Source: an uncultured Christensenellaceae bacterium (GTDB lineage: Bacteria; Bacillota; Clostridia; Christensenellales; SZUA-584). From it: 64,000 bases of DNA. The notes under the pieces were generated by a model that ran no database searches, had not been told where the DNA came from, and saw nothing but the letters and a program-made list of their open reading frames with translations. Both the position numbers and the translations under genes were made by a program. Each line of letters starts with the position of its first letter. Position 1 is the stretch's first letter. The stretch lies in the NCBI GenBank assembly GCA_964586785.1, contig CAZPHS010000003.1, forward strand, positions 5,062 through 69,061, given 5' to 3'. Shown here in pieces: positions 1 to 64,000 of this stretch.

Positions 1-655
1 CCAGTTTTAAGTCTGTGTAAAGACGGTCTCCCACAACCGCCGTTTTGCCGGCCGGAACGCCGGTGGCGGCCAAAATATAGTTCGCAGTATATACGGACGG
101 TTTTCCAAGGTACAGGGGAGAGCGTCCGGAGGCGTGCGAAAGCATGGCGCATATGCTGGCGCAGTCGGGAATAACATTGCCGTCTTCAAGCGGACATACC
201 GCATCGACATTGGTCGCGAGGAACGGAAGGCCGTCACGAAGCAGCGACACCGCTTTGCGCGCTTTTTTATAATCATACGATGTGTCAAAGCCGACAAGAA
301 CACAATCCGGATTATTTTCCGTACATAGAATTCCGTAATCTTTTAGTTGTTTATGCAGCGCTTTTGTTCCCGCCGTATAAACCCGCGCATTGGCGCCGAA
401 GGTTTTTATTATATAATCCGCCGAAACATCAGCGGAAGTTATAACGCGCGGCTGCCGTCCAAACTTAAGCGATTTAAGCTTTTGCGCGTAATCTTTTGGA
501 TTACGGGACGAGTTATTGGTAAAAAATCTGTAGCTTATACCGTGCTCCGTGAAAAATGAAAGAAGTTCTTTAGCTCCGTCAATCGCTTTATTACCAATAT
601 AAACGGTGCCGTCCATGTCGAGAATAAAGCATTCAGCCGATAAAAGGTTAATCAT
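1..655 (-). CDS. HAD-superfamily subfamily IIA hydrolase (NagD/YutF-like phosphatase); 3' end cut by window edge
   Basis: Absent from the ORF track because there is no stop in the window. Minus-strand translation from the ATG at 655-653 gives MINLLSAECFILDMDGTVYIGNKAIDGAKELL...FFTNNSSR...VVGDRLYTD. This contains HAD motif I (DMDGT) and motif IV (GDRxxTD). Confidence 0.8.
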   Translation of the reverse strand, partial: MINLLSAECFILDMDGTVYIGNKAIDGAKELLSFFTEHGISYRFFTNNSSRNPKDYAQKLKSLKFGRQPRVITSADVSADYIIKTFGANARVYTAGTKALHKQLKDYGILCTENNPDCVLVGFDTSYDYKKARKAVSLLRDGLPFLATNVDAVCPLEDGNVIPDCASICAMLSHASGRSPLYLGKPSVYTANYILAATGVPAGKTAVVGDRLYTDLKL

Positions 656-802
656 TTGCGTCACATCCTTAAATTTTATTTTATCAGAACGTCAGGTACA
701 AAACAACAAAACGGCGGTTTCAATTTTTTGGGGCTGTTTATTATGTTTGGCTTTACGGAGCGAATACATAATGGTATATTAAAAAAGGTGAATAATACGG
801 TT

Positions 803-1576
803 ATGAAAACAGGTTTGGCTTTAGGCGGAGGCGGAGTTCGCGGGATTGCGCATATTGCTTATATTGAAGCTATGGAGCGCGCGGGAATTTTTCCGGATAT
901 CATTTCCGGAACATCAAGCGGCGCCATTGTGGGAGCGCTTTATGCCGGAGGCATGTCCCCGCGGGAAATTTGCGGCGTGCTGGAAGACTTTTTAAAAACC
1001 GCCAAGCGTTTGGGGCTGGCGTTATTAAAAAGAAAAAAAGACGGCGGCAGAATAGCGTCTTTCGTAAGGGACTATTTGAGCCGCGTGCTGCCCGTGGATA
1101 GATTCGAAGAGCTGCGAATACCGCTTAAAATCGTCGCGACCGATTTTCACACTCTGCGAGAGAAAGTGTTTGACAGCGAAGATATACTTCCGGCGCTTAT
1201 GGGCAGCATCGCGCTGCCAAGCGTTTTTGTTCCGCAGTTTACCCGGGGCGCTTATTATATGGACGGCGGCGCGACAAATATTGTGCCCTTCGATATTATA
1301 CGAGATTTGTGCGATGTGCTTATAGCTATTGACGTGTCGCTTGTCAGACCGAATGATTACAAGCCCAGCACTAAAAACGCCCTCCGCGCGACATGGGCGG
1401 CAACTCACGAAACGCTTATAGCGCTCAAATTAAAATCGTGTTCGGTAGAAATATTCGAACGGCCGACATTTGATAAAGCGTCAACAATGGAATTTCAAAA
1501 ATATAAGCATATATACAATCAGGCGCAGGCAATGACGCCGGCGTTTATCGAAAAAATAAATAAATATATTTTATGA
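803..1576 (+). CDS. patatin-like phospholipase (catalytic motifs intact)
   Basis: Oxyanion GGGGVRG, nucleophile elbow GTSSG and a DGG Asp motif (YYMDGGATN) are all present. I start at MKTGLALGGGG (803) rather than the ORF-track start at 656; the start is uncertain (743 is an alternative). Confidence 0.8.
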   Translation: MKTGLALGGGGVRGIAHIAYIEAMERAGIFPDIISGTSSGAIVGALYAGGMSPREICGVLEDFLKTAKRLGLALLKRKKDGGRIASFVRDYLSRVLPVDRFEELRIPLKIVATDFHTLREKVFDSEDILPALMGSIALPSVFVPQFTRGAYYMDGGATNIVPFDIIRDLCDVLIAIDVSLVRPNDYKPSTKNALRATWAATHETLIALKLKSCSVEIFERPTFDKASTMEFQKYKHIYNQAQAMTPAFIEKINKYIL

Positions 1577-1591
1577 GAAGGGATAACGGTT

Positions 1592-2380
1592 ATGTCTAAG
1601 ACATTGGGAATAGCTTTCGGGGGAAGCGGCGCGCAGGGCATCGCGGGCGTTGCTTATGTTAAGGCGCTTGAAGCGCTGGGTATAAAGCCCGACATCGTAT
1701 CCGGAACGGGCATAGGCGCCGTGGTCGCGTCTATGTACGCGGCCGGCATGGACAGCGACGGCATGATGCAATTTATGCGTGAAGTCGATTTTCCGGGGGC
1801 TAAACGTCCGGTTAACGCCGCAAGGGTGAAAGACGCGAAGATAGGTATATTAGACGGGCTTGGGCTTGAGGAATACTATCAGATGATTGTTCCCGTCAAG
1901 GTGTTCGACAGGCTTTATTTTCATCTGAAAATTGTCGCGGCAAACGCCGTGACGGGAGAAGCGGTAATGTTTACGCATGGCGACGTGGGCAGGGCGGTTC
2001 GCTGCGCGGCTGCCGTTCCGGGAGTGTTCCTGCCGCATAAAGTTGAAGAAGATTATTTTTTTGACGGCTCATGCGTCAACCCCGTGCCTTTCGATATAAT
2101 CCGTGACGATTGCGATGTGCTCGCGGCAGTATATCCGCAGATTAAGGCGAAAGAGGATTCTTACAGTACGCAGGTGTTTTTCGCGCTTACGGACGCTTAC
2201 AACGCCGCGAAAAAAGCGCTGGCGGAAGAAAAACAAAAAACGTGCCGTGTAGATAAATATGAATCCATAATACTCGAGGGCTTTTCAATGTATGATTTTG
2301 CCCTGTTTGAAGATATTATAGAGTCTGCGGAAGAACAGGCGGGAATGTTCGCGCTTGATTTACAGAACAAACTTAAATAA
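1592..2380 (+). CDS. patatin-like paralogue with degenerate active site (GTGIG instead of GxSxG)
   Basis: Same fold signature as the upstream gene (IAFGGSGAQG...SGTGIGAVVASMYAAG...FDGSCVNPVPFD). The nucleophile position is Gly (GGC at 1709-1711) and the oxyanion Arg is Gln. Confidence 0.75.
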   Translation: MSKTLGIAFGGSGAQGIAGVAYVKALEALGIKPDIVSGTGIGAVVASMYAAGMDSDGMMQFMREVDFPGAKRPVNAARVKDAKIGILDGLGLEEYYQMIVPVKVFDRLYFHLKIVAANAVTGEAVMFTHGDVGRAVRCAAAVPGVFLPHKVEEDYFFDGSCVNPVPFDIIRDDCDVLAAVYPQIKAKEDSYSTQVFFALTDAYNAAKKALAEEKQKTCRVDKYESIILEGFSMYDFALFEDIIESAEEQAGMFALDLQNKLK

Positions 2381-2414
2381 AATACTAATGAAATCGTGAT
2401 TTGCGGAGGTTGGT

Positions 2415-3392
2415 ATGATTAACAAAATAGCGTTTACTATACCCATAGGTGAAGGTTTTAACGTATACTGGTACGGCGTTATAATAGCGGCTGCGGTTTT
2501 GGTTGCCGTAACGCTCGGGACTATCGAATCAAAAAGAAGAGGCTATCGCTCTGAAATGGTGTTGGATTTTATGCTTCTCGCGATACCTTTGGGAATACTG
2601 TTCGCGCGGCTTTATTACGTGGTATTTTCGGATATCGCGTACAACAGCATAATTGACGTTATTGCCATATGGAACGGAGGGCTTGCGATATACGGCGCGG
2701 TAATAGGCGGCTCCATTGCCGCGGTGATTTTCTCCAAATGGCGGAAAGTGCCTCTCGGAGAGCTGTTTGATATAGCGGCTCCAAGCATAATAATTGCGCA
2801 GGCGATAGGGCGCTGGGGCAATTTTGTAAACCAGGAAGCTCACGGGGTATTGATAACCAGCCAAAACTGGCAGTGGTTTCCCGCGGGCGTCAACATCGGA
2901 GGCCAATGGTTCATGGCGACTTTTTTCTATGAATCGGTATGGAATTTAATTATATTCGCTGTTCTGATGCTTATAAGAAAGAAGATGAAGGTAAGGGGCG
3001 GGGTATTCGCGCTGTATGTGGCATTATACGGTTTTGGGCGTTTCTTTATAGAAGCGCTAAGGACTGACAGCCTTTTTGTCGGCGAATTCAGAGTGTCCCA
3101 GCTGCTGAGCGCCGCGCTTGTGGTTGCCGGAATACTGTATATAGTTTTGATGTCAAGAAAAAAGAAAGAATGGCCGGCATACGAAGGTTTTTACAGTATA
3201 AACTTAAGCTTAGAGCAGATTGAGGAATATAGGGAAAGCATGAAGAAAACCAAAACAAAAAAAGACAAGGACGAGACAGAAACGGACGAGATGAAAGAGA
3301 GCGCGGAAAAAGAGCAAAAAGAGAGTAAAAAGGTATCAAAAAAGAATAAAGATAAGAAATCGGATAAAAACGAAGAGAACAACGAAGAGTAA
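2415..3392 (+). CDS. lgt: prolipoprotein diacylglyceryl transferase with a long K/E/D-rich C-terminal tail
   Basis: Lgt signature GRWGNFVNQEAHG and a multi-TM profile. The last ~68 aa are a charged low-complexity tail (KKTKTKKDKDETETDEMKESAEKEQKESKKVSKKNKDKKSDKNEENNEE). Confidence 0.9.
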   Translation: MINKIAFTIPIGEGFNVYWYGVIIAAAVLVAVTLGTIESKRRGYRSEMVLDFMLLAIPLGILFARLYYVVFSDIAYNSIIDVIAIWNGGLAIYGAVIGGSIAAVIFSKWRKVPLGELFDIAAPSIIIAQAIGRWGNFVNQEAHGVLITSQNWQWFPAGVNIGGQWFMATFFYESVWNLIIFAVLMLIRKKMKVRGGVFALYVALYGFGRFFIEALRTDSLFVGEFRVSQLLSAALVVAGILYIVLMSRKKKEWPAYEGFYSINLSLEQIEEYRESMKKTKTKKDKDETETDEMKESAEKEQKESKKVSKKNKDKKSDKNEENNEE

Positions 3393-3497
3393 GTTATAAG
3401 TATTAGTATTAACGCAAAATAAGACCGGTCAATTAGCGCCGTCCGACAGTTTATACATTCGGGCGGTGTTATTATTTTGGCAAAGGAGGGTGGTCTT

Positions 3498-3944
3498 ATG
3501 GAAAAATTAAAAAAGAGCATTATGGGAAAATATAATGCCGGTGATGTCGATAAACTGCTGCAAAAGGTAAGAGAAGACTATGAACAGTGCTTAAAAAATC
3601 AGAAAGAAAGGATATTGTTGCTCAGGGACGAAAATAAAGATATGGCAGGTATGCTTGAAGCGTATAAAAGGAATGAGCAAAACATATTAAGCGCTATAAC
3701 CCACGCCGAAGAGAAGGCGCAAAGTATAATCCGGCAGGCAAAGGAAAAGGCGGCGTTATGTTTGGAAAACGCGCAAAGGGAAGCGCAGAGCATAAGAAGC
3801 TCCGCCGAATGCTATTATCAGCGTTTATGCAGCCTGAAAAAAGCGAGCGAAACCATACACAAAGCGTTTGATAAGGTTATAAACGAAGAGCGTACCAATG
3901 TGCGGCCGTTTGTCGCCAATTCGGACAAAACGCAAACATACTGA
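3498..3944 (+). CDS. DivIVA-domain coiled-coil protein
   Basis: KKSIMGKYNAGDVDKLLQKVREDYEQCLKNQKE matches the DivIVA N-terminal pattern (GY..eVD.fLd.v..dYe), followed by a coiled coil. An AAGGAGGG RBS sits 7 nt before the ATG at 3498. Confidence 0.65.
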   Translation: MEKLKKSIMGKYNAGDVDKLLQKVREDYEQCLKNQKERILLLRDENKDMAGMLEAYKRNEQNILSAITHAEEKAQSIIRQAKEKAALCLENAQREAQSIRSSAECYYQRLCSLKKASETIHKAFDKVINEERTNVRPFVANSDKTQTY

Positions 3945-3955
3945 CGCCGCGCCGG

Positions 3956-3981
3956 GGCTGCCGCAAGGCAGCCTCGCTTTT
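3956..3981 (+). terminator. rho-independent terminator after the DivIVA-like gene
   Basis: GGCTGCC-GCAA-GGCAGCC hairpin followed by TCGCTTTT. Confidence 0.7.
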
Positions 3982-4086
3982 CGGGTCTCATATGTTTGGA
4001 ACACGCTGCGAAAAAACGCCAAACAACGTAAAATACCGGGTCTTGGGATTTTTGACGGAAAAGATATGTTGATGCCTGAACGCTAA

Positions 4087-4450
4087 AAGACCTGTTATTG
4101 TTCCAATTCTCGCCGGCCTTTGGAAAACGGCATGTATGAGATCGTGGCTGGTCACAACAGGGTTAAAGTGTCTGATTTAACTTCAGGACAACTTGTCCCC
4201 GAAGTTAGTAGAAGCAAGAGAAAAAGTTGCAAATGTGGCAGGAGAAAACTATAAACAAATATTAAGGTATATACGGTTGACTCAGCTTACACCACAACTT
4301 TTGGAGAAGATAGATGAGAAGAAGCTGGCGTTCATACCGGCTGTCGAGTTGTCATATCTCAAGGAGCGCGAACAAAAGTGGTCCTTGGATGAAATCACAA
4401 GGTCATTTCTGTGGAGCCCATACATTCTGATTAACGTTAGGACTATATAG
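4087..4450 (+). pseudogene. ParB/Srx-like (ICE/IME-type) gene remnant, frameshifted and internally deleted
   Basis: One frame reads ENGMYEIVAGHNRVKV, the ParB N-terminal GxYEIxxGHxR box. Another frame reads YKQILRYIRLTQLTPQLLEKIDEKKLAFIPAVELSYLKEREQ. The middle of the gene is missing and the tail is nonsense. Confidence 0.7.
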
Positions 4451-4472
4451 TGTTAATATTTAAGGCTTAATT

Positions 4473-4522
4473 TGCAGACTGCATGGATGTATGTTCTTCA
4501 GTTGCAGACCATGCAGACTGCC
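4473..4522. repeat. cluster of short palindromic TGCAGACTGC repeats
   Basis: TGCAGACTGC occurs at 4473-4482 and 4512-4521, with a partial TTGCAGAC at 4502-4509. GCAGACTGCATGG (4474-4486) and CCATGCAGACTGC (4509-4521) form a near-perfect inverted repeat. Confidence 0.6.
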
Positions 4523-4637
4523 ATCTTCCTTATCAGATGTATACCGCCCGCGTCATTCATTCAGAAAACGGTTTCTATACAAACATATTCAAATAGCCAG
4601 TTAACGCACCCTTTATATCTATAATATAAGATCGAAA

Positions 4638-4687
4638 TTGACACTTGCAATTACCCGGTGCTATAATAAATAGAAAACGATAACTAT
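4638..4687 (+). promoter_or_regulatory. consensus sigma-A promoter plus LacI-type operator motif (copy 1)
   Basis: TTGACA (4638-4643), 18 nt, TATAAT (4662-4667), then ATAGAAAACGATAACTAT (4670-4687) with a central CG. The same 21-nt string recurs at 11513-11533. Confidence 0.7.
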
Positions 4688-4699
4688 CAATGAAGGGAT

Positions 4700-5698
4700 G
4701 TGTTTGTCTTGATTATCGATTGTCACAACCATATACTGGCAGCGGGAGAATACCCCGGATATGAAAAGTTTATTAAAGAAATGACGCTTGGTTATTTCAG
4801 ATCAATGGGAAAATTGCCGGTAGACAGAATGCCGGTAGACAGCGACTGGGAAGGTATGGAATACCTATGGGCGCCGACTAGCCCCGAAAAGCTCAAAAAG
4901 GACCATCCGGGCATCGACAGGTGTACGATTCTCGCGGTAGCGCCTTCTGATTATACGGCTTACAGCATCCGAGGCAGCATAGACGTGGCAGGGCAGACCA
5001 ATGTACCGGGTCCTCCTTCTATTGATAAGGGAAACGACTATATTGCGGACATCGTGAAGTCTGACCCTAATTATTTCATAGGTTTTTGCGCGGTCAACCC
5101 AAAATACAAGGGTGTCGATGCGGCAGTCAGAGAGCTTGACAGAGCGATTAACGAGCTTGGATTAACCGGACTTAAGCTTTATCCATCGTACGACCATTAT
5201 TCTCCGGATGATAGGGAGCTTGCGTTTCCCATATTTGAAAAAGCACAGGAGTTGGGTATACCGGTTATGGTTCACCAGTCCTCAACGCCTGTTATCGATG
5301 CACCGCTTAAATTTGGAAGGCCCTTCCTGTTGGATGATGTTGGCTGCGCATTCCCGAATTTAAAACTACTGGCTTGCCATGCGGGTGCGCCATGGGTAGA
5401 CGAATGCCTTGTGTTGGCCGCAAAGCATCCCAATTTTTATATCGACATATCATTTTATAACAGCCTGTTGAGCGCTAAGGATACGCTGCTGTTTTTGCAC
5501 AAGTGTGTCGCATACGGTCTGCCGCTGGCAAAGGTATGCTGGGGAACGGACTATCCCGGCTTTGAGATGCCAAGGCAGCTGCTAGAAAAATTTATGAGCA
5601 TCAACCAATTTGCCAAAGAGCTTGGAGTCGCGCCCATTTCGCAGCAGGATATGGACGGATTGCTGGGACAAAACTATCTGAACTTTATTTCCCGGTAA
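4700..5698 (+). CDS. amidohydrolase-2 family metal-dependent hydrolase (TIM barrel; decarboxylase/lactonase-type)
   Basis: N-terminal IIDCHNHI metal-binding motif, later VMVHQS and CHAGAPW, and a DY motif near the C-terminus (WGTDYPG). This is typical of PF04909-like enzymes. The start is ambiguous (GTG 4700 or TTG 4709). Confidence 0.7.
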   Translation: MFVLIIDCHNHILAAGEYPGYEKFIKEMTLGYFRSMGKLPVDRMPVDSDWEGMEYLWAPTSPEKLKKDHPGIDRCTILAVAPSDYTAYSIRGSIDVAGQTNVPGPPSIDKGNDYIADIVKSDPNYFIGFCAVNPKYKGVDAAVRELDRAINELGLTGLKLYPSYDHYSPDDRELAFPIFEKAQELGIPVMVHQSSTPVIDAPLKFGRPFLLDDVGCAFPNLKLLACHAGAPWVDECLVLAAKHPNFYIDISFYNSLLSAKDTLLFLHKCVAYGLPLAKVCWGTDYPGFEMPRQLLEKFMSINQFAKELGVAPISQQDMDGLLGQNYLNFISR

Positions 5699-5779
5699 CA
5701 CGAGCTTTCAGATTTAATAAATTGCATTTTAACGGGGCAGTCTTAAAGTAGGGCTACCCCGTTAAATGGAGGAATTTTT

Positions 5780-6231
5780 GTGTTTCACATTTTGACCAAA
5801 GCAGACTGTTCAAAAATACATGAAGAAGCGCTCAACGTGCTTAAAACCACGGTTGTCAGAAGCAAAGACAAGCCCATGTATGATAAACTGGCCGGTTCCG
5901 CGTAGGCATACCTGTCAGCGAAGAAACGCTCGCAGCGGATGTTATCAAGGAAGTTGGCTTTTCTGGTGATTACCTGTTGACAGATACGATGCGTCATTTT
6001 AGAAATACATTATGGAGCCTTGAGCTTGCGAACCGTTTGACCCGGAATGTATGGGAAAACCGCAGCACGATGTCCATTGAGCAAAGAGCCGCTGAAAAGG
6101 TGAACAGCATACTGTCTCAAAAGCAGGATATCTATGTGGAACAAAGTCAGCTCAGCAAGCTGGAAAGAATCAGAAAGAAGTGGATGAAAAAGCTGACGCA
6201 GCTTATAAGGTGGGAGGCACAGAATGAGTAA
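5780..6231 (+). pseudogene. MttB-superfamily (trimethylamine/betaine-type) methyltransferase remnant with large internal deletion
   Basis: The N-terminal piece VFHILTKADCSKIHEEALNVLKTTVV... has its own GGAGG RBS and ends at a TAG (5903-5905). The C-terminal piece GIPVSEETLAADVIKEVGFSGDYLLTDTMRHFRNTLW...EQRAAEKVNSIL lies in another frame. Roughly 300 codons of the centre are absent. Confidence 0.65.
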
Positions 6232-6976
6232 AACGGCGATCATAACCGGCGGCAGCAGAGGCATAGGCTTTGCGATAGCGCAGCAGCTTGGCAAAGACGG
6301 TTACAACATTGTGATAACGGCCTCCGGCAGCAAACAGAAGTATACCGAGAATTTAGATGAGCTAAATAAAAACAGCATACCGCATGTGTATGTGCAGGCC
6401 GATATTTCGAAATCTTACGACAGGCTGAGCTGCTTTAACCGGGCGCTCGATGCTTTTGGCGGTGTGGATGTGCTGGTGAACTCTGCCGGAGTGGCACAAA
6501 AAGTGCGTGCCGACCTGCTTGAGATGACGGAGGAAAGCTTCGATCATGTGTTGTCGATAAACCTAAAAGGACTGCTTTTTTTTACACAGCTTGTTGCAAA
6601 CCAAATGGTAAAAAAACAGGAGGGCTGCATCATCAATATTTCTTCGCTGTCTGCTTACGCGGCATCGGTCAACCGAGGCGAGTATTGCATATCCAAAGCG
6701 GGAGTCAGCATGGTGACATCGCTTTTTGCGGACAGACTGGCCAAAGAGGGTATTTTGGTATATGAAGTGCGCCCCGGCATCATAGCGACCGATATGACGT
6801 CGGGCGTTGTACAAAAATACGATGCGCTTATTGAACAGGGCATTTTTCCGATTGCGCGATGGGGTAGGCCGCAGGACGTCGCCGATGCGGTTAGCGTTTT
6901 GTGCAGTGGAAAGTTTTCCTATTCAACCGGACAGGTGATCAATGTTGACGGCGGATTTCACATTCGACGTCTGTAG
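6224..6976 (+). CDS. short-chain dehydrogenase/reductase (SDR)
   Basis: TGGSRGIG cofactor motif, NSAG, and the YxxxK catalytic motif (YCISKAG). A GGGAGG RBS is present. The ATG overlaps the stop of the MttB remnant (ATGAGTAA). Confidence 0.85.
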   Translation: MSKTAIITGGSRGIGFAIAQQLGKDGYNIVITASGSKQKYTENLDELNKNSIPHVYVQADISKSYDRLSCFNRALDAFGGVDVLVNSAGVAQKVRADLLEMTEESFDHVLSINLKGLLFFTQLVANQMVKKQEGCIINISSLSAYAASVNRGEYCISKAGVSMVTSLFADRLAKEGILVYEVRPGIIATDMTSGVVQKYDALIEQGIFPIARWGRPQDVADAVSVLCSGKFSYSTGQVINVDGGFHIRRL

Positions 6977-8929
6977 ATGAGGGCTATGGATACACTGAGA
7001 TTAAGCGGGCATAAGGTTAGAATTGTTTCCATGAATACGGCCGTGGTGGGCGCAGGCGCCGCGGGGCTTTGTGCTTTGGGCAGGTTTTATGCCTACGGTC
7101 AGCGCGATATCGCTTTAATCTGCGAGGATATAAAAGCCGGCACATCCCGCAACACAGGGTCGGACAAGCAGACATATTATAAACTCACGCTTTCGGGTTC
7201 AAAACCCGATTCAGTACGCAGCATGACAAAAACGCTGTTTGACGGATTATGCGTTGACGGCGATATTGCGCTTGCAGAAGCAGCGCTTTCTGCTTCAAGT
7301 TTTTTCTGGCTTGCCGAGATGGGCGTTCCTTTCCCGAAAAACAGGTATGGCGAATACACAGGGTACAAGACCGATCACGATCCGATGCAGAGGGCAACTT
7401 CTGCAGGCCCATTAACATCCAAAATGATGACAGAGGCTTTGGAAGCCGACATCAAACAAAAGGGCATAAAAGTATATAACGGATATCAGGTGATTCGTAT
7501 CATAACAGAGTGCGGCAGTATACGTGGTCTTTTATGCCTTGATCTTAATATAGAAGACAGAGCCGAATATGTGCTGTTCAACTGCAAGAATGTGATTTAC
7601 GCAACGGGCGGACCGGCGGCTATCTATCAAGATTCGGTTTATCCCTTGAACCATTACGGTTCGAGCGGTATTGCTTTTGAAGTAGGCGTCAAAGGTAAAA
7701 ACCTGACCGAATGGCAATATGGGTTGGCTTCTGTCGCTCCGAGGTGGAACGTATCGGGCTCTTATATGCAGGCGCTGCCAAGATTTTTTTCTGCCGATCA
7801 AAAGGGCCGTCATCAAAGAGACTTTTTAAAAGAATACTTTAAAAACGACGCGGTTTATCTAAATCGTGTGTTCTTAAAGGGCTACCAGTGGCCGTTCGAT
7901 GTCAGCCGTATTGAAAATGGTTCATCGGTTATCGATTTGCTGGTTTATGAGGAAACCAGAAAAGGGCGCAGGGTCTTTATCGATTATACGCAAAACCCGC
8001 TGGATACCATGGATTATTCGCTGCTTGAAAATGAGGCGTTTGAATACCTTGAGAAAGCGGATATGCTTTTTGGTACACCGATTGAGCGGCTGATACGGCT
8101 TAACGAACCCGCTTATGCGCTCTACCGCGATAAGGGCGTGGATTTAAAGACGCAGCCGCTGGAAATCGCACTGTGCGCACAGCATCATAACGGCGGCCTT
8201 TCTACCGATTGCTGGTGGCAGACCAATGTTGAGGGCTTTTTTGCTGTGGGAGAGGTGAGCGCGACGCATGGCGTGTACCGGCCCGGCGGCAGCGCATTGA
8301 ACGCAGGCCAAGTGGGTGCCGAACGCGCTGCGCTTTATATATCAGTGAGACGCAAAGGCAGCCCTGGAGCTAACGATGCGTTTATAAAAGCAGCAGCAAA
8401 TTCTGCAATGGAGCTTATAGAGTGTGCAGACAGCGCTTGGGGCAGTACGGATAATGTCGTAGAGCTTTTTTCGGATGCCGCAAAACGTATGAGCCTTGCA
8501 GGGGCGGCGGTCAGATGTAAAAAACAAATTGAACAGGCCATAGACCGGGTAAAAAAACTGATGGATGGTTTCTCAAAAAGTGTTCAGGTAGCGTCGGTCG
8601 CTTCCTTGAGCCGCTTCTTTTATTTGCGTGATGCGCTGTTGAGTCAGTATGTCGTTTTAAACGCAATGGCCGATTATATCGATCGCGGAGGCGGAAGCCG
8701 CGGTTCGGCAGTATATCCGGACGAAATGGGAGAGAAAACCGTCGCTCTGTCCGATCGCACATTCTCGTTCTCGTCAGCAGACTTAAAATTTGGGCATATG
8801 GTACAGGAAACATTGCTTAAAAACGGACAATGTACATTTTTTTGGAGACCGGTGCGACCTATCCCCGGCGAAGACGATCTTTTTGAAAATGTATGGAGAA
8901 GATACAGGGAAGATAAAAATATCTATTAG
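6977..8929 (+). CDS. FAD-binding flavoprotein of the fumarate reductase / succinate dehydrogenase / L-aspartate oxidase type
   Basis: N-terminal VVGAGAAG dinucleotide fold; ATGGPA; HHNGGLSTD...FFAVGEVSATHGVYRPGGSALNAGQVGAERAA, resembling the FrdA/NadB C-terminal FAD segment. Substrate unknown. Confidence 0.65.
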   Translation: MRAMDTLRLSGHKVRIVSMNTAVVGAGAAGLCALGRFYAYGQRDIALICEDIKAGTSRNTGSDKQTYYKLTLSGSKPDSVRSMTKTLFDGLCVDGDIALAEAALSASSFFWLAEMGVPFPKNRYGEYTGYKTDHDPMQRATSAGPLTSKMMTEALEADIKQKGIKVYNGYQVIRIITECGSIRGLLCLDLNIEDRAEYVLFNCKNVIYATGGPAAIYQDSVYPLNHYGSSGIAFEVGVKGKNLTEWQYGLASVAPRWNVSGSYMQALPRFFSADQKGRHQRDFLKEYFKNDAVYLNRVFLKGYQWPFDVSRIENGSSVIDLLVYEETRKGRRVFIDYTQNPLDTMDYSLLENEAFEYLEKADMLFGTPIERLIRLNEPAYALYRDKGVDLKTQPLEIALCAQHHNGGLSTDCWWQTNVEGFFAVGEVSATHGVYRPGGSALNAGQVGAERAALYISVRRKGSPGANDAFIKAAANSAMELIECADSAWGSTDNVVELFSDAAKRMSLAGAAVRCKKQIEQAIDRVKKLMDGFSKSVQVASVASLSRFFYLRDALLSQYVVLNAMADYIDRGGGSRGSAVYPDEMGEKTVALSDRTFSFSSADLKFGHMVQETLLKNGQCTFFWRPVRPIPGEDDLFENVWRRYREDKNIY

Positions 8930-8946
8930 CTAAAAGGTGAGGCACA

Positions 8947-10239
8947 ATGATTGAAGAAATAAAAAAACGTTGTAAAGATCAGGGTATCCAAATCGGTTTT
9001 AGCGAGGATATCGGCATATTTAAGAAAAAGAAAGCTTTAGGCCGATTTGAGCTTGAAAACACGCTTGCGGTATTGCCTATGGAAGGAAACGATTCGGAGG
9101 AGTCAGGGGCGCCGTCCGAACTGACATTCCGCCGGTACAGGCGTTTCGCGCAAGGCGGAGCAGCGTTGATATGGGTAGAGGCGATTGCCGTTCAAAAAGC
9201 GGGCAGAGCCAGCCCGCATCAGCTTTACCTTGACAACCAGACACAGGAAGCTTTTGCTAAGCTGTGCGCGATGATAAAACGTGAGGGGCTCGACAAAAAC
9301 GGTTTTGAGCCTGTTGTAATCGCCCAATTGACGCATTCGGGACGATACTCAAAACCACAAGGCCCTCCAAGCCCTATAATTGCGGCGCGCAACCCCTGGC
9401 TGGATGAAAAATACAATATTCCAAAAACGCTTTCGCCAATCAATGATGAATCCCTTTTAGAACTGGAGAAAAAATTCTTTAATGCAGCGCTGCTTGCAAA
9501 GCAGGCCGGGTTTGACGGAATCGATATCAAAATGTGCCACGGATATCTGCTCAACGAGCTGTTGTCGGCATTTACGCGCAAAGGAGACTTTGGCGGCAGT
9601 TATCAGGGCAGGACACGATTTGCAAGGGATACCGTTAAGAATATCAGAGAAAAGACGGGTGAAGGCTTTATTATCGGCAGCAGGATGAGCCTGTTTGATG
9701 CCATGCCGTATCCGTACGGTTTTGGCATGACACAAGACGGTACCGTAAAAAGCGATTTGACTGAGCCGGTCAAGCTGATAATGGAACTGAGCCAGCTTGG
9801 CCTTGATGTCGCAGCAATAACAATCGGCAACCCCTACTATAAACCGCATTACAACAGGCCTTACGACAAAGGATTCTATGAACCGCCCGAACCTGCCTTA
9901 AAAGGCGTAGAACGTATACTGACGCTGACTAAAAACGTTAAGGAACAAACAAAGGATGTGCTTATAATAGGAGCGGGTTACACGTATCTGCGTGAAGCGG
10001 CAACCGAGGCGGGTGCGTACGCACTGCAAAACAACTATGCGGATTTAATAGGATTTGGCAGACAAGCCTTTGCATATCCTGATTTTGCATCTGACATTGT
10101 AAAGAATGGATGCCTAGACACAAAAAAAGTATGCATCACCTGTTCAAAATGCACAGAGATTATGCGAAAAGGCGGGCCGACAGGCTGTGCCATCAGAGAT
10201 TTTAAGTACAGAGAGATTTATAAGGAATACTGCCTGTGA
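8947..10239 (+). CDS. NADH:flavin oxidoreductase (Old Yellow Enzyme TIM barrel) with C-terminal Cys cluster, lacking the usual reductase domain
   Basis: OYE-type segments (AQLTHSGR, DGIDIKMCHGYLLNELLS) and a terminal CITCSKCTEIMRKGGPTGC Fe-S-like motif. At 430 aa it stops where FadH/BaiH-type enzymes continue into an FAD/NAD(P) domain. Confidence 0.75.
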   Translation: MIEEIKKRCKDQGIQIGFSEDIGIFKKKKALGRFELENTLAVLPMEGNDSEESGAPSELTFRRYRRFAQGGAALIWVEAIAVQKAGRASPHQLYLDNQTQEAFAKLCAMIKREGLDKNGFEPVVIAQLTHSGRYSKPQGPPSPIIAARNPWLDEKYNIPKTLSPINDESLLELEKKFFNAALLAKQAGFDGIDIKMCHGYLLNELLSAFTRKGDFGGSYQGRTRFARDTVKNIREKTGEGFIIGSRMSLFDAMPYPYGFGMTQDGTVKSDLTEPVKLIMELSQLGLDVAAITIGNPYYKPHYNRPYDKGFYEPPEPALKGVERILTLTKNVKEQTKDVLIIGAGYTYLREAATEAGAYALQNNYADLIGFGRQAFAYPDFASDIVKNGCLDTKKVCITCSKCTEIMRKGGPTGCAIRDFKYREIYKEYCL

Positions 10240-10241
10240 AG

Positions 10242-11291
10242 TCAGTTTGTAATTTGGCGCACGGTATCGCGTACGATAAGTCTTGGTTCAATTTTGAGAC
10301 TGGCATCCAAGGGCGTGCTGCCGTTTATTTTGTCGATCAATATTCTGCCGGCTAGATCGCCCATCTCGAACGCGAAGCATTTCACCGTGGTGAGCGCCGG
10401 TGAAAACATTGATGCAAAAGGAATATCGTCGAAACCGATGACCGAAACATCGCGTGGTACCTTTAAGCCCCCTTTATTGAGTTCTTGTATAAAGCCGAAC
10501 GCCACCATATCATTGACGCAAAGCGCCCCGGTTGCATCACATTTTAATTGTATAAACCGCTTTGCTAGCTGCGTGCCGATTGTATATTCGTAGCCGAACT
10601 GGTTTTCTTCCTGTTCGCTGTCCGCTTCAAATATGATGGGTTCGCCGGGCGTATCGGCACGCTCAGAAAGTGCGTCCAGATAACCTTTAGATGTTTCTCT
10701 GCGTGTCCAGCGAGTAAGGGGTGTTGTAATCAGCGCAATTTTGGTGTGGCCCTGATTAACAAGGTATTCGGTGGCAATTCTTGCCCCCTCGCGCGAATCA
10801 AAGAGTATATTGGTGCAGTTTTTGTCTTCAATTCGCTGGTCCAGCAACACAAAATTCATGCCTTTTCGAGAAAACTCCAGTATATTCTTACCGTCTTTGG
10901 CAACGGCGGATATGATGACGCCGTTAACTCTTTTGTTGTAGAGTATTTGCAGATAATTCCGTTCATCTTCAGCATGTCGAAACGTGTTGCACAAAAGTAT
11001 GTTGTATCCGCGTTTATGGATTTGTTTTTGTATACCGAGCAGCGCCGTCGAATAAAAAGGGTTCGAGACCGTTGGGACGATGACGCCGATTTCGCTGCTT
11101 GTTGAGGATTTTAAACCACGTGCCATTGCGTTGGGCGAGTAGTCAAGCTTCTCGACAACATCAAGAACCCTTTGACGCAATTTATCCGATACCGGATAGC
11201 CGTTATTGCTCAGAACACGCGAAACAGTTGTTGCGGACGTTCCCGAAAATTTTGCTACATCATGTATGGTATAATTCTTTTTGATTTGCAT
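10242..11291 (-). CDS. LacI-family transcriptional regulator
   Basis: N-terminal HTH (YTIHDVAKFSGTSATTVSRVLSN) plus a periplasmic-binding-protein-like sugar-binding core. It is divergent from the ABC/hydrolase operon. Confidence 0.9.
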   Translation of the reverse strand: MQIKKNYTIHDVAKFSGTSATTVSRVLSNNGYPVSDKLRQRVLDVVEKLDYSPNAMARGLKSSTSSEIGVIVPTVSNPFYSTALLGIQKQIHKRGYNILLCNTFRHAEDERNYLQILYNKRVNGVIISAVAKDGKNILEFSRKGMNFVLLDQRIEDKNCTNILFDSREGARIATEYLVNQGHTKIALITTPLTRWTRRETSKGYLDALSERADTPGEPIIFEADSEQEENQFGYEYTIGTQLAKRFIQLKCDATGALCVNDMVAFGFIQELNKGGLKVPRDVSVIGFDDIPFASMFSPALTTVKCFAFEMGDLAGRILIDKINGSTPLDASLKIEPRLIVRDTVRQITN

Positions 11292-11350
11292 GGCAGACCC
11301 CTGTTTTAACCGACTATTTCTGTTAATATATAATTATTTATCAAGCGGTT

Positions 11351-11406
11351 TAGTTATCGATTTCTAATTTAATAGAAATTATATACCATTGCAACTTCAA
11401 TGTCAA
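11351..11406 (-). promoter_or_regulatory. lacI-family gene promoter with operator motif (copy 3, opposite orientation)
   Basis: On the minus strand: TTGACA (11406-11401), 17 nt, TATAAT (11383-11378), then TAGAAATCGATAACTA (11366-11351). This differs at one position from the core of copies 1 and 2. An extra TTTCTA/TAGAAA pair sits at 11361-11378. Confidence 0.6.
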
Positions 11407-11480
11407 ATTAATGCGCAATTAACCTATATCTTAAGCATTCGGAGTATTTTGAATGATACTATTCAGGTAAATCTGTATGC

Positions 11481-11544
11481 TTGACACTAAAAATGATTGC
11501 TGATATAATTACAAAATAGAAAACGATAACTATATGTTTTCTAT
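11481..11544 (+). promoter_or_regulatory. consensus sigma-A promoter plus LacI-type operator motif (copy 2)
   Basis: TTGACA (11481-11486), 17 nt, TGATATAAT extended -10 (11501-11509), then ATAGAAAACGATAACTAT (11516-11533). GTTTTCTAT (11536-11544) forms a perfect 9-nt inverted repeat with ATAGAAAAC. Confidence 0.7.
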
Positions 11545-11586
11545 ACAATTTGAAATGAATATTGCAATAAGGGAGGATGCGTTATT

Positions 11587-12414
11587 GTGACAAAGAAAAT
11601 CGCTGTATTGCAGATTGATTCGGTTTTGGCGGATATAGATGCGAACTTATCCAAGATAGATAAGATGATCGGATCGATCAACGACAGGGATGTGCGTATG
11701 GCTGTTTTCTGCGAATACGGATTGACAGGGTACTGCACTGATTTGAATAAAATCGCCGAACCTGTTCCGGGTAGAATGATAAATGCCCTTGAAGCGATTT
11801 CGAAAAAGCACAACATATGGATCAGCGGAGGCACTGCAGAGCTGGTAGGCGACAAAATCGCCAATACAACAGTAATGATTTCTCCTGATAACGGTATGGT
11901 GGCAAAGTACAGAAAAATACATCCTTTCGGTGACGAGAGAAATGCCATCATTTATGGTGATGAGCCTGTTGTCGTCGATACCGAGATAGGAAAAGTCGGT
12001 ATGACAATCTGTTATGACTTTATTTTTCCAGAGCTTGTACGCGGGCTCGCGCTTAAAGGCGCCGAAATCATTCTCAATTCAACATTCTGGTTTGCTGATG
12101 ATATCAGCGGTCCCGCCGGTTTTGAGCCCGAACAGGTCATGTCGCTGGCAAGAATCAGAGCGCTTGAAAACAACGTTTATGTGGCCATGGCGTGCCGTAC
12201 CGGCGAAGAAACGGCACCATGGGGCGGAAAGGTGCGCGGTTTCGGGTATTCTTCAATTGCAGGCCCTGTCGGGAAAACGCTTGCTCACGCCGGTCTTGGA
12301 GAGATGGTTATTACAGCGGATATCGATCTTGAAAAACGCAAGGCATGGGCTGAATATGCTGCGTATTTAAAGGACCGCAGGCCGGATATCTATAAAAACA
12401 TTCTTGATTTTTAA
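11587..12414 (+). CDS. carbon-nitrogen hydrolase (nitrilase superfamily; amidase/N-carbamoyl-amidase type)
   Basis: The E-K-C triad context is intact: VFCEYGLTGY, KYRKIHPF, GMTICYDFIFPE. A GGGAGGA RBS precedes the GTG start. Confidence 0.85.
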   Translation: MTKKIAVLQIDSVLADIDANLSKIDKMIGSINDRDVRMAVFCEYGLTGYCTDLNKIAEPVPGRMINALEAISKKHNIWISGGTAELVGDKIANTTVMISPDNGMVAKYRKIHPFGDERNAIIYGDEPVVVDTEIGKVGMTICYDFIFPELVRGLALKGAEIILNSTFWFADDISGPAGFEPEQVMSLARIRALENNVYVAMACRTGEETAPWGGKVRGFGYSSIAGPVGKTLAHAGLGEMVITADIDLEKRKAWAEYAAYLKDRRPDIYKNILDF

Positions 12415-12435
12415 AAAGCTTTTATGGGAGAGAAA

Positions 12436-13389
12436 ATGAGTAAAACCCAGATAGTAAACCAATACAATAGCGTCTATATCGTAATGGTCCTACTGTGCGT
12501 TGCGGCTTTTATATACAAACCCTCGTATATGCAAGCTGAGAACATTTATGTCATGCTCAGGCAGACATCGGCACTTGGCATGCTAGCGTTGGGGCAGCTG
12601 TTTGTCATATCGGCAGGCGGCGTTGACCTATCCGTCGCGGCCACGATGCAGGGCGCTGTAACGATTTTCATGTTCAGTTCCAATACCTACGGTCCTGCAG
12701 GATTGGTTGTCGGGATCGTTTTGAGTCTGATCGCCGGACTGATTGTCGGCCTTATAAACGGAATCATTATTGCCAAGTTTAAAGTACAGCCTTTTCTGAC
12801 AACTCTTTTTACAGGCGCCATACTGGTCGGCATCAGACGCGTATTTGCAGGTGTTACACCGATGGGCGTTGCACCCCGGCAAATAATGGACATTGTCAAA
12901 GGCGAAAAGTCGGGCGCTTTTCCAAATGCTTCGTTGATTTTTCTGTTTTTCTCTGTAATTGTGTTCGTAATTTTCAAGTACACGGTTTACGGCAGAAAAA
13001 TCATGTCGGTAGGAACAAATCCGACTGCGGCGTTGTTCTCGGGATATAAAATAGACCGCATTAAAATATCGACGTATTGCATAAGCGCATTGGCTGCAGT
13101 GCTTTCCTCAATCGTTATGGTCGGTTACACGGGATACGCAGACCAGGAGGCACTGGGGAAAGGCATGGAGATGGATTCGCTCGTGGCGGTCGTGCTTGGC
13201 GGCAATTATCTTGGCGGCGGCCGCGGATCGGTTGTCGGTACGGTGGGCGGCGTGCTTGTCACAACATTAATTATCAACATTGTAATACTGTTCGGATTTG
13301 AAATACAGCATCAATATGTTGTCAAGGGCGTTATATTGCTGCTTGTTACATTTATCGCTTCACTTGTCAGAAAAAATGCACATGTTTAA
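12436..13389 (+). CDS. ABC transporter permease, ribose/CUT2 type (RbsC-like)
   Basis: About 10 TM segments with the RbsC-like GGVDLSV motif. I start at MSKTQ (12436) behind a GGGAGAG RBS. Confidence 0.85.
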   Translation: MSKTQIVNQYNSVYIVMVLLCVAAFIYKPSYMQAENIYVMLRQTSALGMLALGQLFVISAGGVDLSVAATMQGAVTIFMFSSNTYGPAGLVVGIVLSLIAGLIVGLINGIIIAKFKVQPFLTTLFTGAILVGIRRVFAGVTPMGVAPRQIMDIVKGEKSGAFPNASLIFLFFSVIVFVIFKYTVYGRKIMSVGTNPTAALFSGYKIDRIKISTYCISALAAVLSSIVMVGYTGYADQEALGKGMEMDSLVAVVLGGNYLGGGRGSVVGTVGGVLVTTLIINIVILFGFEIQHQYVVKGVILLLVTFIASLVRKNAHV

Positions 13390-13429
13390 ATTTCGGAGTA
13401 AATCCGGATTAATTAAAGGAGGTAATACA

Positions 13430-14503
13430 ATGAGACTTAAGAAAAAGACAGGCTTAATACTCGTAGTAGCTATTGCCGTTATGATGCTTTTTGCGGCTTG
13501 TGCTCCGACTGAGAGCCCGGAACCTGGGAAAAACCAGCCTGATACCGAAACTAAAGCTCCGGGGGATGGACAAAAATACAACATCGGTGTGAGCTGGCAG
13601 GGTGCAAACAACGACTGGGCAAGCATGGTGCTGTACCATTTCAACTATGGGTTTGATGTCAAGTATGCCGACAAAGTAGAAAATGTCTACATCAATGCAT
13701 GCGACATGGATGACACTAAGCAGATAGCCGACGTGGAAGACCTTCTTGTTAAGGGTATCGACATACTGCTGATACAGCCTGTCAGCGAATCCTCGCTGGC
13801 GAATGTAATCGAAAAGGTCAAGGATAACGGTATTCCGGTTGTTGTTTTTGGAGCAAGCGCAGGTACGGATAAGTATGACACGTACATCAACCGTGACGGC
13901 TATATGACTGGCTATAAGTATACCCAATGGATGGGTGAGAGACTTGAAGGCAAGGGCAACGTCATCGTAATAATGGGATGGCCGGGCTCCGGTTACTCGA
14001 ACGATGTTCTTCGCGGTGTCGAAGATGCGCTTGCAGATTACCCCGAAATGGAGGTTCTCGGTACAGAGTACGCTTTATACACGCCCGCAACTTCCAAACA
14101 GATCGTAGAGAGTTACATGGCCAAAGGTGTAACCATCGACGGCGTTATTGTTGACGGTGGCTTGATGAACTTCGGCGTCATAGAAGCCTTCTTAGATGCT
14201 GATATGCCGATTCCCCCGACAACGGGCGATGACAGCACCGGTTTCTTAAAGAAAGTCAGAGATCTTGGCTATACAGATTTCGTATCTCAAAGCGGCGGCG
14301 CCGAACTGGCTATTGATGCAGTGGACGCGGTATTCAGCATACTTGCTGGAGAAGAAGTGCCTAAAGATGATGTCAGAGAGCCTATGTATGTTGAAGGCGC
14401 AGAAATTATTGCAATGATCAAAGACGAAATGCCGGACAGCTACTGGCTGGCGTGCCAGATTCCCGAAGAGGAGCTGGGAAACTACTACAGCATAGAAAAG
14501 TAA
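13430..14503 (+). CDS. ABC transporter substrate-binding lipoprotein (periplasmic-binding-protein type I, RbsB-like)
   Basis: An AAGGAGG RBS precedes the ATG at 13430. The signal peptide carries a lipobox (MMLFAAC). Alternating beta-alpha PBP pattern (IDILLIQPV, GIPVVVFG). The ORF-track start at 13298 is a spurious extension. Confidence 0.85.
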   Translation: MRLKKKTGLILVVAIAVMMLFAACAPTESPEPGKNQPDTETKAPGDGQKYNIGVSWQGANNDWASMVLYHFNYGFDVKYADKVENVYINACDMDDTKQIADVEDLLVKGIDILLIQPVSESSLANVIEKVKDNGIPVVVFGASAGTDKYDTYINRDGYMTGYKYTQWMGERLEGKGNVIVIMGWPGSGYSNDVLRGVEDALADYPEMEVLGTEYALYTPATSKQIVESYMAKGVTIDGVIVDGGLMNFGVIEAFLDADMPIPPTTGDDSTGFLKKVRDLGYTDFVSQSGGAELAIDAVDAVFSILAGEEVPKDDVREPMYVEGAEIIAMIKDEMPDSYWLACQIPEEELGNYYSIEK

Positions 14504-14538
14504 ATAAGTAAAGCATAGATTATTTACAGGGCGTTTAG

Positions 14539-14568
14539 ATGCAGAGCTGCACATCTGCAGCTCTGCAT
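14539..14568 (+). other. perfect 13-bp intercistronic hairpin between the binding-protein and ATPase genes
   Basis: ATGCAGAGCTGCA-CATC-TGCAGCTCTGCAT with no following T-tract. It lies between the stop at 14503 and the start at 14588. Confidence 0.7.
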
Positions 14569-14587
14569 AAAACGCAAGGAGGTTTGA

Positions 14588-17080
14588 TTGACCACTATGG
14601 CCGCTTCAATATTACAAATTAAAAATGTAACAAAACACTTCTTTGGCGTTAAAGCCTTGAATGATGTTAGCTTTGACATCAACAAAGGCGAGATCGTTGG
14701 GCTGCTTGGAGCCAACGGTGCGGGGAAAAGCACGCTATTGAAGATCATAGGCGGTATTCAGTCGGCTGATTCTGGAGAAATTCTCTATGAGGGCGAGCCG
14801 CTTAATTTAAAAACGCCCCATGATGCACAGCAAAAGGGGTTGATCAGCGTTTACCAGGAACTGAATCTTTTCCTGAACATGACCGTAGCGGAAAATCTCT
14901 TTTTGGGAAGGGAATGCAAGGATGGCCTTGGTTTTGTAGACTGGAAAAAAACAAATAAGGAAGCAGAATTCATACTGAAGGGTATGGGTCTGAATATCGA
15001 TCCGTGCACAGTTGTTAGCAATCTGAGTGTTGCACGTCAGCATTTGATAGAAATCGCAAGAGCGATCAATGAAAAACCGAAAGTACTTCTTCTGGACGAG
15101 CCCACGGCGGCATTGTCGGAAGATCAGATAGAATGGTTGTTTAAGCAGGTGCGCGGCTTGGTTGAGGCCGGAACGACAGTGATTTATGTTTCGCACCGTT
15201 TGGACGAAGTGTCCGAGTTTTGCAGCCGTTGCGTGATACTGCGTGACGGACGCTTGACGGCCATATTAGACGACGAATTTGATAAATGCAATATAGTCAA
15301 GAACATGATCGGCTATGATGTCGTTTTGGAGAAAAAAGCCGCAGCAAAAGAATGTAAAGACGTGGTTTTTGAATGCGAAGGCCTGAGCGTAAAGGGCAAG
15401 CTTGATGATGTCAGCTTTAAAGTCGGACGCGAAGAGATTTTGGGTATCGCCGGTTTGGTGGGGGCAGGGCGCACAGATCTGCTGCGTGCGATATACGGTG
15501 TCGACAAGGCGGATAGCGGAATCCTTAAACTAAACGGTAAGCCGCTCAATATAAATCATACAAGCGACGCGATAAAAAATAAAATAGTGCTGATCAGCGA
15601 AGACAGAAAGCTGGAAGGCTTGTTTCTTGCCGAACCCGTAAAACTCAATCTCGCTGCCAATACATTAAAAGACAGAGCAACCGTGGGATTTATAAAAAGC
15701 AAAGAAGAAACAAAAGCGGCAAAGGAGATAAGCGGGAAAGTCAGCCTTGATAAAGGACGCCTTAGAAGCCCTGTGCGGATGCTTTCGGGCGGCAACCAGC
15801 AAAAGGTGGTTATCGGCAAGGCGCTGCTTACAGGCGCGGATCTTCTGTTGATGGACGAGCCGTCTCGCGGCGTAGACGTTGGCGCACGTGAAGAGATATA
15901 CAAGATTATCAACAGTCTTTCAGAAGAGGGCAAAGGCATTATACTCGTATCTTCCGACTGGGAGGAGCTTTTGGCGCTGTCGGACAGGGTAATCGTAATG
16001 TCCGAAGGAAGGCTCACTCAAGAGCTTTCGGGCGATGCCATCACTGAAGAGAACATCATGCACGCTTCAACAATAGCCAATCTGAATAAGGCTGAAAAAG
16101 CGGTAAAGAATGGGAGCCCCATAAAGCGTATGACGTCTAAGATGCTAGGCAAAAACTCGGCTGTTTTGGCGCTTATGCTGGCGGTGCTGATCATCATAGG
16201 CATGAGTACATCACCGACGTTTTTAAGCATCAACAATGTTAAAAATCTTTTTTGGCAGTCTTTTACCTTTATACTGTTGACGCTCGGACAGCTGACGGTG
16301 ATCATATCAGGCGGTATAGACCTGGCAAACGGCGCGATATTGACTGTATCAGGCGTTACAGGCTTAACGATCATGAATTCAGGGCCGAATATGTTTTGGC
16401 CGGGTCTGTTTGCTATGCTGGCCGTCGGGATTGTTGTCGGTCTGATAAACGGGCTGCTGGTAGTAAAGGCACGTATGGACGCTTTTATTGCAACGCTGGG
16501 TATCAGCATTGCTTTGCAGGGTGCGGCGCTTATCATCACACCGAAACCCATATTTCCTGTGCCGGATGTACTTAAATACATATCCAATAAAGAGTGGCTT
16601 GGGCTGCCAATCATACTGTTTATCGGTATTTTGATTGTCGCAATATTCGCGGTGCTGCTAAAATACCGCCCAATGGGCAGGCGGCTGTATGCCATAGGAG
16701 AAAACCAGAGAAATGCGCATTGGCTGGGCTTGCCGGTTCAATCAACGCAAGTCTGTGCTTATATGGTCAGTGCGCTGTTGGCGGCGGTGGCATCGATCTA
16801 TATGCTCGGAAGAAGAGGTGCTGCAGAATCGGCTGTTAATTCGGGCATGATGCTTGACTCAATCGCTTTTTCACTGATTGGCGGCGCAACGCTGGCGGGA
16901 GGAAAGGGCAGTGTAGCGGGTTCACTGCTTGGCGTATTTTCCATCGCGATACTGATGAACATATTAAACCAGATTGGTGTGGGCATGTACTTCCAGCAGA
17001 TCATACGCGGTGTGCTGCTTATGGGCATTATCATTTCGTATGAACGGCGGATTTCGAAACGAAAAGAAATAACAGTTTAA
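14588..17080 (+). CDS. fused ABC ATPase (two nucleotide-binding domains, RbsA-like) plus C-terminal RbsC-like permease domain
   Basis: NBD1: GANGAGKST, LLLDEPTAAL. NBD2: GLVGAGRTD, LSGGNQQK, LLMDEPSRGVD. From about residue 520 there is a multi-TM permease with GGIDLANG. It is one uninterrupted 830-codon frame. Confidence 0.85.
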   Translation: MTTMAASILQIKNVTKHFFGVKALNDVSFDINKGEIVGLLGANGAGKSTLLKIIGGIQSADSGEILYEGEPLNLKTPHDAQQKGLISVYQELNLFLNMTVAENLFLGRECKDGLGFVDWKKTNKEAEFILKGMGLNIDPCTVVSNLSVARQHLIEIARAINEKPKVLLLDEPTAALSEDQIEWLFKQVRGLVEAGTTVIYVSHRLDEVSEFCSRCVILRDGRLTAILDDEFDKCNIVKNMIGYDVVLEKKAAAKECKDVVFECEGLSVKGKLDDVSFKVGREEILGIAGLVGAGRTDLLRAIYGVDKADSGILKLNGKPLNINHTSDAIKNKIVLISEDRKLEGLFLAEPVKLNLAANTLKDRATVGFIKSKEETKAAKEISGKVSLDKGRLRSPVRMLSGGNQQKVVIGKALLTGADLLLMDEPSRGVDVGAREEIYKIINSLSEEGKGIILVSSDWEELLALSDRVIVMSEGRLTQELSGDAITEENIMHASTIANLNKAEKAVKNGSPIKRMTSKMLGKNSAVLALMLAVLIIIGMSTSPTFLSINNVKNLFWQSFTFILLTLGQLTVIISGGIDLANGAILTVSGVTGLTIMNSGPNMFWPGLFAMLAVGIVVGLINGLLVVKARMDAFIATLGISIALQGAALIITPKPIFPVPDVLKYISNKEWLGLPIILFIGILIVAIFAVLLKYRPMGRRLYAIGENQRNAHWLGLPVQSTQVCAYMVSALLAAVASIYMLGRRGAAESAVNSGMMLDSIAFSLIGGATLAGGKGSVAGSLLGVFSIAILMNILNQIGVGMYFQQIIRGVLLMGIIISYERRISKRKEITV

Positions 17081-17114
17081 GGTTCGTTATATAACGAAAG
17101 AAGGAGGTGCTGTC

Positions 17115-17645
17115 ATGTTTAATGACGGAAGATCAAAAAAAGTTGTTGTTGTTGTACACTGCGTTTTGAATCACAATGCCAGAATGGATCCTTACGCAAG
17201 GCATAAAGGTGCCGTGACCGAAATCGTCGATTATTTGATGGAGAAAGATTACGGCATACTGCAGATACCATGCCCTGAGTTTTTATACATGGGTCTTCTG
17301 CGCGAAAAAAGAACAAAAGAGCTTCCAGAAGTGTGGCATGTATTGGGAACGCCGGAAGGTCGCGCGAAGTGCAGGGAAATTGCGCTGCAAACGGCTATGC
17401 AAATCAAACAGTACAGGGAAAATGGTTTTTATGTGGCCGCCGTTATCGGAAAAAATCAAAGCCCCTCATGCGGCGTTGAGGAAACCACGATCGGCGATGA
17501 AGTGTTGGAAGGGCCGGGAATCTTCATACAAGAGCTAAGAAAAGTATTTGAGGAGCAGGGCATTGAGATCCCCATCGTTGCCTGTCCTCAGGGAGAAAAC
17601 GAATCCGTGGGGATACTCGATTGGCTTAAGGAAAATGTAAAATAA
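17115..17645 (+). CDS. DUF523 / TudS-like (2-thiouracil desulfurase family) putative 3-Cys [4Fe-4S] protein
   Basis: Three Cys lie in family-typical contexts: VVVHCVLNHNARMD, IPCPE and NQSPSCG. A GAAGGAGG RBS is present. The assignment rests on motif pattern only. Confidence 0.55.
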   Translation: MFNDGRSKKVVVVVHCVLNHNARMDPYARHKGAVTEIVDYLMEKDYGILQIPCPEFLYMGLLREKRTKELPEVWHVLGTPEGRAKCREIALQTAMQIKQYRENGFYVAAVIGKNQSPSCGVEETTIGDEVLEGPGIFIQELRKVFEEQGIEIPIVACPQGENESVGILDWLKENVK

Positions 17646-17737
17646 CCATAAGCGGAATTGAGCAGCAATAAGGCTTTCGCTGCACCTTGCTTTGGGCAAT
17701 AGGTATCAAGCAAATATACAATTAGAGGTATTGACAA

Positions 17738-18505
17738 ATGAGAAAATTACTAGAAAAGACAGCGGACAGATTAATTGTTAAGGCATTTGAAACTCGCGAA
17801 GAGATGGGTCGTGAGGCGGCAGAAGACGCAGCGCAAAGAATCAATGCGATTATTGAGAAAAAGGGCTTTGTTAATGCTGTTTTTGCGGCTGCGCCATCGC
17901 AAAACGAGTTTCTTGCGTGTTTACTTGAGCAGGATATTGACTGGAGTAAGGTGCAGGCTTTTCATATGGATGAATATGTCGGACTGGACAAAGACGCGCC
18001 GCAGGGCTTCGGTAATTTTTTAAGAGACGCTATTTTCGGCAAAGTCCCGTTCGCGAAAGTTAACTACCTGAACGGACAGGCGGCAGATATCAGCCGGGAA
18101 TGTGAACGCTATTCGAAACTGCTTGAAGAGAATCCTGTGGACATCATATTTTTGGGTATAGGTGAAAACGGGCATCTCGCATTCAACGACCCGGCCGTTG
18201 CAGATTTTGATGACCGCCGTAAGGTTAAGGCGGTACAGCTGGATATCGTCTGCAGAAACCAGCAGGTGAACGACGGTTGTTTTGAAAAGCTGGAGGACGT
18301 GCCTAAATCGGCACTGACGCTGACGATGTCTATGATCATGAGCGTTCCAGAAGCGGTTGTCATCGTTCCCGGCGCTCAGAAAAAGTATGCGGTTAAAAGA
18401 ACAACCCACGGTGATATCACGACACAGTGCCCGGCAAGCATACTTAAGCAGCACCAAAGTGCGGTTTTATATCTTGATAAAGAAAGTGCGCAGGATTTGC
18501 TGTAA
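17738..18505 (+). CDS. glucosamine-6-phosphate deaminase / 6-phosphogluconolactonase family protein (NagB-like)
   Basis: AAAPSQNEF, FHMDEYVGL and GIGENGHLAFNDP motifs are characteristic of the NagB/SugarP-isomerase family. Confidence 0.8.
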   Translation: MRKLLEKTADRLIVKAFETREEMGREAAEDAAQRINAIIEKKGFVNAVFAAAPSQNEFLACLLEQDIDWSKVQAFHMDEYVGLDKDAPQGFGNFLRDAIFGKVPFAKVNYLNGQAADISRECERYSKLLEENPVDIIFLGIGENGHLAFNDPAVADFDDRRKVKAVQLDIVCRNQQVNDGCFEKLEDVPKSALTLTMSMIMSVPEAVVIVPGAQKKYAVKRTTHGDITTQCPASILKQHQSAVLYLDKESAQDLL

Positions 18506-18521
18506 AGAAGGGATAAAGAAC

Positions 18522-19268
18522 ATGTTGTCTTATGACATGACCATAGAAGATATTGAAAAACTCAATCCGGATACGGCAGTGCTTGCGTTTGCATCTATTG
18601 AGCAGCATGGCGCGCATTTGCCGGTGTCCACAGATTATATAACGACGGAAGCTTTTGCACGCGGTGTTGCCGAGCAGCTCGGGGCTTTTTTGATACCGAC
18701 TTTTCCGATAAGCAATTGCCGCGAGCACATGGGCAAAAAGGGAAGCGTCTGGATGAAGCCAGATACATTTTACAATATGGTGATCGATATCTGCCATTCG
18801 CTCAAGGAGCAGGGGTTTAAAAAGGCCGTCATCATTCGAGGGCACGGCGGCATATTTGTTTTGTCTCCGACGATACGAGAATTAAATGCTACGCTGAATT
18901 CTGATTTTATGGTGTGCTGTGTTGAGTATTATGATTATGTCGATGCATACAGAAAAGCAGGCATTATTGAAAGCGATGTATGCCTGCATGCGGACGAGCT
19001 GGAGACTTCTGTCGTTATGCATTTGCGCGGCGATCTGGTTAAAAATGATCAGATAAGCGACTTTGTTCCTGATGCACCAAGGACTTATTTAAACTATGGC
19101 AGCATTTTCTGCGCAAGTCCAAAAGGTGTCTGGGGCAGGCCTTCATATGCATCCGCAGAAAAGGGAGAAAAGGTGCTCAAAATGGGAATCGAGCTGATGG
19201 CCGCGGAGGCAAAACGAGCGTTTGATTACATGCAGAATAAAAACACAATCGGTTATAGTGATTTTTAA
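18522..19268 (+). CDS. creatininase-family (cyclic amide) amidohydrolase
   Basis: SIEQHGAHLPVSTDY signature, later RGHGG and HADELETS. I start at the ATG at 18522; the ORF-track start at 18357 overlaps the upstream gene. Confidence 0.8.
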   Translation: MLSYDMTIEDIEKLNPDTAVLAFASIEQHGAHLPVSTDYITTEAFARGVAEQLGAFLIPTFPISNCREHMGKKGSVWMKPDTFYNMVIDICHSLKEQGFKKAVIIRGHGGIFVLSPTIRELNATLNSDFMVCCVEYYDYVDAYRKAGIIESDVCLHADELETSVVMHLRGDLVKNDQISDFVPDAPRTYLNYGSIFCASPKGVWGRPSYASAEKGEKVLKMGIELMAAEAKRAFDYMQNKNTIGYSDF

Positions 19269-19289
19269 CATTAAAATTTTTTAAGAGAA

Positions 19290-19307
19290 AGTAACCAAAC
19301 GGTTACT
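19290..19307. promoter_or_regulatory. perfect inverted repeat, candidate TetR operator
   Basis: AGTAACC-AAAC-GGTTACT, located 16 nt upstream of the TetR-family start codon. Confidence 0.5.
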
Positions 19308-19322
19308 GAATCGGGGAAGGCT

Positions 19323-19967
19323 TTGAAGAGGGTTAAAGACAGCAGAAAATCAAAAGAAGATATATTGAATGCCGCAGAGATGCTGTTTAGCCAAAAAGGT
19401 TTATATGGTACGCGCGTTGATGACATCGCGGTGATGGCAAAAATCAATAAGCGCATGATCTATGAATATTTCGGTTCTAAAGTGGATTTGTATAAAGAGG
19501 TGCTGACAAAGGTATACAGCAAGATCGGCAACACAGGAAAGGCTGTAATCCGGCAGGACATGGTGTATACGCAGGCAGTAAAAAATGCAGCCGCATTTTA
19601 TTTTAACTACTTAAATGCGCACCCGACATATGTAAATCTTTTGCTGTGGGAGAATCTGAACCAAGGGGAATACATCTCTAAGGTTCAGATAAAAGAGCTC
19701 AATCAGCCGGTGCTTGAGGACCTGCAAAAGATTATAGAACGTGACCAGAAAAACGGTACCATCAGAAGCGATTTTGAGTCTAAATTTATTATCACGGCGC
19801 TGCTGACAAGCACGTTTGCGTATTTTTCAAACAGGTATACGCTCTCAAAGCTGCTGCAGTATGATTTTAAATCGATACAAAGCATACAGAAAAGGGCGGA
19901 AGACTTAGCCGAGATGATGATTGCATATATACAGAAAACTAAGGAGGAAGAAGATGAAAAAAATTAA
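19323..19967 (+). CDS. TetR/AcrR-family transcriptional regulator
   Basis: N-terminal HTH: KEDILNAAEMLFSQKGLYGTRVDDIAVMAKINKRMIYEYFGSK. Confidence 0.9.
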   Translation: MKRVKDSRKSKEDILNAAEMLFSQKGLYGTRVDDIAVMAKINKRMIYEYFGSKVDLYKEVLTKVYSKIGNTGKAVIRQDMVYTQAVKNAAAFYFNYLNAHPTYVNLLLWENLNQGEYISKVQIKELNQPVLEDLQKIIERDQKNGTIRSDFESKFIITALLTSTFAYFSNRYTLSKLLQYDFKSIQSIQKRAEDLAEMMIAYIQKTKEEEDEKN

Positions 19968-21024
19968 AGTGCTGCTCTTGGGTGCGGCATTCAGCGCGGA
20001 CCTGCATGTTGATGCATATGCCAGAATCAAAGACAAAGCGCAGATTGTCGCGATAGCCGATAAAGATGCAGCGCGTATTGAAGCGCTCGCAAAGCGTTAC
20101 GGTATTGAAGGATATCAGGCTTTTGACAGCTATGAAGAAGCAATAGAGAAGGTGGACTGCGATTTGGTCGATATTTGTCTTCCCAACTTTTTGCACCATG
20201 ACCCGGTGATCCGTGCGTTGAACAAAGGACGGGATATTATAAGCGAAAAACCGCTGGCGACTTCGGTAAAGCACGGTGAAGAAATGATCACTTTGGCCGA
20301 GCAAAAAGGCAGGCATATCTATTACGCGGAAGACTGGCTGTTTTCTCCGGCCATTTGCAAAGCACTGGATATGATCAAACAGGGGGGTATCGGAAAACCG
20401 GTGTTTATCCGCGCGCGCGAATGCCACTGCGGCTCGCACAGTCCTTTTGCTCAGAAATTAAAATACTGCGGCGGCGGCAGCATGATCCACTTAGGCATTC
20501 ATCCGATCGGACTTATGCTGGCGCTTAAGGATAACAATTGGACCGAGCTTAGCGCCATGACATCGGGCGGTATGGACGGCAATTTGATACATAAACAGAT
20601 GGAAGGCGAAGATTGGGCGGTGGTCACAATGAAATTCAGCGACGGTACAGCGGGGCTCTTAGAAGGCAATTATGTGACCACAGGCGGCATGGAAGACATC
20701 ATTGATATATACGGCACACAAGGGTGCCTGCATCTTGATCTGACATTTACCAGCGCCATAAAGTGCTACAGCATACCCGGCGTGGATTATACGGTGGAAA
20801 AGGCGGAGATTACGACAGGATGGTCGCGCCCCGCCGTCGATGAGAAATTCAACCTCGGATATGTCAAAGAAATCGAGTATTTTGTCGATTGCTGCAGAGA
20901 GGACAAAGAAGCAGGTGTTGGAATGCGCGGTATCGACGGGCTTGAGGCGTTGCGCGTTATCGACCTTATCTATAAGTCGGCCAAAGAAGGCAGAACGATG
21001 AAAAACGAAAGACTGAAGGTGTAG
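19954..21024 (+). CDS. Gfo/Idh/MocA-family NAD(P)-dependent oxidoreductase
   Basis: A TAAGGAGG RBS precedes the ATG at 19954. N-terminal Rossmann fold (KVLLLGAAFSA), an EKP motif (ISEKPLA) and a C-terminal alpha/beta domain. It overlaps the TetR gene end by 14 nt. Confidence 0.85.
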   Translation: MKKIKVLLLGAAFSADLHVDAYARIKDKAQIVAIADKDAARIEALAKRYGIEGYQAFDSYEEAIEKVDCDLVDICLPNFLHHDPVIRALNKGRDIISEKPLATSVKHGEEMITLAEQKGRHIYYAEDWLFSPAICKALDMIKQGGIGKPVFIRARECHCGSHSPFAQKLKYCGGGSMIHLGIHPIGLMLALKDNNWTELSAMTSGGMDGNLIHKQMEGEDWAVVTMKFSDGTAGLLEGNYVTTGGMEDIIDIYGTQGCLHLDLTFTSAIKCYSIPGVDYTVEKAEITTGWSRPAVDEKFNLGYVKEIEYFVDCCREDKEAGVGMRGIDGLEALRVIDLIYKSAKEGRTMKNERLKV

Positions 21025-21027
21025 CAG

Positions 21028-23661
21028 ATGCCGAAAGAAATCATTATACCGGTTGAAATAGGCGGTGTGACGTTCAAGAATCCGTTTTATGTTGCGTCGG
21101 GCCCGACGACAAAATCGGTCAAGCAGCTCAAAAGGATAGAAGAGACGGGCTGGGCGGCAGCCAGTATCAAGCTGACGATAGACCCGACGCCCTATGTGAA
21201 CAGAAAGCCGCGTTACGCCATTTTCAATGATAGAGATGCGCTTTGCTTTACAGCGGAAAAAAGGCTGGAGTTTGAGCAGGGACTGAAACTAATGGAGGAT
21301 GCCAAAAAGGAGCTGAGCGGACTGCTGCTTTTCGCCAATATCACATACGCCGGAGACAAAGGGTATCTTGGCTGGGTCAATATGGCCAAAAAGTTTGAAG
21401 AAGCAGGAGCTGATATCATCGAGCTGAATATGTGCTGCCCGAACATGTCTTATAATATGGAGCTGACATCAGGAAATGACAAGGCATGCAACGTTCAGAC
21501 AGGGGCCAGCCTCGGACAGCAGGGCGATGTGGTTTCTCAGATCGTACGGGAAATCAAAAAAGCTGTTAACATACCGTTATTCGTTAAATTGACGCCCGAA
21601 GGCGGACGCATCGCCAAAGTTGCACAGACGCTTTACGCGGCAGGTGCCGACGCTGTCGGCGGTACGGCAAACCGCCTGGGGATCCCGCCTATCGACCTTG
21701 AAAATCCTGAAAAGGCGGTTTACCACCTGCAGGAGGAAATCAGCATGTCGTGCCACTGCGGCGGCTGGCTTAAGCCGCTTGCGCAGAGGGATACCTATGA
21801 AATCAGAAAGGTCAACGGATCAAAGCCGCGCATTATGGCAGCTGGTGGCATCAGAAACCATAAAGACGCCATCGAAATGGTCATGTGCGGCGCCGACCTG
21901 CTTGGCGTGTGCGCAGAGACATTGATCAGCGGATTTGATATTGTGCGGCCAATGGTCAAAGGCCTTAAGCAATGGATGGACGCGCATCATTATAATTCTC
22001 TGCAGGAATTTAGAGATGCCATCGTTTCAAAGGTGAAAACAGCGCCTGAACTGACACTTTACGGTGGGTACGCAAAGATTAAAGACCCGCATTTGGCTGC
22101 GCCCTGCAAAGATGCATGTCCGCACCATGTACCCGCTCAGGCATATGTACGCAAGGTGGCAGAGAGAGACTTTAAGCGCGCGTATGAGCTGATCGCAAAC
22201 AAAGGTCCGCTGCAGCAGACATGCGGCTATGTGTGCAGTCACCCGTGTGAAGACGCGTGCACAAGAGGCGTAAACGGCAATCCGGTGCGCATACGCGATA
22301 TTAAACGTTTTGTATTCGACTATGCAAAGCAAAACGGATGGAAACAAAACAACGAAGCTCAGGAACCGAACGGACACCGCGTGGCTGTCGTCGGTTCAGG
22401 TCCGGCGGGCATATCCAATGCGTATTACCTTGCAAAAGCCGGTTATGACGTGACAGTTTTCGAACGCGAGCAAAAGACCGGAGGCATGCTGCGCTATGCG
22501 CTTCCCGGTTTCCGTATGGCAGACGGTTTGATTGATGACGAAATACAAAAGCTGCTTGATATGGGCGTAAAGATTGTAACGGGCAAGGCGCTTGGGCGCG
22601 ACTTCAGCATCGATTCGCTTAAAAATGATGATTTTGAAGCTGTGTTTTTGGGAATAGGCGCACAGCAGGGACGTGCGCTTGAGATTCCGGGTGAGCATAC
22701 AAAAGGCGTAATCAACGCGGTCGATTTTCTAAAGCGGGTCAGCCTTGGTGAAAAGCCAAACGTAGGCAATACCGTTGTGGTATTGGGAGGCGGATTCACG
22801 GCGGTGGATTCGGCACGGACAGCCAAGCGGCTCGGCGCACAAAACGTCTATATTGCTTACCGCCGTACAAAAGAGCAAATGCCCGCGACGGCGGAAGAAA
22901 TTGCCGAGGCCGAGGTCGAAGGTATCAGAATCATGTATCTTGTATCCCCTGTCGAAGTCGTAGAAAGCGGCGGCAGGCTTGGTCTTAAGATGAGCAATCA
23001 GGTGCTCGGAGGCCGGGATGATACCCAAAGGAGAAGGCCCGAGTCCGTTAACGGCGCACAGTTTACACTGCCGTGCGATACTGTGATTGTTGCAATCGGA
23101 CAGCAGGTTGAGCCTGTCGGAGGCATTGACTTAAAGAACGGTGCTATTAAGGCTGACGAAGAGTCGCTAAGGGTTCAGGAAGGCGTCTTTGCTGGTGGCG
23201 ATTCGGTCGAAGTCAAGACCATTATCGCGGCTGTTGCTGCAGGAAAAAAAGCAGCTGTTTCAATCGACAAGTTTATACGCGGCGAGCAGGCCATCCTTCA
23301 ATATGAACCGCAGGGCGGTGTTGTGGATAAAGAAGCTGTGCTTAAACGTACCGGCTATTTTAAGGACAACGAAAAGCTGTCGCTTGAGACTCAGGAGGGT
23401 CATGAAAGAGTTAAGAACTTCGAGCCATATACGCGTACGATGACCGAGCAAGAAGCGGTTTCGGAAGCATCAAGGTGCCTTGCATGCGGCTGCGGAGAAG
23501 GCTGCGAAATATGCAAGACCATCTGTTCCGAGTTCACAATACATGTTGAAGACTTCGATACGCTTGCCGTAGACAACAGTGACTGCGTTGCCTGCGGAAT
23601 GTGCTTCAACCGCTGCCCAAATCAAAATATAGAGATGGTCAATACCGGCGAACCGGTATAA
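21028..23661 (+). CDS. fusion of a PreA/dihydroorotate-dehydrogenase-like FMN barrel, a PreT/GltD-like Fe-S + FAD/NAD(P) module and a C-terminal 2x[4Fe-4S] ferredoxin domain
   Basis: Residues 1-340: FKNPFYVASGP, IELNMCCPNM, MAAGGI. Residues ~350-430: PCKDACPHH...CGYVCSHPCEDACTRG. Then VAVVGSGPAGISNAYYLAKAGYDVTVFE, GGMLRYALPGFRM and VVVLGGGFTAVD. C-terminus: CLACGCGEGCEICKTIC...CVACGMCFNRCP. Confidence 0.8.
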   Translation: MPKEIIIPVEIGGVTFKNPFYVASGPTTKSVKQLKRIEETGWAAASIKLTIDPTPYVNRKPRYAIFNDRDALCFTAEKRLEFEQGLKLMEDAKKELSGLLLFANITYAGDKGYLGWVNMAKKFEEAGADIIELNMCCPNMSYNMELTSGNDKACNVQTGASLGQQGDVVSQIVREIKKAVNIPLFVKLTPEGGRIAKVAQTLYAAGADAVGGTANRLGIPPIDLENPEKAVYHLQEEISMSCHCGGWLKPLAQRDTYEIRKVNGSKPRIMAAGGIRNHKDAIEMVMCGADLLGVCAETLISGFDIVRPMVKGLKQWMDAHHYNSLQEFRDAIVSKVKTAPELTLYGGYAKIKDPHLAAPCKDACPHHVPAQAYVRKVAERDFKRAYELIANKGPLQQTCGYVCSHPCEDACTRGVNGNPVRIRDIKRFVFDYAKQNGWKQNNEAQEPNGHRVAVVGSGPAGISNAYYLAKAGYDVTVFEREQKTGGMLRYALPGFRMADGLIDDEIQKLLDMGVKIVTGKALGRDFSIDSLKNDDFEAVFLGIGAQQGRALEIPGEHTKGVINAVDFLKRVSLGEKPNVGNTVVVLGGGFTAVDSARTAKRLGAQNVYIAYRRTKEQMPATAEEIAEAEVEGIRIMYLVSPVEVVESGGRLGLKMSNQVLGGRDDTQRRRPESVNGAQFTLPCDTVIVAIGQQVEPVGGIDLKNGAIKADEESLRVQEGVFAGGDSVEVKTIIAAVAAGKKAAVSIDKFIRGEQAILQYEPQGGVVDKEAVLKRTGYFKDNEKLSLETQEGHERVKNFEPYTRTMTEQEAVSEASRCLACGCGEGCEICKTICSEFTIHVEDFDTLAVDNSDCVACGMCFNRCPNQNIEMVNTGEPV

Positions 23662-23672
23662 AGGAGCAAAAG

Positions 23673-24728
23673 ATGAGTAAAACGATATTTCAGAAGGATC
23701 TTGAACAGTTCTGCATTGATGCGTTGAATAAAAGCGGTATGGAAAGCTTATACGCGGTAGTAACGGCAAAAGTGCTAGTCGAAACGGATGCATACGGCAC
23801 ACATTCACACGGCACAAAGAACTTAAGGCTTTATATTGAGAAATTCAAGGCAGGCGCGCTCGATCAGAAAGCGCGGCCCGAATTTATACTGCAGGGCGGT
23901 GCGTTTGCGGTGATGGATGCTAAGGATGCCATGGGCATGGTATCCTCGTATCTCGCTATGGAGAAAGCCGTTGAGCTTGCGCAAAAAAGCGGCATCGGTT
24001 TTGTCAGTGTAAAAAACAGCTGTCATTTCGGAGCCGCGGGTTACTACGCAAACATGGCGGCCCAAAAAGGGCTTATCGGCATTGCAATGAGCAACACCGA
24101 CCCGAACATGACGGTGCCGGGCGGAAAAAGCATGATCATAGGAAACAGCCCGATTGCGTATGCGGTTCCGGCCGGTAAGTATAAGAGTATGTTTTTGGAT
24201 ATCGCGATGAGCGCAACGGCTGCGCTGAAAATAAATCAGGCCAAGCTCGAAAAAAAAGCGATCCCAAATACGTGGCTGGTTGACGATAAGGGCATACCGA
24301 CGACCGATCCAAAGTATTACGGAAATGGCGGGGCGCTTCAGCCGATGGCGGCGCACAAGGGCTATGGGCTTTCTTTACTGGTTGACGTGCTCTCAGGGGT
24401 GCTTTCGGGCGGCGAGATAACCAGCGGCATCACAAGCTGGTGTTTTGATATGGCCGCAAAAAACAGAGTCAGCCATGCTTTTATTGCACTGGATATCAGA
24501 CAAATGCAGCCGGAAGATAAATTCATAGAAAGAATAGAGGGCTATATCGATTATTTGAAAAATGCGCCCAAAGCCAAAGGCAACGATACGATTTATTATC
24601 CGGGTGAAATTGAATGGCTTAAGAAACAAAAGGCCGATGAGCAGGGAATAGCTCTGCCTGATGATGTGGTTCAAAGCTTAGAGCAGCTTGCACAAAGCAC
24701 AGGCCTGAGTCTTGCTTGGGTCCAATGA
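23673..24728 (+). CDS. Ldh2-family (malate/L-lactate/ureidoglycolate/diketogulonate-type) dehydrogenase
   Basis: THSHGT and CHFGAAGYYA segments match Ldh_2 family patterns. An AAGGAG RBS precedes the ATG at 23673. Confidence 0.8.
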   Translation: MSKTIFQKDLEQFCIDALNKSGMESLYAVVTAKVLVETDAYGTHSHGTKNLRLYIEKFKAGALDQKARPEFILQGGAFAVMDAKDAMGMVSSYLAMEKAVELAQKSGIGFVSVKNSCHFGAAGYYANMAAQKGLIGIAMSNTDPNMTVPGGKSMIIGNSPIAYAVPAGKYKSMFLDIAMSATAALKINQAKLEKKAIPNTWLVDDKGIPTTDPKYYGNGGALQPMAAHKGYGLSLLVDVLSGVLSGGEITSGITSWCFDMAAKNRVSHAFIALDIRQMQPEDKFIERIEGYIDYLKNAPKAKGNDTIYYPGEIEWLKKQKADEQGIALPDDVVQSLEQLAQSTGLSLAWVQ

Positions 24729-24754
24729 GTTTAAACGGCTAAAAGGGTAACGGT

Positions 24755-25669
24755 ATGCCGGATTTCTCATCACTCATATTGATGCTGATGCTGATTTGCA
24801 CGGGGTTTGTTCTGAGCAGGGTCAAGCTTTTACGCCGGGAGCAAACCAGTGCGCTTCCGGGGCTGCTGCTCAATATGGCTTACCCCGCGTTGATCATAAA
24901 ATCGGTCACATCAGTCGATGTGGGCAGACTTGCAAAGGAGAGTCTGATCGTTGCGGGGGTCACCGCTGCGGTGACGCTGGCGCTGTTTGTTTTGGGTACT
25001 GTGCTGTTAAAGCGGTATAAAGACGCAAAGAGAAGGCCTTTGATACTCTTTTCTATGGCAGTCGGCAACATCGCGTATGTGGCTCTGCCTGTGGTGCGGA
25101 TGCTGTACGGAGATGTGGGCGTTTATTACACGATACTCCACAGCACCACGCAGGATGTGATGATATGGACGCTGTATTATGCCTATTTTGTAGGCGGCGG
25201 CACGCTCAAAGGGTTTAAGCCCAAAAAAATATTGAGCCCCGGATTTGCCGCAATCGTGCTGGGGGTGCTGCTCGCGGCATTTGGAATCAAACCGCTGGGC
25301 ACTGTGGCAATGTTTTTAGAAGCGCTTGCGGCGCTTACGGTGCCTCTGGCGCTGGTTTACATCGGTGCCGTTTTGGCATCGTACAAAAAAAGCAGTGACT
25401 GGATGCCCGATAGGGATACCTGTTTGATTTCTGTAATCAAGGTTCTTGTGCTGCCGGCCGCCGTTTATGGCATTATGTGGCTTGTGCCTGCCGATGCGGA
25501 ATTAAGACTGATGATGGCATTGTTTTTCGCGGCGCCGGTCACGGTGCTCAGCACCATTTGGGCAAAAGAGTATGGATTCGATTACCATTTCTCGGTTAAA
25601 GCGCTGATTTTCTCGACGCTGTTGTTTCTGCTGGCGGCCGGAGCCACCATAATATGGATGGACAGATAA
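24755..25669 (+). CDS. AEC (auxin efflux carrier) family transporter
   Basis: About 10 TM helices in a two-repeat organisation typical of the AEC/malonate-type permease family. Confidence 0.75.
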   Translation: MPDFSSLILMLMLICTGFVLSRVKLLRREQTSALPGLLLNMAYPALIIKSVTSVDVGRLAKESLIVAGVTAAVTLALFVLGTVLLKRYKDAKRRPLILFSMAVGNIAYVALPVVRMLYGDVGVYYTILHSTTQDVMIWTLYYAYFVGGGTLKGFKPKKILSPGFAAIVLGVLLAAFGIKPLGTVAMFLEALAALTVPLALVYIGAVLASYKKSSDWMPDRDTCLISVIKVLVLPAAVYGIMWLVPADAELRLMMALFFAAPVTVLSTIWAKEYGFDYHFSVKALIFSTLLFLLAAGATIIWMDR

Positions 25670-25696
25670 AAAATTTGAAACTGGAGGATTATAAAT

Positions 25697-26509
25697 ATGC
25701 AGATGCGTATCGACGGTAAAGTTGCCGTTGTAACCGGAGGGGCAGGCGTATTGTGTGCGCAAATGGCAGTAGGGCTCGCTGCAAGCGGTGCTAAGGTTGC
25801 CGTACTTGATATAAGCACCGATAAAGCGCAGGAAGTTGCGGACGGTATCGCAAACCTCGGCTATAAGGCCATTGCGATGGAATGCAATGTACTGAGCAAG
25901 GAAAGCGTGGAGAAGGCATGCAGTTTAGTTATCGGCAAGTTCGGTACGGTCGATATTTTGATAAACGGTGCCGGCGGAAATAAAGCCGACGCGACGACGG
26001 GCGCTAATATGAGCTTTTTCGATATGCCCAAAGAGGCCATAGAATGGGTGTTTGATTTGAATCTTATGGGCACAATACTGCCCACGCAGGTTTTCGGACG
26101 TGTGTTTGCACAAAAAAAAGGAGGCTGTGTCGTCAACGTTTCGTCTATGGCGGCCTTTACGCCTTTGACTAAAACGGTGGCTTACAGCGCAGCCAAAGCG
26201 GGCGTGACGAATTTTACGCGGTGGATGGCGACGCATTTTAATCAGGAGTATTCGCCGAATATTCGCGTTAATGCCATTGCGCCCGGGTTTTTGCTGACAC
26301 AGCAGAATGAATACCTGCTTGTCGATCAAAAAACAAAACAGCACACAGAAAGGGGCGCAAAGATTATCGCGGGCACGCCGATGGGGCGCTATGGCAAACC
26401 CGAAGAACTGGTGGGCGCCGTCGTTTTCCTGTGTTCTTCCGCCGCTTCTTTCATCAACGGTGCAGTCTTGCCGATTGACGGGGGATACGCCGCATATTCA
26501 GGCGTATAA
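25697..26509 (+). CDS. SDR oxidoreductase, UxuB/YjmF-like (short-chain D-mannonate/fructuronate-type)
   Basis: TGGAGVL, NGAGGNKADATT...FFDM insertion, YSAAKAG, PIDGGY. It sits directly upstream of eda and kdgK. Confidence 0.7.
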   Translation: MQMRIDGKVAVVTGGAGVLCAQMAVGLAASGAKVAVLDISTDKAQEVADGIANLGYKAIAMECNVLSKESVEKACSLVIGKFGTVDILINGAGGNKADATTGANMSFFDMPKEAIEWVFDLNLMGTILPTQVFGRVFAQKKGGCVVNVSSMAAFTPLTKTVAYSAAKAGVTNFTRWMATHFNQEYSPNIRVNAIAPGFLLTQQNEYLLVDQKTKQHTERGAKIIAGTPMGRYGKPEELVGAVVFLCSSAASFINGAVLPIDGGYAAYSGV

Positions 26510-26538
26510 CGATATAAACAATTTTAAGGAGTGCAGAA

Positions 26539-27498
26539 ATGGATAATGTATTGAAAAAAATCGGAGACATGGGTCTGGTACCGGTCGTCGTCATTGAAGA
26601 TGCCGACCTTGCGGTACCGGCGGCAAAGGCCTTGATTGACGGCGGGCTTGATGTGATGGAAATCACCATGCGCACCGAGCAAGGTATTGCCGCAATCGAG
26701 AAAGTCAAAAAAGCGTATCCGGATATGCTGGTAGGAGCCGGAACGGTACTGACGGTCGAAAAAGCCAAAGAAGCCGTCGGCGCCGGTGCAGAATTTATCG
26801 TCGCGCCAGGATTCAACCCAGATATGGTTCAGTGGTGCATGGATAAGAATATTGCGATAACACCGGGGTGTGTAACGCCCACCGAAATCGAGCAGGCGCT
26901 CAAAGCCGGCCTTAACACGCTTAAATTCTTTCCGGCCAATATCTACGGAGGCATAGACGGATGCAAAGCGCTGAACGGTCCGTACCGTATGGTCAAGTTT
27001 ATACCAACAGGCGGCGTCAGTCTCAGCAACCTGTCCGATTTCACCGACAAACCCTTCATACATGCCATCGGCGGGGGATGGCTGTGTAAAACAGCCGATA
27101 TCAAAGCGCAGAACTTTGAAGCCATTACCAAGGTGGTTAAAGAATCGATCAACGTGCTGCTCGGGTTTGAAATGGCGCACATCGGTATCAATGTCCAAAA
27201 CGCGGATGAGTCCTTGAAAACTGCCGGGAGGTTTGCAGACGGTTTCGGATTTTCGGTCAAACAAGGAAATTCCTCTAATTTTGTGGGCAGTGGCATTGAA
27301 GTGAATAAGGCGGCCGGGCTAGGTGCCAACGGGCACATTGCGATACGCACCAGCAGCATCGCGCGTGCGGTTTATTATCTTGGTAAGAGAGGTTATTGCG
27401 TCGACTGGAGCACCAGTAAAGGGCCGGAGCAAAGGCCGGTTGCTGTTTATCTGAAAGACGAAATCGGCGGCTTTGCAATACACCTTTTACAAAAATAG
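26539..27498 (+). CDS. eda: KDPG/KHG aldolase fused to a C-terminal VOC (glyoxalase-like) domain
   Basis: The first ~210 aa are Eda-like (VPVVVIEDA, EITMRT, GAGTVL, KFFPA, IPTGGV). A further ~105 aa (MAHIGINVQNADES...GHIAIRTSSIARAVYYL...FAIHLLQK) looks like a single VOC module. Confidence 0.8.
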   Translation: MDNVLKKIGDMGLVPVVVIEDADLAVPAAKALIDGGLDVMEITMRTEQGIAAIEKVKKAYPDMLVGAGTVLTVEKAKEAVGAGAEFIVAPGFNPDMVQWCMDKNIAITPGCVTPTEIEQALKAGLNTLKFFPANIYGGIDGCKALNGPYRMVKFIPTGGVSLSNLSDFTDKPFIHAIGGGWLCKTADIKAQNFEAITKVVKESINVLLGFEMAHIGINVQNADESLKTAGRFADGFGFSVKQGNSSNFVGSGIEVNKAAGLGANGHIAIRTSSIARAVYYLGKRGYCVDWSTSKGPEQRPVAVYLKDEIGGFAIHLLQK

Positions 27499-27507
27499 CG
27501 GAGGAAC

Positions 27508-28542
27508 ATGATGATGAAAAAAGTTATTACATTCGGAGAAGTGATGCTTAGGCTCAAGTCGCCCGGCAATGAAAGGATGTTTCAGTCTCCCGCGCTGGAG
27601 GCGACATTTGGAGGCGGAGAAGCAAATGTGGCTATTTCGCTGGCCAACTTTGGTATGAACGTTGCTTTCGTCACTGCACTGCCCAAAAATATGATCGGTG
27701 AGAGCTGTGTGCAGGAACTCAGAAAATGGGGCGTGGATACATCGAAAATCATCAGGAGCGACGCACGAATGGGTGTCTATTTCCTTGAAACGGGCGCGAA
27801 CCAGCGGCCATCCAGCGTGGTCTATGACAGAGATCAATCCGCAATTTCACTGGCAAAACCGGGTGATATCGACTGGGATGTCGTGTTTGACGGTGCAGAA
27901 TGGTTCCATATTACCGGCATTACCCCGGCTATAAGCAAAGATGCAAAAGAGCTTTCTTTCGAAGCGGTCAAAAAGGCAAAAGAGAAAGGGCTGACGATAT
28001 CCTGCGACTTCAATTTCCGCAAAAAACTGTGGAAATACGGCGAGTCAGCCACCGATGTGATGCCAAGGCTCGTTGAATACTGCGACTACGGCATAGCGAA
28101 TGAAGAGGACTGCCAGAAGTCTCTCGGTGTTCATATAGACGTAAAAGTGGAAAGCGGCAAACTGGATACCGATCAATACAAGGCTTTGGGTGACAAGGTT
28201 TTAAGTATGTATCCGAACTTAAAGGCCATTGCCATCACGTTGCGCGAAAGCGTCAGTGCGGATATAAACGGCTGGGCGGCATGCCTGAATGACAGAAACA
28301 CCTTTAGCCTGAGCAAAAAATATGAAATCAGGGACATCATTGACCGCGTCGGCGGCGGTGATTCGTTTGCTGCCGGTTTGATATACGGTCTTAATGCCTA
28401 CAGCAGCAAACAGGAGGCGCTTGAATTTGCCGTTGCGGCAAGCTGCCTTAAGCATTCCATCATGGGCGACTTCAACCGTGTGACTGTCGCCGAAGTGGAG
28501 AAGCTCAAAGGCGGTGATGCGTCGGGCAGGGTTCAGCGCTAA
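27508..28542 (+). CDS. kdgK: 2-dehydro-3-deoxygluconokinase (PfkB family)
   Basis: [19 protein letters not shown] and the C-terminal [13 protein letters not shown] motif; adjacent to eda. Confidence 0.85.
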
Positions 28543-28586
28543 GCCATGCGGGATGTAGCCAAGCATCGGGATTCGGGAGATGTGCA

Positions 28587-29783
28587 TTGAAAAATAATAA
28601 AGAAATCCTTGGAGTTTACCCAATATTCTTTTGTTATGCTTTTTATTTATCGATGCTTGGCCAGCTGGTCCCGTATCTGCAGCAAAAATACGGACTTGTG
28701 CTCATGGGCGCGGGTTTGTTTTCAACGCTGCAGTCGGTGGGGGGTATAGCAGCGGTATGTATCTACATAATGTATCTGGATTGGGTCAGCAAACCAAAGC
28801 TTCTGGCAGTTTTGGGCATCGTCTTTGGCATCCAGATGGCATTTGTAGGAATGATGCCGACTTTTTTGCTGGCTTGTCTGCTCTTTGTACTCATAGGTTT
28901 TGTCAACAGCTTCGTCAACGCACTATCAAATGCCGTTGTATCAGATTATACCATGGAGCAAAGAGGGCTGTATCTTAATCTGCTGCATGGTTTTTTCGGA
29001 CTTGGCGGAGCAGTAGGTTCACAGGCGGCGGGCTTTATAAAAGGTGTTGCCGGTATAGAACAGACCTTTTTGTGGTTTGGTGTCATCGCAGCGGGGTTTG
29101 CTTTTAGCTACCATTTGTTATTGAGGCGCGGTATGCAGTTCCCTGTTGTTGCAGTGAGACAATCATCAGCGGTCCGGTTGCACGTATTAAAGCAGGCCAT
29201 TAAAATACCCGGCATGATAAGCGTTGTTTTGGTAGCATTTTTCAATGCATTTGTATTGATCAACGTGCTATACTTTACATATTCATATGTTTACGGGTTA
29301 AGCGGTAACATACGTATTTCGGCAGCCGCGATAACAGTTTTTTTTGTTTTTATGGCATTGAGCCGTTTCATCGGAACAAAACTGACGAAAAGGCTAACGC
29401 CCAAACAGTTCGTTTTCTGGGGCAGCCTTCTTGGATTTGGCGCATACATCATTGCCGGCTTGACGGTAAACGTATTTGTTGTTGTTGCTATGATAGGGAT
29501 GCTTGGTTTTTTTACGGGAAACCATTTGCCTCAGATTACCAACGCCGCGTGCTCGATCATCCCCGAAACGTCGGCAGCAGCGACGGGGCTGATCACTCTT
29601 GGTTATTTTCTTGCAACCATTGTGGCTTCGCCGATTATCGGATGGGTAGGCGATGCTTTTAGTCTCAAGCATGCGTTGATGGTTAATGCTTTGATGCTTG
29701 TGCCGGCCGCAATGCTTTCCTTGAAGATGGGTAGCGGAAAACTGATAAATCATAAAGAATATCAATTAAATATAAAAATATGA
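28587..29783 (+). CDS. MFS transporter
   Basis: 12-TM profile; TTG start behind a GGGAGA RBS. Confidence 0.75.
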   Translation: MKNNKEILGVYPIFFCYAFYLSMLGQLVPYLQQKYGLVLMGAGLFSTLQSVGGIAAVCIYIMYLDWVSKPKLLAVLGIVFGIQMAFVGMMPTFLLACLLFVLIGFVNSFVNALSNAVVSDYTMEQRGLYLNLLHGFFGLGGAVGSQAAGFIKGVAGIEQTFLWFGVIAAGFAFSYHLLLRRGMQFPVVAVRQSSAVRLHVLKQAIKIPGMISVVLVAFFNAFVLINVLYFTYSYVYGLSGNIRISAAAITVFFVFMALSRFIGTKLTKRLTPKQFVFWGSLLGFGAYIIAGLTVNVFVVVAMIGMLGFFTGNHLPQITNAACSIIPETSAAATGLITLGYFLATIVASPIIGWVGDAFSLKHALMVNALMLVPAAMLSLKMGSGKLINHKEYQLNIKI

Positions 29784-29795
29784 AAGGATGGCATT

Positions 29796-30413
29796 ATGCT
29801 TAAATTTGAAACAGACAAAACCGCGCTTGTGATCGTTGATCTTCAGAATGATTTTGTGCGTATCGGAGCCGCTTTGGAAGTTGCCGATGCACGAAAAACA
29901 ATACCTGTGGCTCAGAAACTGATTGCTTTTGCACGTAAGAAAAATATGCCGATTGTCTTTACTAAATTTGTTGCAGGGCCAAAGAGAACTCTTCTTTGGA
30001 ACTGGAGCCCGCAAATTAAAGAAGACAGTTGCTGCTTTCGCAACTTTAAACGCTATTATCTTGAAGAAGGAAAAGAGCTCGAAGTTACCGATATTATATC
30101 GGAGTTAAAACCAGAACCCCATGATTATATCATCGAAAAGTATGGTTACTCTTCTTTTAGAAATACTGCGCTGCAGGATATCTTGGCGGCTGAAAACAGA
30201 GACTCCATCATTGTTTTAGGTACGGTTACGCAGATCTGTGTTGAGGATACGGTGCATGATGCTTTTCATCTTGGTATTAAAACGCTGGTGGCAAAAGACG
30301 GCGTATCCTCGTTTGACAGCCAACTGCATGATGCCGCGATAAAGAATTTCGAGATGAAATATGCGGCGGTTGCGGATTCGGACAGCATTATAAAGATGAT
30401 GAGTGAAAATTAA
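29796..30413 (+). CDS. isochorismatase-family cysteine hydrolase (RutB / N-carbamoylsarcosine amidase / nicotinamidase family)
   Basis: ALVIVDLQNDF (Asp), a conserved Lys region, and GTVTQICVEDT with the nucleophile Cys. Confidence 0.8.
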   Translation: MLKFETDKTALVIVDLQNDFVRIGAALEVADARKTIPVAQKLIAFARKKNMPIVFTKFVAGPKRTLLWNWSPQIKEDSCCFRNFKRYYLEEGKELEVTDIISELKPEPHDYIIEKYGYSSFRNTALQDILAAENRDSIIVLGTVTQICVEDTVHDAFHLGIKTLVAKDGVSSFDSQLHDAAIKNFEMKYAAVADSDSIIKMMSEN

Positions 30414-30453
30414 CGGAACTATCCCATATTAGCAAAAAGAAACCGAGCTGTAA

Positions 30454-30790
30454 CAAAAGAAGGTTCTAGGTGACAGAGAGCATAAGCTTGGCGCAAAGTA
30501 TAAAGCGAAGCAGAACGAGCTTAAGGTCGGCCTGTCGGAGCTGAAAGCGGAGTTGGCTGTTGTTAGGGACGATACCGAAAACATCAAACATATGATTGAA
30601 CGCTTTAAGCAGTGCGTTTACATTGAAGAACTGGATAGGGATACCGTATGCGAGCTGATCGACTAAATATGGGTATACAAAAAGGATAATGCCGGGAAAG
30701 GCTACAGGCAGAAGATCGGCATACACTGCAACTTTGTCGGGGATCTGAACGGCTGCGATATCATGGCATATTTCGATCACATCACGAGAA
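30454..30790 (+). pseudogene. 3' remnant of a large serine recombinase gene with in-frame nonsense codon
   Basis: Reads ...LSELKAELAVVRDDTENIKHMIERFKQCVYIEELDRDTVCELID*IWVYKKDNAGKGYRQKIGIHCNFVGDL, with the TAA at 30664-30666. This is the coiled-coil and C-terminal tail typical of TndX/CcrB-like recombinases. The catalytic N-terminus is absent. Confidence 0.65.
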
Positions 30791-30793
30791 ACC

Positions 30794-30839
30794 AAAAGAA
30801 AAAGTCCGAAAACCCTGTATTTATCGGTGTTCTCGGACT
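30794..30839 (-). terminator. rho-independent terminator of tRNA-Ser
   Basis: On the minus strand: AGTCCGAGAAC...GTTTTCGGACT hairpin (30839-30803) followed by TTTTTCTTTT. Confidence 0.7.
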
Positions 30840-30841
30840 TT

Positions 30842-30935
30842 TGGCGGAGAAGCCGGGATTTGAACCCGGGCACCGGTTACCCCGGTCTACTCCCTTAGCA
30901 GGGGAGCCCCTTCAGCCGTACTTGGGTACTTCTCC
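30842..30935 (-). tRNA. tRNA-Ser (anticodon GCU), CCA encoded
   Basis: Minus strand: GGAGAAG acceptor, anticodon stem-loop CTCCC-CTGCTAA-GGGAG, long variable arm, T-arm CCGGGTTCAAATCCCGG, CTTCTCC-G-CCA. The discriminator is G. Confidence 0.9.
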
Positions 30936-30957
30936 ACAGACGCTTTAAAACCAGTTT

Positions 30958-30987
30958 ATTATAAGAGATAACCGGCTCGGCTGTCAA
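30958..30987 (-). promoter_or_regulatory. sigma-A promoter of tRNA-Ser
   Basis: Minus strand: TTGACA (30987-30982), 18 nt, TATAAT (30963-30958), about 22 nt upstream of the mature tRNA 5' end. Confidence 0.65.
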
Positions 30988-30990
30988 CTG

Positions 30991-31467
30991 TCAAACATGA
31001 CGGAATTTCGCGTTGTCGCGCCGCATATTAACCATATCGACACCAAATTCGTTGCGAGAGGACACTATGGTATAGCCAAGCTTATTGTAGAAGCTAATAT
31101 TTTTTACGCTGTCTTTTGCGGTAAACAATATAAACCCGCGGCAATCTTTGTACATATCGTGTACGGCAAACATGAGCGACTGACCGATTCCTTTACGCTG
31201 GTGATAGGGATGCACGGAAAGCCTGCCTATATAACAGTCGCCATTTCCGTCCGGACACGCCCTGACAGAACCCGCTATTTTACCGTTAAGTGTGTATTTG
31301 AACATTGTCATTCTTTCAAAATCGCCCGTTATCTGCTCAATTGTTTCTGTCATAGGAGCGATATCGGGCCTTTCGCTCTTAAGCGCGATTGGCGCGAATG
31401 CTGCTTTCTGCACCTCTAAAACTTCGGCCAAATCCTTTTTTTCAACCATAACGACTAACCCGTCCAT
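30991..31467 (-). CDS. GNAT-family N-acetyltransferase
   Basis: Acetyl-CoA motif A HQRKGIGQSLM inside a ~158-aa GNAT fold. A GGAGG RBS sits 5 nt before the ATG at 31467. The ORF-track extension to 31569 runs through the T-box terminator. Confidence 0.8.
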   Translation of the reverse strand: MDGLVVMVEKKDLAEVLEVQKAAFAPIALKSERPDIAPMTETIEQITGDFERMTMFKYTLNGKIAGSVRACPDGNGDCYIGRLSVHPYHQRKGIGQSLMFAVHDMYKDCRGFILFTAKDSVKNISFYNKLGYTIVSSRNEFGVDMVNMRRDNAKFRHV

Positions 31468-31510
31468 TTTTGCCTCCGCGTAAATAATAAAAATTTTGCT
31501 GCGTCTTTTT

Positions 31511-31783
31511 AGAAAAATAAAATAAGCCTTATCCTCAAGGGACAAAAGCTTATGCTTCTGCGGTACCACCCAAATTGATGATATAAATCACCCGCTCGTT
31601 TCGCATACAATAATATGCACCCCGCTGATAACGGAAGGGGTTCCCGTCGGCGCCTATTTCCGGACAGGTTTCAGGCCGCCCTCACAAGTCCATTCGGTAA
31701 AATCTGTGCTGCCGCGTTCCCATCGCCCGCGGCTTTCTTTATACACCCGATATTACTTACTAATCATGCTCTTAGGTTTATCT
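31511..31783 (-). promoter_or_regulatory. T-box riboswitch leader (tRNA-sensing transcription attenuator)
   Basis: Minus strand carries AAUUUGGGUGGUACCGC (31576-31560), the conserved T-box sequence. A K-turn-like GCGAUGGGAA sits near 31726-31717, with distal stem I elements UGUGAG and CCUGAAACC. The terminator is AUAAGC-U-UUUGUCC/GGAUAAG-GCUUAU (31553-31522) plus UUUUAUUUUU. Confidence 0.85.
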
Positions 31784-31789
31784 TAATAA

Positions 31790-31819
31790 ATTATATGTTA
31801 TTTGCTGTAATCATGTCAA
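31790..31819 (-). promoter_or_regulatory. sigma-A promoter driving the T-box leader
   Basis: Minus strand: TTGACA (31819-31814), 18 nt, TATAAT (31795-31790). Confidence 0.65.
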
Positions 31820-31940
31820 TAAAAAAACGGTTTTACTTCTTTACTTGTGATTAGGCATTATGATTTTGTTTATATATAATGTAAGCGCAGTTATCGCTTA
31901 AGCATACCGGACACGATAAGGCAACCAATAGTAGGGGCGG

Positions 31941-31982
31941 AAAAAACAAAGAAAACAGGGCGGCCTTGCTCTGTTTTCTTTG
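31941..31982 (-). terminator. strong orphan intrinsic terminator-like hairpin (minus-strand orientation)
   Basis: CAAAGAAAACAG (31947-31958) pairs with CTGTTTTCTTTG (31971-31982), a perfect 12 bp extendable to ~15 bp. On the minus strand it is followed directly by TTTTTT (31946-31941). No annotated minus-strand gene lies upstream. Confidence 0.55.
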
Positions 31983-32060
31983 ATTGATGAAAAAAACACC
32001 GCAAGCGTAACCGAGGTTTAATTATTCACGCGCCTGAACAACAAATCAGCATATTGCCTC

Positions 32061-32090
32061 TTGTCAGCGGCCTTTGCGCCATGTTATAAT
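32061..32090 (+). promoter_or_regulatory. sigma-A promoter of rplS with ~95-nt leader
   Basis: TTGTCA (32061-32066), 18 nt, TATAAT (32085-32090). The leader contains a GCGC-rich hairpin before the GGGAGGAGG RBS. Confidence 0.6.
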
Positions 32091-32184
32091 CCTTTGGTTG
32101 ATTTAGGGCGGTCCGCTTTCCGAGCTGCGCATTTTTGCGCCGCGCTTACGGTTATGAACGCCTGTATTGGGAGGAGGAATCAGC

Positions 32185-32532
32185 ATGAATAATATAATAA
32201 AAGCCATAGAGCAGGAACAGATTCGCGGCGATTTGCCTAAACTTGAAATCGGCGATCTCGTCAAGGTATTCGTTAAAGTTGTCGAGGGCACAAGGGAGAG
32301 GCTTCAAGGATTCGAAGGTTATATAATCGCCCGTCGCGGCGGCGGGGTTAAAGAGACTATAACCGTAAGGAGAGTTTCTTTCGGAGTGGGAATAGAGCGT
32401 ACGTTTCCGCTTCATTCGCCTAAAATTGCGAATATTGAAAAGGTGCGCGGCAGCAAAGTACGGCGCGCAAAACTATACTTTCTGCGCGACCGCATAGGTA
32501 AAGCGGCAAAACTTAAAGAAAAAAGACATTAA
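32185..32532 (+). CDS. rplS: 50S ribosomal protein L19
   Basis: [35 protein letters not shown]...[17 protein letters not shown]. The ATG at 32185 follows a GGAGGAGG RBS. Confidence 0.95.
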
Positions 32533-32591
32533 ATAAAGGGAGCCGGCAGCGGCTTCTTTTGTTATCGCAAGATTTGGTACGGAGGTTCGTG

Positions 32592-33425
32592 ATGGACATT
32601 CAATGGTATCCCGGGCACATGGCAAAAACCCGGCGCCAAATAACCGAAAAGCTAAAGCTTATAAGCGTTGCCGTTATAGCGGTGGACGCGCGCGCGCCCA
32701 AAAGCACGTTAAGCCCCGATTTAGTGTCCCTGCTGTCCGGAAAATCCTGCGTTATAGCGCTTAACAAGAGTGATTTGGCGGATTCTTGGCAGACAAAGCT
32801 TTGGTTAAATTACTACCGAAATTCTTTTGGCTTCGCGGTATCGTTTTCCGCCACGCGTGACAAGGCGGGAAAGCTTATAGATGTTATAAACAAAGCCGCG
32901 GCGCCGGTTAAGGACCGTTACGCAAAAAAAGGTATGCGCAAAAGCGTCCGCGTTCTTGTCGCGGGGGTGCCGAACGTGGGCAAATCGGCTATCATAAACA
33001 GGCTCATAGGCAGAAAAAGCGCTAAAGAGGGCAATATACCCGGGGTTACGCGCGCGCTGCAGTGGGTGCGGCTTTCCGACGATATTGAGCTTATGGATTC
33101 TCCCGGGCTGCTTTGGCCTAAAATTGAATCGCGCGAGGCGGCCGAAAGGATAGCCGTTCTCGGCGGCATAAAGCATGAGATAACGGACGGTATAGCGCTT
33201 GCGAGGAGCCTTATAAACATGCTTGCCGACGCAGCGCCCCACGCCATAGCGCGGCGCTATGAAATAGAGCCTTCGGGCACGGCGGACGAGGTACTAAATG
33301 CCATATGCCAAAAAAGAGGGTTTCTTATAAAGCGCGGCGAAATTGATACGGAGCGCGGCGCCCGTATGCTGCTTGATGAATTCCGCGGCGGGCGTCTTGG
33401 ACGCATTACGCTTGAACGGGTTTAA
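32592..33425 (+). CDS. rbgA: ribosome biogenesis GTPase A (YlqF)
   Basis: MDIQWYPGHMAKTRRQI and circularly permuted GTPase motifs (NKSDL, GVPNVGKS, DSPG). Position between rplS and rnhB is conserved. Confidence 0.9.
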   Translation: MDIQWYPGHMAKTRRQITEKLKLISVAVIAVDARAPKSTLSPDLVSLLSGKSCVIALNKSDLADSWQTKLWLNYYRNSFGFAVSFSATRDKAGKLIDVINKAAAPVKDRYAKKGMRKSVRVLVAGVPNVGKSAIINRLIGRKSAKEGNIPGVTRALQWVRLSDDIELMDSPGLLWPKIESREAAERIAVLGGIKHEITDGIALARSLINMLADAAPHAIARRYEIEPSGTADEVLNAICQKRGFLIKRGEIDTERGARMLLDEFRGGRLGRITLERV

Positions 33426-33431
33426 AATTAT

Positions 33432-34070
33432 ATGAAAAATATAAAAAATATATCGGAAGAGCGCGTAAGGCTGCGGCAATTAAGCCAATATGAAAAGCCG
33501 TTCTGGAAAAAGCGCCTGCTTGTCGCGGGGGTTGATGAAGCGGGGCGCGGACCGTTGGCGGGGCCGTGCGTTGCGGCGGCAGTGATAATGCCTCCGGACT
33601 GCCTTATAGAGGGCGTGGACGATTCAAAAAAGCTGTCCGAAGACAAACGGGAAGCCTTGTATGAGAAGATAACGTCACAGGCCGTATGCTATGCGGTCGG
33701 CATGGCGGACAACCGGCTTATTGACGAAATAAACATTTTAAAGGCGGCGCAGTACGCTTTTTCACAGGCCATATCGGTTCTGGCGGTAAAACCCGCGTTT
33801 ATATTCTGCGACCGTATAGGCGGCATAAAAACCGATATAGACTACGAAGAGATTATAGGCGGAGACCGTTTGTGCTACAGCGTCGCGGCGGCGTCAATAA
33901 TCGCGAAAGTAACGCGAGACCGTATGATGCGCGAATTTGACGAGAAATACAAAGGCTACGGTTTCGCGCAGCACAAGGGTTACGGAACAAAGCAGCATTA
34001 CGACGCTATAGCGGCATTGGGCGTATGCGGCATTCACAGGGCTACATTCCTAAAAAAACTGTCCGTATGA
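33432..34070 (+). CDS. rnhB: ribonuclease HII
   Basis: VAGVDEAGRGPLAGPCVAAAV, DDSKKLS and HKGYGT motifs. Confidence 0.9.
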   Translation: MKNIKNISEERVRLRQLSQYEKPFWKKRLLVAGVDEAGRGPLAGPCVAAAVIMPPDCLIEGVDDSKKLSEDKREALYEKITSQAVCYAVGMADNRLIDEINILKAAQYAFSQAISVLAVKPAFIFCDRIGGIKTDIDYEEIIGGDRLCYSVAAASIIAKVTRDRMMREFDEKYKGYGFAQHKGYGTKQHYDAIAALGVCGIHRATFLKKLSV

Positions 34071-34420
34071 ACAATAGGCGCAGGGGAGACGACGGTGAGA
34101 TAATAGCCGTACAATATCTTAAAAAACAAGGGCATACTATACTCGCCAGAAACCATTGCGTGCGCGGCGGCGAAATAGACATTATTTTTTTAGACGGGAG
34201 CACCGTTGTTTTCTGCGAGGTTAAGCTTAGGACGCAAAGTAAATTCGGAACCGGCGCGGAGGCGGTTGACGAGAGAAAACGGCGCTGCATATGCCGGGCG
34301 GCTCTTGATTACGCGTATACCGGCGGGTATTTGGACAGCGCCATGCGGTTTGATATTATAGAAATTACGGGCGGGCGCATAGCGCATATAAAAGGCGCGT
34401 TCGAGTTTATAGAGCCGTAA
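34067..34420 (+). CDS. YraN-family (UPF0102) endonuclease-like protein
   Basis: GEIIAVQYLKKQGHTILARNHCVRGGEIDIIFLDGSTVVFCEVKLR. The ATG at 34067 overlaps the rnhB stop (ATGA). Confidence 0.8.
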   Translation: MNNRRRGDDGEIIAVQYLKKQGHTILARNHCVRGGEIDIIFLDGSTVVFCEVKLRTQSKFGTGAEAVDERKRRCICRAALDYAYTGGYLDSAMRFDIIEITGGRIAHIKGAFEFIEP

Positions 34421-34548
34421 GCGTTTTTCCGAATAATTATATATTTTAAACAAATATTAAGAATACTTGATAATCAGCAAAAATACCGCGCCCCTTTTAT
34501 TTCCCGCCAAAAGAAAAAGTTGCCGTAAGCTTTTTTTTTGGTATAATA

Positions 34549-36060
34549 ATGGACGGACGCGGCAGAAGGGCAGTGGCTGCCTATATTTATAATGCCGGAG
34601 AAAAACAGGGAGGCGTTGTGCGCAGATATATTTTTTTTGCCGTGGCGCTGCCGGCGGCGATTACGCTGTTTATGACAACGGCTTACGCGGCCAATACATT
34701 CAGTCCGTCGCAGGCAACCGAACAGCAAACCGCGCTTATAACGGTTTTTACCATAATTACGGCGGCGGTTTTCGCGCTGGTATGCCTGCTGCTGCTTATG
34801 CGCGCGGGCGGTGACGGCGGCGGGCGCGTTTGGCCGGCGCTTGCGCTTGCCGTGGCGCTTGCCGTGGCGCTTCGCGTTTTCACGGCGCTTATATTCAAAG
34901 GCCATGAGACTGATGTAAGGTGTTTTACCATTTGGGCGGAAACCGTTTACAAAACGGGACCCGAACAGTTTTATACGCACGGCATATTTTCGGACTACCC
35001 GCCCGGCTATATGTATGTGCTTTGGCTGTTGGGTTTTATTCGCGATTTGTTTTCGCTTGATATAAACAGCGCTATTAACATACTGCTTATAAAGCTGCCT
35101 TCCATTGCGGCCGAGGTTATAACCGCGGTTATTGTGTACAAGGCGGCTTCCAAACAAACGGGCAAAATGTTCGGACTGCTGTGCGCGTCATTTTTGCTGT
35201 TTAACCCCGCCATGTTTTTTAACAGCAGCGCGTGGGGGCAGATAGACGCTTTTTTCATACTGTTCGCGGTTCTTGCGTTATATTACGCAAGAAAAGAAAA
35301 CCCGTATCTTACCGCGCTTTATTTTGCCGTTTCACTGCTTTTAAAACCGCACGCGCTTATGGTCGCGCCGGTAATAGGCTTATATTATCTGTATTCATTG
35401 TTTAGAAAAGGCCGTTTTGGACGCGCGGCGCTCGGAGCGTTGGGAGGCGCCGCCGTTTTTACCGCCGTTTTTGCCGCGGGAGTGCTGCCGTTTACCGGCA
35501 GCCAGCCTATAACATGGATAGCTCACAAATACGCGGGAACGGTGGCTTCGTATAATTACGCCACAATAAACGCGTTTAACCTTTTTGCTTTAACGGGAGG
35601 AAACTGGGTGGACAGCGGCGAGGCTTTGTGGCTTAATCTGCCGTACGCCACATGGGGATGGTTTTTTATAGGGCTTGCGGTATTGGCGGTTATTATACTG
35701 CAATGGCGTTCGCGCGAATACGGGCGAACCTTCGAGCTTGCCGCGTTTCTTATTATATCGGTGTTTATGCTCGCGCATTCAATGCACGAAAGATATATGC
35801 TTCCCGCGTGCGTATTTTTGTTTTTCGGGTACGTGTATACGCGCGAGAGAGGAACGCTTCTTTTCGCGGCCGCTTTTTCATTCACGTCCCTTTTGAACCA
35901 AACTGTAACGCTGTTTGCCGAAACCACTGCCGCCCCGCAAAACTCCGCGTATATTATAGCGGCAGTTAATATAGTGTTGTTTTTAATATTCGTTCCATAC
36001 ATGTCAAGGAGGCTGCTGAGCGGAAGGGTGCTTATAAAACCGCCCGCTCTTAACGGATGA
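34549..36060 (+). CDS. polytopic membrane protein, GT-C-fold glycosyltransferase-like
   Basis: About 12 TM helices and an extracytoplasmic-loop motif FSDYPPGYMYVLW typical of GT-C mannosyl/arabinosyl-transferase-like families. The start is uncertain (34549, or GTG 34618 behind AGGGAGG). Confidence 0.55.
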   Translation: MDGRGRRAVAAYIYNAGEKQGGVVRRYIFFAVALPAAITLFMTTAYAANTFSPSQATEQQTALITVFTIITAAVFALVCLLLLMRAGGDGGGRVWPALALAVALAVALRVFTALIFKGHETDVRCFTIWAETVYKTGPEQFYTHGIFSDYPPGYMYVLWLLGFIRDLFSLDINSAINILLIKLPSIAAEVITAVIVYKAASKQTGKMFGLLCASFLLFNPAMFFNSSAWGQIDAFFILFAVLALYYARKENPYLTALYFAVSLLLKPHALMVAPVIGLYYLYSLFRKGRFGRAALGALGGAAVFTAVFAAGVLPFTGSQPITWIAHKYAGTVASYNYATINAFNLFALTGGNWVDSGEALWLNLPYATWGWFFIGLAVLAVIILQWRSREYGRTFELAAFLIISVFMLAHSMHERYMLPACVFLFFGYVYTRERGTLLFAAAFSFTSLLNQTVTLFAETTAAPQNSAYIIAAVNIVLFLIFVPYMSRRLLSGRVLIKPPALNG

Positions 36061-36064
36061 GAAT

Positions 36065-37960
36065 ATGAGGTTTCTGATGAAAGGCAAAAGGATAGACTGG
36101 AGAAAGCACGCGCGCAGGCGGCTTTTTGATAAGCATGAGAAGGCGCGTTTTACGCGGCTTGACTTTATAGTTATGGCGGCGGTAACGCTTTGCTACGCTT
36201 TCGTGGCGTTTATAAACCTTGGGTCGACGGACATACCGCAGACTTTTTATACTTTTGAAAAGGATGAGGTAATCATCGAGTTCAGTGAAACGCGGCTGAT
36301 TGAATCTATACGCTATTTTACATCCGTGGTGAAAGGCGACACCGATATTTATATCGGCTATTCATTGGACGGAGAAGGCTACTCCGACGCGGAATTTATC
36401 AAGAAAGACGAAGACGGGGTCGAATACTCCGAATATGTGATAAAGCATAACGATACGAATCTTTACAGGTGGCAGATAATAGAGCCGGTGCCGTTTAACG
36501 CAAAGTACGTGTCTGTACGCGCGCAGGGGTATCCTCTTCCGATGCTTGAAATGGGATTTTGCGATAAGGACGGCAGCCCCTTTGATGTAGTATCCGCGGT
36601 AAGCGCCGATCCGCAGGCGCCGCGGGGAAACCCGCCTATGTATATGTTTGACGAACAGCGGCATGTACCCAAACAGACGTACTATATGAACCAGATGTAC
36701 TTCGACGAAGTACACCACGCGCGCACGGCTTACGAGCATATAAACTATATAAGCCCGCGCGAGATTTCGCACCCGCCTCTCGGTAAAATACTTTTGGGCG
36801 TCGGCATACGTATATTCGGCATGAACCCGTTCGGGTGGCGGTTTATGGGAACGCTTTTCGGCGTTATGATGCTGCCTCTTATGTATGTTTTCGCAAAGAG
36901 GCTGTTTAAAAAAACGCTGTTCGCTTTTATACCCACAATGCTTTTCGCTTGTGATTTTATGCATTATACGCAAACGCGCATTGCCACTATAGACAGCTAC
37001 AGCATATTTTTTATAATGCTTATGTGCTATTTTATGTACCTTTATACCGAAACCAATTATAACAGGCAGCCTCTTGGCAAATCACTGCTGCCGCTGGCGC
37101 TGTGCGGCGTAACGTTCGGGCTTGGCGCCGCGACAAAGTGGCTGTGCATATACGCGGGCGCGGGGCTTGCGTTTATATTCGCGGTACAGATGGTGAAAAG
37201 ATACAGGGAGTACGCGTACGCCTGCGGCGCGCTTAAAGAGCAGGACGATATAAATCCGCGGCGGCGCGGGTTTTTAGAAGAGGTAAGCCGCGACTATTTC
37301 AGAAAAACTTTTATAACGCTTCTGTGGTGCGTGCTGTTTTTCATTATTATACCGCTTGTCATATACCTGCTTTCATATATACCCTACACATTGGTAAAGG
37401 ACGGCGCTTACGATTTTAACGCGATTTTGCGCAACCAGGAGGTTATGCTGAGCCACCACAGCAAGTTTAACGTGCATCCGTACAGTTCGCCGTGGTATTC
37501 GTGGCCGCTTAACATAAGGCCGGTATTTTTCTTTAAAGGCCAGGGCTATCCGGAGGGGCTTATATCGTCCATGTCCACTATGGGCAATCCCGCGGTTTGG
37601 TGGGGGGGCATAGGGGCGGTTATAGCGCTTATCGTTATACGCATACGCAAAGGGCGGCTCGGACGGCGCACATTCTTTATCGCCGTAATGGCTCTCTCGC
37701 AGTATATTCCCTGGGCGCTGCTTTCAAGGGAGACGTATATATACCACTATTTCGCGACTGTGCCTTTTCTTATACTGCTTATAGGCGTTCTCGCGAAATA
37801 TCTTACAGAGCGTACAAAGCACGGCAAAAAGGCGGTGTTTATATACCTTGGCGTATGCCTTTTGCTGTTTATTATGTTCTATCCTATAACGACCGGCGTT
37901 ATGGTGCCAAGCTGGTACCCGTACACATTCTTAAAATGGTTTGGCAGCTGGCCGATATAA
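36065..37960 (+). CDS. GT39/PMT-like polyprenyl-phosphate-sugar-dependent protein glycosyltransferase with an N-terminal extracytoplasmic beta-rich insert
   Basis: FDEVHHARTAYE (the loop-1 DE motif of PMT/GT39), HPPLGK, and many TM helices. Residues ~60-190, after TM1, look like a soluble beta-sandwich domain. Confidence 0.7.
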   Translation: MRFLMKGKRIDWRKHARRRLFDKHEKARFTRLDFIVMAAVTLCYAFVAFINLGSTDIPQTFYTFEKDEVIIEFSETRLIESIRYFTSVVKGDTDIYIGYSLDGEGYSDAEFIKKDEDGVEYSEYVIKHNDTNLYRWQIIEPVPFNAKYVSVRAQGYPLPMLEMGFCDKDGSPFDVVSAVSADPQAPRGNPPMYMFDEQRHVPKQTYYMNQMYFDEVHHARTAYEHINYISPREISHPPLGKILLGVGIRIFGMNPFGWRFMGTLFGVMMLPLMYVFAKRLFKKTLFAFIPTMLFACDFMHYTQTRIATIDSYSIFFIMLMCYFMYLYTETNYNRQPLGKSLLPLALCGVTFGLGAATKWLCIYAGAGLAFIFAVQMVKRYREYAYACGALKEQDDINPRRRGFLEEVSRDYFRKTFITLLWCVLFFIIIPLVIYLLSYIPYTLVKDGAYDFNAILRNQEVMLSHHSKFNVHPYSSPWYSWPLNIRPVFFFKGQGYPEGLISSMSTMGNPAVWWGGIGAVIALIVIRIRKGRLGRRTFFIAVMALSQYIPWALLSRETYIYHYFATVPFLILLIGVLAKYLTERTKHGKKAVFIYLGVCLLLFIMFYPITTGVMVPSWYPYTFLKWFGSWPI

Positions 37961-37972
37961 AAGGGGGCTAAA

Positions 37973-38404
37973 TTGCGAAACAAGCCGTATGCCGGACACA
38001 AAGAAAGCATAAGGCAGCTTATAAAATTTATTATTGTAGGCGCGGTCAACTTTTTTGTTGATTTTGGAATACTTGCTTTGCTTAATTACGCGTTCGGATG
38101 GCCGCTTATTATATCAAACACAATTTCTTACTCTTGCGGCGTAATAAACAGCTTTTTGCTTAACCGGCGCTGGACATTCAAACAAAAACATAAATTTTTA
38201 TCCGACCGCTTTGCGTTGTTTATTATTATAAACTTAATATCGCTGGGCGTTAACAATCTGGCGGTGCATATACTGGGCGATATTTACGGACTTCCCGTCA
38301 TGTGGGCAAAGCTGATTGCGACCGTATTCTCGTTTACGGTAAATTTTGCGGGAAACAAGCTGTTTGTATTCAACCGGCCTGTTACCGAAGAAAATAAAAA
38401 GTAA
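37973..38404 (+). CDS. GtrA-family membrane protein
   Basis: 4-TM protein with FIIVGAVNFFVDFGILALL and FTVNFAGNKLFVF, matching the GtrA-like pattern. Confidence 0.8.
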   Translation: MRNKPYAGHKESIRQLIKFIIVGAVNFFVDFGILALLNYAFGWPLIISNTISYSCGVINSFLLNRRWTFKQKHKFLSDRFALFIIINLISLGVNNLAVHILGDIYGLPVMWAKLIATVFSFTVNFAGNKLFVFNRPVTEENKK

Positions 38405-38424
38405 ACCGAATCGAGGCATGGACA

Positions 38425-39942
38425 GTGCTTTCAAAAGTACGCAGTTTTGGACTGCTCGGGCTGTGCGGCTATCCCGTTACGGTGGAGGCGGACATAACTA
38501 CAGGTATGCCCTCATACGAGACGGTGGGGCTGCCGGGCGCGGCCGTGCGCGAATCAAAAGAGCGCGTAAGGTCGGCTATAAGAAACTCCGGCTTTTGTTA
38601 TCCGCAGCAGCGCATAACGATTAATCTGGCGCCCGCCGATTTAAAAAAGCAGGGGCCTATTTACGATTTGGCTATAGCGCTCTCTCTTTTGTGCGCAAGC
38701 GGGCAGTGCGGCGAACCCGACGAAAAAAGCATATTTTTAGGCGAGCTTTCTCTCGACGGACAGCTCCGCGGCATTGCCGGAGCTTTGCCTATGGCAATAT
38801 CGGCGCTTGAGGCGGGATACACAAAGCTTTTTATACCGGCGGACAACGCCGGAGAGGCGGCGTACCTTTGCGGTATAGAGGTTTACGCCGTCGATACCCT
38901 TGCCGACGTCGCCGGACATTTTGCGGGAGACAAAAAGCTTACGCCGGAGAAGCTGCGAATATTCGAGCCTTACGGCGAAGCGTTGTGCGAAGGCGATATG
39001 GCGCATATTAAGGGACAGCAGCAGGCAAGGAGAGCCATAGAGATTGCGGCGGCGGGAGGGCACAACATAGTGTTCATAGGTCCGCCCGGCTCGGGCAAAA
39101 CGATGCTCGCGCGGGCTTTGCCCGGCATACTGCCGGACATTTGCTTTGAAGAAGCGATAGAGATATCCAAAATACAATCGGTATGCGGACAAAACAGAGG
39201 CGGCATAGCAACGCGGCGTCCTTTCCGCGGGCCGCACCATACGCTTTCAACGGCGGCGCTGACAGGAGGAGGGCACGGCGTAACGCCCGGAGAGATAAGC
39301 CTCGCGCACGGAGGCGTGCTTTTTTTGGACGAGCTGCCCGAATTCTCTCGCGCGGCGCTGGAAGCCTTGCGCCAGCCTCTTGAAGACCGCCGTATAAGCA
39401 TAGCGCGCGCTAACTTTAAAGTGACATATCCCGCGAACTTTATGCTTGTCGCGTCTTTAAATCCGTGCCCCTGCGGAAATTACGGCGGCGAAAAACCCTG
39501 CCGATGTACGCCCCGCGAGATTTCACGTTATCTTTCGCGCATAAGCGGGCCGCTGCTTGACAGGATAGATATGCACATAGGTATGGACACCGTATCCTAC
39601 GGGGAGCTTTCGCAGCGTCAAAACGCCGAAACCTCGAGGGATATACGCGCGCGCGTAAATACGGCCAGGCGCATACAGCAAAGGCGTTACGCAGGCAGCG
39701 GCATATACAGCAACGCGGCTTTGCACAGCGAACAGCTCTCGCGGTACTGCGCGCTTGACGCGGAAAGCCGCGTTTTAATGGAAACCGCGTACAACAGGTT
39801 CGGCTTAAGCCCGCGGGGCAGGGCGCGCGTTTTAAAGGTGTCGCGAACCATCGCCGATTTGGCGGGTACGGAGAGCATACTGAAAAATCATCTTGCCGAG
39901 GCGCTGCAATTCAGAACGCCCGACAAAAAGTACTGGGGTTAG
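38425..39942 (+). CDS. YifB/ComM-family Mg-chelatase-like AAA+ ATPase
   Basis: N-terminal Lon-protease-like domain (VEADITTGMPSYETVGLPGAAVRESKERV), Walker A GPPGSGKT, LFLDELPEF. Confidence 0.85.
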   Translation: MLSKVRSFGLLGLCGYPVTVEADITTGMPSYETVGLPGAAVRESKERVRSAIRNSGFCYPQQRITINLAPADLKKQGPIYDLAIALSLLCASGQCGEPDEKSIFLGELSLDGQLRGIAGALPMAISALEAGYTKLFIPADNAGEAAYLCGIEVYAVDTLADVAGHFAGDKKLTPEKLRIFEPYGEALCEGDMAHIKGQQQARRAIEIAAAGGHNIVFIGPPGSGKTMLARALPGILPDICFEEAIEISKIQSVCGQNRGGIATRRPFRGPHHTLSTAALTGGGHGVTPGEISLAHGGVLFLDELPEFSRAALEALRQPLEDRRISIARANFKVTYPANFMLVASLNPCPCGNYGGEKPCRCTPREISRYLSRISGPLLDRIDMHIGMDTVSYGELSQRQNAETSRDIRARVNTARRIQQRRYAGSGIYSNAALHSEQLSRYCALDAESRVLMETAYNRFGLSPRGRARVLKVSRTIADLAGTESILKNHLAEALQFRTPDKKYWG

Positions 39943-39944
39943 CA

Positions 39945-41018
39945 ATGCCGGAAGAGATAAAGTATTGGATATGGATGGCGTATCTGCCCGGTATGGGCGC
40001 GAAAACATTCTATCAGATAATTAAAACATTCGGCTGCGCCGCGAACTTTTTTGACGCCGCGTATAACAATTCGCCGATGCTCCGCGGTCTGCAGCCCGAG
40101 CTTGTATCGGCCGCACGCGCGGCGTGTTCAAAAAGCCGCGTTACGGAAATTTTGTGCGAGCTCGCGGAAAAGAGGGTGTCTGTTATCACGCGGCTGTGCG
40201 AAGATTATCCCGCCCCGCTTTTACGAATACCGTGGTCTCCCGCGGTATTGTTTGTAAAGGGGAGGCTTTGCGACGCGCGGCGGGCAATAGGAATAGTCGG
40301 TACGCGCCGCTGTACAAGGCGCGGATACGAACTGACGCACAATATATCGTCTTGCCTTGGTATGCCCGTGGTGTCGGGGCTGGCGCGCGGCATAGACACC
40401 GCCGCGCATACCGGAGCGCTTAAGGCGAATCAGCCGACGACGGCGGTTTTAGGCTGCGGTGCGGACATTGTATATCCGCCGGAAAATACCGACGTGTATC
40501 AAAGCATAATAGAGAACAACGGCGCGGTTGTCTCCGAGCTGCCGCCCGGGGCGGCGCCTTTCGCAGCCAATTTTCCCGTGCGAAACCGTATAATAGCGGG
40601 TTTGGCGCGCGGTCTGCTTGTCGTGGAATCGGAGGAGATCGGCGGAACGGCCATAACGGTATCAAACGCCATAGGCTTGGGCATTGATATTTTCGCCGTA
40701 CCCGGCCCCCCGTACATAGCAAACAGCGCTTTGCCTAATATGCTTATTGCCAACGGAGCCGTGCCCGTGCTCGGCGCCGCCGATATAAAAAGGCATTACG
40801 GCGAAGAAAGCCGTGCGGAGCGAAAAAACGCTGCGCCGCCGCCGCCGCTAGATTTGCTGCAAAGCCGTATACTTGAGCTGCTGAAAAACGAAGACCGGAG
40901 CGCGCAGGCAATATCGGATTTGACCGGTATGCCCGCCGAGCAAATAAGCGCCGCTCTTACAATGCTTGAGCTTTCCGGCGCGGTACGGCGCATAGCGGGA
41001 GGCAAATACGGTGTGTAA
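39945..41018 (+). CDS. dprA: DNA processing protein DprA (Smf)
   Basis: GIVGTRRCT, SGLARGIDTAAH, VSELPPG and a C-terminal winged-helix tail. Confidence 0.85.
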   Translation: MPEEIKYWIWMAYLPGMGAKTFYQIIKTFGCAANFFDAAYNNSPMLRGLQPELVSAARAACSKSRVTEILCELAEKRVSVITRLCEDYPAPLLRIPWSPAVLFVKGRLCDARRAIGIVGTRRCTRRGYELTHNISSCLGMPVVSGLARGIDTAAHTGALKANQPTTAVLGCGADIVYPPENTDVYQSIIENNGAVVSELPPGAAPFAANFPVRNRIIAGLARGLLVVESEEIGGTAITVSNAIGLGIDIFAVPGPPYIANSALPNMLIANGAVPVLGAADIKRHYGEESRAERKNAAPPPPLDLLQSRILELLKNEDRSAQAISDLTGMPAEQISAALTMLELSGAVRRIAGGKYGV

Positions 41019-41223
41019 ACGGCGGCAAAAGAATTTTCGCGGCGCGGCGCGTAAATAACACCAAACGCGTTTTAAGGTGATATGCCGCTTGCTTTTTTTT
41101 GCGCACGCATTTATAATTTGCAATCGTAAGGGAAAAAGTATGCAAATTTTATTACAAGCCGCATAAAATAGCGGTAAAGATGTGCCGAAGAGTTGCGATT
41201 ATTATTTTTACGGAGAGATGAAT

Positions 41224-43332
41224 ATGCAGAAAACAAGCACAAAAAAATACGACCTCGTTATCGTCGAGTCTCCCGCGAAAGCCAAAACGATAAGCAAGTT
41301 TTTAGGTTCCGGCTATAAGGTGCAGGCAAGCGGAGGGCATGTGAGGGATCTGCCCAAAAGCACAATAGGCGTTGATATCGAAAATGATTTTGAACCGAAA
41401 TATATTCAGATAAGAGGAAAAAAGGAAATAATAGGCGCGCTTAAGGCTGGTGCGCAGGGCGCGCGCAACATATATCTTGCGACAGACCCCGACAGGGAAG
41501 GCGAGGCGATATCGTGGCACATAGCAAATATGCTCGGCGTTGACGCGAATAAGCCTGTACGCATAGAGTTTAATGAAATAACCAAAAACGCGGTGACAAG
41601 CGCCATATCGCACCCGCGGAAAATAAACGCCGATTTGGTGGACGCGCAGCAGGCGCGCCGCGTGTTAGACAGGCTTGTGGGATATAAGCTAAGCCCGCTG
41701 CTTTGGAGAAAGGTGAAAAAGGGTTTGTCGGCGGGGCGCGTTCAGTCTGTGGCGGTGCGTATAATCTGCGACCGCGAGGATGAGATAAACGCTTTTGTTC
41801 CGGAGGAATACTGGACTGTAACGGCGCGGCTTAAAAACGCCGGAGGAACGCATGAATTTGAAGCTAAATATTTCGGGGAAAACGGCGAAAAGAAAAAGCT
41901 TGAATCCAAAGCTCAAACGGACGAAGTATTAGAGAGTATAAAAGGAAAAGAGTTTGTCGTAGGGGATATAAAGAAGGGCACTAAACGCAAAAACGCGCTG
42001 CCGCCTTTTACGACAAGTTATCTCCAGCAGGCCGCTTCGGGCGCGCTCGGGTTTACGGCGAAACGGACAATGCTTGTGGCGCAGCAGCTTTACGAGGGAA
42101 TAGAAATAGGCGGAGAAGGCCCCGTGGGGCTTGTCACATATATACGTACCGATTCAACCCGCGTGTCAAACGAGGCGCTTTCGGCTGTCCGCGACCACAT
42201 AACGGAAAAGTACGGACCGGAATATCTTCCCGAAAAGCCTAATTATTTTAAAAGCTCGAAAAAAGCCCAGGACGCGCACGAGGCTATTCGCCCGTCATAT
42301 TTGGAATTAACTCCGGATTCGATAAAACACGCTCTTACAAAAGACCAGTATAAGCTCTATAAGCTCATATACGGCAGATTCGTGGCAAGCCAGATGGCGC
42401 CCGCGGTGTATGAGACTATGCAGGTTAACATAAACGCAGGCAAAAACACATTCCGCGCGAGCGGCTCGCGGGTGCTGTTCCGCGGCTGTACGGCGGTGTA
42501 TTGCGCGGAGGACGAGGAAACAAAGGATATATTGCTGCCGCCGCTTAACGCTCAGGATGTGTGCGCGCTTGTAAACATTGCGCCGAAACAGAATTTTACC
42601 CAGCCGCCGCCGCGGTACACCGAGGCTACGCTGGTGCGCGCGCTTGAGGAAAAGGGCATAGGAAGACCGAGCACCTACGCGCCTATCATATCTACAATAC
42701 AGGAGCGGCGCTATATAGTAAAAGAGGGGCGCGGGCTTATGCCTACGGAGCTTGGCGTTATTGTAAACAACCTTATGAAGCAGAATTTTTCGGACATAGT
42801 TGACGTCGCTTTTACCGCGGAGCTTGAAAATAAGCTTGACGATATCGAAAACGGCGGCAAGCAATGGAAAAGGCTTCTGCACGATTTTTACGCGCCTTTT
42901 GAAGCGACTTTGAATGTGGCGGACAAAAACATAGAACGCATTGAATTGCCCGTGCAAGAAAGCGACGTTGTATGCGAAAAGTGCGGGCGTAATATGGTAT
43001 ATAAGGACGGGCGTTTCGGACAGTTTCTTGCCTGCCCGGGATATCCCGAGTGCCGCAACACAAAGCCTATAGTAAAATATATAGAAACGCCGTGTCCAAA
43101 GTGCGGCAAGCGCATAGTGGAGAAGCGTTCGGCGAAAACGCGCAAGACGTTCTACGGCTGCGAAGGTTACCCTGAGTGCGACTTTGTATCATGGGATATG
43201 CCCATCGCCGAAAAATGCGAGGAATGCGGCTCTATGATGGTGCTGCGCCGATTGTCGAACGGAAGCAGCTATAAAAGATGCGCCAACGCGGAATGCGTTA
43301 AAAACCGGCGCAAAAAGGCGGACGCCGATTAG
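41224..43332 (+). CDS. topA: DNA topoisomerase I
   Basis: LVIVESPAKAKTISKFLG Toprim start, the active-site Tyr region, and C-terminal Zn-ribbon repeats (CEKCGRNM..., CPKCGKR..., CEECGS...). The ATG at 41224 follows GGAGAG. Confidence 0.95.
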   Translation: MQKTSTKKYDLVIVESPAKAKTISKFLGSGYKVQASGGHVRDLPKSTIGVDIENDFEPKYIQIRGKKEIIGALKAGAQGARNIYLATDPDREGEAISWHIANMLGVDANKPVRIEFNEITKNAVTSAISHPRKINADLVDAQQARRVLDRLVGYKLSPLLWRKVKKGLSAGRVQSVAVRIICDREDEINAFVPEEYWTVTARLKNAGGTHEFEAKYFGENGEKKKLESKAQTDEVLESIKGKEFVVGDIKKGTKRKNALPPFTTSYLQQAASGALGFTAKRTMLVAQQLYEGIEIGGEGPVGLVTYIRTDSTRVSNEALSAVRDHITEKYGPEYLPEKPNYFKSSKKAQDAHEAIRPSYLELTPDSIKHALTKDQYKLYKLIYGRFVASQMAPAVYETMQVNINAGKNTFRASGSRVLFRGCTAVYCAEDEETKDILLPPLNAQDVCALVNIAPKQNFTQPPPRYTEATLVRALEEKGIGRPSTYAPIISTIQERRYIVKEGRGLMPTELGVIVNNLMKQNFSDIVDVAFTAELENKLDDIENGGKQWKRLLHDFYAPFEATLNVADKNIERIELPVQESDVVCEKCGRNMVYKDGRFGQFLACPGYPECRNTKPIVKYIETPCPKCGKRIVEKRSAKTRKTFYGCEGYPECDFVSWDMPIAEKCEECGSMMVLRRLSNGSSYKRCANAECVKNRRKKADAD

Positions 43333-44638
43333 CGCCGTCGTTATAGGCGCGGGGCTCGCGGGCTGCGAAGCCGCGTACCAGCTTGCGCGGCGGGGAGTTA
43401 AAGTCAGGCTTATAGAGCAAAAGCCTTTGCGTAAATCGCCGGCGCATTATTCGGATTATTTCGCGGAGCTTGTATGCTCCAATTCGCTCGGCTCACGCGC
43501 GCTTACAAGCGCCTCGGGGCTGCTTAAGCAGGAGATGCGCGAGCTTGGCTCGCTGATAATAAAAGCCGCCGATAGAAACGGCGTTCCGGCGGGCGGCGCT
43601 CTCGCGGTGGACAGGGAAGCGTTTTCGGGCTTTATAACGAACGCCGTATACTCCGACCCGAACATTACGGTTGAATGCGGCACGGCGGCCGAACTGCCCG
43701 AAGAAGGCGTTGTTATAGCCGCGCCGGGACCGCTGGCGGAGGGAAAACTGGCGCAAAGCATAAAAGACGCCGTCGGTAAAGGCTTTTTGTCTTTCTACGA
43801 CGCGGCGGCTCCCATTGTGACCGGCGATTCCATAGACCATACAAAAGCGTTTTTCGCGTCGCGGTACGGCAAGGGCGGGGACGATTATCTTAACTGCCCT
43901 ATGGATAAGGAGCGGTACGACGCTTTTTATAAAGAGCTTATAGCCGCGCAAACCGCGCCTTTGCGCGGCTTTGAGGACGATGGTGTGTTCGAAGGCTGTA
44001 TGCCCGTGGAGACAATGGCGGGGCGCGGATATAAGACGCTGCTTTTTGGGCCGCTAAAGCCCGTAGGTCTGTATGCGAGGGACGGCAAAAGGGCTTACGC
44101 TGTGGTTCAGCTGCGCCGTGAGGACGGCGCGGGAAGGCTTTACAATATGGTGGGGTTTCAGACTCATCTGAAATTCGGCGAACAGCGGCGTGTATTTAGA
44201 ATGATACCGGGGCTTGAAAACGCGCGGTTTGTACGGTACGGGGTTATGCACAGGAATACATTTATAGCAAGCCCGGGAATTTTAAACGGGTGTTACGAAT
44301 TAATAAGCCGTCCGGGGCTGTTTTTCGCGGGGCAGATAACGGGAGTGGAGGGCTATGTGGAAAGCGCGGCAAGCGGTTTGCTCGCGGGTTTATGCGCCGC
44401 GTGCGATTTGACGGGCGCTCCGCGTCCTTGTTTTGGAAGCGATACGGCTGCGGGCGCGCTGTCCGCGTATGTATCCGGATACGCGGGGGGAAACTTTCAG
44501 CCTATGAACATAAATTTTGGCATTATTGATTCGGTTTCGGGAACGGGGAAAGATAAAAAAGAACTTACGGCAGAGCGCGCGCTCGAAAAAGTGCGGCTGA
44601 TTGCCAAGGCTGTTGAGCCAAAGGAGAGCCGGCCATGA
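43328..44638 (+). CDS. trmFO: methylenetetrahydrofolate--tRNA-(uracil54-C5)-methyltransferase TrmFO (Gid); start codon non-canonical or unresolved
   Basis: The frame opens at 43238. The conserved N-terminus [27 protein letters not shown] is encoded at 43331-43411, upstream of the ORF-track TTG (43427). The only plausible initiator is ATT at 43328, overlapping the topA TAG. Confidence 0.8.
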
Positions 44639-45165
44639 TGGAAGGAACAACTATTGTCGCGGTGCGCAGGGACGGGAAATGCGCCGTCGCGGGAGACGGG
44701 CAGGTAACGTTCGGACAGAATACTATTATGAAGCACAACGCTAAAAAGGTGCGCAGGCTTTTTAACGACAAGGTCGTAGTCGGCTTTGCCGGTTCCGTCG
44801 CCGACGCGTTTACCTTATCGGAGCGGTTTGAAGCCAAGCTTGAGCAGTATAGCGGAAGCCTGCAAAGGGCGGCGGTGGAGCTGGCGCAGGAGTGGCGCGG
44901 CGATAAGGTTCTGCGCAAGCTTGAAGCTATGCTCATAGCGGCGGATAAAAACGAACTGCTTATAGTTTCGGGCAGCGGAGAGGTGATATCTCCCGACGAC
45001 GAAGTGGCGGCGATAGGTTCTGGCGGAAGCTACGCTCTTGCGGCGGCTAAAGCGCTTAAGGAAAACACTTCTCTATCGGCATATGAAATTGCCAGCAAGG
45101 CGATAACAATAGCCGGTCAAATTTGTGTTTTTACCAACGATCGCATAACGGTCGAGGAGGTTTGA
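44635..45165 (+). CDS. hslV: ATP-dependent protease subunit HslV (ClpQ)
   Basis: [25 protein letters not shown], an N-terminal Thr protease. The start overlaps the trmFO stop. Confidence 0.9.
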
Positions 45166-45166
45166 T

Positions 45167-46540
45167 ATGCATCTTACGCCTAAACAGATTGTAGACGAAC
45201 TTGACAAATACATAATAGGGCAGGAAAAAGCCAAAAAGGCGGTTGCCATAGCGCTTAGAAACAGATACCGCCGCCAAAGGCTGGGGCTTGAGATGCAGGA
45301 AGAGATAACCCCTAAAAACATAATAATGGTGGGGCCTACCGGCGTTGGAAAAACCGAGATAGCAAGAAGGCTTGCCAAACTGATGAAAGCGCCTTTCATA
45401 AAGGTTGAAGCCACCAAGTTTACCGAAGTGGGGTATGTGGGGCGCGATGTCGAGTCGATGATACGCGACCTTGTCGAAGCTTCTATACGCATGGTTAAAT
45501 CGTCGCGCAGGGAATCGGTGCTGGAGAAGGCGAAACAGATGGCGGAAGAGCGGCTGGCGGATATACTTGTGCCCGCCGGCAGAAAGGCTCCGCCGGCAAA
45601 TCCATTGCAGGCGCTTTTGGGGCAGGGACAAAACGTGCCGCAGGAATCCGACGAGGAAAAACAGCGCCGTATGACAAAGAAAGAAGAAACCCTCGCGCTT
45701 CTGCGGGCGGGGCGTTTGGACGATACGGCCATTGAGGTTGAGGTGGAAGATAACGCCTCGTTCGGCATAGAGATTGCGGGCATAGGCAGCGATATAAACA
45801 TAGGCGAGATGTTTTCGGGGATATTGCCTAAAAAAACAAAGAAACGCCGCGTTACCGTCGCCGAAGCCAAAAAGATATTTACGCAGGAAGAAGCTGACAA
45901 GCTTATCGATATGGACGAGGTTATAAGCACCGCCGTGGAACGCGCGGAGCAGGACGGTATTATTTTTTTGGACGAGATTGACAAAATAGCCGGCAAAAAC
46001 ATGGGGCAAGGCCCCGACGTATCCCGCGAGGGCGTGCAAAGGGATATTTTGCCTATAGTCGAGGGCAGCACGGTGGTCACCAAATACGGACCTGTTAAAA
46101 CGGATTACATGCTTTTTATAGCGGCGGGCGCTTTTCATGTCGCGAAAATATCGGATTTGATTCCCGAGCTTCAGGGGCGTTTCCCGATAAAAGTGGAATT
46201 GAAAAGCTTATCGTGCGAGGATTTGCGGCTTATACTGATACAGCCTAAAAACGCGCTTATAAAACAGTATCAGGCGCTTCTTGAGGCGGACAACGTGCGG
46301 CTTTTGTTTAAAGACGACGCTATAAACGAAATCGCGCGTTATGCCGTTATGGTAAACGAGACGACCGAAAACATAGGAGCGCGGCGGCTGCATACAATTA
46401 TCGAAAAGCTGCTTGAGGACGTATCATACAACGCGGGCGGAGACCATCCCGTAACCGATGTTGATATAGACGCCGAGTACGTAAAGGCGCACCTGAAGGA
46501 TCAGATAAAAGACAACGACTTAAACAAGCATATACTGTAG
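45167..46540 (+). CDS. hslU: ATP-dependent protease ATPase subunit HslU (ClpY)
   Basis: [34 protein letters not shown], Walker [26 protein letters not shown]. Confidence 0.95.
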
Positions 46541-46597
46541 AATAAGCCGCGGTCTTAACGCGCATAATAATGCTATACTTTTTATCGGAGCATTATT

Positions 46598-48943
46598 ATG
46601 AAAGCAATTGTTATGGCGGGCGGAGGGGGCAAACGCTTAAGGCCTTTAACGTGTACCGTTCCAAAACCGATGGTAAAGATACTGGACAGGCCGATGCTCG
46701 AATATACTCTCGAGCATCTTTTCGCGCACGGCATAAATTACGCCGCTATGACGCTTGGGTTTTTGCCGTCGGTTATAACGGATTATTTTGAGCGGCACAA
46801 AATAAACGGTATGCATATTTCTTATTATATAGAGGATTCTCCGCTGGGCACCGCGGGCGGGGTTAAAAACGCCGCCTCGTTTATAGACGGGACTTTTTTG
46901 GTTATAAGCGGCGACGCTCTTACCGATATAGATTTAACCAAAATGAAAAATGAGCATAAACAAAGCGGCGCTAAAGCCACCATCGCGCTTAAAAGAATGG
47001 GTAATCCGCGGGGCTACGGCGTTGTGATAACCGGCGGCGACGGCAATGTGGAGCGGTTTGTGGAAAAGCCCGGATGGGAGGACGTATTTTCCGACAAGAT
47101 AAATACGGGCATATACATGCTGGAGCCGGAAGTTTTGGATTTGATACCCGACAAGCGCTCGTTCGATTTCGCCAAAGATTTGTTCCCGCTTATGCTGGGC
47201 GAGGGCATGGCAATTTACGGTCATGTGACGGACGGTTACTGGTGCGACGTGGGCAGCGTTGAAAGCTATATACGCGTTCACGAGGATATGCTGCGCGGCA
47301 TGGTAAACGCGAATATTTCCGGCCGCAACATAAGCGGCATATGGGTTGGCGATAACGTGCGTCTTAGTGATACCGCGTTTATACAGCCGCCCGGGTTTAT
47401 AGGCGCGGGCGCTTCAATAGGAGACGGCGCGAGAATTGGGCGCTATAGCTGCATAGGCGCAAACGCCCATGTAGGCGCGTATTCCTCTTTATCCCATTGC
47501 GTGCTGCATGAGGGCGCGCGGGTGGGAAGGCACGCGAGGCTTAGCGGCTGCGTTGTGGCGGTCGGCGGCGCGGTGGGTGAGCGGTGCAGCGTGCGGGAGG
47601 AAGCCGTGGTGGGAGAGCGTTGCCGGCTGGGGCAGGGCAGCAGGGTTTCGCCGCGGGTACGCATATGGCCGGATAAAAGCATAGGGTTCGGCGCCCGCGC
47701 GAATGAAAACATAATGTACGGGTACGGCGAGAGGTCGGGCTTTTTCGGCAGCGACGGTTTCGCGGGAGATTTGGGTGTTGATTTAACGCCACTTAGGCTC
47801 TCGCGGCTGTTCGGGGCGGTTGCGGAGTATATGTCGGGCAAAACCGCGGCGGTAAGCGCGGAAGCTTCCGCGGTATGTGAAGCCGCCGGAAAGCTTGCCG
47901 CCGGAATGCTTACGTTAAGCGGCGCCGACGTGTTCACTTTTCGCGGCGCGCAGCGTCCGGTGCTGGCGCTTTGCGCGCATTCTCTGGGCGCGGGGCTTTG
48001 CGTAACTCTGCGCACACACAGAAACAGGCTGTACGCCGATGTATTCGAGCCGGATATTTTTATGTTAAGCAAAGCGGCTCGCGGAAAGATAGAGGAGAAA
48101 TATTTCAATCTCGGTGAGACGCTGGCAAACAGGGACTGCGGCGCGGAAACATCGGCGGGAGCCGCCGAGAACTTTTATATTAACGCCGTTGCCGAAAAAA
48201 TAGATTGGAGCGCGGCTAAGAGGGCCGGAACGCGCGTTGCCGTTTACGGCAGGCGCGGCGCGGACGATTTGCTCGCCCGCACTCTTTTATCGTGCGGCAT
48301 AGGCGCGGCGCGCTTAAGCGGCGGTAAGTACGAGCCGGAAGCCGATTTCGGCGTGCGCCTAAACAGGAACGGAACCGTTAATTCGCTTTTTACCCCCAAG
48401 GGGCGCGTTTTAAGCGCGGACGAGTGCCGCATCGTTTGGTATTACCTTATTTTCAGCGGATACAATAAAAACAGTATAAAGCTGCAAAGCGGCGTGCTGC
48501 GCGGTATAACCGCAATGGCGGACATTTTCGGCATAAGCTACGGCTTCGCGTCTGCCGAGGAATCGCTAAAAGAGCTTTCTTTAGACCAGCGGCGGTTGCT
48601 TTTCGACGGTATATTCGCCGTATGCCGGCTGGCGGAGCATATAGCGCGGACAGGCGCGTCGCTGGACGAGATTGCCGATATGATATCGCCGCCGCATGTA
48701 AGGGTTAAGGCGGTAAGGTGCGGCTTTGAGAACATAGGCCGCGTTATAAGCGAAATGTACGCGAAGGGCGGAGCGCACGCGAGCGAAGGGCTGCGCATTA
48801 ACCTTGATAAGGGCAGCGGCTATATATGCCCGCATTCGACGCGCCCGTCCATACTTATACGCACGGAAGCCGATACCGAAGAATTCGCCGAAGAGCTTTG
48901 CGCCGAATATACGGATATGGTGAAAAAGATAATCGAAAAATAA
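46598..48943 (+). CDS. sugar-1-phosphate nucleotidyltransferase (with left-handed beta-helix) fused to a phosphohexomutase-like C-terminal region
   Basis: N-terminal MKAIVMAGGGGKRLRPLTCTVPKPM NTP-transferase motif, hexapeptide repeats at ~250-350, then a ~400-aa PGM/PMM-like region. In that region the expected TASHNP loop reads TLRTHRN. Confidence 0.7.
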   Translation: MKAIVMAGGGGKRLRPLTCTVPKPMVKILDRPMLEYTLEHLFAHGINYAAMTLGFLPSVITDYFERHKINGMHISYYIEDSPLGTAGGVKNAASFIDGTFLVISGDALTDIDLTKMKNEHKQSGAKATIALKRMGNPRGYGVVITGGDGNVERFVEKPGWEDVFSDKINTGIYMLEPEVLDLIPDKRSFDFAKDLFPLMLGEGMAIYGHVTDGYWCDVGSVESYIRVHEDMLRGMVNANISGRNISGIWVGDNVRLSDTAFIQPPGFIGAGASIGDGARIGRYSCIGANAHVGAYSSLSHCVLHEGARVGRHARLSGCVVAVGGAVGERCSVREEAVVGERCRLGQGSRVSPRVRIWPDKSIGFGARANENIMYGYGERSGFFGSDGFAGDLGVDLTPLRLSRLFGAVAEYMSGKTAAVSAEASAVCEAAGKLAAGMLTLSGADVFTFRGAQRPVLALCAHSLGAGLCVTLRTHRNRLYADVFEPDIFMLSKAARGKIEEKYFNLGETLANRDCGAETSAGAAENFYINAVAEKIDWSAAKRAGTRVAVYGRRGADDLLARTLLSCGIGAARLSGGKYEPEADFGVRLNRNGTVNSLFTPKGRVLSADECRIVWYYLIFSGYNKNSIKLQSGVLRGITAMADIFGISYGFASAEESLKELSLDQRRLLFDGIFAVCRLAEHIARTGASLDEIADMISPPHVRVKAVRCGFENIGRVISEMYAKGGAHASEGLRINLDKGSGYICPHSTRPSILIRTEADTEEFAEELCAEYTDMVKKIIEK

Positions 48944-48987
48944 TACGACGATTGGAAATTTTTAAGGACCGCGCATATTTTAGCTTG

Positions 48988-49015
48988 AGCCGGATAAAGA
49001 CGCCGGCTTTTTTTG
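48988..49015 (+). terminator. rho-independent terminator
   Basis: AGCCGG-ATAAAGACG-CCGGCT followed by TTTTTTT. Confidence 0.75.
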
Positions 49016-49045
49016 TTCGCCGTTTTGCTTTTATGGTAATTATTT

Positions 49046-49076
49046 TTGCCTGAAGACGGCGTTTTTGTGGTATAAT
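49046..49076 (+). promoter_or_regulatory. candidate extended -10 promoter for rnj
   Basis: TTGCCT (49046-49051), 19 nt, with TGgTATAAT (49068-49076). About 85 nt of leader precede the TTG start. Confidence 0.5.
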
Positions 49077-49166
49077 AGATTGTCGTTTAGAAATCCGAAA
49101 GCTTACGGCAGAGAAATAAACATTTGTTTTTAATATACAATGCGTACATTAAGAGAGGAATAAGAT

Positions 49167-50831
49167 TTGTCGAAAAAACAACAGAATATAAGGATAATAC
49201 CGCTGGGCGGGGTTGGCGAGATAGGCAAAAACATGTGGGTTATAGAATACGCCGAGCAGATGCTGGTTGTAGACTGCGGTTTTTGTTTCCCGCGGGAAGA
49301 TATGCTCGGGGTAGATTATGTTATACCGGATATCACCTATTTAAGAAAAAATAAAGAGAAGATTAAAGCCGTTCTTATAACGCACGGCCATGAAGACCAT
49401 ATAGGAGCCACTCCGTATCTTCTGCCCGAATTGGGTGCGCCCGTATACGGCACCGATTTAACTTTGGCTCTTATAGAAACAAAACTCGCGGAACGCAAAA
49501 TAAATGGTGTGCAGTTTAATATTATAAAGCCGGGCGATAGCTTTTTGGCGGGCGCTTTTAAAATAGAAGCTATACGCGTAACGCACAGCATAGACGCGGC
49601 GCTTGGTTTTGCAATTCATACGCCCGCGGGCTCGATTGTGTATACGGGTGATTTCAAAGTGGACTATACCCCTGTTGACGGTAAAATTATTGATTTGGCC
49701 AAGTTCGCCAAGCTTGGGGAAAAGGGCGTGCTTGCGCTTTTATCAGACAGCACAAACGCCGAAAGCCCCGGGTTTACGATGTCGGAGAGCAGGGTTGGGG
49801 ATACTTTCGAGAGCTATTTTAAAAAAGCCTCGGGGCGCATAATAGTGGCGACGTTCGCGTCAAACATACATCGCTTGCAGCAGGTTGTCAGCGCGTCTAA
49901 GCGCTACGGCCGAAAGGTGTGCTTAACGGGGCGGAGCATGGAGAAAATCGCCAAGGTCGCAAAACAGCTTGGTTATCTTAATCTTGACGAGGATATACTT
50001 GTAGAGCCCGAAGAGCTTGAGAAACTGAAAAATAACAAAATAGCGATACTGACTACCGGCAGCCAGGGCGAGCCGATGTCCGGTCTTGTGCGCATGGCGG
50101 CGGGCGAGCATAAAAAGCTTGCCATGATTCCCGGGGACACCGTTATTATATCGGCTTCCCCCATACCCGGAAACGAACGCTATGTATCAGACGTTATAAA
50201 TATGCTGTACCGAAGGGGCGCGAATGTAATAAACGAAGGCATAGCCGACGTGCATGTTTCGGGGCACGCCTGCGAGGAAGAATTAAAGCTTATGCTCTCG
50301 CTTGTAAAGCCTAAATATTTCATACCCGTACACGGCGAATACAGGCATTTATATCGTCACGCGGCGCTCGCGGAAAGCCTTGGGATAAAGCAAAGCCGTA
50401 TTTTCATACCCGAGATTGGCAAAGTTATAGAAATAGGAAAAAAGTTTGCGTTGATGGGAGAGACGGTTCCGTCCGGAAGCGTTATAATAGACGGGTCGGG
50501 CGTCGGCGACGTCGGAAACGTTGTTCTGCGTGACAGGAAGCTGCTGTCTTCGGACGGGTTGTTTATTGTTGTGGTTTCGTTGTCCGCCGAAACGGGCGCG
50601 CTTATATCCGGTCCGGAGATAATATCGCGCGGCTTTGTGTATATGCGCGAATCCGCAGACCTTCTTGAAACCGCCCGAAATGTTGTTATAAGCGTTGTGG
50701 ACGAATGCGCGCAGAACAAGATTACGGAATGGACGACAATTAAAGGGCGCATAAAAAAGGCGCTTCGCGGCTTTCTGTACGAGAGCACAAAGCGCAATCC
50801 CATGATACTGCCTATAATAATAGACATATAA
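49167..50831 (+). CDS. rnj: ribonuclease J
   Basis: IRIIPLGGVGEIGKNM, metallo-beta-lactamase HGHEDHIG, beta-CASP and C-terminal domains. TTG start behind AGAGAGGA. Confidence 0.95.
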   Translation: MSKKQQNIRIIPLGGVGEIGKNMWVIEYAEQMLVVDCGFCFPREDMLGVDYVIPDITYLRKNKEKIKAVLITHGHEDHIGATPYLLPELGAPVYGTDLTLALIETKLAERKINGVQFNIIKPGDSFLAGAFKIEAIRVTHSIDAALGFAIHTPAGSIVYTGDFKVDYTPVDGKIIDLAKFAKLGEKGVLALLSDSTNAESPGFTMSESRVGDTFESYFKKASGRIIVATFASNIHRLQQVVSASKRYGRKVCLTGRSMEKIAKVAKQLGYLNLDEDILVEPEELEKLKNNKIAILTTGSQGEPMSGLVRMAAGEHKKLAMIPGDTVIISASPIPGNERYVSDVINMLYRRGANVINEGIADVHVSGHACEEELKLMLSLVKPKYFIPVHGEYRHLYRHAALAESLGIKQSRIFIPEIGKVIEIGKKFALMGETVPSGSVIIDGSGVGDVGNVVLRDRKLLSSDGLFIVVVSLSAETGALISGPEIISRGFVYMRESADLLETARNVVISVVDECAQNKITEWTTIKGRIKKALRGFLYESTKRNPMILPIIIDI

Positions 50832-50861
50832 AGCACTATATATTTGGAAGGAGTATAGTTT

Positions 50862-51209
50862 ATGCTGGTATACGATAAGGCGCATGAGCTCGCGGACGAA
50901 CTTAAAAAATGTCCTGAGTACAGTGAATATAAAAGGCTCAAGGATACGGTAACATCCGACGAGAAAACAAAAGCGCTGCTTGCGGACTATAAAAAGCTTC
51001 AGCTTGAGGCGCAGGCGGGATATATCTCCGGCAATCAGATGTCTGAGGAAACAATGGACAAGTTAAAAAAACTTGGTGAAGTGCTCGCTTTTAATAAGGA
51101 CGTGACGGATTTTTTTGCCGCGGAATACCGCTTTCAAACTTTGGTCGCGGACATATACAAGATACTCGGGGACGCGTGCGACTTGGGGTTTGATCTGTTC
51201 CCGGAATAA
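50862..51209 (+). CDS. YlbF/YmcA-family (UPF0342) regulatory protein
   Basis: Small helical protein with AHELADELKKCPEYSEYKRLKDTV...LLADYKKLQ, matching the YlbF-like pattern. Confidence 0.6.
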   Translation: MLVYDKAHELADELKKCPEYSEYKRLKDTVTSDEKTKALLADYKKLQLEAQAGYISGNQMSEETMDKLKKLGEVLAFNKDVTDFFAAEYRFQTLVADIYKILGDACDLGFDLFPE

Positions 51210-51219
51210 GGAAAACATT

Positions 51220-52455
51220 ATGGCTAAAGACAATAACAACTATATAGACGATATAGGTTCCAATACGCGCACTTTTTCGCTGAACGGTTCCGCAAACGAG
51301 CCGCTTGAGAAATGCGAGGAGCGCGAATCGTTAAAGGAGATGCCTGCCGGAATAATGGCGTGGCGCGTAACGCGCCCTTTGCTTATTTTGCTGGCAAGCG
51401 TTTTTCTGGTCGCGGCTTTGGGCGTTTTTGTTTACAACTATATAGAACAAAATTATTTGCTTCCGGTATCGGGCGACACCGCCGTCAAACGTATTGAGAT
51501 AAGGGCGGGCTCGTCTCTTTCCAAGATTGCTATGCTGCTTTACGAGGAAGGCATTATACGCAACAAATTTGTATTTCAGCTTTATGTCGATTTGAACGAT
51601 ATGTCGTCAAGCCTAAAGGCGGGGCGTTACGATTTGTCTCCAAGCATGACTATGGAACAAATTGCCGCCATATTAAAAGAGGGCGACGGGGGGCGCAAAA
51701 CAAAAACGGTCACTTTTACCGAGGGCTCGTCCGTGGAGATAATAGCTTCAAGGCTGGTTGCCGCCGAGATATTTGACGAGCAAAGGCGCGGCGAGTTCCT
51801 TGCGTTATGCAACGACGCCGAGGCTTTCTCCGACTATGATTTTATATCTAAGCTTGCCGATGAGGCGGCGGACGGGCGCAAATATCTGCTTGAAGGATAC
51901 CTGTTTCCAGACACATACGAATTTTATATTGACGCGGAGCCCAAGGATATAATAAGGAGGCTTCTTAACCAGTTCGACAATGTGTTTACCGTTACTTTTG
52001 AAGACAGGGCAAAAGAGCTTGGCTTGAGCGTAAACGAAGCGGTGACTCTCGCGTCCATAGTCGAGTGGGAAGCGCTGCCTAAGGATTATAAAAAAGTGTC
52101 GTCGGTGTTCTACAACCGCATAAAGGATAAGATGCGCCTTGATTCGTGCGCTACTCTGGCTTATGTGACGGGAGAAAGAAAGCTGCAGTATACGGCGGAG
52201 GAGCGCGGTATGGATTCCCCGTACAACACATATAAGCTGACGGGGCTGCCTATAGGTCCGGTGGGAAATCCGGGCCAGAAGGCTATTGAAGCGGCTCTGT
52301 ATCCGGACGATGAATATATAAAAGAAGGGTATCTGTATTTTTGCAATAAAGACCCCGAAACCGGCGAGCTCGCGTTCGCGAAAACATTAAAAGAGCACGA
52401 TAAAAACGTGGAAAAATATTCGCCTCTTTGGAATAACACTAATGGCAAAGATTGA
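51220..52455 (+). CDS. mltG: endolytic murein transglycosylase MltG (YceG-like)
   Basis: N-terminal TM helix, LysM-like segment, then YceG core (GYLFPDTYEF, ASIVEWEA, NTYKLTGLPIGPVGNPG). I start at the ATG at 51220. Confidence 0.85.
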   Translation: MAKDNNNYIDDIGSNTRTFSLNGSANEPLEKCEERESLKEMPAGIMAWRVTRPLLILLASVFLVAALGVFVYNYIEQNYLLPVSGDTAVKRIEIRAGSSLSKIAMLLYEEGIIRNKFVFQLYVDLNDMSSSLKAGRYDLSPSMTMEQIAAILKEGDGGRKTKTVTFTEGSSVEIIASRLVAAEIFDEQRRGEFLALCNDAEAFSDYDFISKLADEAADGRKYLLEGYLFPDTYEFYIDAEPKDIIRRLLNQFDNVFTVTFEDRAKELGLSVNEAVTLASIVEWEALPKDYKKVSSVFYNRIKDKMRLDSCATLAYVTGERKLQYTAEERGMDSPYNTYKLTGLPIGPVGNPGQKAIEAALYPDDEYIKEGYLYFCNKDPETGELAFAKTLKEHDKNVEKYSPLWNNTNGKD

Positions 52456-53656
52456 GCTGCTTGCTCCGGCGGGCGGCCTTGAAAGCCTGCGCGCCGCCTC
52501 CGATTTCGGCGCGGACGCCGTTTACGCGGCGGGCAAGGCGTACGGTATGCGCGCCTTTGCGGAAAACTTTACGCGGGACGGCATAAAACGGGCGGCGGAT
52601 TTGCTGCACGGCGCAGGCAAAAAACTCTACGTTGCGCTTAACGCCGTATTTCATCAAAACGATTTTTTGGGGCTTGACGAGTATATAGCTTTTCTTGGGG
52701 AAGCGGGAGCGGACGCTTTTATAATATCAGACCCGGGGGTGCTTCGCGCCGCGAAACGGGCGGCGCCCGGCGTGCCCGTCCATATAAGCACTCAGCAAAG
52801 CACAAGCAATTCCCACAGCGCGAATTTCTGGCACGAAAACGGCGCGAGCCGCGTTATATTGGCGCGTGAATTATCTCTTGACGATATTGCCGATATACGC
52901 GCAAAAACGCCCAAAGCCCTTGAGCTTGAAGCTTTTGTTCACGGCGCTATGTGCGTCGCGTATTCGGGAAGGTGCCTTCTAAGCGGCGTTTTAACGGGGC
53001 GCAGCGGAAACAAAGGCGAATGCGCGCAGCCTTGCCGGTGGAAATACTATTTATACGAAAAAGGCTGTGAAGGGGAGTATCTTCCTGTTTATTCCGACGA
53101 TAAGGGCACATATGTGCTTAACTCCAAGGATTTATGCATGATTGAACACTTGAAAAAGATTATTGACGCCGGTGTCACCTCGCTTAAAATTGAGGGAAGG
53201 ATGAAATCGGCGTATTATGTCGCCTGCGTAACGCGCGCTTACAGAAAGGCGCTTGACGATGTCATTGCGGATATTCCCTTCGACGAAAGCCTTCTTGACG
53301 AGGTAAGCAAGGCGGGCAGCCGCTCCTTTACAACCGGCTTTTATTTCGGCAATCCGCGTGAATGCGGCCAAGACGCCAAGCTGGGTACGGCGGTGCGCAC
53401 GCACGATTTTGTCGGCGTGGTAAAACAGCCTTCGGACGGCGAAGGATGGGCGCTTGTGCAGCAGCGCGGCAAGTTCTGTACGGGAGACATTTTAGAGGCG
53501 CTCTCGCCCGGCGGTTGCGGCGGCTTTGTTGTTTCCGGCATACGCTCAAAGACGGGGGAGCCGAGGGAGAGCGCGCCGCATCCCATGGAGGCCGTTTATA
53601 TAAACTGCGATTATAATCTTTCGGCGGGCGATATGCTGCGCAAGAAGAACGAATAA
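52442..53656 (+). CDS. peptidase U32 family protein
   Basis: MAKIELLAPAGGLESLRAA, EAFVHGAMCVAYSGRCLLS and the U32 Cys-rich signature. Confidence 0.85.
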   Translation: MAKIELLAPAGGLESLRAASDFGADAVYAAGKAYGMRAFAENFTRDGIKRAADLLHGAGKKLYVALNAVFHQNDFLGLDEYIAFLGEAGADAFIISDPGVLRAAKRAAPGVPVHISTQQSTSNSHSANFWHENGASRVILARELSLDDIADIRAKTPKALELEAFVHGAMCVAYSGRCLLSGVLTGRSGNKGECAQPCRWKYYLYEKGCEGEYLPVYSDDKGTYVLNSKDLCMIEHLKKIIDAGVTSLKIEGRMKSAYYVACVTRAYRKALDDVIADIPFDESLLDEVSKAGSRSFTTGFYFGNPRECGQDAKLGTAVRTHDFVGVVKQPSDGEGWALVQQRGKFCTGDILEALSPGGCGGFVVSGIRSKTGEPRESAPHPMEAVYINCDYNLSAGDMLRKKNE

Positions 53657-53697
53657 CAAATCAAACATTTGCGGCGTACCGCGAAGGAGCATATTTT

Positions 53698-54249
53698 ATG
53701 AGCAAGCACAGGGATTATATACAGACTTATACTAAAAAAGTTTTTGACCCGTTTAATATTTGCGCGGAAGATATAAATATTGAGGATATAGCGCACTCGC
53801 TTTCAATGACAGTTCGCGCCAACGGTCATATTAAACATTTTTATTCCGTCGCGCAGCACGCTATAGATTGCGTCAACGAGGCGAAAGCAAGAAAACTAAG
53901 CCGCAGGATTGCGCTGACTTGCCTGCTTCATGACGCGTCCGAATGCTATATAGCGGATATACCGCGTCCGGTAAAGCACCGTTTAAACGGTTACGCGCGC
54001 ATAGAGGAAAAGATAAGCGAGGCTGTTTTTTTGGCGTTCGGAGCGGGCAATCTGACGGAAGAAGAGCGGCGCGAAGTAGCCGATATAGACGACGCGCTGC
54101 TGTATCACGAGTTTCTCGCTCTTGCCGGTTTGGCGCTTTTCGAACCCGCCCCAAGGCTTTTTGGCGCTCACAGCTTTGAATACGAAGAGATGCGCGACGT
54201 TAAAGCAAAATTCATTGATATATTTACACAGCTTACAAAAGCCGAATAA
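53698..54249 (+). CDS. HD-domain phosphohydrolase
   Basis: HS...VAQH...LLHDASE...D pattern (H...HD...D metal ligands). Confidence 0.7.
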   Translation: MSKHRDYIQTYTKKVFDPFNICAEDINIEDIAHSLSMTVRANGHIKHFYSVAQHAIDCVNEAKARKLSRRIALTCLLHDASECYIADIPRPVKHRLNGYARIEEKISEAVFLAFGAGNLTEEERREVADIDDALLYHEFLALAGLALFEPAPRLFGAHSFEYEEMRDVKAKFIDIFTQLTKAE

Positions 54250-54275
54250 ATATTAAACGGCTGTGAGTATTTCGC

Positions 54276-54737
54276 TCACAGATCAGCCAGCGTAAGCGCC
54301 CAGTTCGCGGCGCGTTTAAGTTCGCCTTCAGCGAGAGGACCTTCGTTTGCGGTAACATAGAAACCTTCGGGCGGGGCGGCGAGCTTAACGCCTTTTTTTA
54401 GCAGCAGCTTTTGAATATAACCGGAGGCGTAACCGAAACGCCCGGCCATCTTCTTTAAAAACTTTGAATCTATGGTATTGATATCAATGCGCGTATCAAA
54501 AGCGGCGGCGCTTATGCCCGTAAGCTTTTTTGCGGGCAGTTTTTTTATCCACGCCGTTACGGCGGGCGTCGGCCTGAAGGCGCGGGTGGGGGAACCGATA
54601 ATAAGCAAGCCGGCGTCAAGCCGGTCCGCGTCATTATCCGTAATACGCATGGGCGCGGCTCCTATGGCGTCGGCGATAAACAAAGCGAGCTTCTCTGTGT
54701 TGCCGAACACGGAATCATACAAAACTACTGTTTTCAT
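54276..54737 (-). CDS. flavodoxin-family protein
   Basis: MKTVVLYDSVFGNTEKLA FMN-phosphate loop (S/T-x-x-G-N-T) and IIGSPTR. Confidence 0.8.
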   Translation of the reverse strand: MKTVVLYDSVFGNTEKLALFIADAIGAAPMRITDNDADRLDAGLLIIGSPTRAFRPTPAVTAWIKKLPAKKLTGISAAAFDTRIDINTIDSKFLKKMAGRFGYASGYIQKLLLKKGVKLAAPPEGFYVTANEGPLAEGELKRAANWALTLADL

Positions 54738-54950
54738 AACGCAAAGGCTCCCTATTGAATTATATGGAATGATTATATCAGATTTTTATATATTGCAATA
54801 GTCGTGTATAAAAGATTTGAATCAGGGCATAATGGAATACTTGAGGGTATTATTTACTTTTTTGGACTTTGCATTAAAAACACACTATTTAGATGTTTTC
54901 ATATTATAAAATATAACGCCCGCGCAAGGGCGATATCAAGGAGAAACAAA

Positions 54951-55142
54951 ATGAAGTATGAAGATTATCCCGATATGGCCGCAATGGCAAAGGTTTGCGT
55001 GCCATGGGAACAGGTGATAAGCGACGTGATGCTCGCGCGCGCGTATGTGCCGTGGCAGAAACTATGCGAGACATATAAGCCTATGCGGTCATTAAAAGCG
55101 GGTACGGCGTTCCCCGAGCTTTTTATGCCGTATTCCGGCTGA
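54951..55142 (+). CDS. cotJA: spore coat-associated protein CotJA
   Basis: ARAYVPWQKLCETYKPMRSLKAGTAFPELFMPY. The ATG at 54951 follows AAGGAGA. The ORF-track start at 54804 is rejected. Confidence 0.85.
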   Translation: MKYEDYPDMAAMAKVCVPWEQVISDVMLARAYVPWQKLCETYKPMRSLKAGTAFPELFMPYSG

Positions 55143-55160
55143 ATCTTAAGGAGCAGTGAC

Positions 55161-55436
55161 ATGAACAAAGAGGAAATGTTAAGAGAGCTTACGGCAATGG
55201 ATTTTTACACGGTAGACCTGCAGTTGTATTTGAACACCCATCCGAACGACCGCGAGGCGCTGGCCAAATACAACGCGGTGGCGGAAAAGGCAAACGCGCT
55301 GCGGAGGGAATACGAGACGATGTTCGGGCCGCTCAATTCGTTCCGCTCCACAAGCAAATATCCGTGGCAATGGATAGACGATCCATGGCCGTGGCAGTAT
55401 CAATTTAATTTTAATTTGACGGGGGATGATAAATAA
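55161..55436 (+). CDS. cotJB: spore coat protein CotJB
   Basis: LRELTAMDFYTVDLQLYLNTHPNDREALAKYN. Confidence 0.9.
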   Translation: MNKEEMLRELTAMDFYTVDLQLYLNTHPNDREALAKYNAVAEKANALRREYETMFGPLNSFRSTSKYPWQWIDDPWPWQYQFNFNLTGDDK

Positions 55437-56026
55437 TGTGGATATATGAAAAGAAGCTTGAATACCCCGTTAAAATCAAAAAGCCCGATCCGAGAATGGC
55501 TAAAGTGGTAATTACGCAATACGGCGGGCCGGACGGGGAGCTTGCGGCGTCGCTTCGGTATTTAAGCCAGAGGTTTTCTATGATTACACCGGAAGCGAAG
55601 GCGACGCTTAACGATATAGGCACGGAGGAGCTGGCGCATCTTGAGATGATTGGCACCATGGTAAAGCAGCTTACCGAAAACGCCAGCGTAGAGGAAATAG
55701 AAAAGGCGGGGCTCGCCCCGTATTACGCCGACCACGACAGGGCGGTATATCCGGCTAACGCGTCGGGGAATCCGTTTACGGCGGCTTATATTCAGTCTAA
55801 GGGAGACCCCATAACGGATTTGTATGAAGATATGGCCGCGGAACAAAAAGCGCGCTCTACTTACGAATATCTTATACAGCTGGCAAGCGACCCCGATGTG
55901 ATAGAGCCGCTGAGATTTTTAAGAGAGCGTGAGATTGTACACTTTCAGCGTTTCGGCGAGGCTCTTCGCCGCGTGCAGGACTATCTTGGAAATAAAAAAC
56001 GCTTCAGCTACAAAAGCCGCGGCTGA
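55436..56026 (+). CDS. cotJC: spore coat protein CotJC (manganese-catalase/ferritin-like)
   Basis: MWIYEKKLEYPVKIKKPDPRMAKVVITQYGGPDGELAASLRYLSQRF...EELAHLEMIG. Confidence 0.9.
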   Translation: MWIYEKKLEYPVKIKKPDPRMAKVVITQYGGPDGELAASLRYLSQRFSMITPEAKATLNDIGTEELAHLEMIGTMVKQLTENASVEEIEKAGLAPYYADHDRAVYPANASGNPFTAAYIQSKGDPITDLYEDMAAEQKARSTYEYLIQLASDPDVIEPLRFLREREIVHFQRFGEALRRVQDYLGNKKRFSYKSRG

Positions 56027-56042
56027 TTGTAACCGCGCAAAT

Positions 56043-56070
56043 ACGGGGCTTGCGCAACCGCAGGCCCCGT
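56043..56070. terminator. hairpin between convergent cotJC and copA (possible bidirectional terminator)
   Basis: ACGGGGC (56043-56049) pairs with GCCCCGT (56064-56070). Short T/A runs lie on both sides. Confidence 0.45.
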
Positions 56071-56084
56071 TTATCGCCTGCATT

Positions 56085-58550
56085 TTATCTCGTTTTTATT
56101 TTAAAGCTTCTGAGGCGCAGCGCGTTGGATACAACGGAGACTGAGCTTAAAGCCATCGCCGCCCCCGCGAACATAGGGTTTAGCAGCGGACCGCCGAAAA
56201 TATAGAAAACGCCTGCGGCAAAGGGTATGCCCAGAGCGTTGTAAATAAACGCCCAAAACAGATTCTGTCTTATTGTGCGCATTGTGGCGCGGCTTAAGGC
56301 GATTGCCGTCGCCACTTCGTTAATATCTCCCCGCATGAGCACAATATCGGCGGATTCCACGGCTACGTCCGTTCCGGTGCCTATAGCCATTCCAATATCA
56401 GCCGCAACCAGCGCCGGCGCGTCGTTTATGCCGTCGCCCACCATAGCGACTTTTTTGCCCCCGCGCATAAGATTTTGTATCTGCTCCGCCTTATCACGCG
56501 GCAGCACGTCCGCCAGTACGCGGCGTATGCCCGCCTCTTTAGCTATAGCGTCCGCGGTGTTTTTGTTGTCTCCCGTTATCATAATAACGTCTATGCCCAT
56601 GCGATAAAGCGCGGATACGGCTTTTTTGCTTGTGGCTTTAAGAGAGTCGGCCGCCGCCATAAGCCCTATAAGCCGTCCATCGGCCGCTATATACATAAGC
56701 GTCCGCCCTTTTTGTGAAAGTGCTTGCGCATCGTTTAGCGATACGGCGACGTCTATGCCGTTTTCGCTCATAAGCTTTATGTTGCCGGCAAGCACGCGTT
56801 TTCCGTCCGCGTAAGCGTCTATGCCCCTGCCGGGAACCGCGGTAAAAGACTCGGGCTCAAAAGTTTTAAGCCCAAGCTCTTTTGCGCGTTCCGCAATAGC
56901 GCGCGCTATGGGGTGCTCCGAGCCTTTCTCGGCGGAAGCGGCAAGCCCAAGCAACGCGTCTTTGTCAAACCCGTTATACGCGACGATATCCGTAAGTTTC
57001 GGCTTGCCCTCCGTAAGCGTGCCGGTTTTATCAAAAACCACCGTATTTATACCGTGAGCCGTCTCCAGCGCTTCCCCGCCCTTTATAAGTATTCCAAGTT
57101 CGGCGCCCTTGCCTGTGCCCGCCATTATTGCCGTGGGAGTGGCAAGACCGAGAGCGCAGGGGCACGCGATAACCATGACGGTTACAAAGCTGTTAAGCAC
57201 GTAATCGAACTCGCGTCCGGCAAGCGCCCAGCCTATGCCGCTTAACAAAGCTATAATAATTACAGCGGGTACGAAATACCCCGATACTTTATCGGCTATC
57301 TTGGCTATAGGCGCTTTTTTATTCTGAGCGTCCTCCACAAGCCGTATAATCTGCGCCAGCGCGGTGTCCTCACCCACGCGGGTCACCTTAAATTTAAGCA
57401 GCCCCTCGCCGTTTATACTGCCGCCGGTAACGGCGCTGCCCGGGTGCTTTTCCACGGGCAAACTTTCGCCCGTAAGCATGGATTCGTCTACGGAGGATAT
57501 GCCGTCGGAAACCACGCCGTCGACGGGGATTGAAGAGCCGGGGCGCACAAGCGCCGTATCCCCGACGGCAACCTCGTCAATGGGCACTTCCGTTTCTATG
57601 CCGCCGCGTATAACCGCCGCGGTTTTCGGCGCCAGCTTTAAAAGCTTTTTTATTGCCAAAGAGGTTTTTCCTTTGCTTACCGCCTCAAGATACTTTCCGA
57701 GCATAACAAGTGTGACGACTACCGCTGCGCTTTCAAAATACAGCGATGAGGCGAATGCCGTCTCGCCGAAATAAACCCTCGCGAGCGCGTACACGCTGTA
57801 GAAAAACGCGCTTCCCGTGCCTACCGCAACCAAAGTGTCCATATTGGGGGCTTTTTTAAACAGCATTTTAAAACCGTTTATGTAAAAATGGCTGCCCGCA
57901 AACAATACCGGTATGGTTAAAAAAAGCTGAACAAGCCCGAAGTTAAGCGGAAACATACGGTGGTCTAAAAATTGCGGAAGCGGCAATCCCAGAAAAGGAA
58001 TCATATGCGCCATTCCTATATAAAGCTCTAAAAAAGCGAAAACAGACGCTATCGCCAAGCGTGCCCGCATACCGCGAAGCGTTTTTAAACGCCTCTCCTC
58101 CTGTTCGTCGCGTCCGGCTTCTTCGGCGCGCGGGGTAAAGCCTGCGTCTTCAATAGCTTTTTTTATCTGCGCCAAATTTGTCAAATAGGCGTCGTATTCT
58201 ATACGCGCTTTATTTGTCGCTATATTAACAAAGGCGGATTTTGTCCCGGGCAGGCCTTTAAGAGCGCGCTCAACCGCCGCCGCGCAGGCGGCGCAGGACA
58301 TACCGTCTACGGCAAGCGTTAAGCCGCGCACATTATCCGCAATGCCGTACCCCGCGTCTTCCACGGCTTTTTTTATACGCGCGTAATCCGTTAAAGCCTC
58401 GTCGTATATAACGCGCATTTTTTCGGCGGATATATTGACGTTAGCCGAAACCACGCCGGTTTTTTTTGATACTTCTTTTTGCAGATGCGCCGCGCACGCC
58501 GCGCACGACATCCCCGTAATTTCATAAGTTTTCTCAGTCAAAATAATCAC
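56085..58550 (-). CDS. copA: copper-translocating P1B-type ATPase with two N-terminal HMA domains
   Basis: Two GMSCAACA metal-binding domains, the CPC transmembrane motif, DKTGTLT and GDGINDAP. The start may be TTG at 58541 (RBS AAAGGTGA) rather than GTG at 58550. Confidence 0.95.
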
Positions 58551-58753
58551 CTTTCGCTAAATTTTTTTATGACAATATTTTTCTGTCCGCTCTTTGGCGG
58601 TTTTTGCGCCTATATCGTAAAAGGCAAACCCATTTATCAGCTTAATACTACTTAACAAATTAACTTTTTGTCAAACAAATAATGCGTCCGGCGGCGTTAT
58701 TTTCTTTTGTGCCGCGGCGGGAATATAAAAGGCGCGAGAGGTATTGTTACTTA

Positions 58754-58809
58754 TTGACATGATAAAAAGCATATGTTAGCATCCTTATTGCAAGGGCATT
58801 GCAATAAGG
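58754..58809 (+). promoter_or_regulatory. promoter followed by a perfect 11-bp inverted repeat overlapping the Shine-Dalgarno of the metal ABC operon
   Basis: TTGACA (58754-58759), 17 nt, TGtTAGCAT extended -10 (58774-58782). Then CCTTATTGCAA (58783-58793), GGGCA, TTGCAATAAGG (58799-58809). The right arm runs into AAGGAG, 8 nt before the ATG at 58818. Confidence 0.6.
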
Positions 58810-58817
58810 AGAAAAGA

Positions 58818-59699
58818 ATGCTTAAAAAGATACTGGCTTTGGCGGCGGCCGCCGCTTTATTGTGCGCTTCCGCGTGCGGCGGCGAAGGCTTTGCGCTGCG
58901 GGCGGCATATAAACTGACGGCGGCGGTAGGCATTGCGCCGCAGGCCGCTTTTGTGGAAAAGGTTGCCGGAGACCTCGCGCGGGTTATCACGGTCGTCCCT
59001 CCGGGCAATAATCCGGAAACATTTTCGCCCTCCTCGGCGCAGATGAAGGCTTTGTCGGACGCCGACGTTTATTTTACGCTTAATCTTCCTGCCGAGCAGG
59101 CGAATATACTGCCAAAACTTTATGATTTCAACGCGAATATATTGCTTGTTGACCTGCAGGCGGAAACGGCTTTGGTTTATCCCATGCTGCATTCCGCACA
59201 TGGTCAAAAAGACGGGGAAGCGACGGATTTTCATACGTGGCTGTCTCCCAAACGCGCGATAGTTATGGTGCAGACCATTGCCGATACGCTAAGCGGGCTT
59301 GACGAAGCGAACAGCGAAACGTATCAGGCGAATGCCGCAGGGTATATTAAAGAGCTGACCGCTCTTAACGCGGAGCTTAAAAATAAGTTCGCGGCGTATG
59401 AAAGCAAAGCGTTTATTATTTATCACGCGGCATACGCTTACTTTGCCGACGATTACGGGCTTGAAATGATAGCTATTGAAATTGAGGGCAAGAAGGCCTC
59501 GGCGGCGGACATGCGGGCGGTTATAGAGCTCGCGAGAGAGAGGGGCATAAAAACTATATTCTATCAGCGGGAATTCGACGCTAATCAGGCGAGCACGATT
59601 GCGCAGGAAATAGGCGGCGTTGCGGCGGAGGCCGCTCCGCTTTCAAAAGATTATATCGATTCGCTGCGCGATTTCGCGGCGGCCATAACGGGAAGCTGA
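58818..59699 (+). CDS. metal (Zn/Mn-type) ABC transporter substrate-binding lipoprotein, TroA/ZnuA cluster-9 family
   Basis: Signal peptide with lipobox (LLCASAC). HTWLSP and IIYHAAYAYFADDYGL segments are typical of the ZnuA/TroA family. The ORF-track start at 58773 is rejected. Confidence 0.8.
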   Translation: MLKKILALAAAAALLCASACGGEGFALRAAYKLTAAVGIAPQAAFVEKVAGDLARVITVVPPGNNPETFSPSSAQMKALSDADVYFTLNLPAEQANILPKLYDFNANILLVDLQAETALVYPMLHSAHGQKDGEATDFHTWLSPKRAIVMVQTIADTLSGLDEANSETYQANAAGYIKELTALNAELKNKFAAYESKAFIIYHAAYAYFADDYGLEMIAIEIEGKKASAADMRAVIELARERGIKTIFYQREFDANQASTIAQEIGGVAAEAAPLSKDYIDSLRDFAAAITGS

Positions 59700-60374
59700 A
59701 TGGATACGGCGATAGCTTTTAAGAATGTAAGATATTGCTTCGGTAATGTTTGCGCGCTCAACGGCGTGAGTTTTTCGGTTCCGAAAAATTCGCTGACTAT
59801 ATTGGCAGGCCCTAACGGGGGCGGCAAAAGCACGCTTATACGTCTTATCGCGGGGCTGCTTACTCCGGACGAGGGCGTTATAAACGGTTCGGGTATGGCG
59901 GCGTATGTGCCGCAGAACCTAAACTTTGATATTTCATTTCCCGTTACGGTCAAAGAGCTTGTTCTTATGGGAATGCTGAGCCGGAAAATACGTCCTTTTT
60001 ACCGTTTCAGCGCGGGGCAGCGCGCGGCCGCGGAAGACGCCATGCGGCGCGCGGGGCTTTCGGATATAGCCGACAGGGGAATAGGACAGCTTTCGGGAGG
60101 TCAGAGGGGGCGCGCGCTTATCGCTCGCGCGCTTGTGTCAAAGGCCGATATAATGGCTTTGGACGAGCCGGACGCCAGCCTTGATACGGACGCGGCGCGT
60201 TCGCTTTATTCCATGCTTGCCGAGCTTAAGAGTGAAAAGACAATAATTATGGCAAGCCATCATATTGGCGGCGTGCTCGGTATTGCGGATAATGTTATAT
60301 ATGTAAACGGAACGACAAGCGTTTATTACTCGCCGGATGAATTTAAAGAAAAGCGCGGGGGAGGCATCGCTTAA
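59700..60374 (+). CDS. metal ABC transporter ATP-binding protein
   Basis: GPNGGGKST, LSGGQRGR, ALDEPDASLD. Confidence 0.85.
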   Translation: MDTAIAFKNVRYCFGNVCALNGVSFSVPKNSLTILAGPNGGGKSTLIRLIAGLLTPDEGVINGSGMAAYVPQNLNFDISFPVTVKELVLMGMLSRKIRPFYRFSAGQRAAAEDAMRRAGLSDIADRGIGQLSGGQRGRALIARALVSKADIMALDEPDASLDTDAARSLYSMLAELKSEKTIIMASHHIGGVLGIADNVIYVNGTTSVYYSPDEFKEKRGGGIA

Positions 60375-61226
60375 ATGATAGAGGCCGTATTCACCTATAC
60401 GTTTTTACGAAACGCTCTTATAGCGGCGGTGCTCGCCAGCATAACGGGCGGCATTATAGGCGCCGTTGCCATAGAAAAAAAGCTTATAAGCATGTCCGGC
60501 GGGATAGCGCACGCGTCGTTCGGCGGCATTGGGCTTGGGTACTTGGTCGGGTTTGAGCCTATTTGGGGCGGTCTCGCTTTCGCGGTCGGCGCTTCGGCGC
60601 TTATAGCAAAAATGCCGTCCAACGCCCGGCTTAAAGCGGATACAATGACGGGAATACTCTGGTCTTTCGGAATGGCGCTCGGCATATTGTTTATTTCGTT
60701 AAGGCCGGGGTACGTTCCCGATATGACAAGCTACCTTTTTGGGGATATTCTTTCGGTATCCACGGATACCCTTATATATATGGCGGCGTTCACCGGCGCG
60801 GTGGTCGTTGTGTTTACTGTTTTTTACCGCCATTTAATTTTGTATATATTTGACGAGGAATATGCCGCGGCAACGGGTATAAGAACGGGCGTATTAAAAT
60901 GGATAGTATATATTATAATACCCGTAGGCATTATAGTGCTGCTTAAAATTGTAGGCATATTGCTTACCATAGCGCTTATGACCATACCCGTGTCGGCAGC
61001 GAAAATGCTGTGCAATTCTTTCGGGCGGGTTGTTGTCATATCGGTGTTTATAAGTCTTATATTCTGCCTTGCGGGGCTTGTTGTTTCCTACTATATAAAT
61101 ATTCCTTCCGGCGTGTGCATAATAGTTATAAGCACCGTTATTTATCTTTTTATGCTTATGATGCGCGGCGGCGTAACAAGATGGATACACAGCCGCACAA
61201 AACATCATTCACGGCGATTGCCGTAA
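60375..61226 (+). CDS. metal ABC transporter permease (ABC-3 family)
   Basis: 8-9 TM helices and FLRNALIAAVLASITGGIIG, typical of ZnuB/TroC-like permeases. Confidence 0.85.
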   Translation: MIEAVFTYTFLRNALIAAVLASITGGIIGAVAIEKKLISMSGGIAHASFGGIGLGYLVGFEPIWGGLAFAVGASALIAKMPSNARLKADTMTGILWSFGMALGILFISLRPGYVPDMTSYLFGDILSVSTDTLIYMAAFTGAVVVVFTVFYRHLILYIFDEEYAAATGIRTGVLKWIVYIIIPVGIIVLLKIVGILLTIALMTIPVSAAKMLCNSFGRVVVISVFISLIFCLAGLVVSYYINIPSGVCIIVISTVIYLFMLMMRGGVTRWIHSRTKHHSRRLP

Positions 61227-61374
61227 GCCGCGGCGCCGCATAACCCTTAAAATGTTATTAATAACTTTCGTATTCCGTTAATTGTGTTTATTTTGCCAAT
61301 TTGGTGGTATTAATGAAAAACAAATATATCCATGAAGAGGATTTTGTTTTTTGACCGATATTTACTCTATATTT

Positions 61375-64000
61375 TACGGCAAAGATGCGTTGCTTGCTCT
61401 TGATTCGCGTAAAAAGGTAAAGGAATGCAGCTCCCAACTATTAAAGCTTTTCGGACTCAAAGAACTTCATGACGGCATTGTATTTGACGAGATGTTCGAA
61501 TTGATAAGCGGCCAAATAGACGGCGATACCGGCTGGCGGCCGATTTGTGTTGTCTTTAAACCGACAGGGGTTAAAGCCGACGGGGTTGTATGCGGCGACG
61601 AAAACGGATACAGATTGATATTCTGGGAGCATGATATAAACGCGCAGTGTTTTGAGGTGGCGAGGGTTTCGCTTCTTTTCAGCCACATGCGGGAAGGAGT
61701 GGCAATTCACCGTCTTTTTTTCAAGGAAGGAAAAGCGGTCGATTATGTTATCGAGGGTATGAACGAAAGCTTTGCGGAAATGTTCGGGCTTAACAGGGAA
61801 AACGCGGAAGGGAAAATGGCGAGCAGTTTGTTTGAAGCGGGAAAAGCGCCTTTTTTAAGAAAGTTTGCCCGGGTGGTAAAATCAGCGCAGCCAAGCCAGT
61901 TTGACGCTTTTAACGCGCGTTTAAGCAGGCATTATTTGATTTCGGTTACGCCGTGGGACGAATGCCGCTTTGGCACGGTGGTTTCTGATTTGTCTCAAAG
62001 CCGTTATTCACAAATGCTGTATAAGGCGCTTAATGAAGCCGCCGCCGATATAAGCAATATTGTTGAAACGGACGAATTGTTTGACGGCACGGCAAAGGTG
62101 CTGCAGAAAAACGGTTTTGAATGTATGCTTCTCCTTCTTGACAGCAGCGCGCTGACGACGGGTATTTATCAAAGCTTCGGAGAGCCAAGGTACTTAAAGC
62201 ATACCGAACAAACCAACTTTATAGGCGGCATATGCGGAAAAGCCGTAAGGGAGCGCTGTTCCGCTTACATAGACAACTTAGATATGCGGGAAATATTGCA
62301 GAAAGCGGGATTTGACGACGGGTTAAAGTGCATAGCTTCGCCGCTTATAGTATCGGGAGAACTGAAAGGTATTTTTGTAATATTATCCCGCGGGTTAAAA
62401 CAAAGGGATATTGACGCCGTTACCGCTTTTGCTAATCAGCTCGCGGCGATTATGGAAAAAGCGGCTTTGATTAAAGATTTGCGGGCGCATATAGTTAAGC
62501 TGGAGATGTCAAGAAAAGCCCACAAAGACGCCGCCGAACGCCTAAAGCTTGCGTCGAGCGCGAGCCGCGTCGGCATATGGGATATCGATTTGATACGTAA
62601 AGTGGAATATATGGACACTACCCTTGAGAAGATTTACGGCATAGAGCCGGGCACATTTGACGGAAAAATAGAATCGTGGAGAAAGTTTGTTCACGCCGAC
62701 GATATAGAAAATGTTATAAAAGCTTATAAGAAAGCGCTTGGCGGAGGCGATGAATATTCGGTTGAATTCCGCATCATATTGAACGACGGGTCGGTTCGGC
62801 ATATAAGCAGCGCGGGAATGCTGCACAAAGACGACGGCGGAAAACCAGTTCGTATGGTCGGGACTGACTGGGATATAACGGAGAGAAAGAAAGCCGAGCT
62901 TGCGCTTACCGCCGAAAAAGAGCTTATGGGCGCGACATTAAGGTCGATAGGCGACGGAGTGGTGGTAACAGACAGGTACGCGCGCATAACGCTTGTAAAC
63001 GCTCAGTTCGAGCAGATTATAGGTTTAAAACGCGCCCAAATTCACGGGTGTTTATTCGGAGAGGTTGTAAAAACTATTGACGGCGGCTCGGGCGATTCGG
63101 ACGGTTTGCGGCTCATAGAGAAAACACTGCGCACAGGCCGTATCTATTCATACTCGGGGCGCGAGCTTTTGCGCAGCGACGGCAAGATTGTACCGGTGGC
63201 ATATACCGCGGCGCCCATAAAAGATTCGGGGTCTGATATATGCGGCAGCGTTATAGTTATACGGGATATTACCGAGGAAAAAAAGAAACAGGATAAAATA
63301 GACTATCTTTTATATCATGATTCGCTGACAGGCGTATACAACAGGCGATACTTTGAAATGATGCTTAGAAAATATGATACAAAGGAAAGCTTGCCCATAT
63401 CAATATTAAGCTGCGATGTAAACGGTTTAAAACTTACAAACGACGCTTTCGGTCACGGCGCGGGTGACCGGCTGTTGCAGCGTATGGCGGCAATAATGGA
63501 AAAAGCCGCGCGGCCGGAGGATACGGTAGCCCGAATCGGCGGGGACGAGTTTTATATACTTATGCCAAATGCCGATGAAAAGAAGGCGAAAAGAACATGC
63601 GAAAAAGTGAAAGAACTCGCGGCGAGCAACAACCGATTTGAGATAGACTCGTCCGTTTCCATAGGATTTGAAACCAAATACAGGCCTGATCAAAACATAA
63701 ACACTATTATAAAAAGGGCTGAAAGCAAGATGTACCGCATAAAGACGTTTGAGGACCCGGACAGAAGGGACAACTCAATAAACACAATATTGCTTACGCT
63801 GCATCAAAGAAGGCCGTATGAACAGCTTCACGCCCGACAGGTAAGCGATATCTGCGGCAAAATAGCGTGTCAAATGGGATTGAGCAAAAGGGAGATAAGC
63901 GAAATAAAAGCGGCGGGGCTTATGCACGACATAGGTAAAATAGCGGTGCCTGAAACCATTTTCAATAAGCCCGGCAAATTGACCGACGAGGAATGGACGG
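61375..64000 (+). CDS. multidomain c-di-GMP signalling protein: PAS-GAF-PAS-PAS-GGDEF-HD-GYP (3' end beyond window)
   Basis: Absent from the ORF track because there is no stop in the window. Frame-1 translation from the ATG at 61375 is open to 64000. It contains a GAF-like block, two PAS/PAC blocks (GIWDIDL...DWDITERK; GDGVVVTD...VIRDITEEK), then YHDSLTGVYNRRYFE...RIGGDEFYIL (GGDEF) and LMHDIGKIAVPETIFNKPGKLTDEE (HD-GYP). The start is uncertain. Confidence 0.8.

Follow-up and report, generated by a model that had tools for sequence, protein, structure and literature searches.

Among the described systems that come closest to the locus presented here, the following can be differentiated: (i) T-boxes located upstream of trpE in Bacillota (Gutierrez-Preciado et al., 2005; listed in PMC2494555); (ii) rtpA(yczA)-ycbK of Bacillus subtilis, which encodes anti-TRAP and carries a Trp T-box (Sarsero et al., 2000, as reported in PMC2494555; PMC10327191); and (iii) the Val T-box found directly upstream of the GNAT gene SAG0442/SAK_0545 of Streptococcus agalactiae (Wels et al., 2008, PMC2494555, supplementary file 1). 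In the literature searched, this last entry is the sole precedent for a T-box placed directly before a GNAT gene.

The locus described here lies in a 64-kb stretch of DNA from an uncultured Christensenellaceae bacterium (the window, in what follows), in which a T-box leader is followed by a lone gene encoding a GNAT acetyltransferase (Table 1). With the Trp T-box leaders of Bacillota trp operons, it shares the Rfam family, the UGG specifier, the terminator/antiterminator logic and the promoter-leader architecture. In the window, however, the structural genes from trpE to aroG are missing, and the terminator is followed by the GNAT gene and by no other gene of an operon. As in rtpA-ycbK, a Trp T-box drives a gene that encodes neither a synthetase nor a biosynthetic enzyme nor a proven transporter; anti-TRAP, however, is a regulator that binds zinc and whose target is known, whereas the window product is a GNAT enzyme whose arrangement would have arisen by deletion. 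In S. agalactiae the T-box is likewise followed at once by the GNAT gene and, hence, the pairing is not unprecedented; nevertheless, that leader has a Val specifier and its GNAT gene is the first of a 3-4-gene operon; the likeness drawn here is one of arrangement. In our reading, to which we give a probability of about 80%, a canonical tRNA-Trp T-box was left in front of a GNAT gene of the trp regulon by deletion of the trp genes, and that gene is intact and still placed behind the switch.

Table 1. Features of the T-box-GNAT locus (positions of the window)
Feature	Position	Strand	Details and basis
Sigma-70-type leader promoter	-35 TTGACA 31819..31814; -10 TATAAT 31795..31790	minus	18-nt spacer
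T-box leader RNA, full-length class (Stems I, II, IIA/B, III, antiterminator)	31782..31535	minus	Rfam RF00230
Stem I	31776..31680	minus	cmscan alignment; helix recovered in RNAalifold consensus of 6 leaders
Stem I AG bulge	31738..31734	minus	AGAAA; consensus AGAGA
Stem I distal loop	about 31727..31716	minus	cmscan alignment
Specifier loop, 3' side	31695..31689	minus	GAA-UGG-A; specifier UGG (predicted Trp) 31692..31690, conserved purine A 31689
Stem II	about 31678..31648	minus	AAUA replaces consensus AGUA; cmscan alignment
Stem IIA/B element	31647..31629	minus	cmscan alignment
Stem III	31593..31577	minus	cmscan alignment and RNAalifold consensus
T-box sequence and antiterminator helix	31576..31538	minus	bulge UGGU 31568..31565; helix 31572..31538
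Intrinsic terminator	hairpin 31553..31522; U-tract 31521..31513	minus	13 pairs, one bulged U, loop CUUGA; fold of 31582..31505
Probable deletion junction	31505..31478	minus	blastn coordinates, alignments A2 and A3
RBS	31477..31473	minus	GGAGG, 5 nt upstream of ATG; read from sequence
GNAT acetyltransferase gene	31467..30991	minus	158 aa and stop; Pfam
tRNA-Ser(GCU) gene	30935..30842	minus	ARAGORN; own 12/12 promoter 30987..30958

A sequence-only reading had recognised the leader as a T-box with a canonical T-box sequence, and both points stand. The sequence AAUUUGGGUGGUACCGC occurs at 31576..31560 on the minus strand and is the sole match in the window even with three mismatches allowed. The covariance-model check matched the leader to RF00230 with 92.8 bits and an E-value of 1.3e-20 (cmscan; model positions 1-219, 248-nt span), which falls 0.2 bits short of the curated gathering score (93) and is the lowest value among the five Clostridia-clade leaders scored; the orthologous leaders reach 93.5-106.3 bits, all above the gathering score. 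In an Rfam scan of the whole 64-kb window at gathering thresholds, neither the T-box nor the tRNA was listed, while an E-value-mode scan of 1.5 kb recovered both of them; since the tRNA was also absent from the whole-window scan, long input seems to be subject to a filter effect. The consensus promoter that had been claimed upstream of the leader was found as well: all 12 consensus positions match at 31819..31790 (promoter scan), and both hexamers are invariant across the homologous trp-operon leaders (alignment A2).

From its UGG specifier, the window T-box is predicted to be specific for tRNA-Trp. The same specifier is common to the six Clostridia-clade leaders compared (the window, L003, L004, L006, L009 and L021) and is also present in the Chloroflexota leader of L032; apart from the window, all of these leaders precede trp operons. 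In the RNAalifold consensus of the six leaders, one pair of Stem I covaries (UA to AU and vice versa) in three sequences. [quoted passage not shown] In these two elements the window departs from its relatives: (i) its AG bulge reads AGAAA, versus AGAGA in the family and in all relatives; and (ii) its distal loop reads GAUGGGA, while the loops of the relatives contain GGUG. The window-private G to A changes in Stem I are located at 31735 and 31723. On the other hand, the AAUA variant of Stem II is shared with L021, a lineage that has the full trp operon.

The T-box/antiterminator region is nearly identical across the six leaders, and the UGGU bulge described from the letters, from which a tRNA with discriminator A73 had been predicted, could be read at the same place. 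The sole tRNA gene detected by ARAGORN in the 64-kb window is that of tRNA-Ser; no tRNA-Trp gene was found there. The terminator hairpin is followed by UUUAUUUUU, and the 13 pairs that had been counted by eye, next to a U-tract, were reproduced by the fold. Positions 31553..31538 belong both to the 3' strand of the antiterminator and to the 5' arm of the terminator, and the two structures are predicted to compete. Compared with the relatives, the terminator has been remodelled: the folded segment is weaker (MFE of -17 versus -22 to -32 kcal/mol), and there are changes on both arms, with the 13 pairs preserved (alignment and fold). An independent promoter of the GNAT gene downstream of the terminator, which had been named as a point against control by the T-box, was also considered and rejected: between the terminator and the start codon, no promoter-like site reached the scan threshold of 9/12. 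The best candidate by eye, TATTAT at 31489..31484, has a -35 matching at only 3/6 positions, and its transcription start would fall at about the RBS.

The origin of this arrangement can be read from its relatives. A single-sequence homology search with the GNAT protein returned only two relatives, and a profile search reached further ones. In total, seven related lineages have GNAT orthologues (73, 68, 54, 53, 50, 51 and 45% identical), each of them encoded by the last gene of a trpEGDCFBA-aroG-GNAT operon, and the same T-box precedes trpE-G-D-C-F-B-A-aroG-GNAT in the relatives. The window GNAT is closest to those of L003 and L004; since the more distant L006, L009, L012, L015 and L021 also keep the full operon, the full operon can be taken as ancestral. 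L021 is the one further full-operon lineage provided by a metagenome scan, in which no second direct T-box-GNAT fusion was detected. A scan of GTDB species representatives yielded only the one Christensenellaceae MAG already found and, in consequence, the GNAT clade appears to be rare among genomes, most of its known members coming from metagenomes.

By blastn, 31821..31506 of the window aligns with the leaders of L003 and L004 at 84-85% identity, and 31467..31012 matches their GNAT genes. The similarity extends to both sides: 31982..31923 is 80% identical to the DNA upstream of the T-box of L004, and 30988..30883 is 92% identical to positions 9314-9414 of L004, located downstream of its GNAT gene and corresponding to tRNA-Ser. 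The tRNA-Ser(GCU) neighbour thus shares its synteny with L004 and anchors the inferred deletion on the right-hand side. The Christensenellaceae MAG matches the window on both flanks, in the leader (85%) and in the GNAT gene, but the window is devoid of the eight intervening genes, and a tblastn search of all 64 kb was negative for trp and aroG genes. At the junction, the sequence on the 5' side aligns with the DNA downstream of the relatives' trp-leader terminator, and that on the 3' side with the aroG-GNAT spacer; because of sequence divergence, the junction is placed to a range rather than to an exact base. Most likely, judging from these alignments, a deletion of about 7.4 kb fused the leader of the trp operon to the last gene of that same operon. 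Furthermore, the T-box-GNAT arrangement is not an assembly artefact, as it recurs in L031, a Logan contig assembled independently, with 99.93% identity along 2786 nt that cover rbgA-rplS/T-box-GNAT.

Two alternatives concern the nature of the leader and the direction of the change. The sequence-only reading had described a short, glyQS-like leader devoid of Stem II, with GGC or CCC as specifier, which would amount to a Gly or Pro T-box dedicated to the acetyltransferase. glyQS-type T-boxes do have Stem I, Stem III and the core of the antiterminator in common with the window leader, and both triplets do exist in it. Nevertheless, glyQS leaders are devoid of Stem II and IIA/B (PMC11404447), whereas cmscan aligns both elements in the window leader, which is full-length, with the whole set of elements and 248 nt in the model match; the two triplets are placed in Stem II or IIA/B, while UGG stands in the specifier loop and is followed by the conserved purine. 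As the orthologous leaders, in addition, control trp operons, this description can practically be discarded. It is also very improbable that T-box-GNAT is the ancestral state and that the relatives acquired the trp-aroG genes by insertion behind the leader and ahead of the GNAT gene. Such a polarity would have to face the same gene order in seven lineages, including all those more distant than L003 and L004; it requires one insertion plus a loss in the window anyway, or else many identical insertions; and T-boxes before trpE are the documented norm (PMC2494555). As for the direction of the deletion event, it is itself inferred, and nothing specific supports the reverse polarity.

The GNAT gene had been described as a 158-aa gene with its own GGAGG RBS, and both attributes were confirmed; homologous GGAGG or GAGG sequences are present in the aroG-GNAT spacers of the relatives (alignment A3). 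Its product scores above the Pfam cut-offs for PF13673 (55.1 versus 23.6 bits), PF00583 (49.1 versus 20.7) and PF13508 (48.0 versus 27), and its AlphaFold2 model (pLDDT of 90.8) matches the GNAT fold, with Foldseek TM-scores of 0.7-0.83 to solved GNATs. The acetyl-CoA pyrophosphate-binding motif (Q/R-x-x-G-x-G/A) is present as Q90-R-K-G-I-G95, in which Q90, G93, I94 and G95 are clade-invariant. The Foldseek matches are generic GNATs with 14-20% identity (RimI, PaiA, Ard1 and putative acetyltransferases) and give no clue to the substrate. The best PDB sequence match, 2atr, comes from structural genomics and bears no description beyond "acetyltransferase, GNAT family"; all NCBIfam equivalogs stay below their cut-offs, and no characterised close homologue was found among the 45 PDB sequence matches and in NCBIfam. 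An aminoacyl-tRNA-acetylating toxin of the TacT/AtaT/ItaT type was considered and rejected: there is no ORF for an antitoxin partner, the neighbours being the T-box leader and tRNA-Ser, and none of these toxins is among the 45 PDB sequence matches or the 50 best of 884 structural matches.

The trp-operon-terminal GNAT clade is defined here by at least 45% identity plus the signature PDI[PA]PMTET ... CYIGRL.V.P..Q..GIG. The window GNAT carries this signature and is about 43-73% identical to the clade members (alignment A4). The clade trait of lying immediately downstream of aroG is absent in the window, where the GNAT gene comes directly after the leader; given the synteny on both flanks, this absence is interpreted as a secondary loss. 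Across lineages, the aroG-GNAT spacers measure 1-43 nt (for L021, 37 nt on ORF calls, as it has no called-gene table), and the flanks beyond the operon vary (tRNA-Ser, lactamase_B, BlaR-like, HTH).

A second association with tryptophan is found in TrpF::GNAT fusion proteins of Chloroflexota type, of which there are at least 120. These proteins come from Chloroflexota/Anaerolineales MAGs, where they are annotated as phosphoribosylanthranilate isomerase or as GNAT. The GNAT domain of one of them is 41% identical to the window GNAT (E-value of 1e-29), and both share the signatures IPP[ML]T[EQ]T and C.IGRL.V.P..Q.RG.G. The operon of one fusion reads T-box(UGG)-trpE-trpGD-trpC-trpF::GNAT-trpS-...-trpB-trpA. 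Like the window GNAT, such a protein is encoded behind a Trp (UGG) T-box; but it is fused, located in the middle of the operon next to trpS and belongs to another phylum. Relatives at 44% identity or less occur in unrelated contexts that show no shared theme (ACP/KAS-like genes, transposase, NfeD, HipA and others) and, hence, the link to trp is restricted to the close clade and the TrpF fusions.

On this genomic evidence, the GNAT subfamily marked by IPP[ML]T[EQ]T is a putative recurrent, uncharacterised member of the tryptophan regulon in two phyla. Three independent genomic lines tie it to trp: (i) operon membership; (ii) fusion to TrpF; and (iii) retention behind the T-box after loss of the pathway genes from the locus. 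In the literature searched, no description of an association of this GNAT subfamily with a T-box, a trp operon or TrpF was found. Common T-box/GNAT pairs of assigned function had been named beforehand as a point against the sequence-only reading. The pairing did prove to be universal in the clade, in the form of operon co-membership, and it recurs as the TrpF::GNAT fusion, but no function has been assigned to it.

Two further alternatives deny, in different ways, that the T-box has a meaning for this gene. The GNAT might be a mere passenger, i.e., an enzyme unrelated to tryptophan which happened to occupy the 3' position of the operon and for which control by the T-box is meaningless. GNAT genes are abundant and often scattered, and the unrelated contexts of the distant relatives and the generic structural matches, devoid of any substrate clue, agree with such a role. 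We consider it unlikely, since the gene stays by aroG down to 45% identity while the outer flanks differ, at least 120 proteins carry a related domain joined to TrpF (one of them in a Trp T-box operon with trpS), and the deletion in the window spared exactly the GNAT gene. It is also conceivable that the deletion produced a tryptophan auxotroph in which the leftover leader and GNAT gene are decaying in the absence of selection, any regulation being incidental. Several signs point that way: the window leader carries 19 private substitutions at columns in which four relatives agree, versus 4-12 in the relatives; one of the window's substitutions hits the highly conserved AG bulge (AGAGA to AGAAA) and another a G of the apical loop that is moderately conserved; the terminator is weaker; and the dN of the GNAT gene on the window branch (0.124) is roughly double the values for L003 and L004. 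The extra leader changes, the weaker terminator, the low Rfam score and the raised dN fit some relaxed constraint after the deletion.

Decay of the whole unit is, nonetheless, given only a small share of the probability. The GNAT ORF is intact and has its RBS, and all the clade-invariant residues are kept except for G32E; its private changes at otherwise invariant columns number 1-3, as in the relatives. In pairwise and three-taxon estimates, dN/dS is about 0.2 rather than about 1 (window-branch omega of about 0.23; 0.18 versus L003), values that are rough because dS is near saturation. The leader, with a window-branch divergence of 0.118 versus a synonymous divergence of about 0.55, has changed at about one fifth of the rate of synonymous sites. 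Its promoter has kept every consensus position, both arms of the terminator have changed without loss of pairing, and the AAUA variant of Stem II also occurs in L021, which keeps its operon. In any case, a very recent deletion would give the same picture of constraint as a retained function.

In the reading preferred here, a trp-operon T-box retained before its last gene, the switch would work as follows. The anticodon of uncharged tRNA-Trp would pair with the UGG specifier and its free NCCA end with the UGGU bulge, both steps being predicted from the T-box family. The antiterminator would then be stabilised over the terminator, and RNA polymerase would read into the GNAT gene, the only gene downstream. 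Charged Trp-tRNA, on the contrary, could not stabilise the antiterminator, and transcription would stop at the U-tract. As regards its origin, the ancestral unit would have been T-box - trpE-G-D-C-F-B-A - aroG - GNAT, an order found in all the related lineages sampled, and the deletion in the window lineage would have removed eight biosynthetic genes, joining the DNA just downstream of the leader terminator to the spacer before the GNAT gene. The earlier claim of a T-box gating a GNAT gene holds, then, to the extent that only this gene follows the T-box; but the leader is that of a trp operon and did not evolve for an acetyltransferase. Due to this ancestry, the control derives from an ordinary biosynthesis T-box.

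The GNATs RimL, YhhY and the C-terminal domain of MccE acetylate processed microcin C or aminoacyl-sulfamoyl-adenylates and, in this way, detoxify inhibitors of aminoacyl-tRNA synthetases. They offer a conceptual parallel only, in that a GNAT induced by uncharged tRNA would protect tRNA charging; none of the three is among the 45 PDB sequence matches or the 50 best of the 884 structural matches. It is possible, if somewhat doubtful, that the GNAT is an unrecognised component of the response to tryptophan starvation, under tRNA-Trp control in two phyla and useful even to a bacterium without its own pathway, given that the window lineage kept the leader and the GNAT gene through the deletion of the eight biosynthetic genes. 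In a concrete version, the enzyme may N-acetylate an amine which interferes with the charging or supply of tryptophan. Candidate substrates might be (i) a compound that imitates Trp or inhibits TrpRS, for example tryptamine or an analogue of an aminoacyl-adenylate; or (ii) a reactive amine of the pathway, such as anthranilate. If so, inhibition of charging would induce its own remedy through the T-box.

To the mechanism of T-boxes, the window leader adds nothing new: it is a standard Trp T-box, and its oddity is explained by the deletion. It is instead a clean natural case of operon erosion, which has left a riboswitch driving a single accessory gene. It also calls for caution both when the function of a gene is predicted from the specificity of its T-box and when an unusual cargo is read as evolved regulation. 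The minimal T-box-GNAT unit provides a convenient test system and, if the enzyme acts on tryptophan, a Trp analogue or an intermediate, it would represent a new step or safeguard in a well-studied pathway.

The riboswitch that precedes the GNAT gene on the minus strand of the window is of a known kind, namely a canonical tryptophan T-box. Its leader is matched over the full length of the covariance model RF00230, albeit 0.2 bits short of the curated gathering score of 93, and the sequence-only reading was right about the T-box, the promoter, the 13-pair terminator with its U-tract and the 158-aa GNAT gene with its GGAGG ribosome binding site. The 5' arm of the terminator doubles as the 3' strand of the antiterminator, and no promoter-like site reaches the scan threshold between the terminator and the GNAT start codon, where an independent promoter had been considered as an argument against T-box control. 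In other respects, that observation is real but partly misread: (i) it had described a short glyQS-type leader lacking Stem II, while the covariance model places both Stem II and the Stem IIA/B element, so that the leader is of a different type; and (ii) the triplets GGC and CCC, proposed as specifiers, lie inside those two elements, while the specifier loop in the covariance-model alignment reads GAA-UGG-A, that is, the tryptophan codon UGG followed by the usual purine.

Features of the T-box-GNAT unit, and window segments aligned (blastn) to two relatives' contigs with the full trp operon (L003 and L004)
Feature	Window position	Strand	Basis or counterpart
Sigma-70-type promoter, TTGACA-18 nt-TATAAT	31819..31790	-	Consensus match 12/12
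T-box leader, RF00230	31782..31535	-	Rfam model 1-219 end to end, 92.8 bits, E 1.3e-20
Stem II	about 31678..31648	-	Covariance model
Stem IIA/B element	31647..31629	-	Covariance model
T-box sequence AAUUUGGGUGGUACCGC	31576..31560	-	Single match in 64 kb, three mismatches permitted
Terminator, 13-pair hairpin with one bulged U, then UUUAUUUUU	31553..31522	-	Fold
RBS GGAGG	5 nt 5' of ATG at 31467	-	Sequence
GNAT ORF, 158 aa	31467..30991	-	Three Pfam GNAT families, well over cut-offs
tRNA-Ser(GCU) unit	30842..30987	-	Own perfect-consensus promoter
Promoter, leader, terminator	31821..31506		L003 46-359, 84%
Promoter, leader, terminator	31827..31506		L004 946-1270, 85%
GNAT	31467..31012		L003 GNAT, 79%
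GNAT	31477..31012		L004 GNAT, 72%
tRNA-Ser promoter and gene	30988..30883		L004 9314-9414, directly past L004 GNAT, 92%
Upstream segment	31982..31923		L004 758-816, upstream of L004 T-box promoter, 80%

A single-sequence search with the GNAT protein retrieved only two close relatives (73% and 68% identity), in both of which GNAT is the last gene after trpE-G-D-C-F-B-A and a DAHP synthase gene (aroG-type), and an Rfam T-box with the loop GAA-UGG-A (100.3 and 106.3 bits) lies 5' of trpE. The family was widened by a profile search, whose matches at 54, 53, 50 and 51% identity also terminate trpEGDCFBA-aroG-GNAT operons, as does a relative at 45% from a metagenome scan; relatives at or below 44% occur in unrelated gene contexts. 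The UGG T-box is present wherever the contig extends far enough upstream (L006, L009 and L021). The aroG-GNAT spacers measure 1-43 nt (37 nt in L021, by our own ORF calls made without a called-gene table), and the DNA flanking the operon varies from lineage to lineage.

Against these operons, the window aligns with the trp leaders up to and including the terminator with its U-tract, and then with the aroG-GNAT spacer shortly 5' of the ribosome binding site; the alignments place the junction within 31505..31478. When the eight intervening trp/aroG proteins were used as tblastn queries, no match was found anywhere in the 64-kb window. The GNAT gene and leader of the window are nearest to L003 and L004 (the latter from an uncultured Christensenellaceae MAG; Bacillota, Clostridia, Christensenellales). 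Since every more distant lineage has the full operon, parsimony indicates that the full operon is the ancestral state and that the window's lineage lost about 7.4 kb by deletion, which would have left the operon's last gene alone behind a canonical Trp T-box. The junction is no assembly artefact: contig L031 (2786 nt), assembled independently from a different sequencing run, shows 99.93% identity over rbgA-rplS/T-box-GNAT. The earlier proposal, in which an acetyltransferase had an unusual riboswitch of its own, gives way to this simpler explanation by deletion.

For the role of the GNAT, the most informative result was a profile-search match that carried a TrpF domain. A search with that protein yielded at least 120 fusions of PRAI (TrpF) and GNAT domains, about 365-375 aa long; the few with an organism name belong to Chloroflexota/Anaerolineales MAGs. 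The GNAT domain of the fusion shares 41% identity with the window GNAT (E 1e-29), as well as the same signatures. On a 2.8-Mb Chloroflexota contig (L032, 3336..13007), the operon reads trpE-trpGD-trpC-trpF::GNAT-trpS-PDDEXK-trpB-trpA, so that trpF::GNAT is separated from trpB by trpS and a PDDEXK_3 gene, and is preceded by a T-box with the specifier loop GAA-UGG-A (81.8 bits, E 1e-16). Taken together, the GNAT genes that end trp operons and the fusion within a UGG T-box operon place this GNAT subfamily in the Trp T-box regulons of two phyla; its tryptophan link is, in this sense, a genomic one. Separately, the interval from trpF::GNAT to trpS contains a palindromic hairpin of about 100 nt (L032 9142..9245). 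Several miRNA-precursor models match it on both strands at 30-39 bits, far under thresholds; it probably represents a long inverted repeat, or an attenuator or terminator within the operon.

Regarding the protein, AlphaFold2 gives a confident model (pLDDT 90.8), for which the best 50 of 884 Foldseek matches comprise only small GNATs of a generic kind, 14-20% identical (RimI, PaiA, Ard1 and entries from structural genomics). In the PDB, the top match by sequence is 2atr, to which no function is assigned, and no NCBIfam equivalog applies. The protein has the acetyl-CoA motif Q-R-K-G-I-G, in which Q, G, I and G are invariant across the clade; Y127 and Y132 are invariant as well. The clade-specific motif PDI[PA]PMTET occupies the loop that joins the first and second helices, a region without predicted secondary structure in the model. 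We infer that the enzyme may N-acetylate a small amine tied to tryptophan supply or charging; candidates are a Trp mimic or an inhibitor of TrpRS, or an amine of the pathway, such as anthranilate. A toxin acetylating aminoacyl-tRNA is not supported: an antitoxin partner is absent, and there is no specific similarity among the PDB sequence matches or the best 50 of 884 structural matches. Gene callers give a 192-aa version (P0001, P0266; 30991..31569, minus strand) with a GTG start within the T-box sequence; this is an over-call, all homologues beginning at the M-D/Y-G of the 158-aa form (P0265). The public gene call conceals a riboswitch inside a 'CDS'.

Whether the remnant still works has to be judged from evidence on both sides. 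In favour of retained function are the perfect-consensus promoter, the unaltered specifier loop, T-box sequence and antiterminator, and terminator arms that differ from those of the relatives on both sides yet pair. The GNAT ORF is intact, with 1-3 private changes at the relatives' invariant columns, no more than any other member; its dN/dS is 0.18 pairwise against L003 and about 0.23 on the window branch (three-taxon decomposition), both ratios being rough given that dS is near saturation. Leader divergence on that branch is 0.118 substitutions/site vs. about 0.55 at synonymous sites. On the other hand, 19 private substitutions fall in the window leader at columns that do not vary in four relatives (others, 4-12), the window-branch dN of GNAT is about twice that of its sisters, and the folded terminator segment is weaker (-17 vs. 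-22 to -32 kcal/mol in relatives). Among the private leader substitutions, one has converted the highly conserved AG-bulge motif AGAGA to AGAAA (31735), and another alters a G in the apical loop that is moderately conserved (31723); together, these two motifs make up the platform against which the tRNA elbow stacks (PMC11404447). A third, the Stem II change from AGUA to AAUA at 31657, is also found in L021, which has the full operon, and is therefore tolerated. On balance, we take the T-box-GNAT unit to have been constrained for most of its separate history and probably to function still as a working, perhaps weakened, Trp-responsive switch; a recent deletion with incipient decay is the less likely alternative.

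The T-box-GNAT-tRNA-Ser unit forms a small minus-strand island: 42 of the 53 listed ORFs of at least 180 aa are on the plus strand, most minus-strand ones overlap longer plus-strand ORFs, and both flanks (a sugar-kinase/MFS/isochorismatase-like block and an rplS-rbgA-rnhB block) are plus-strand. The tRNA-Ser(GCU) promoter begins 4 nt after the GNAT stop codon, a junction also found in L004. Since only a weak 5-bp terminator-like hairpin lies between the two genes, T-box read-through transcripts probably continue into tRNA-Ser and end at a later hairpin (about 30838..30795). Divergent from the T-box promoter lies a compact unit (31852..31990, plus strand) with a promoter-like TAGGCA-17-TATAAT (10/12) and, after about 90 nt, a 16-bp hairpin that carries U-runs on either strand. 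The -10 region and the block with the hairpin are also conserved in L004, at the corresponding position, although the gene beyond differs (rplS in the window, 16S rRNA in L004). The unit has no Rfam match and could represent either a small RNA or a conserved bidirectional terminator. Rfam at gathering thresholds over the whole 64 kb listed no matches, missing both the T-box, which scores just under its threshold, and tRNA-Ser (53.3 bits vs. a gathering score of 29 in a search of 1.5 kb); a negative whole-window Rfam result needs a local re-scan before it can be relied on.

T-boxes 5' of trpE are well established (PMC2494555), as are Trp T-boxes before non-biosynthetic genes, such as that of the anti-TRAP protein of B. 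subtilis (PMC2494555; PMC10327191). In a 2008 survey, the downstream genes were tRNA ligases (62%), biosynthesis (18%) and transporter (12%) genes, the other 8% being of unknown or unrelated function (PMC2494555). A T-box beside a GNAT gene is therefore unusual yet precedented, since in Streptococcus agalactiae a Val T-box lies directly 5' of one (PMC2494555, supplementary table). In the searchable literature, no description was found of a GNAT as a trp-operon member or of a TrpF-GNAT fusion. What remains of interest is the tryptophan-linked GNAT, which is conserved and uncharacterised, and a possible reason for its retention after the loss of the pathway.
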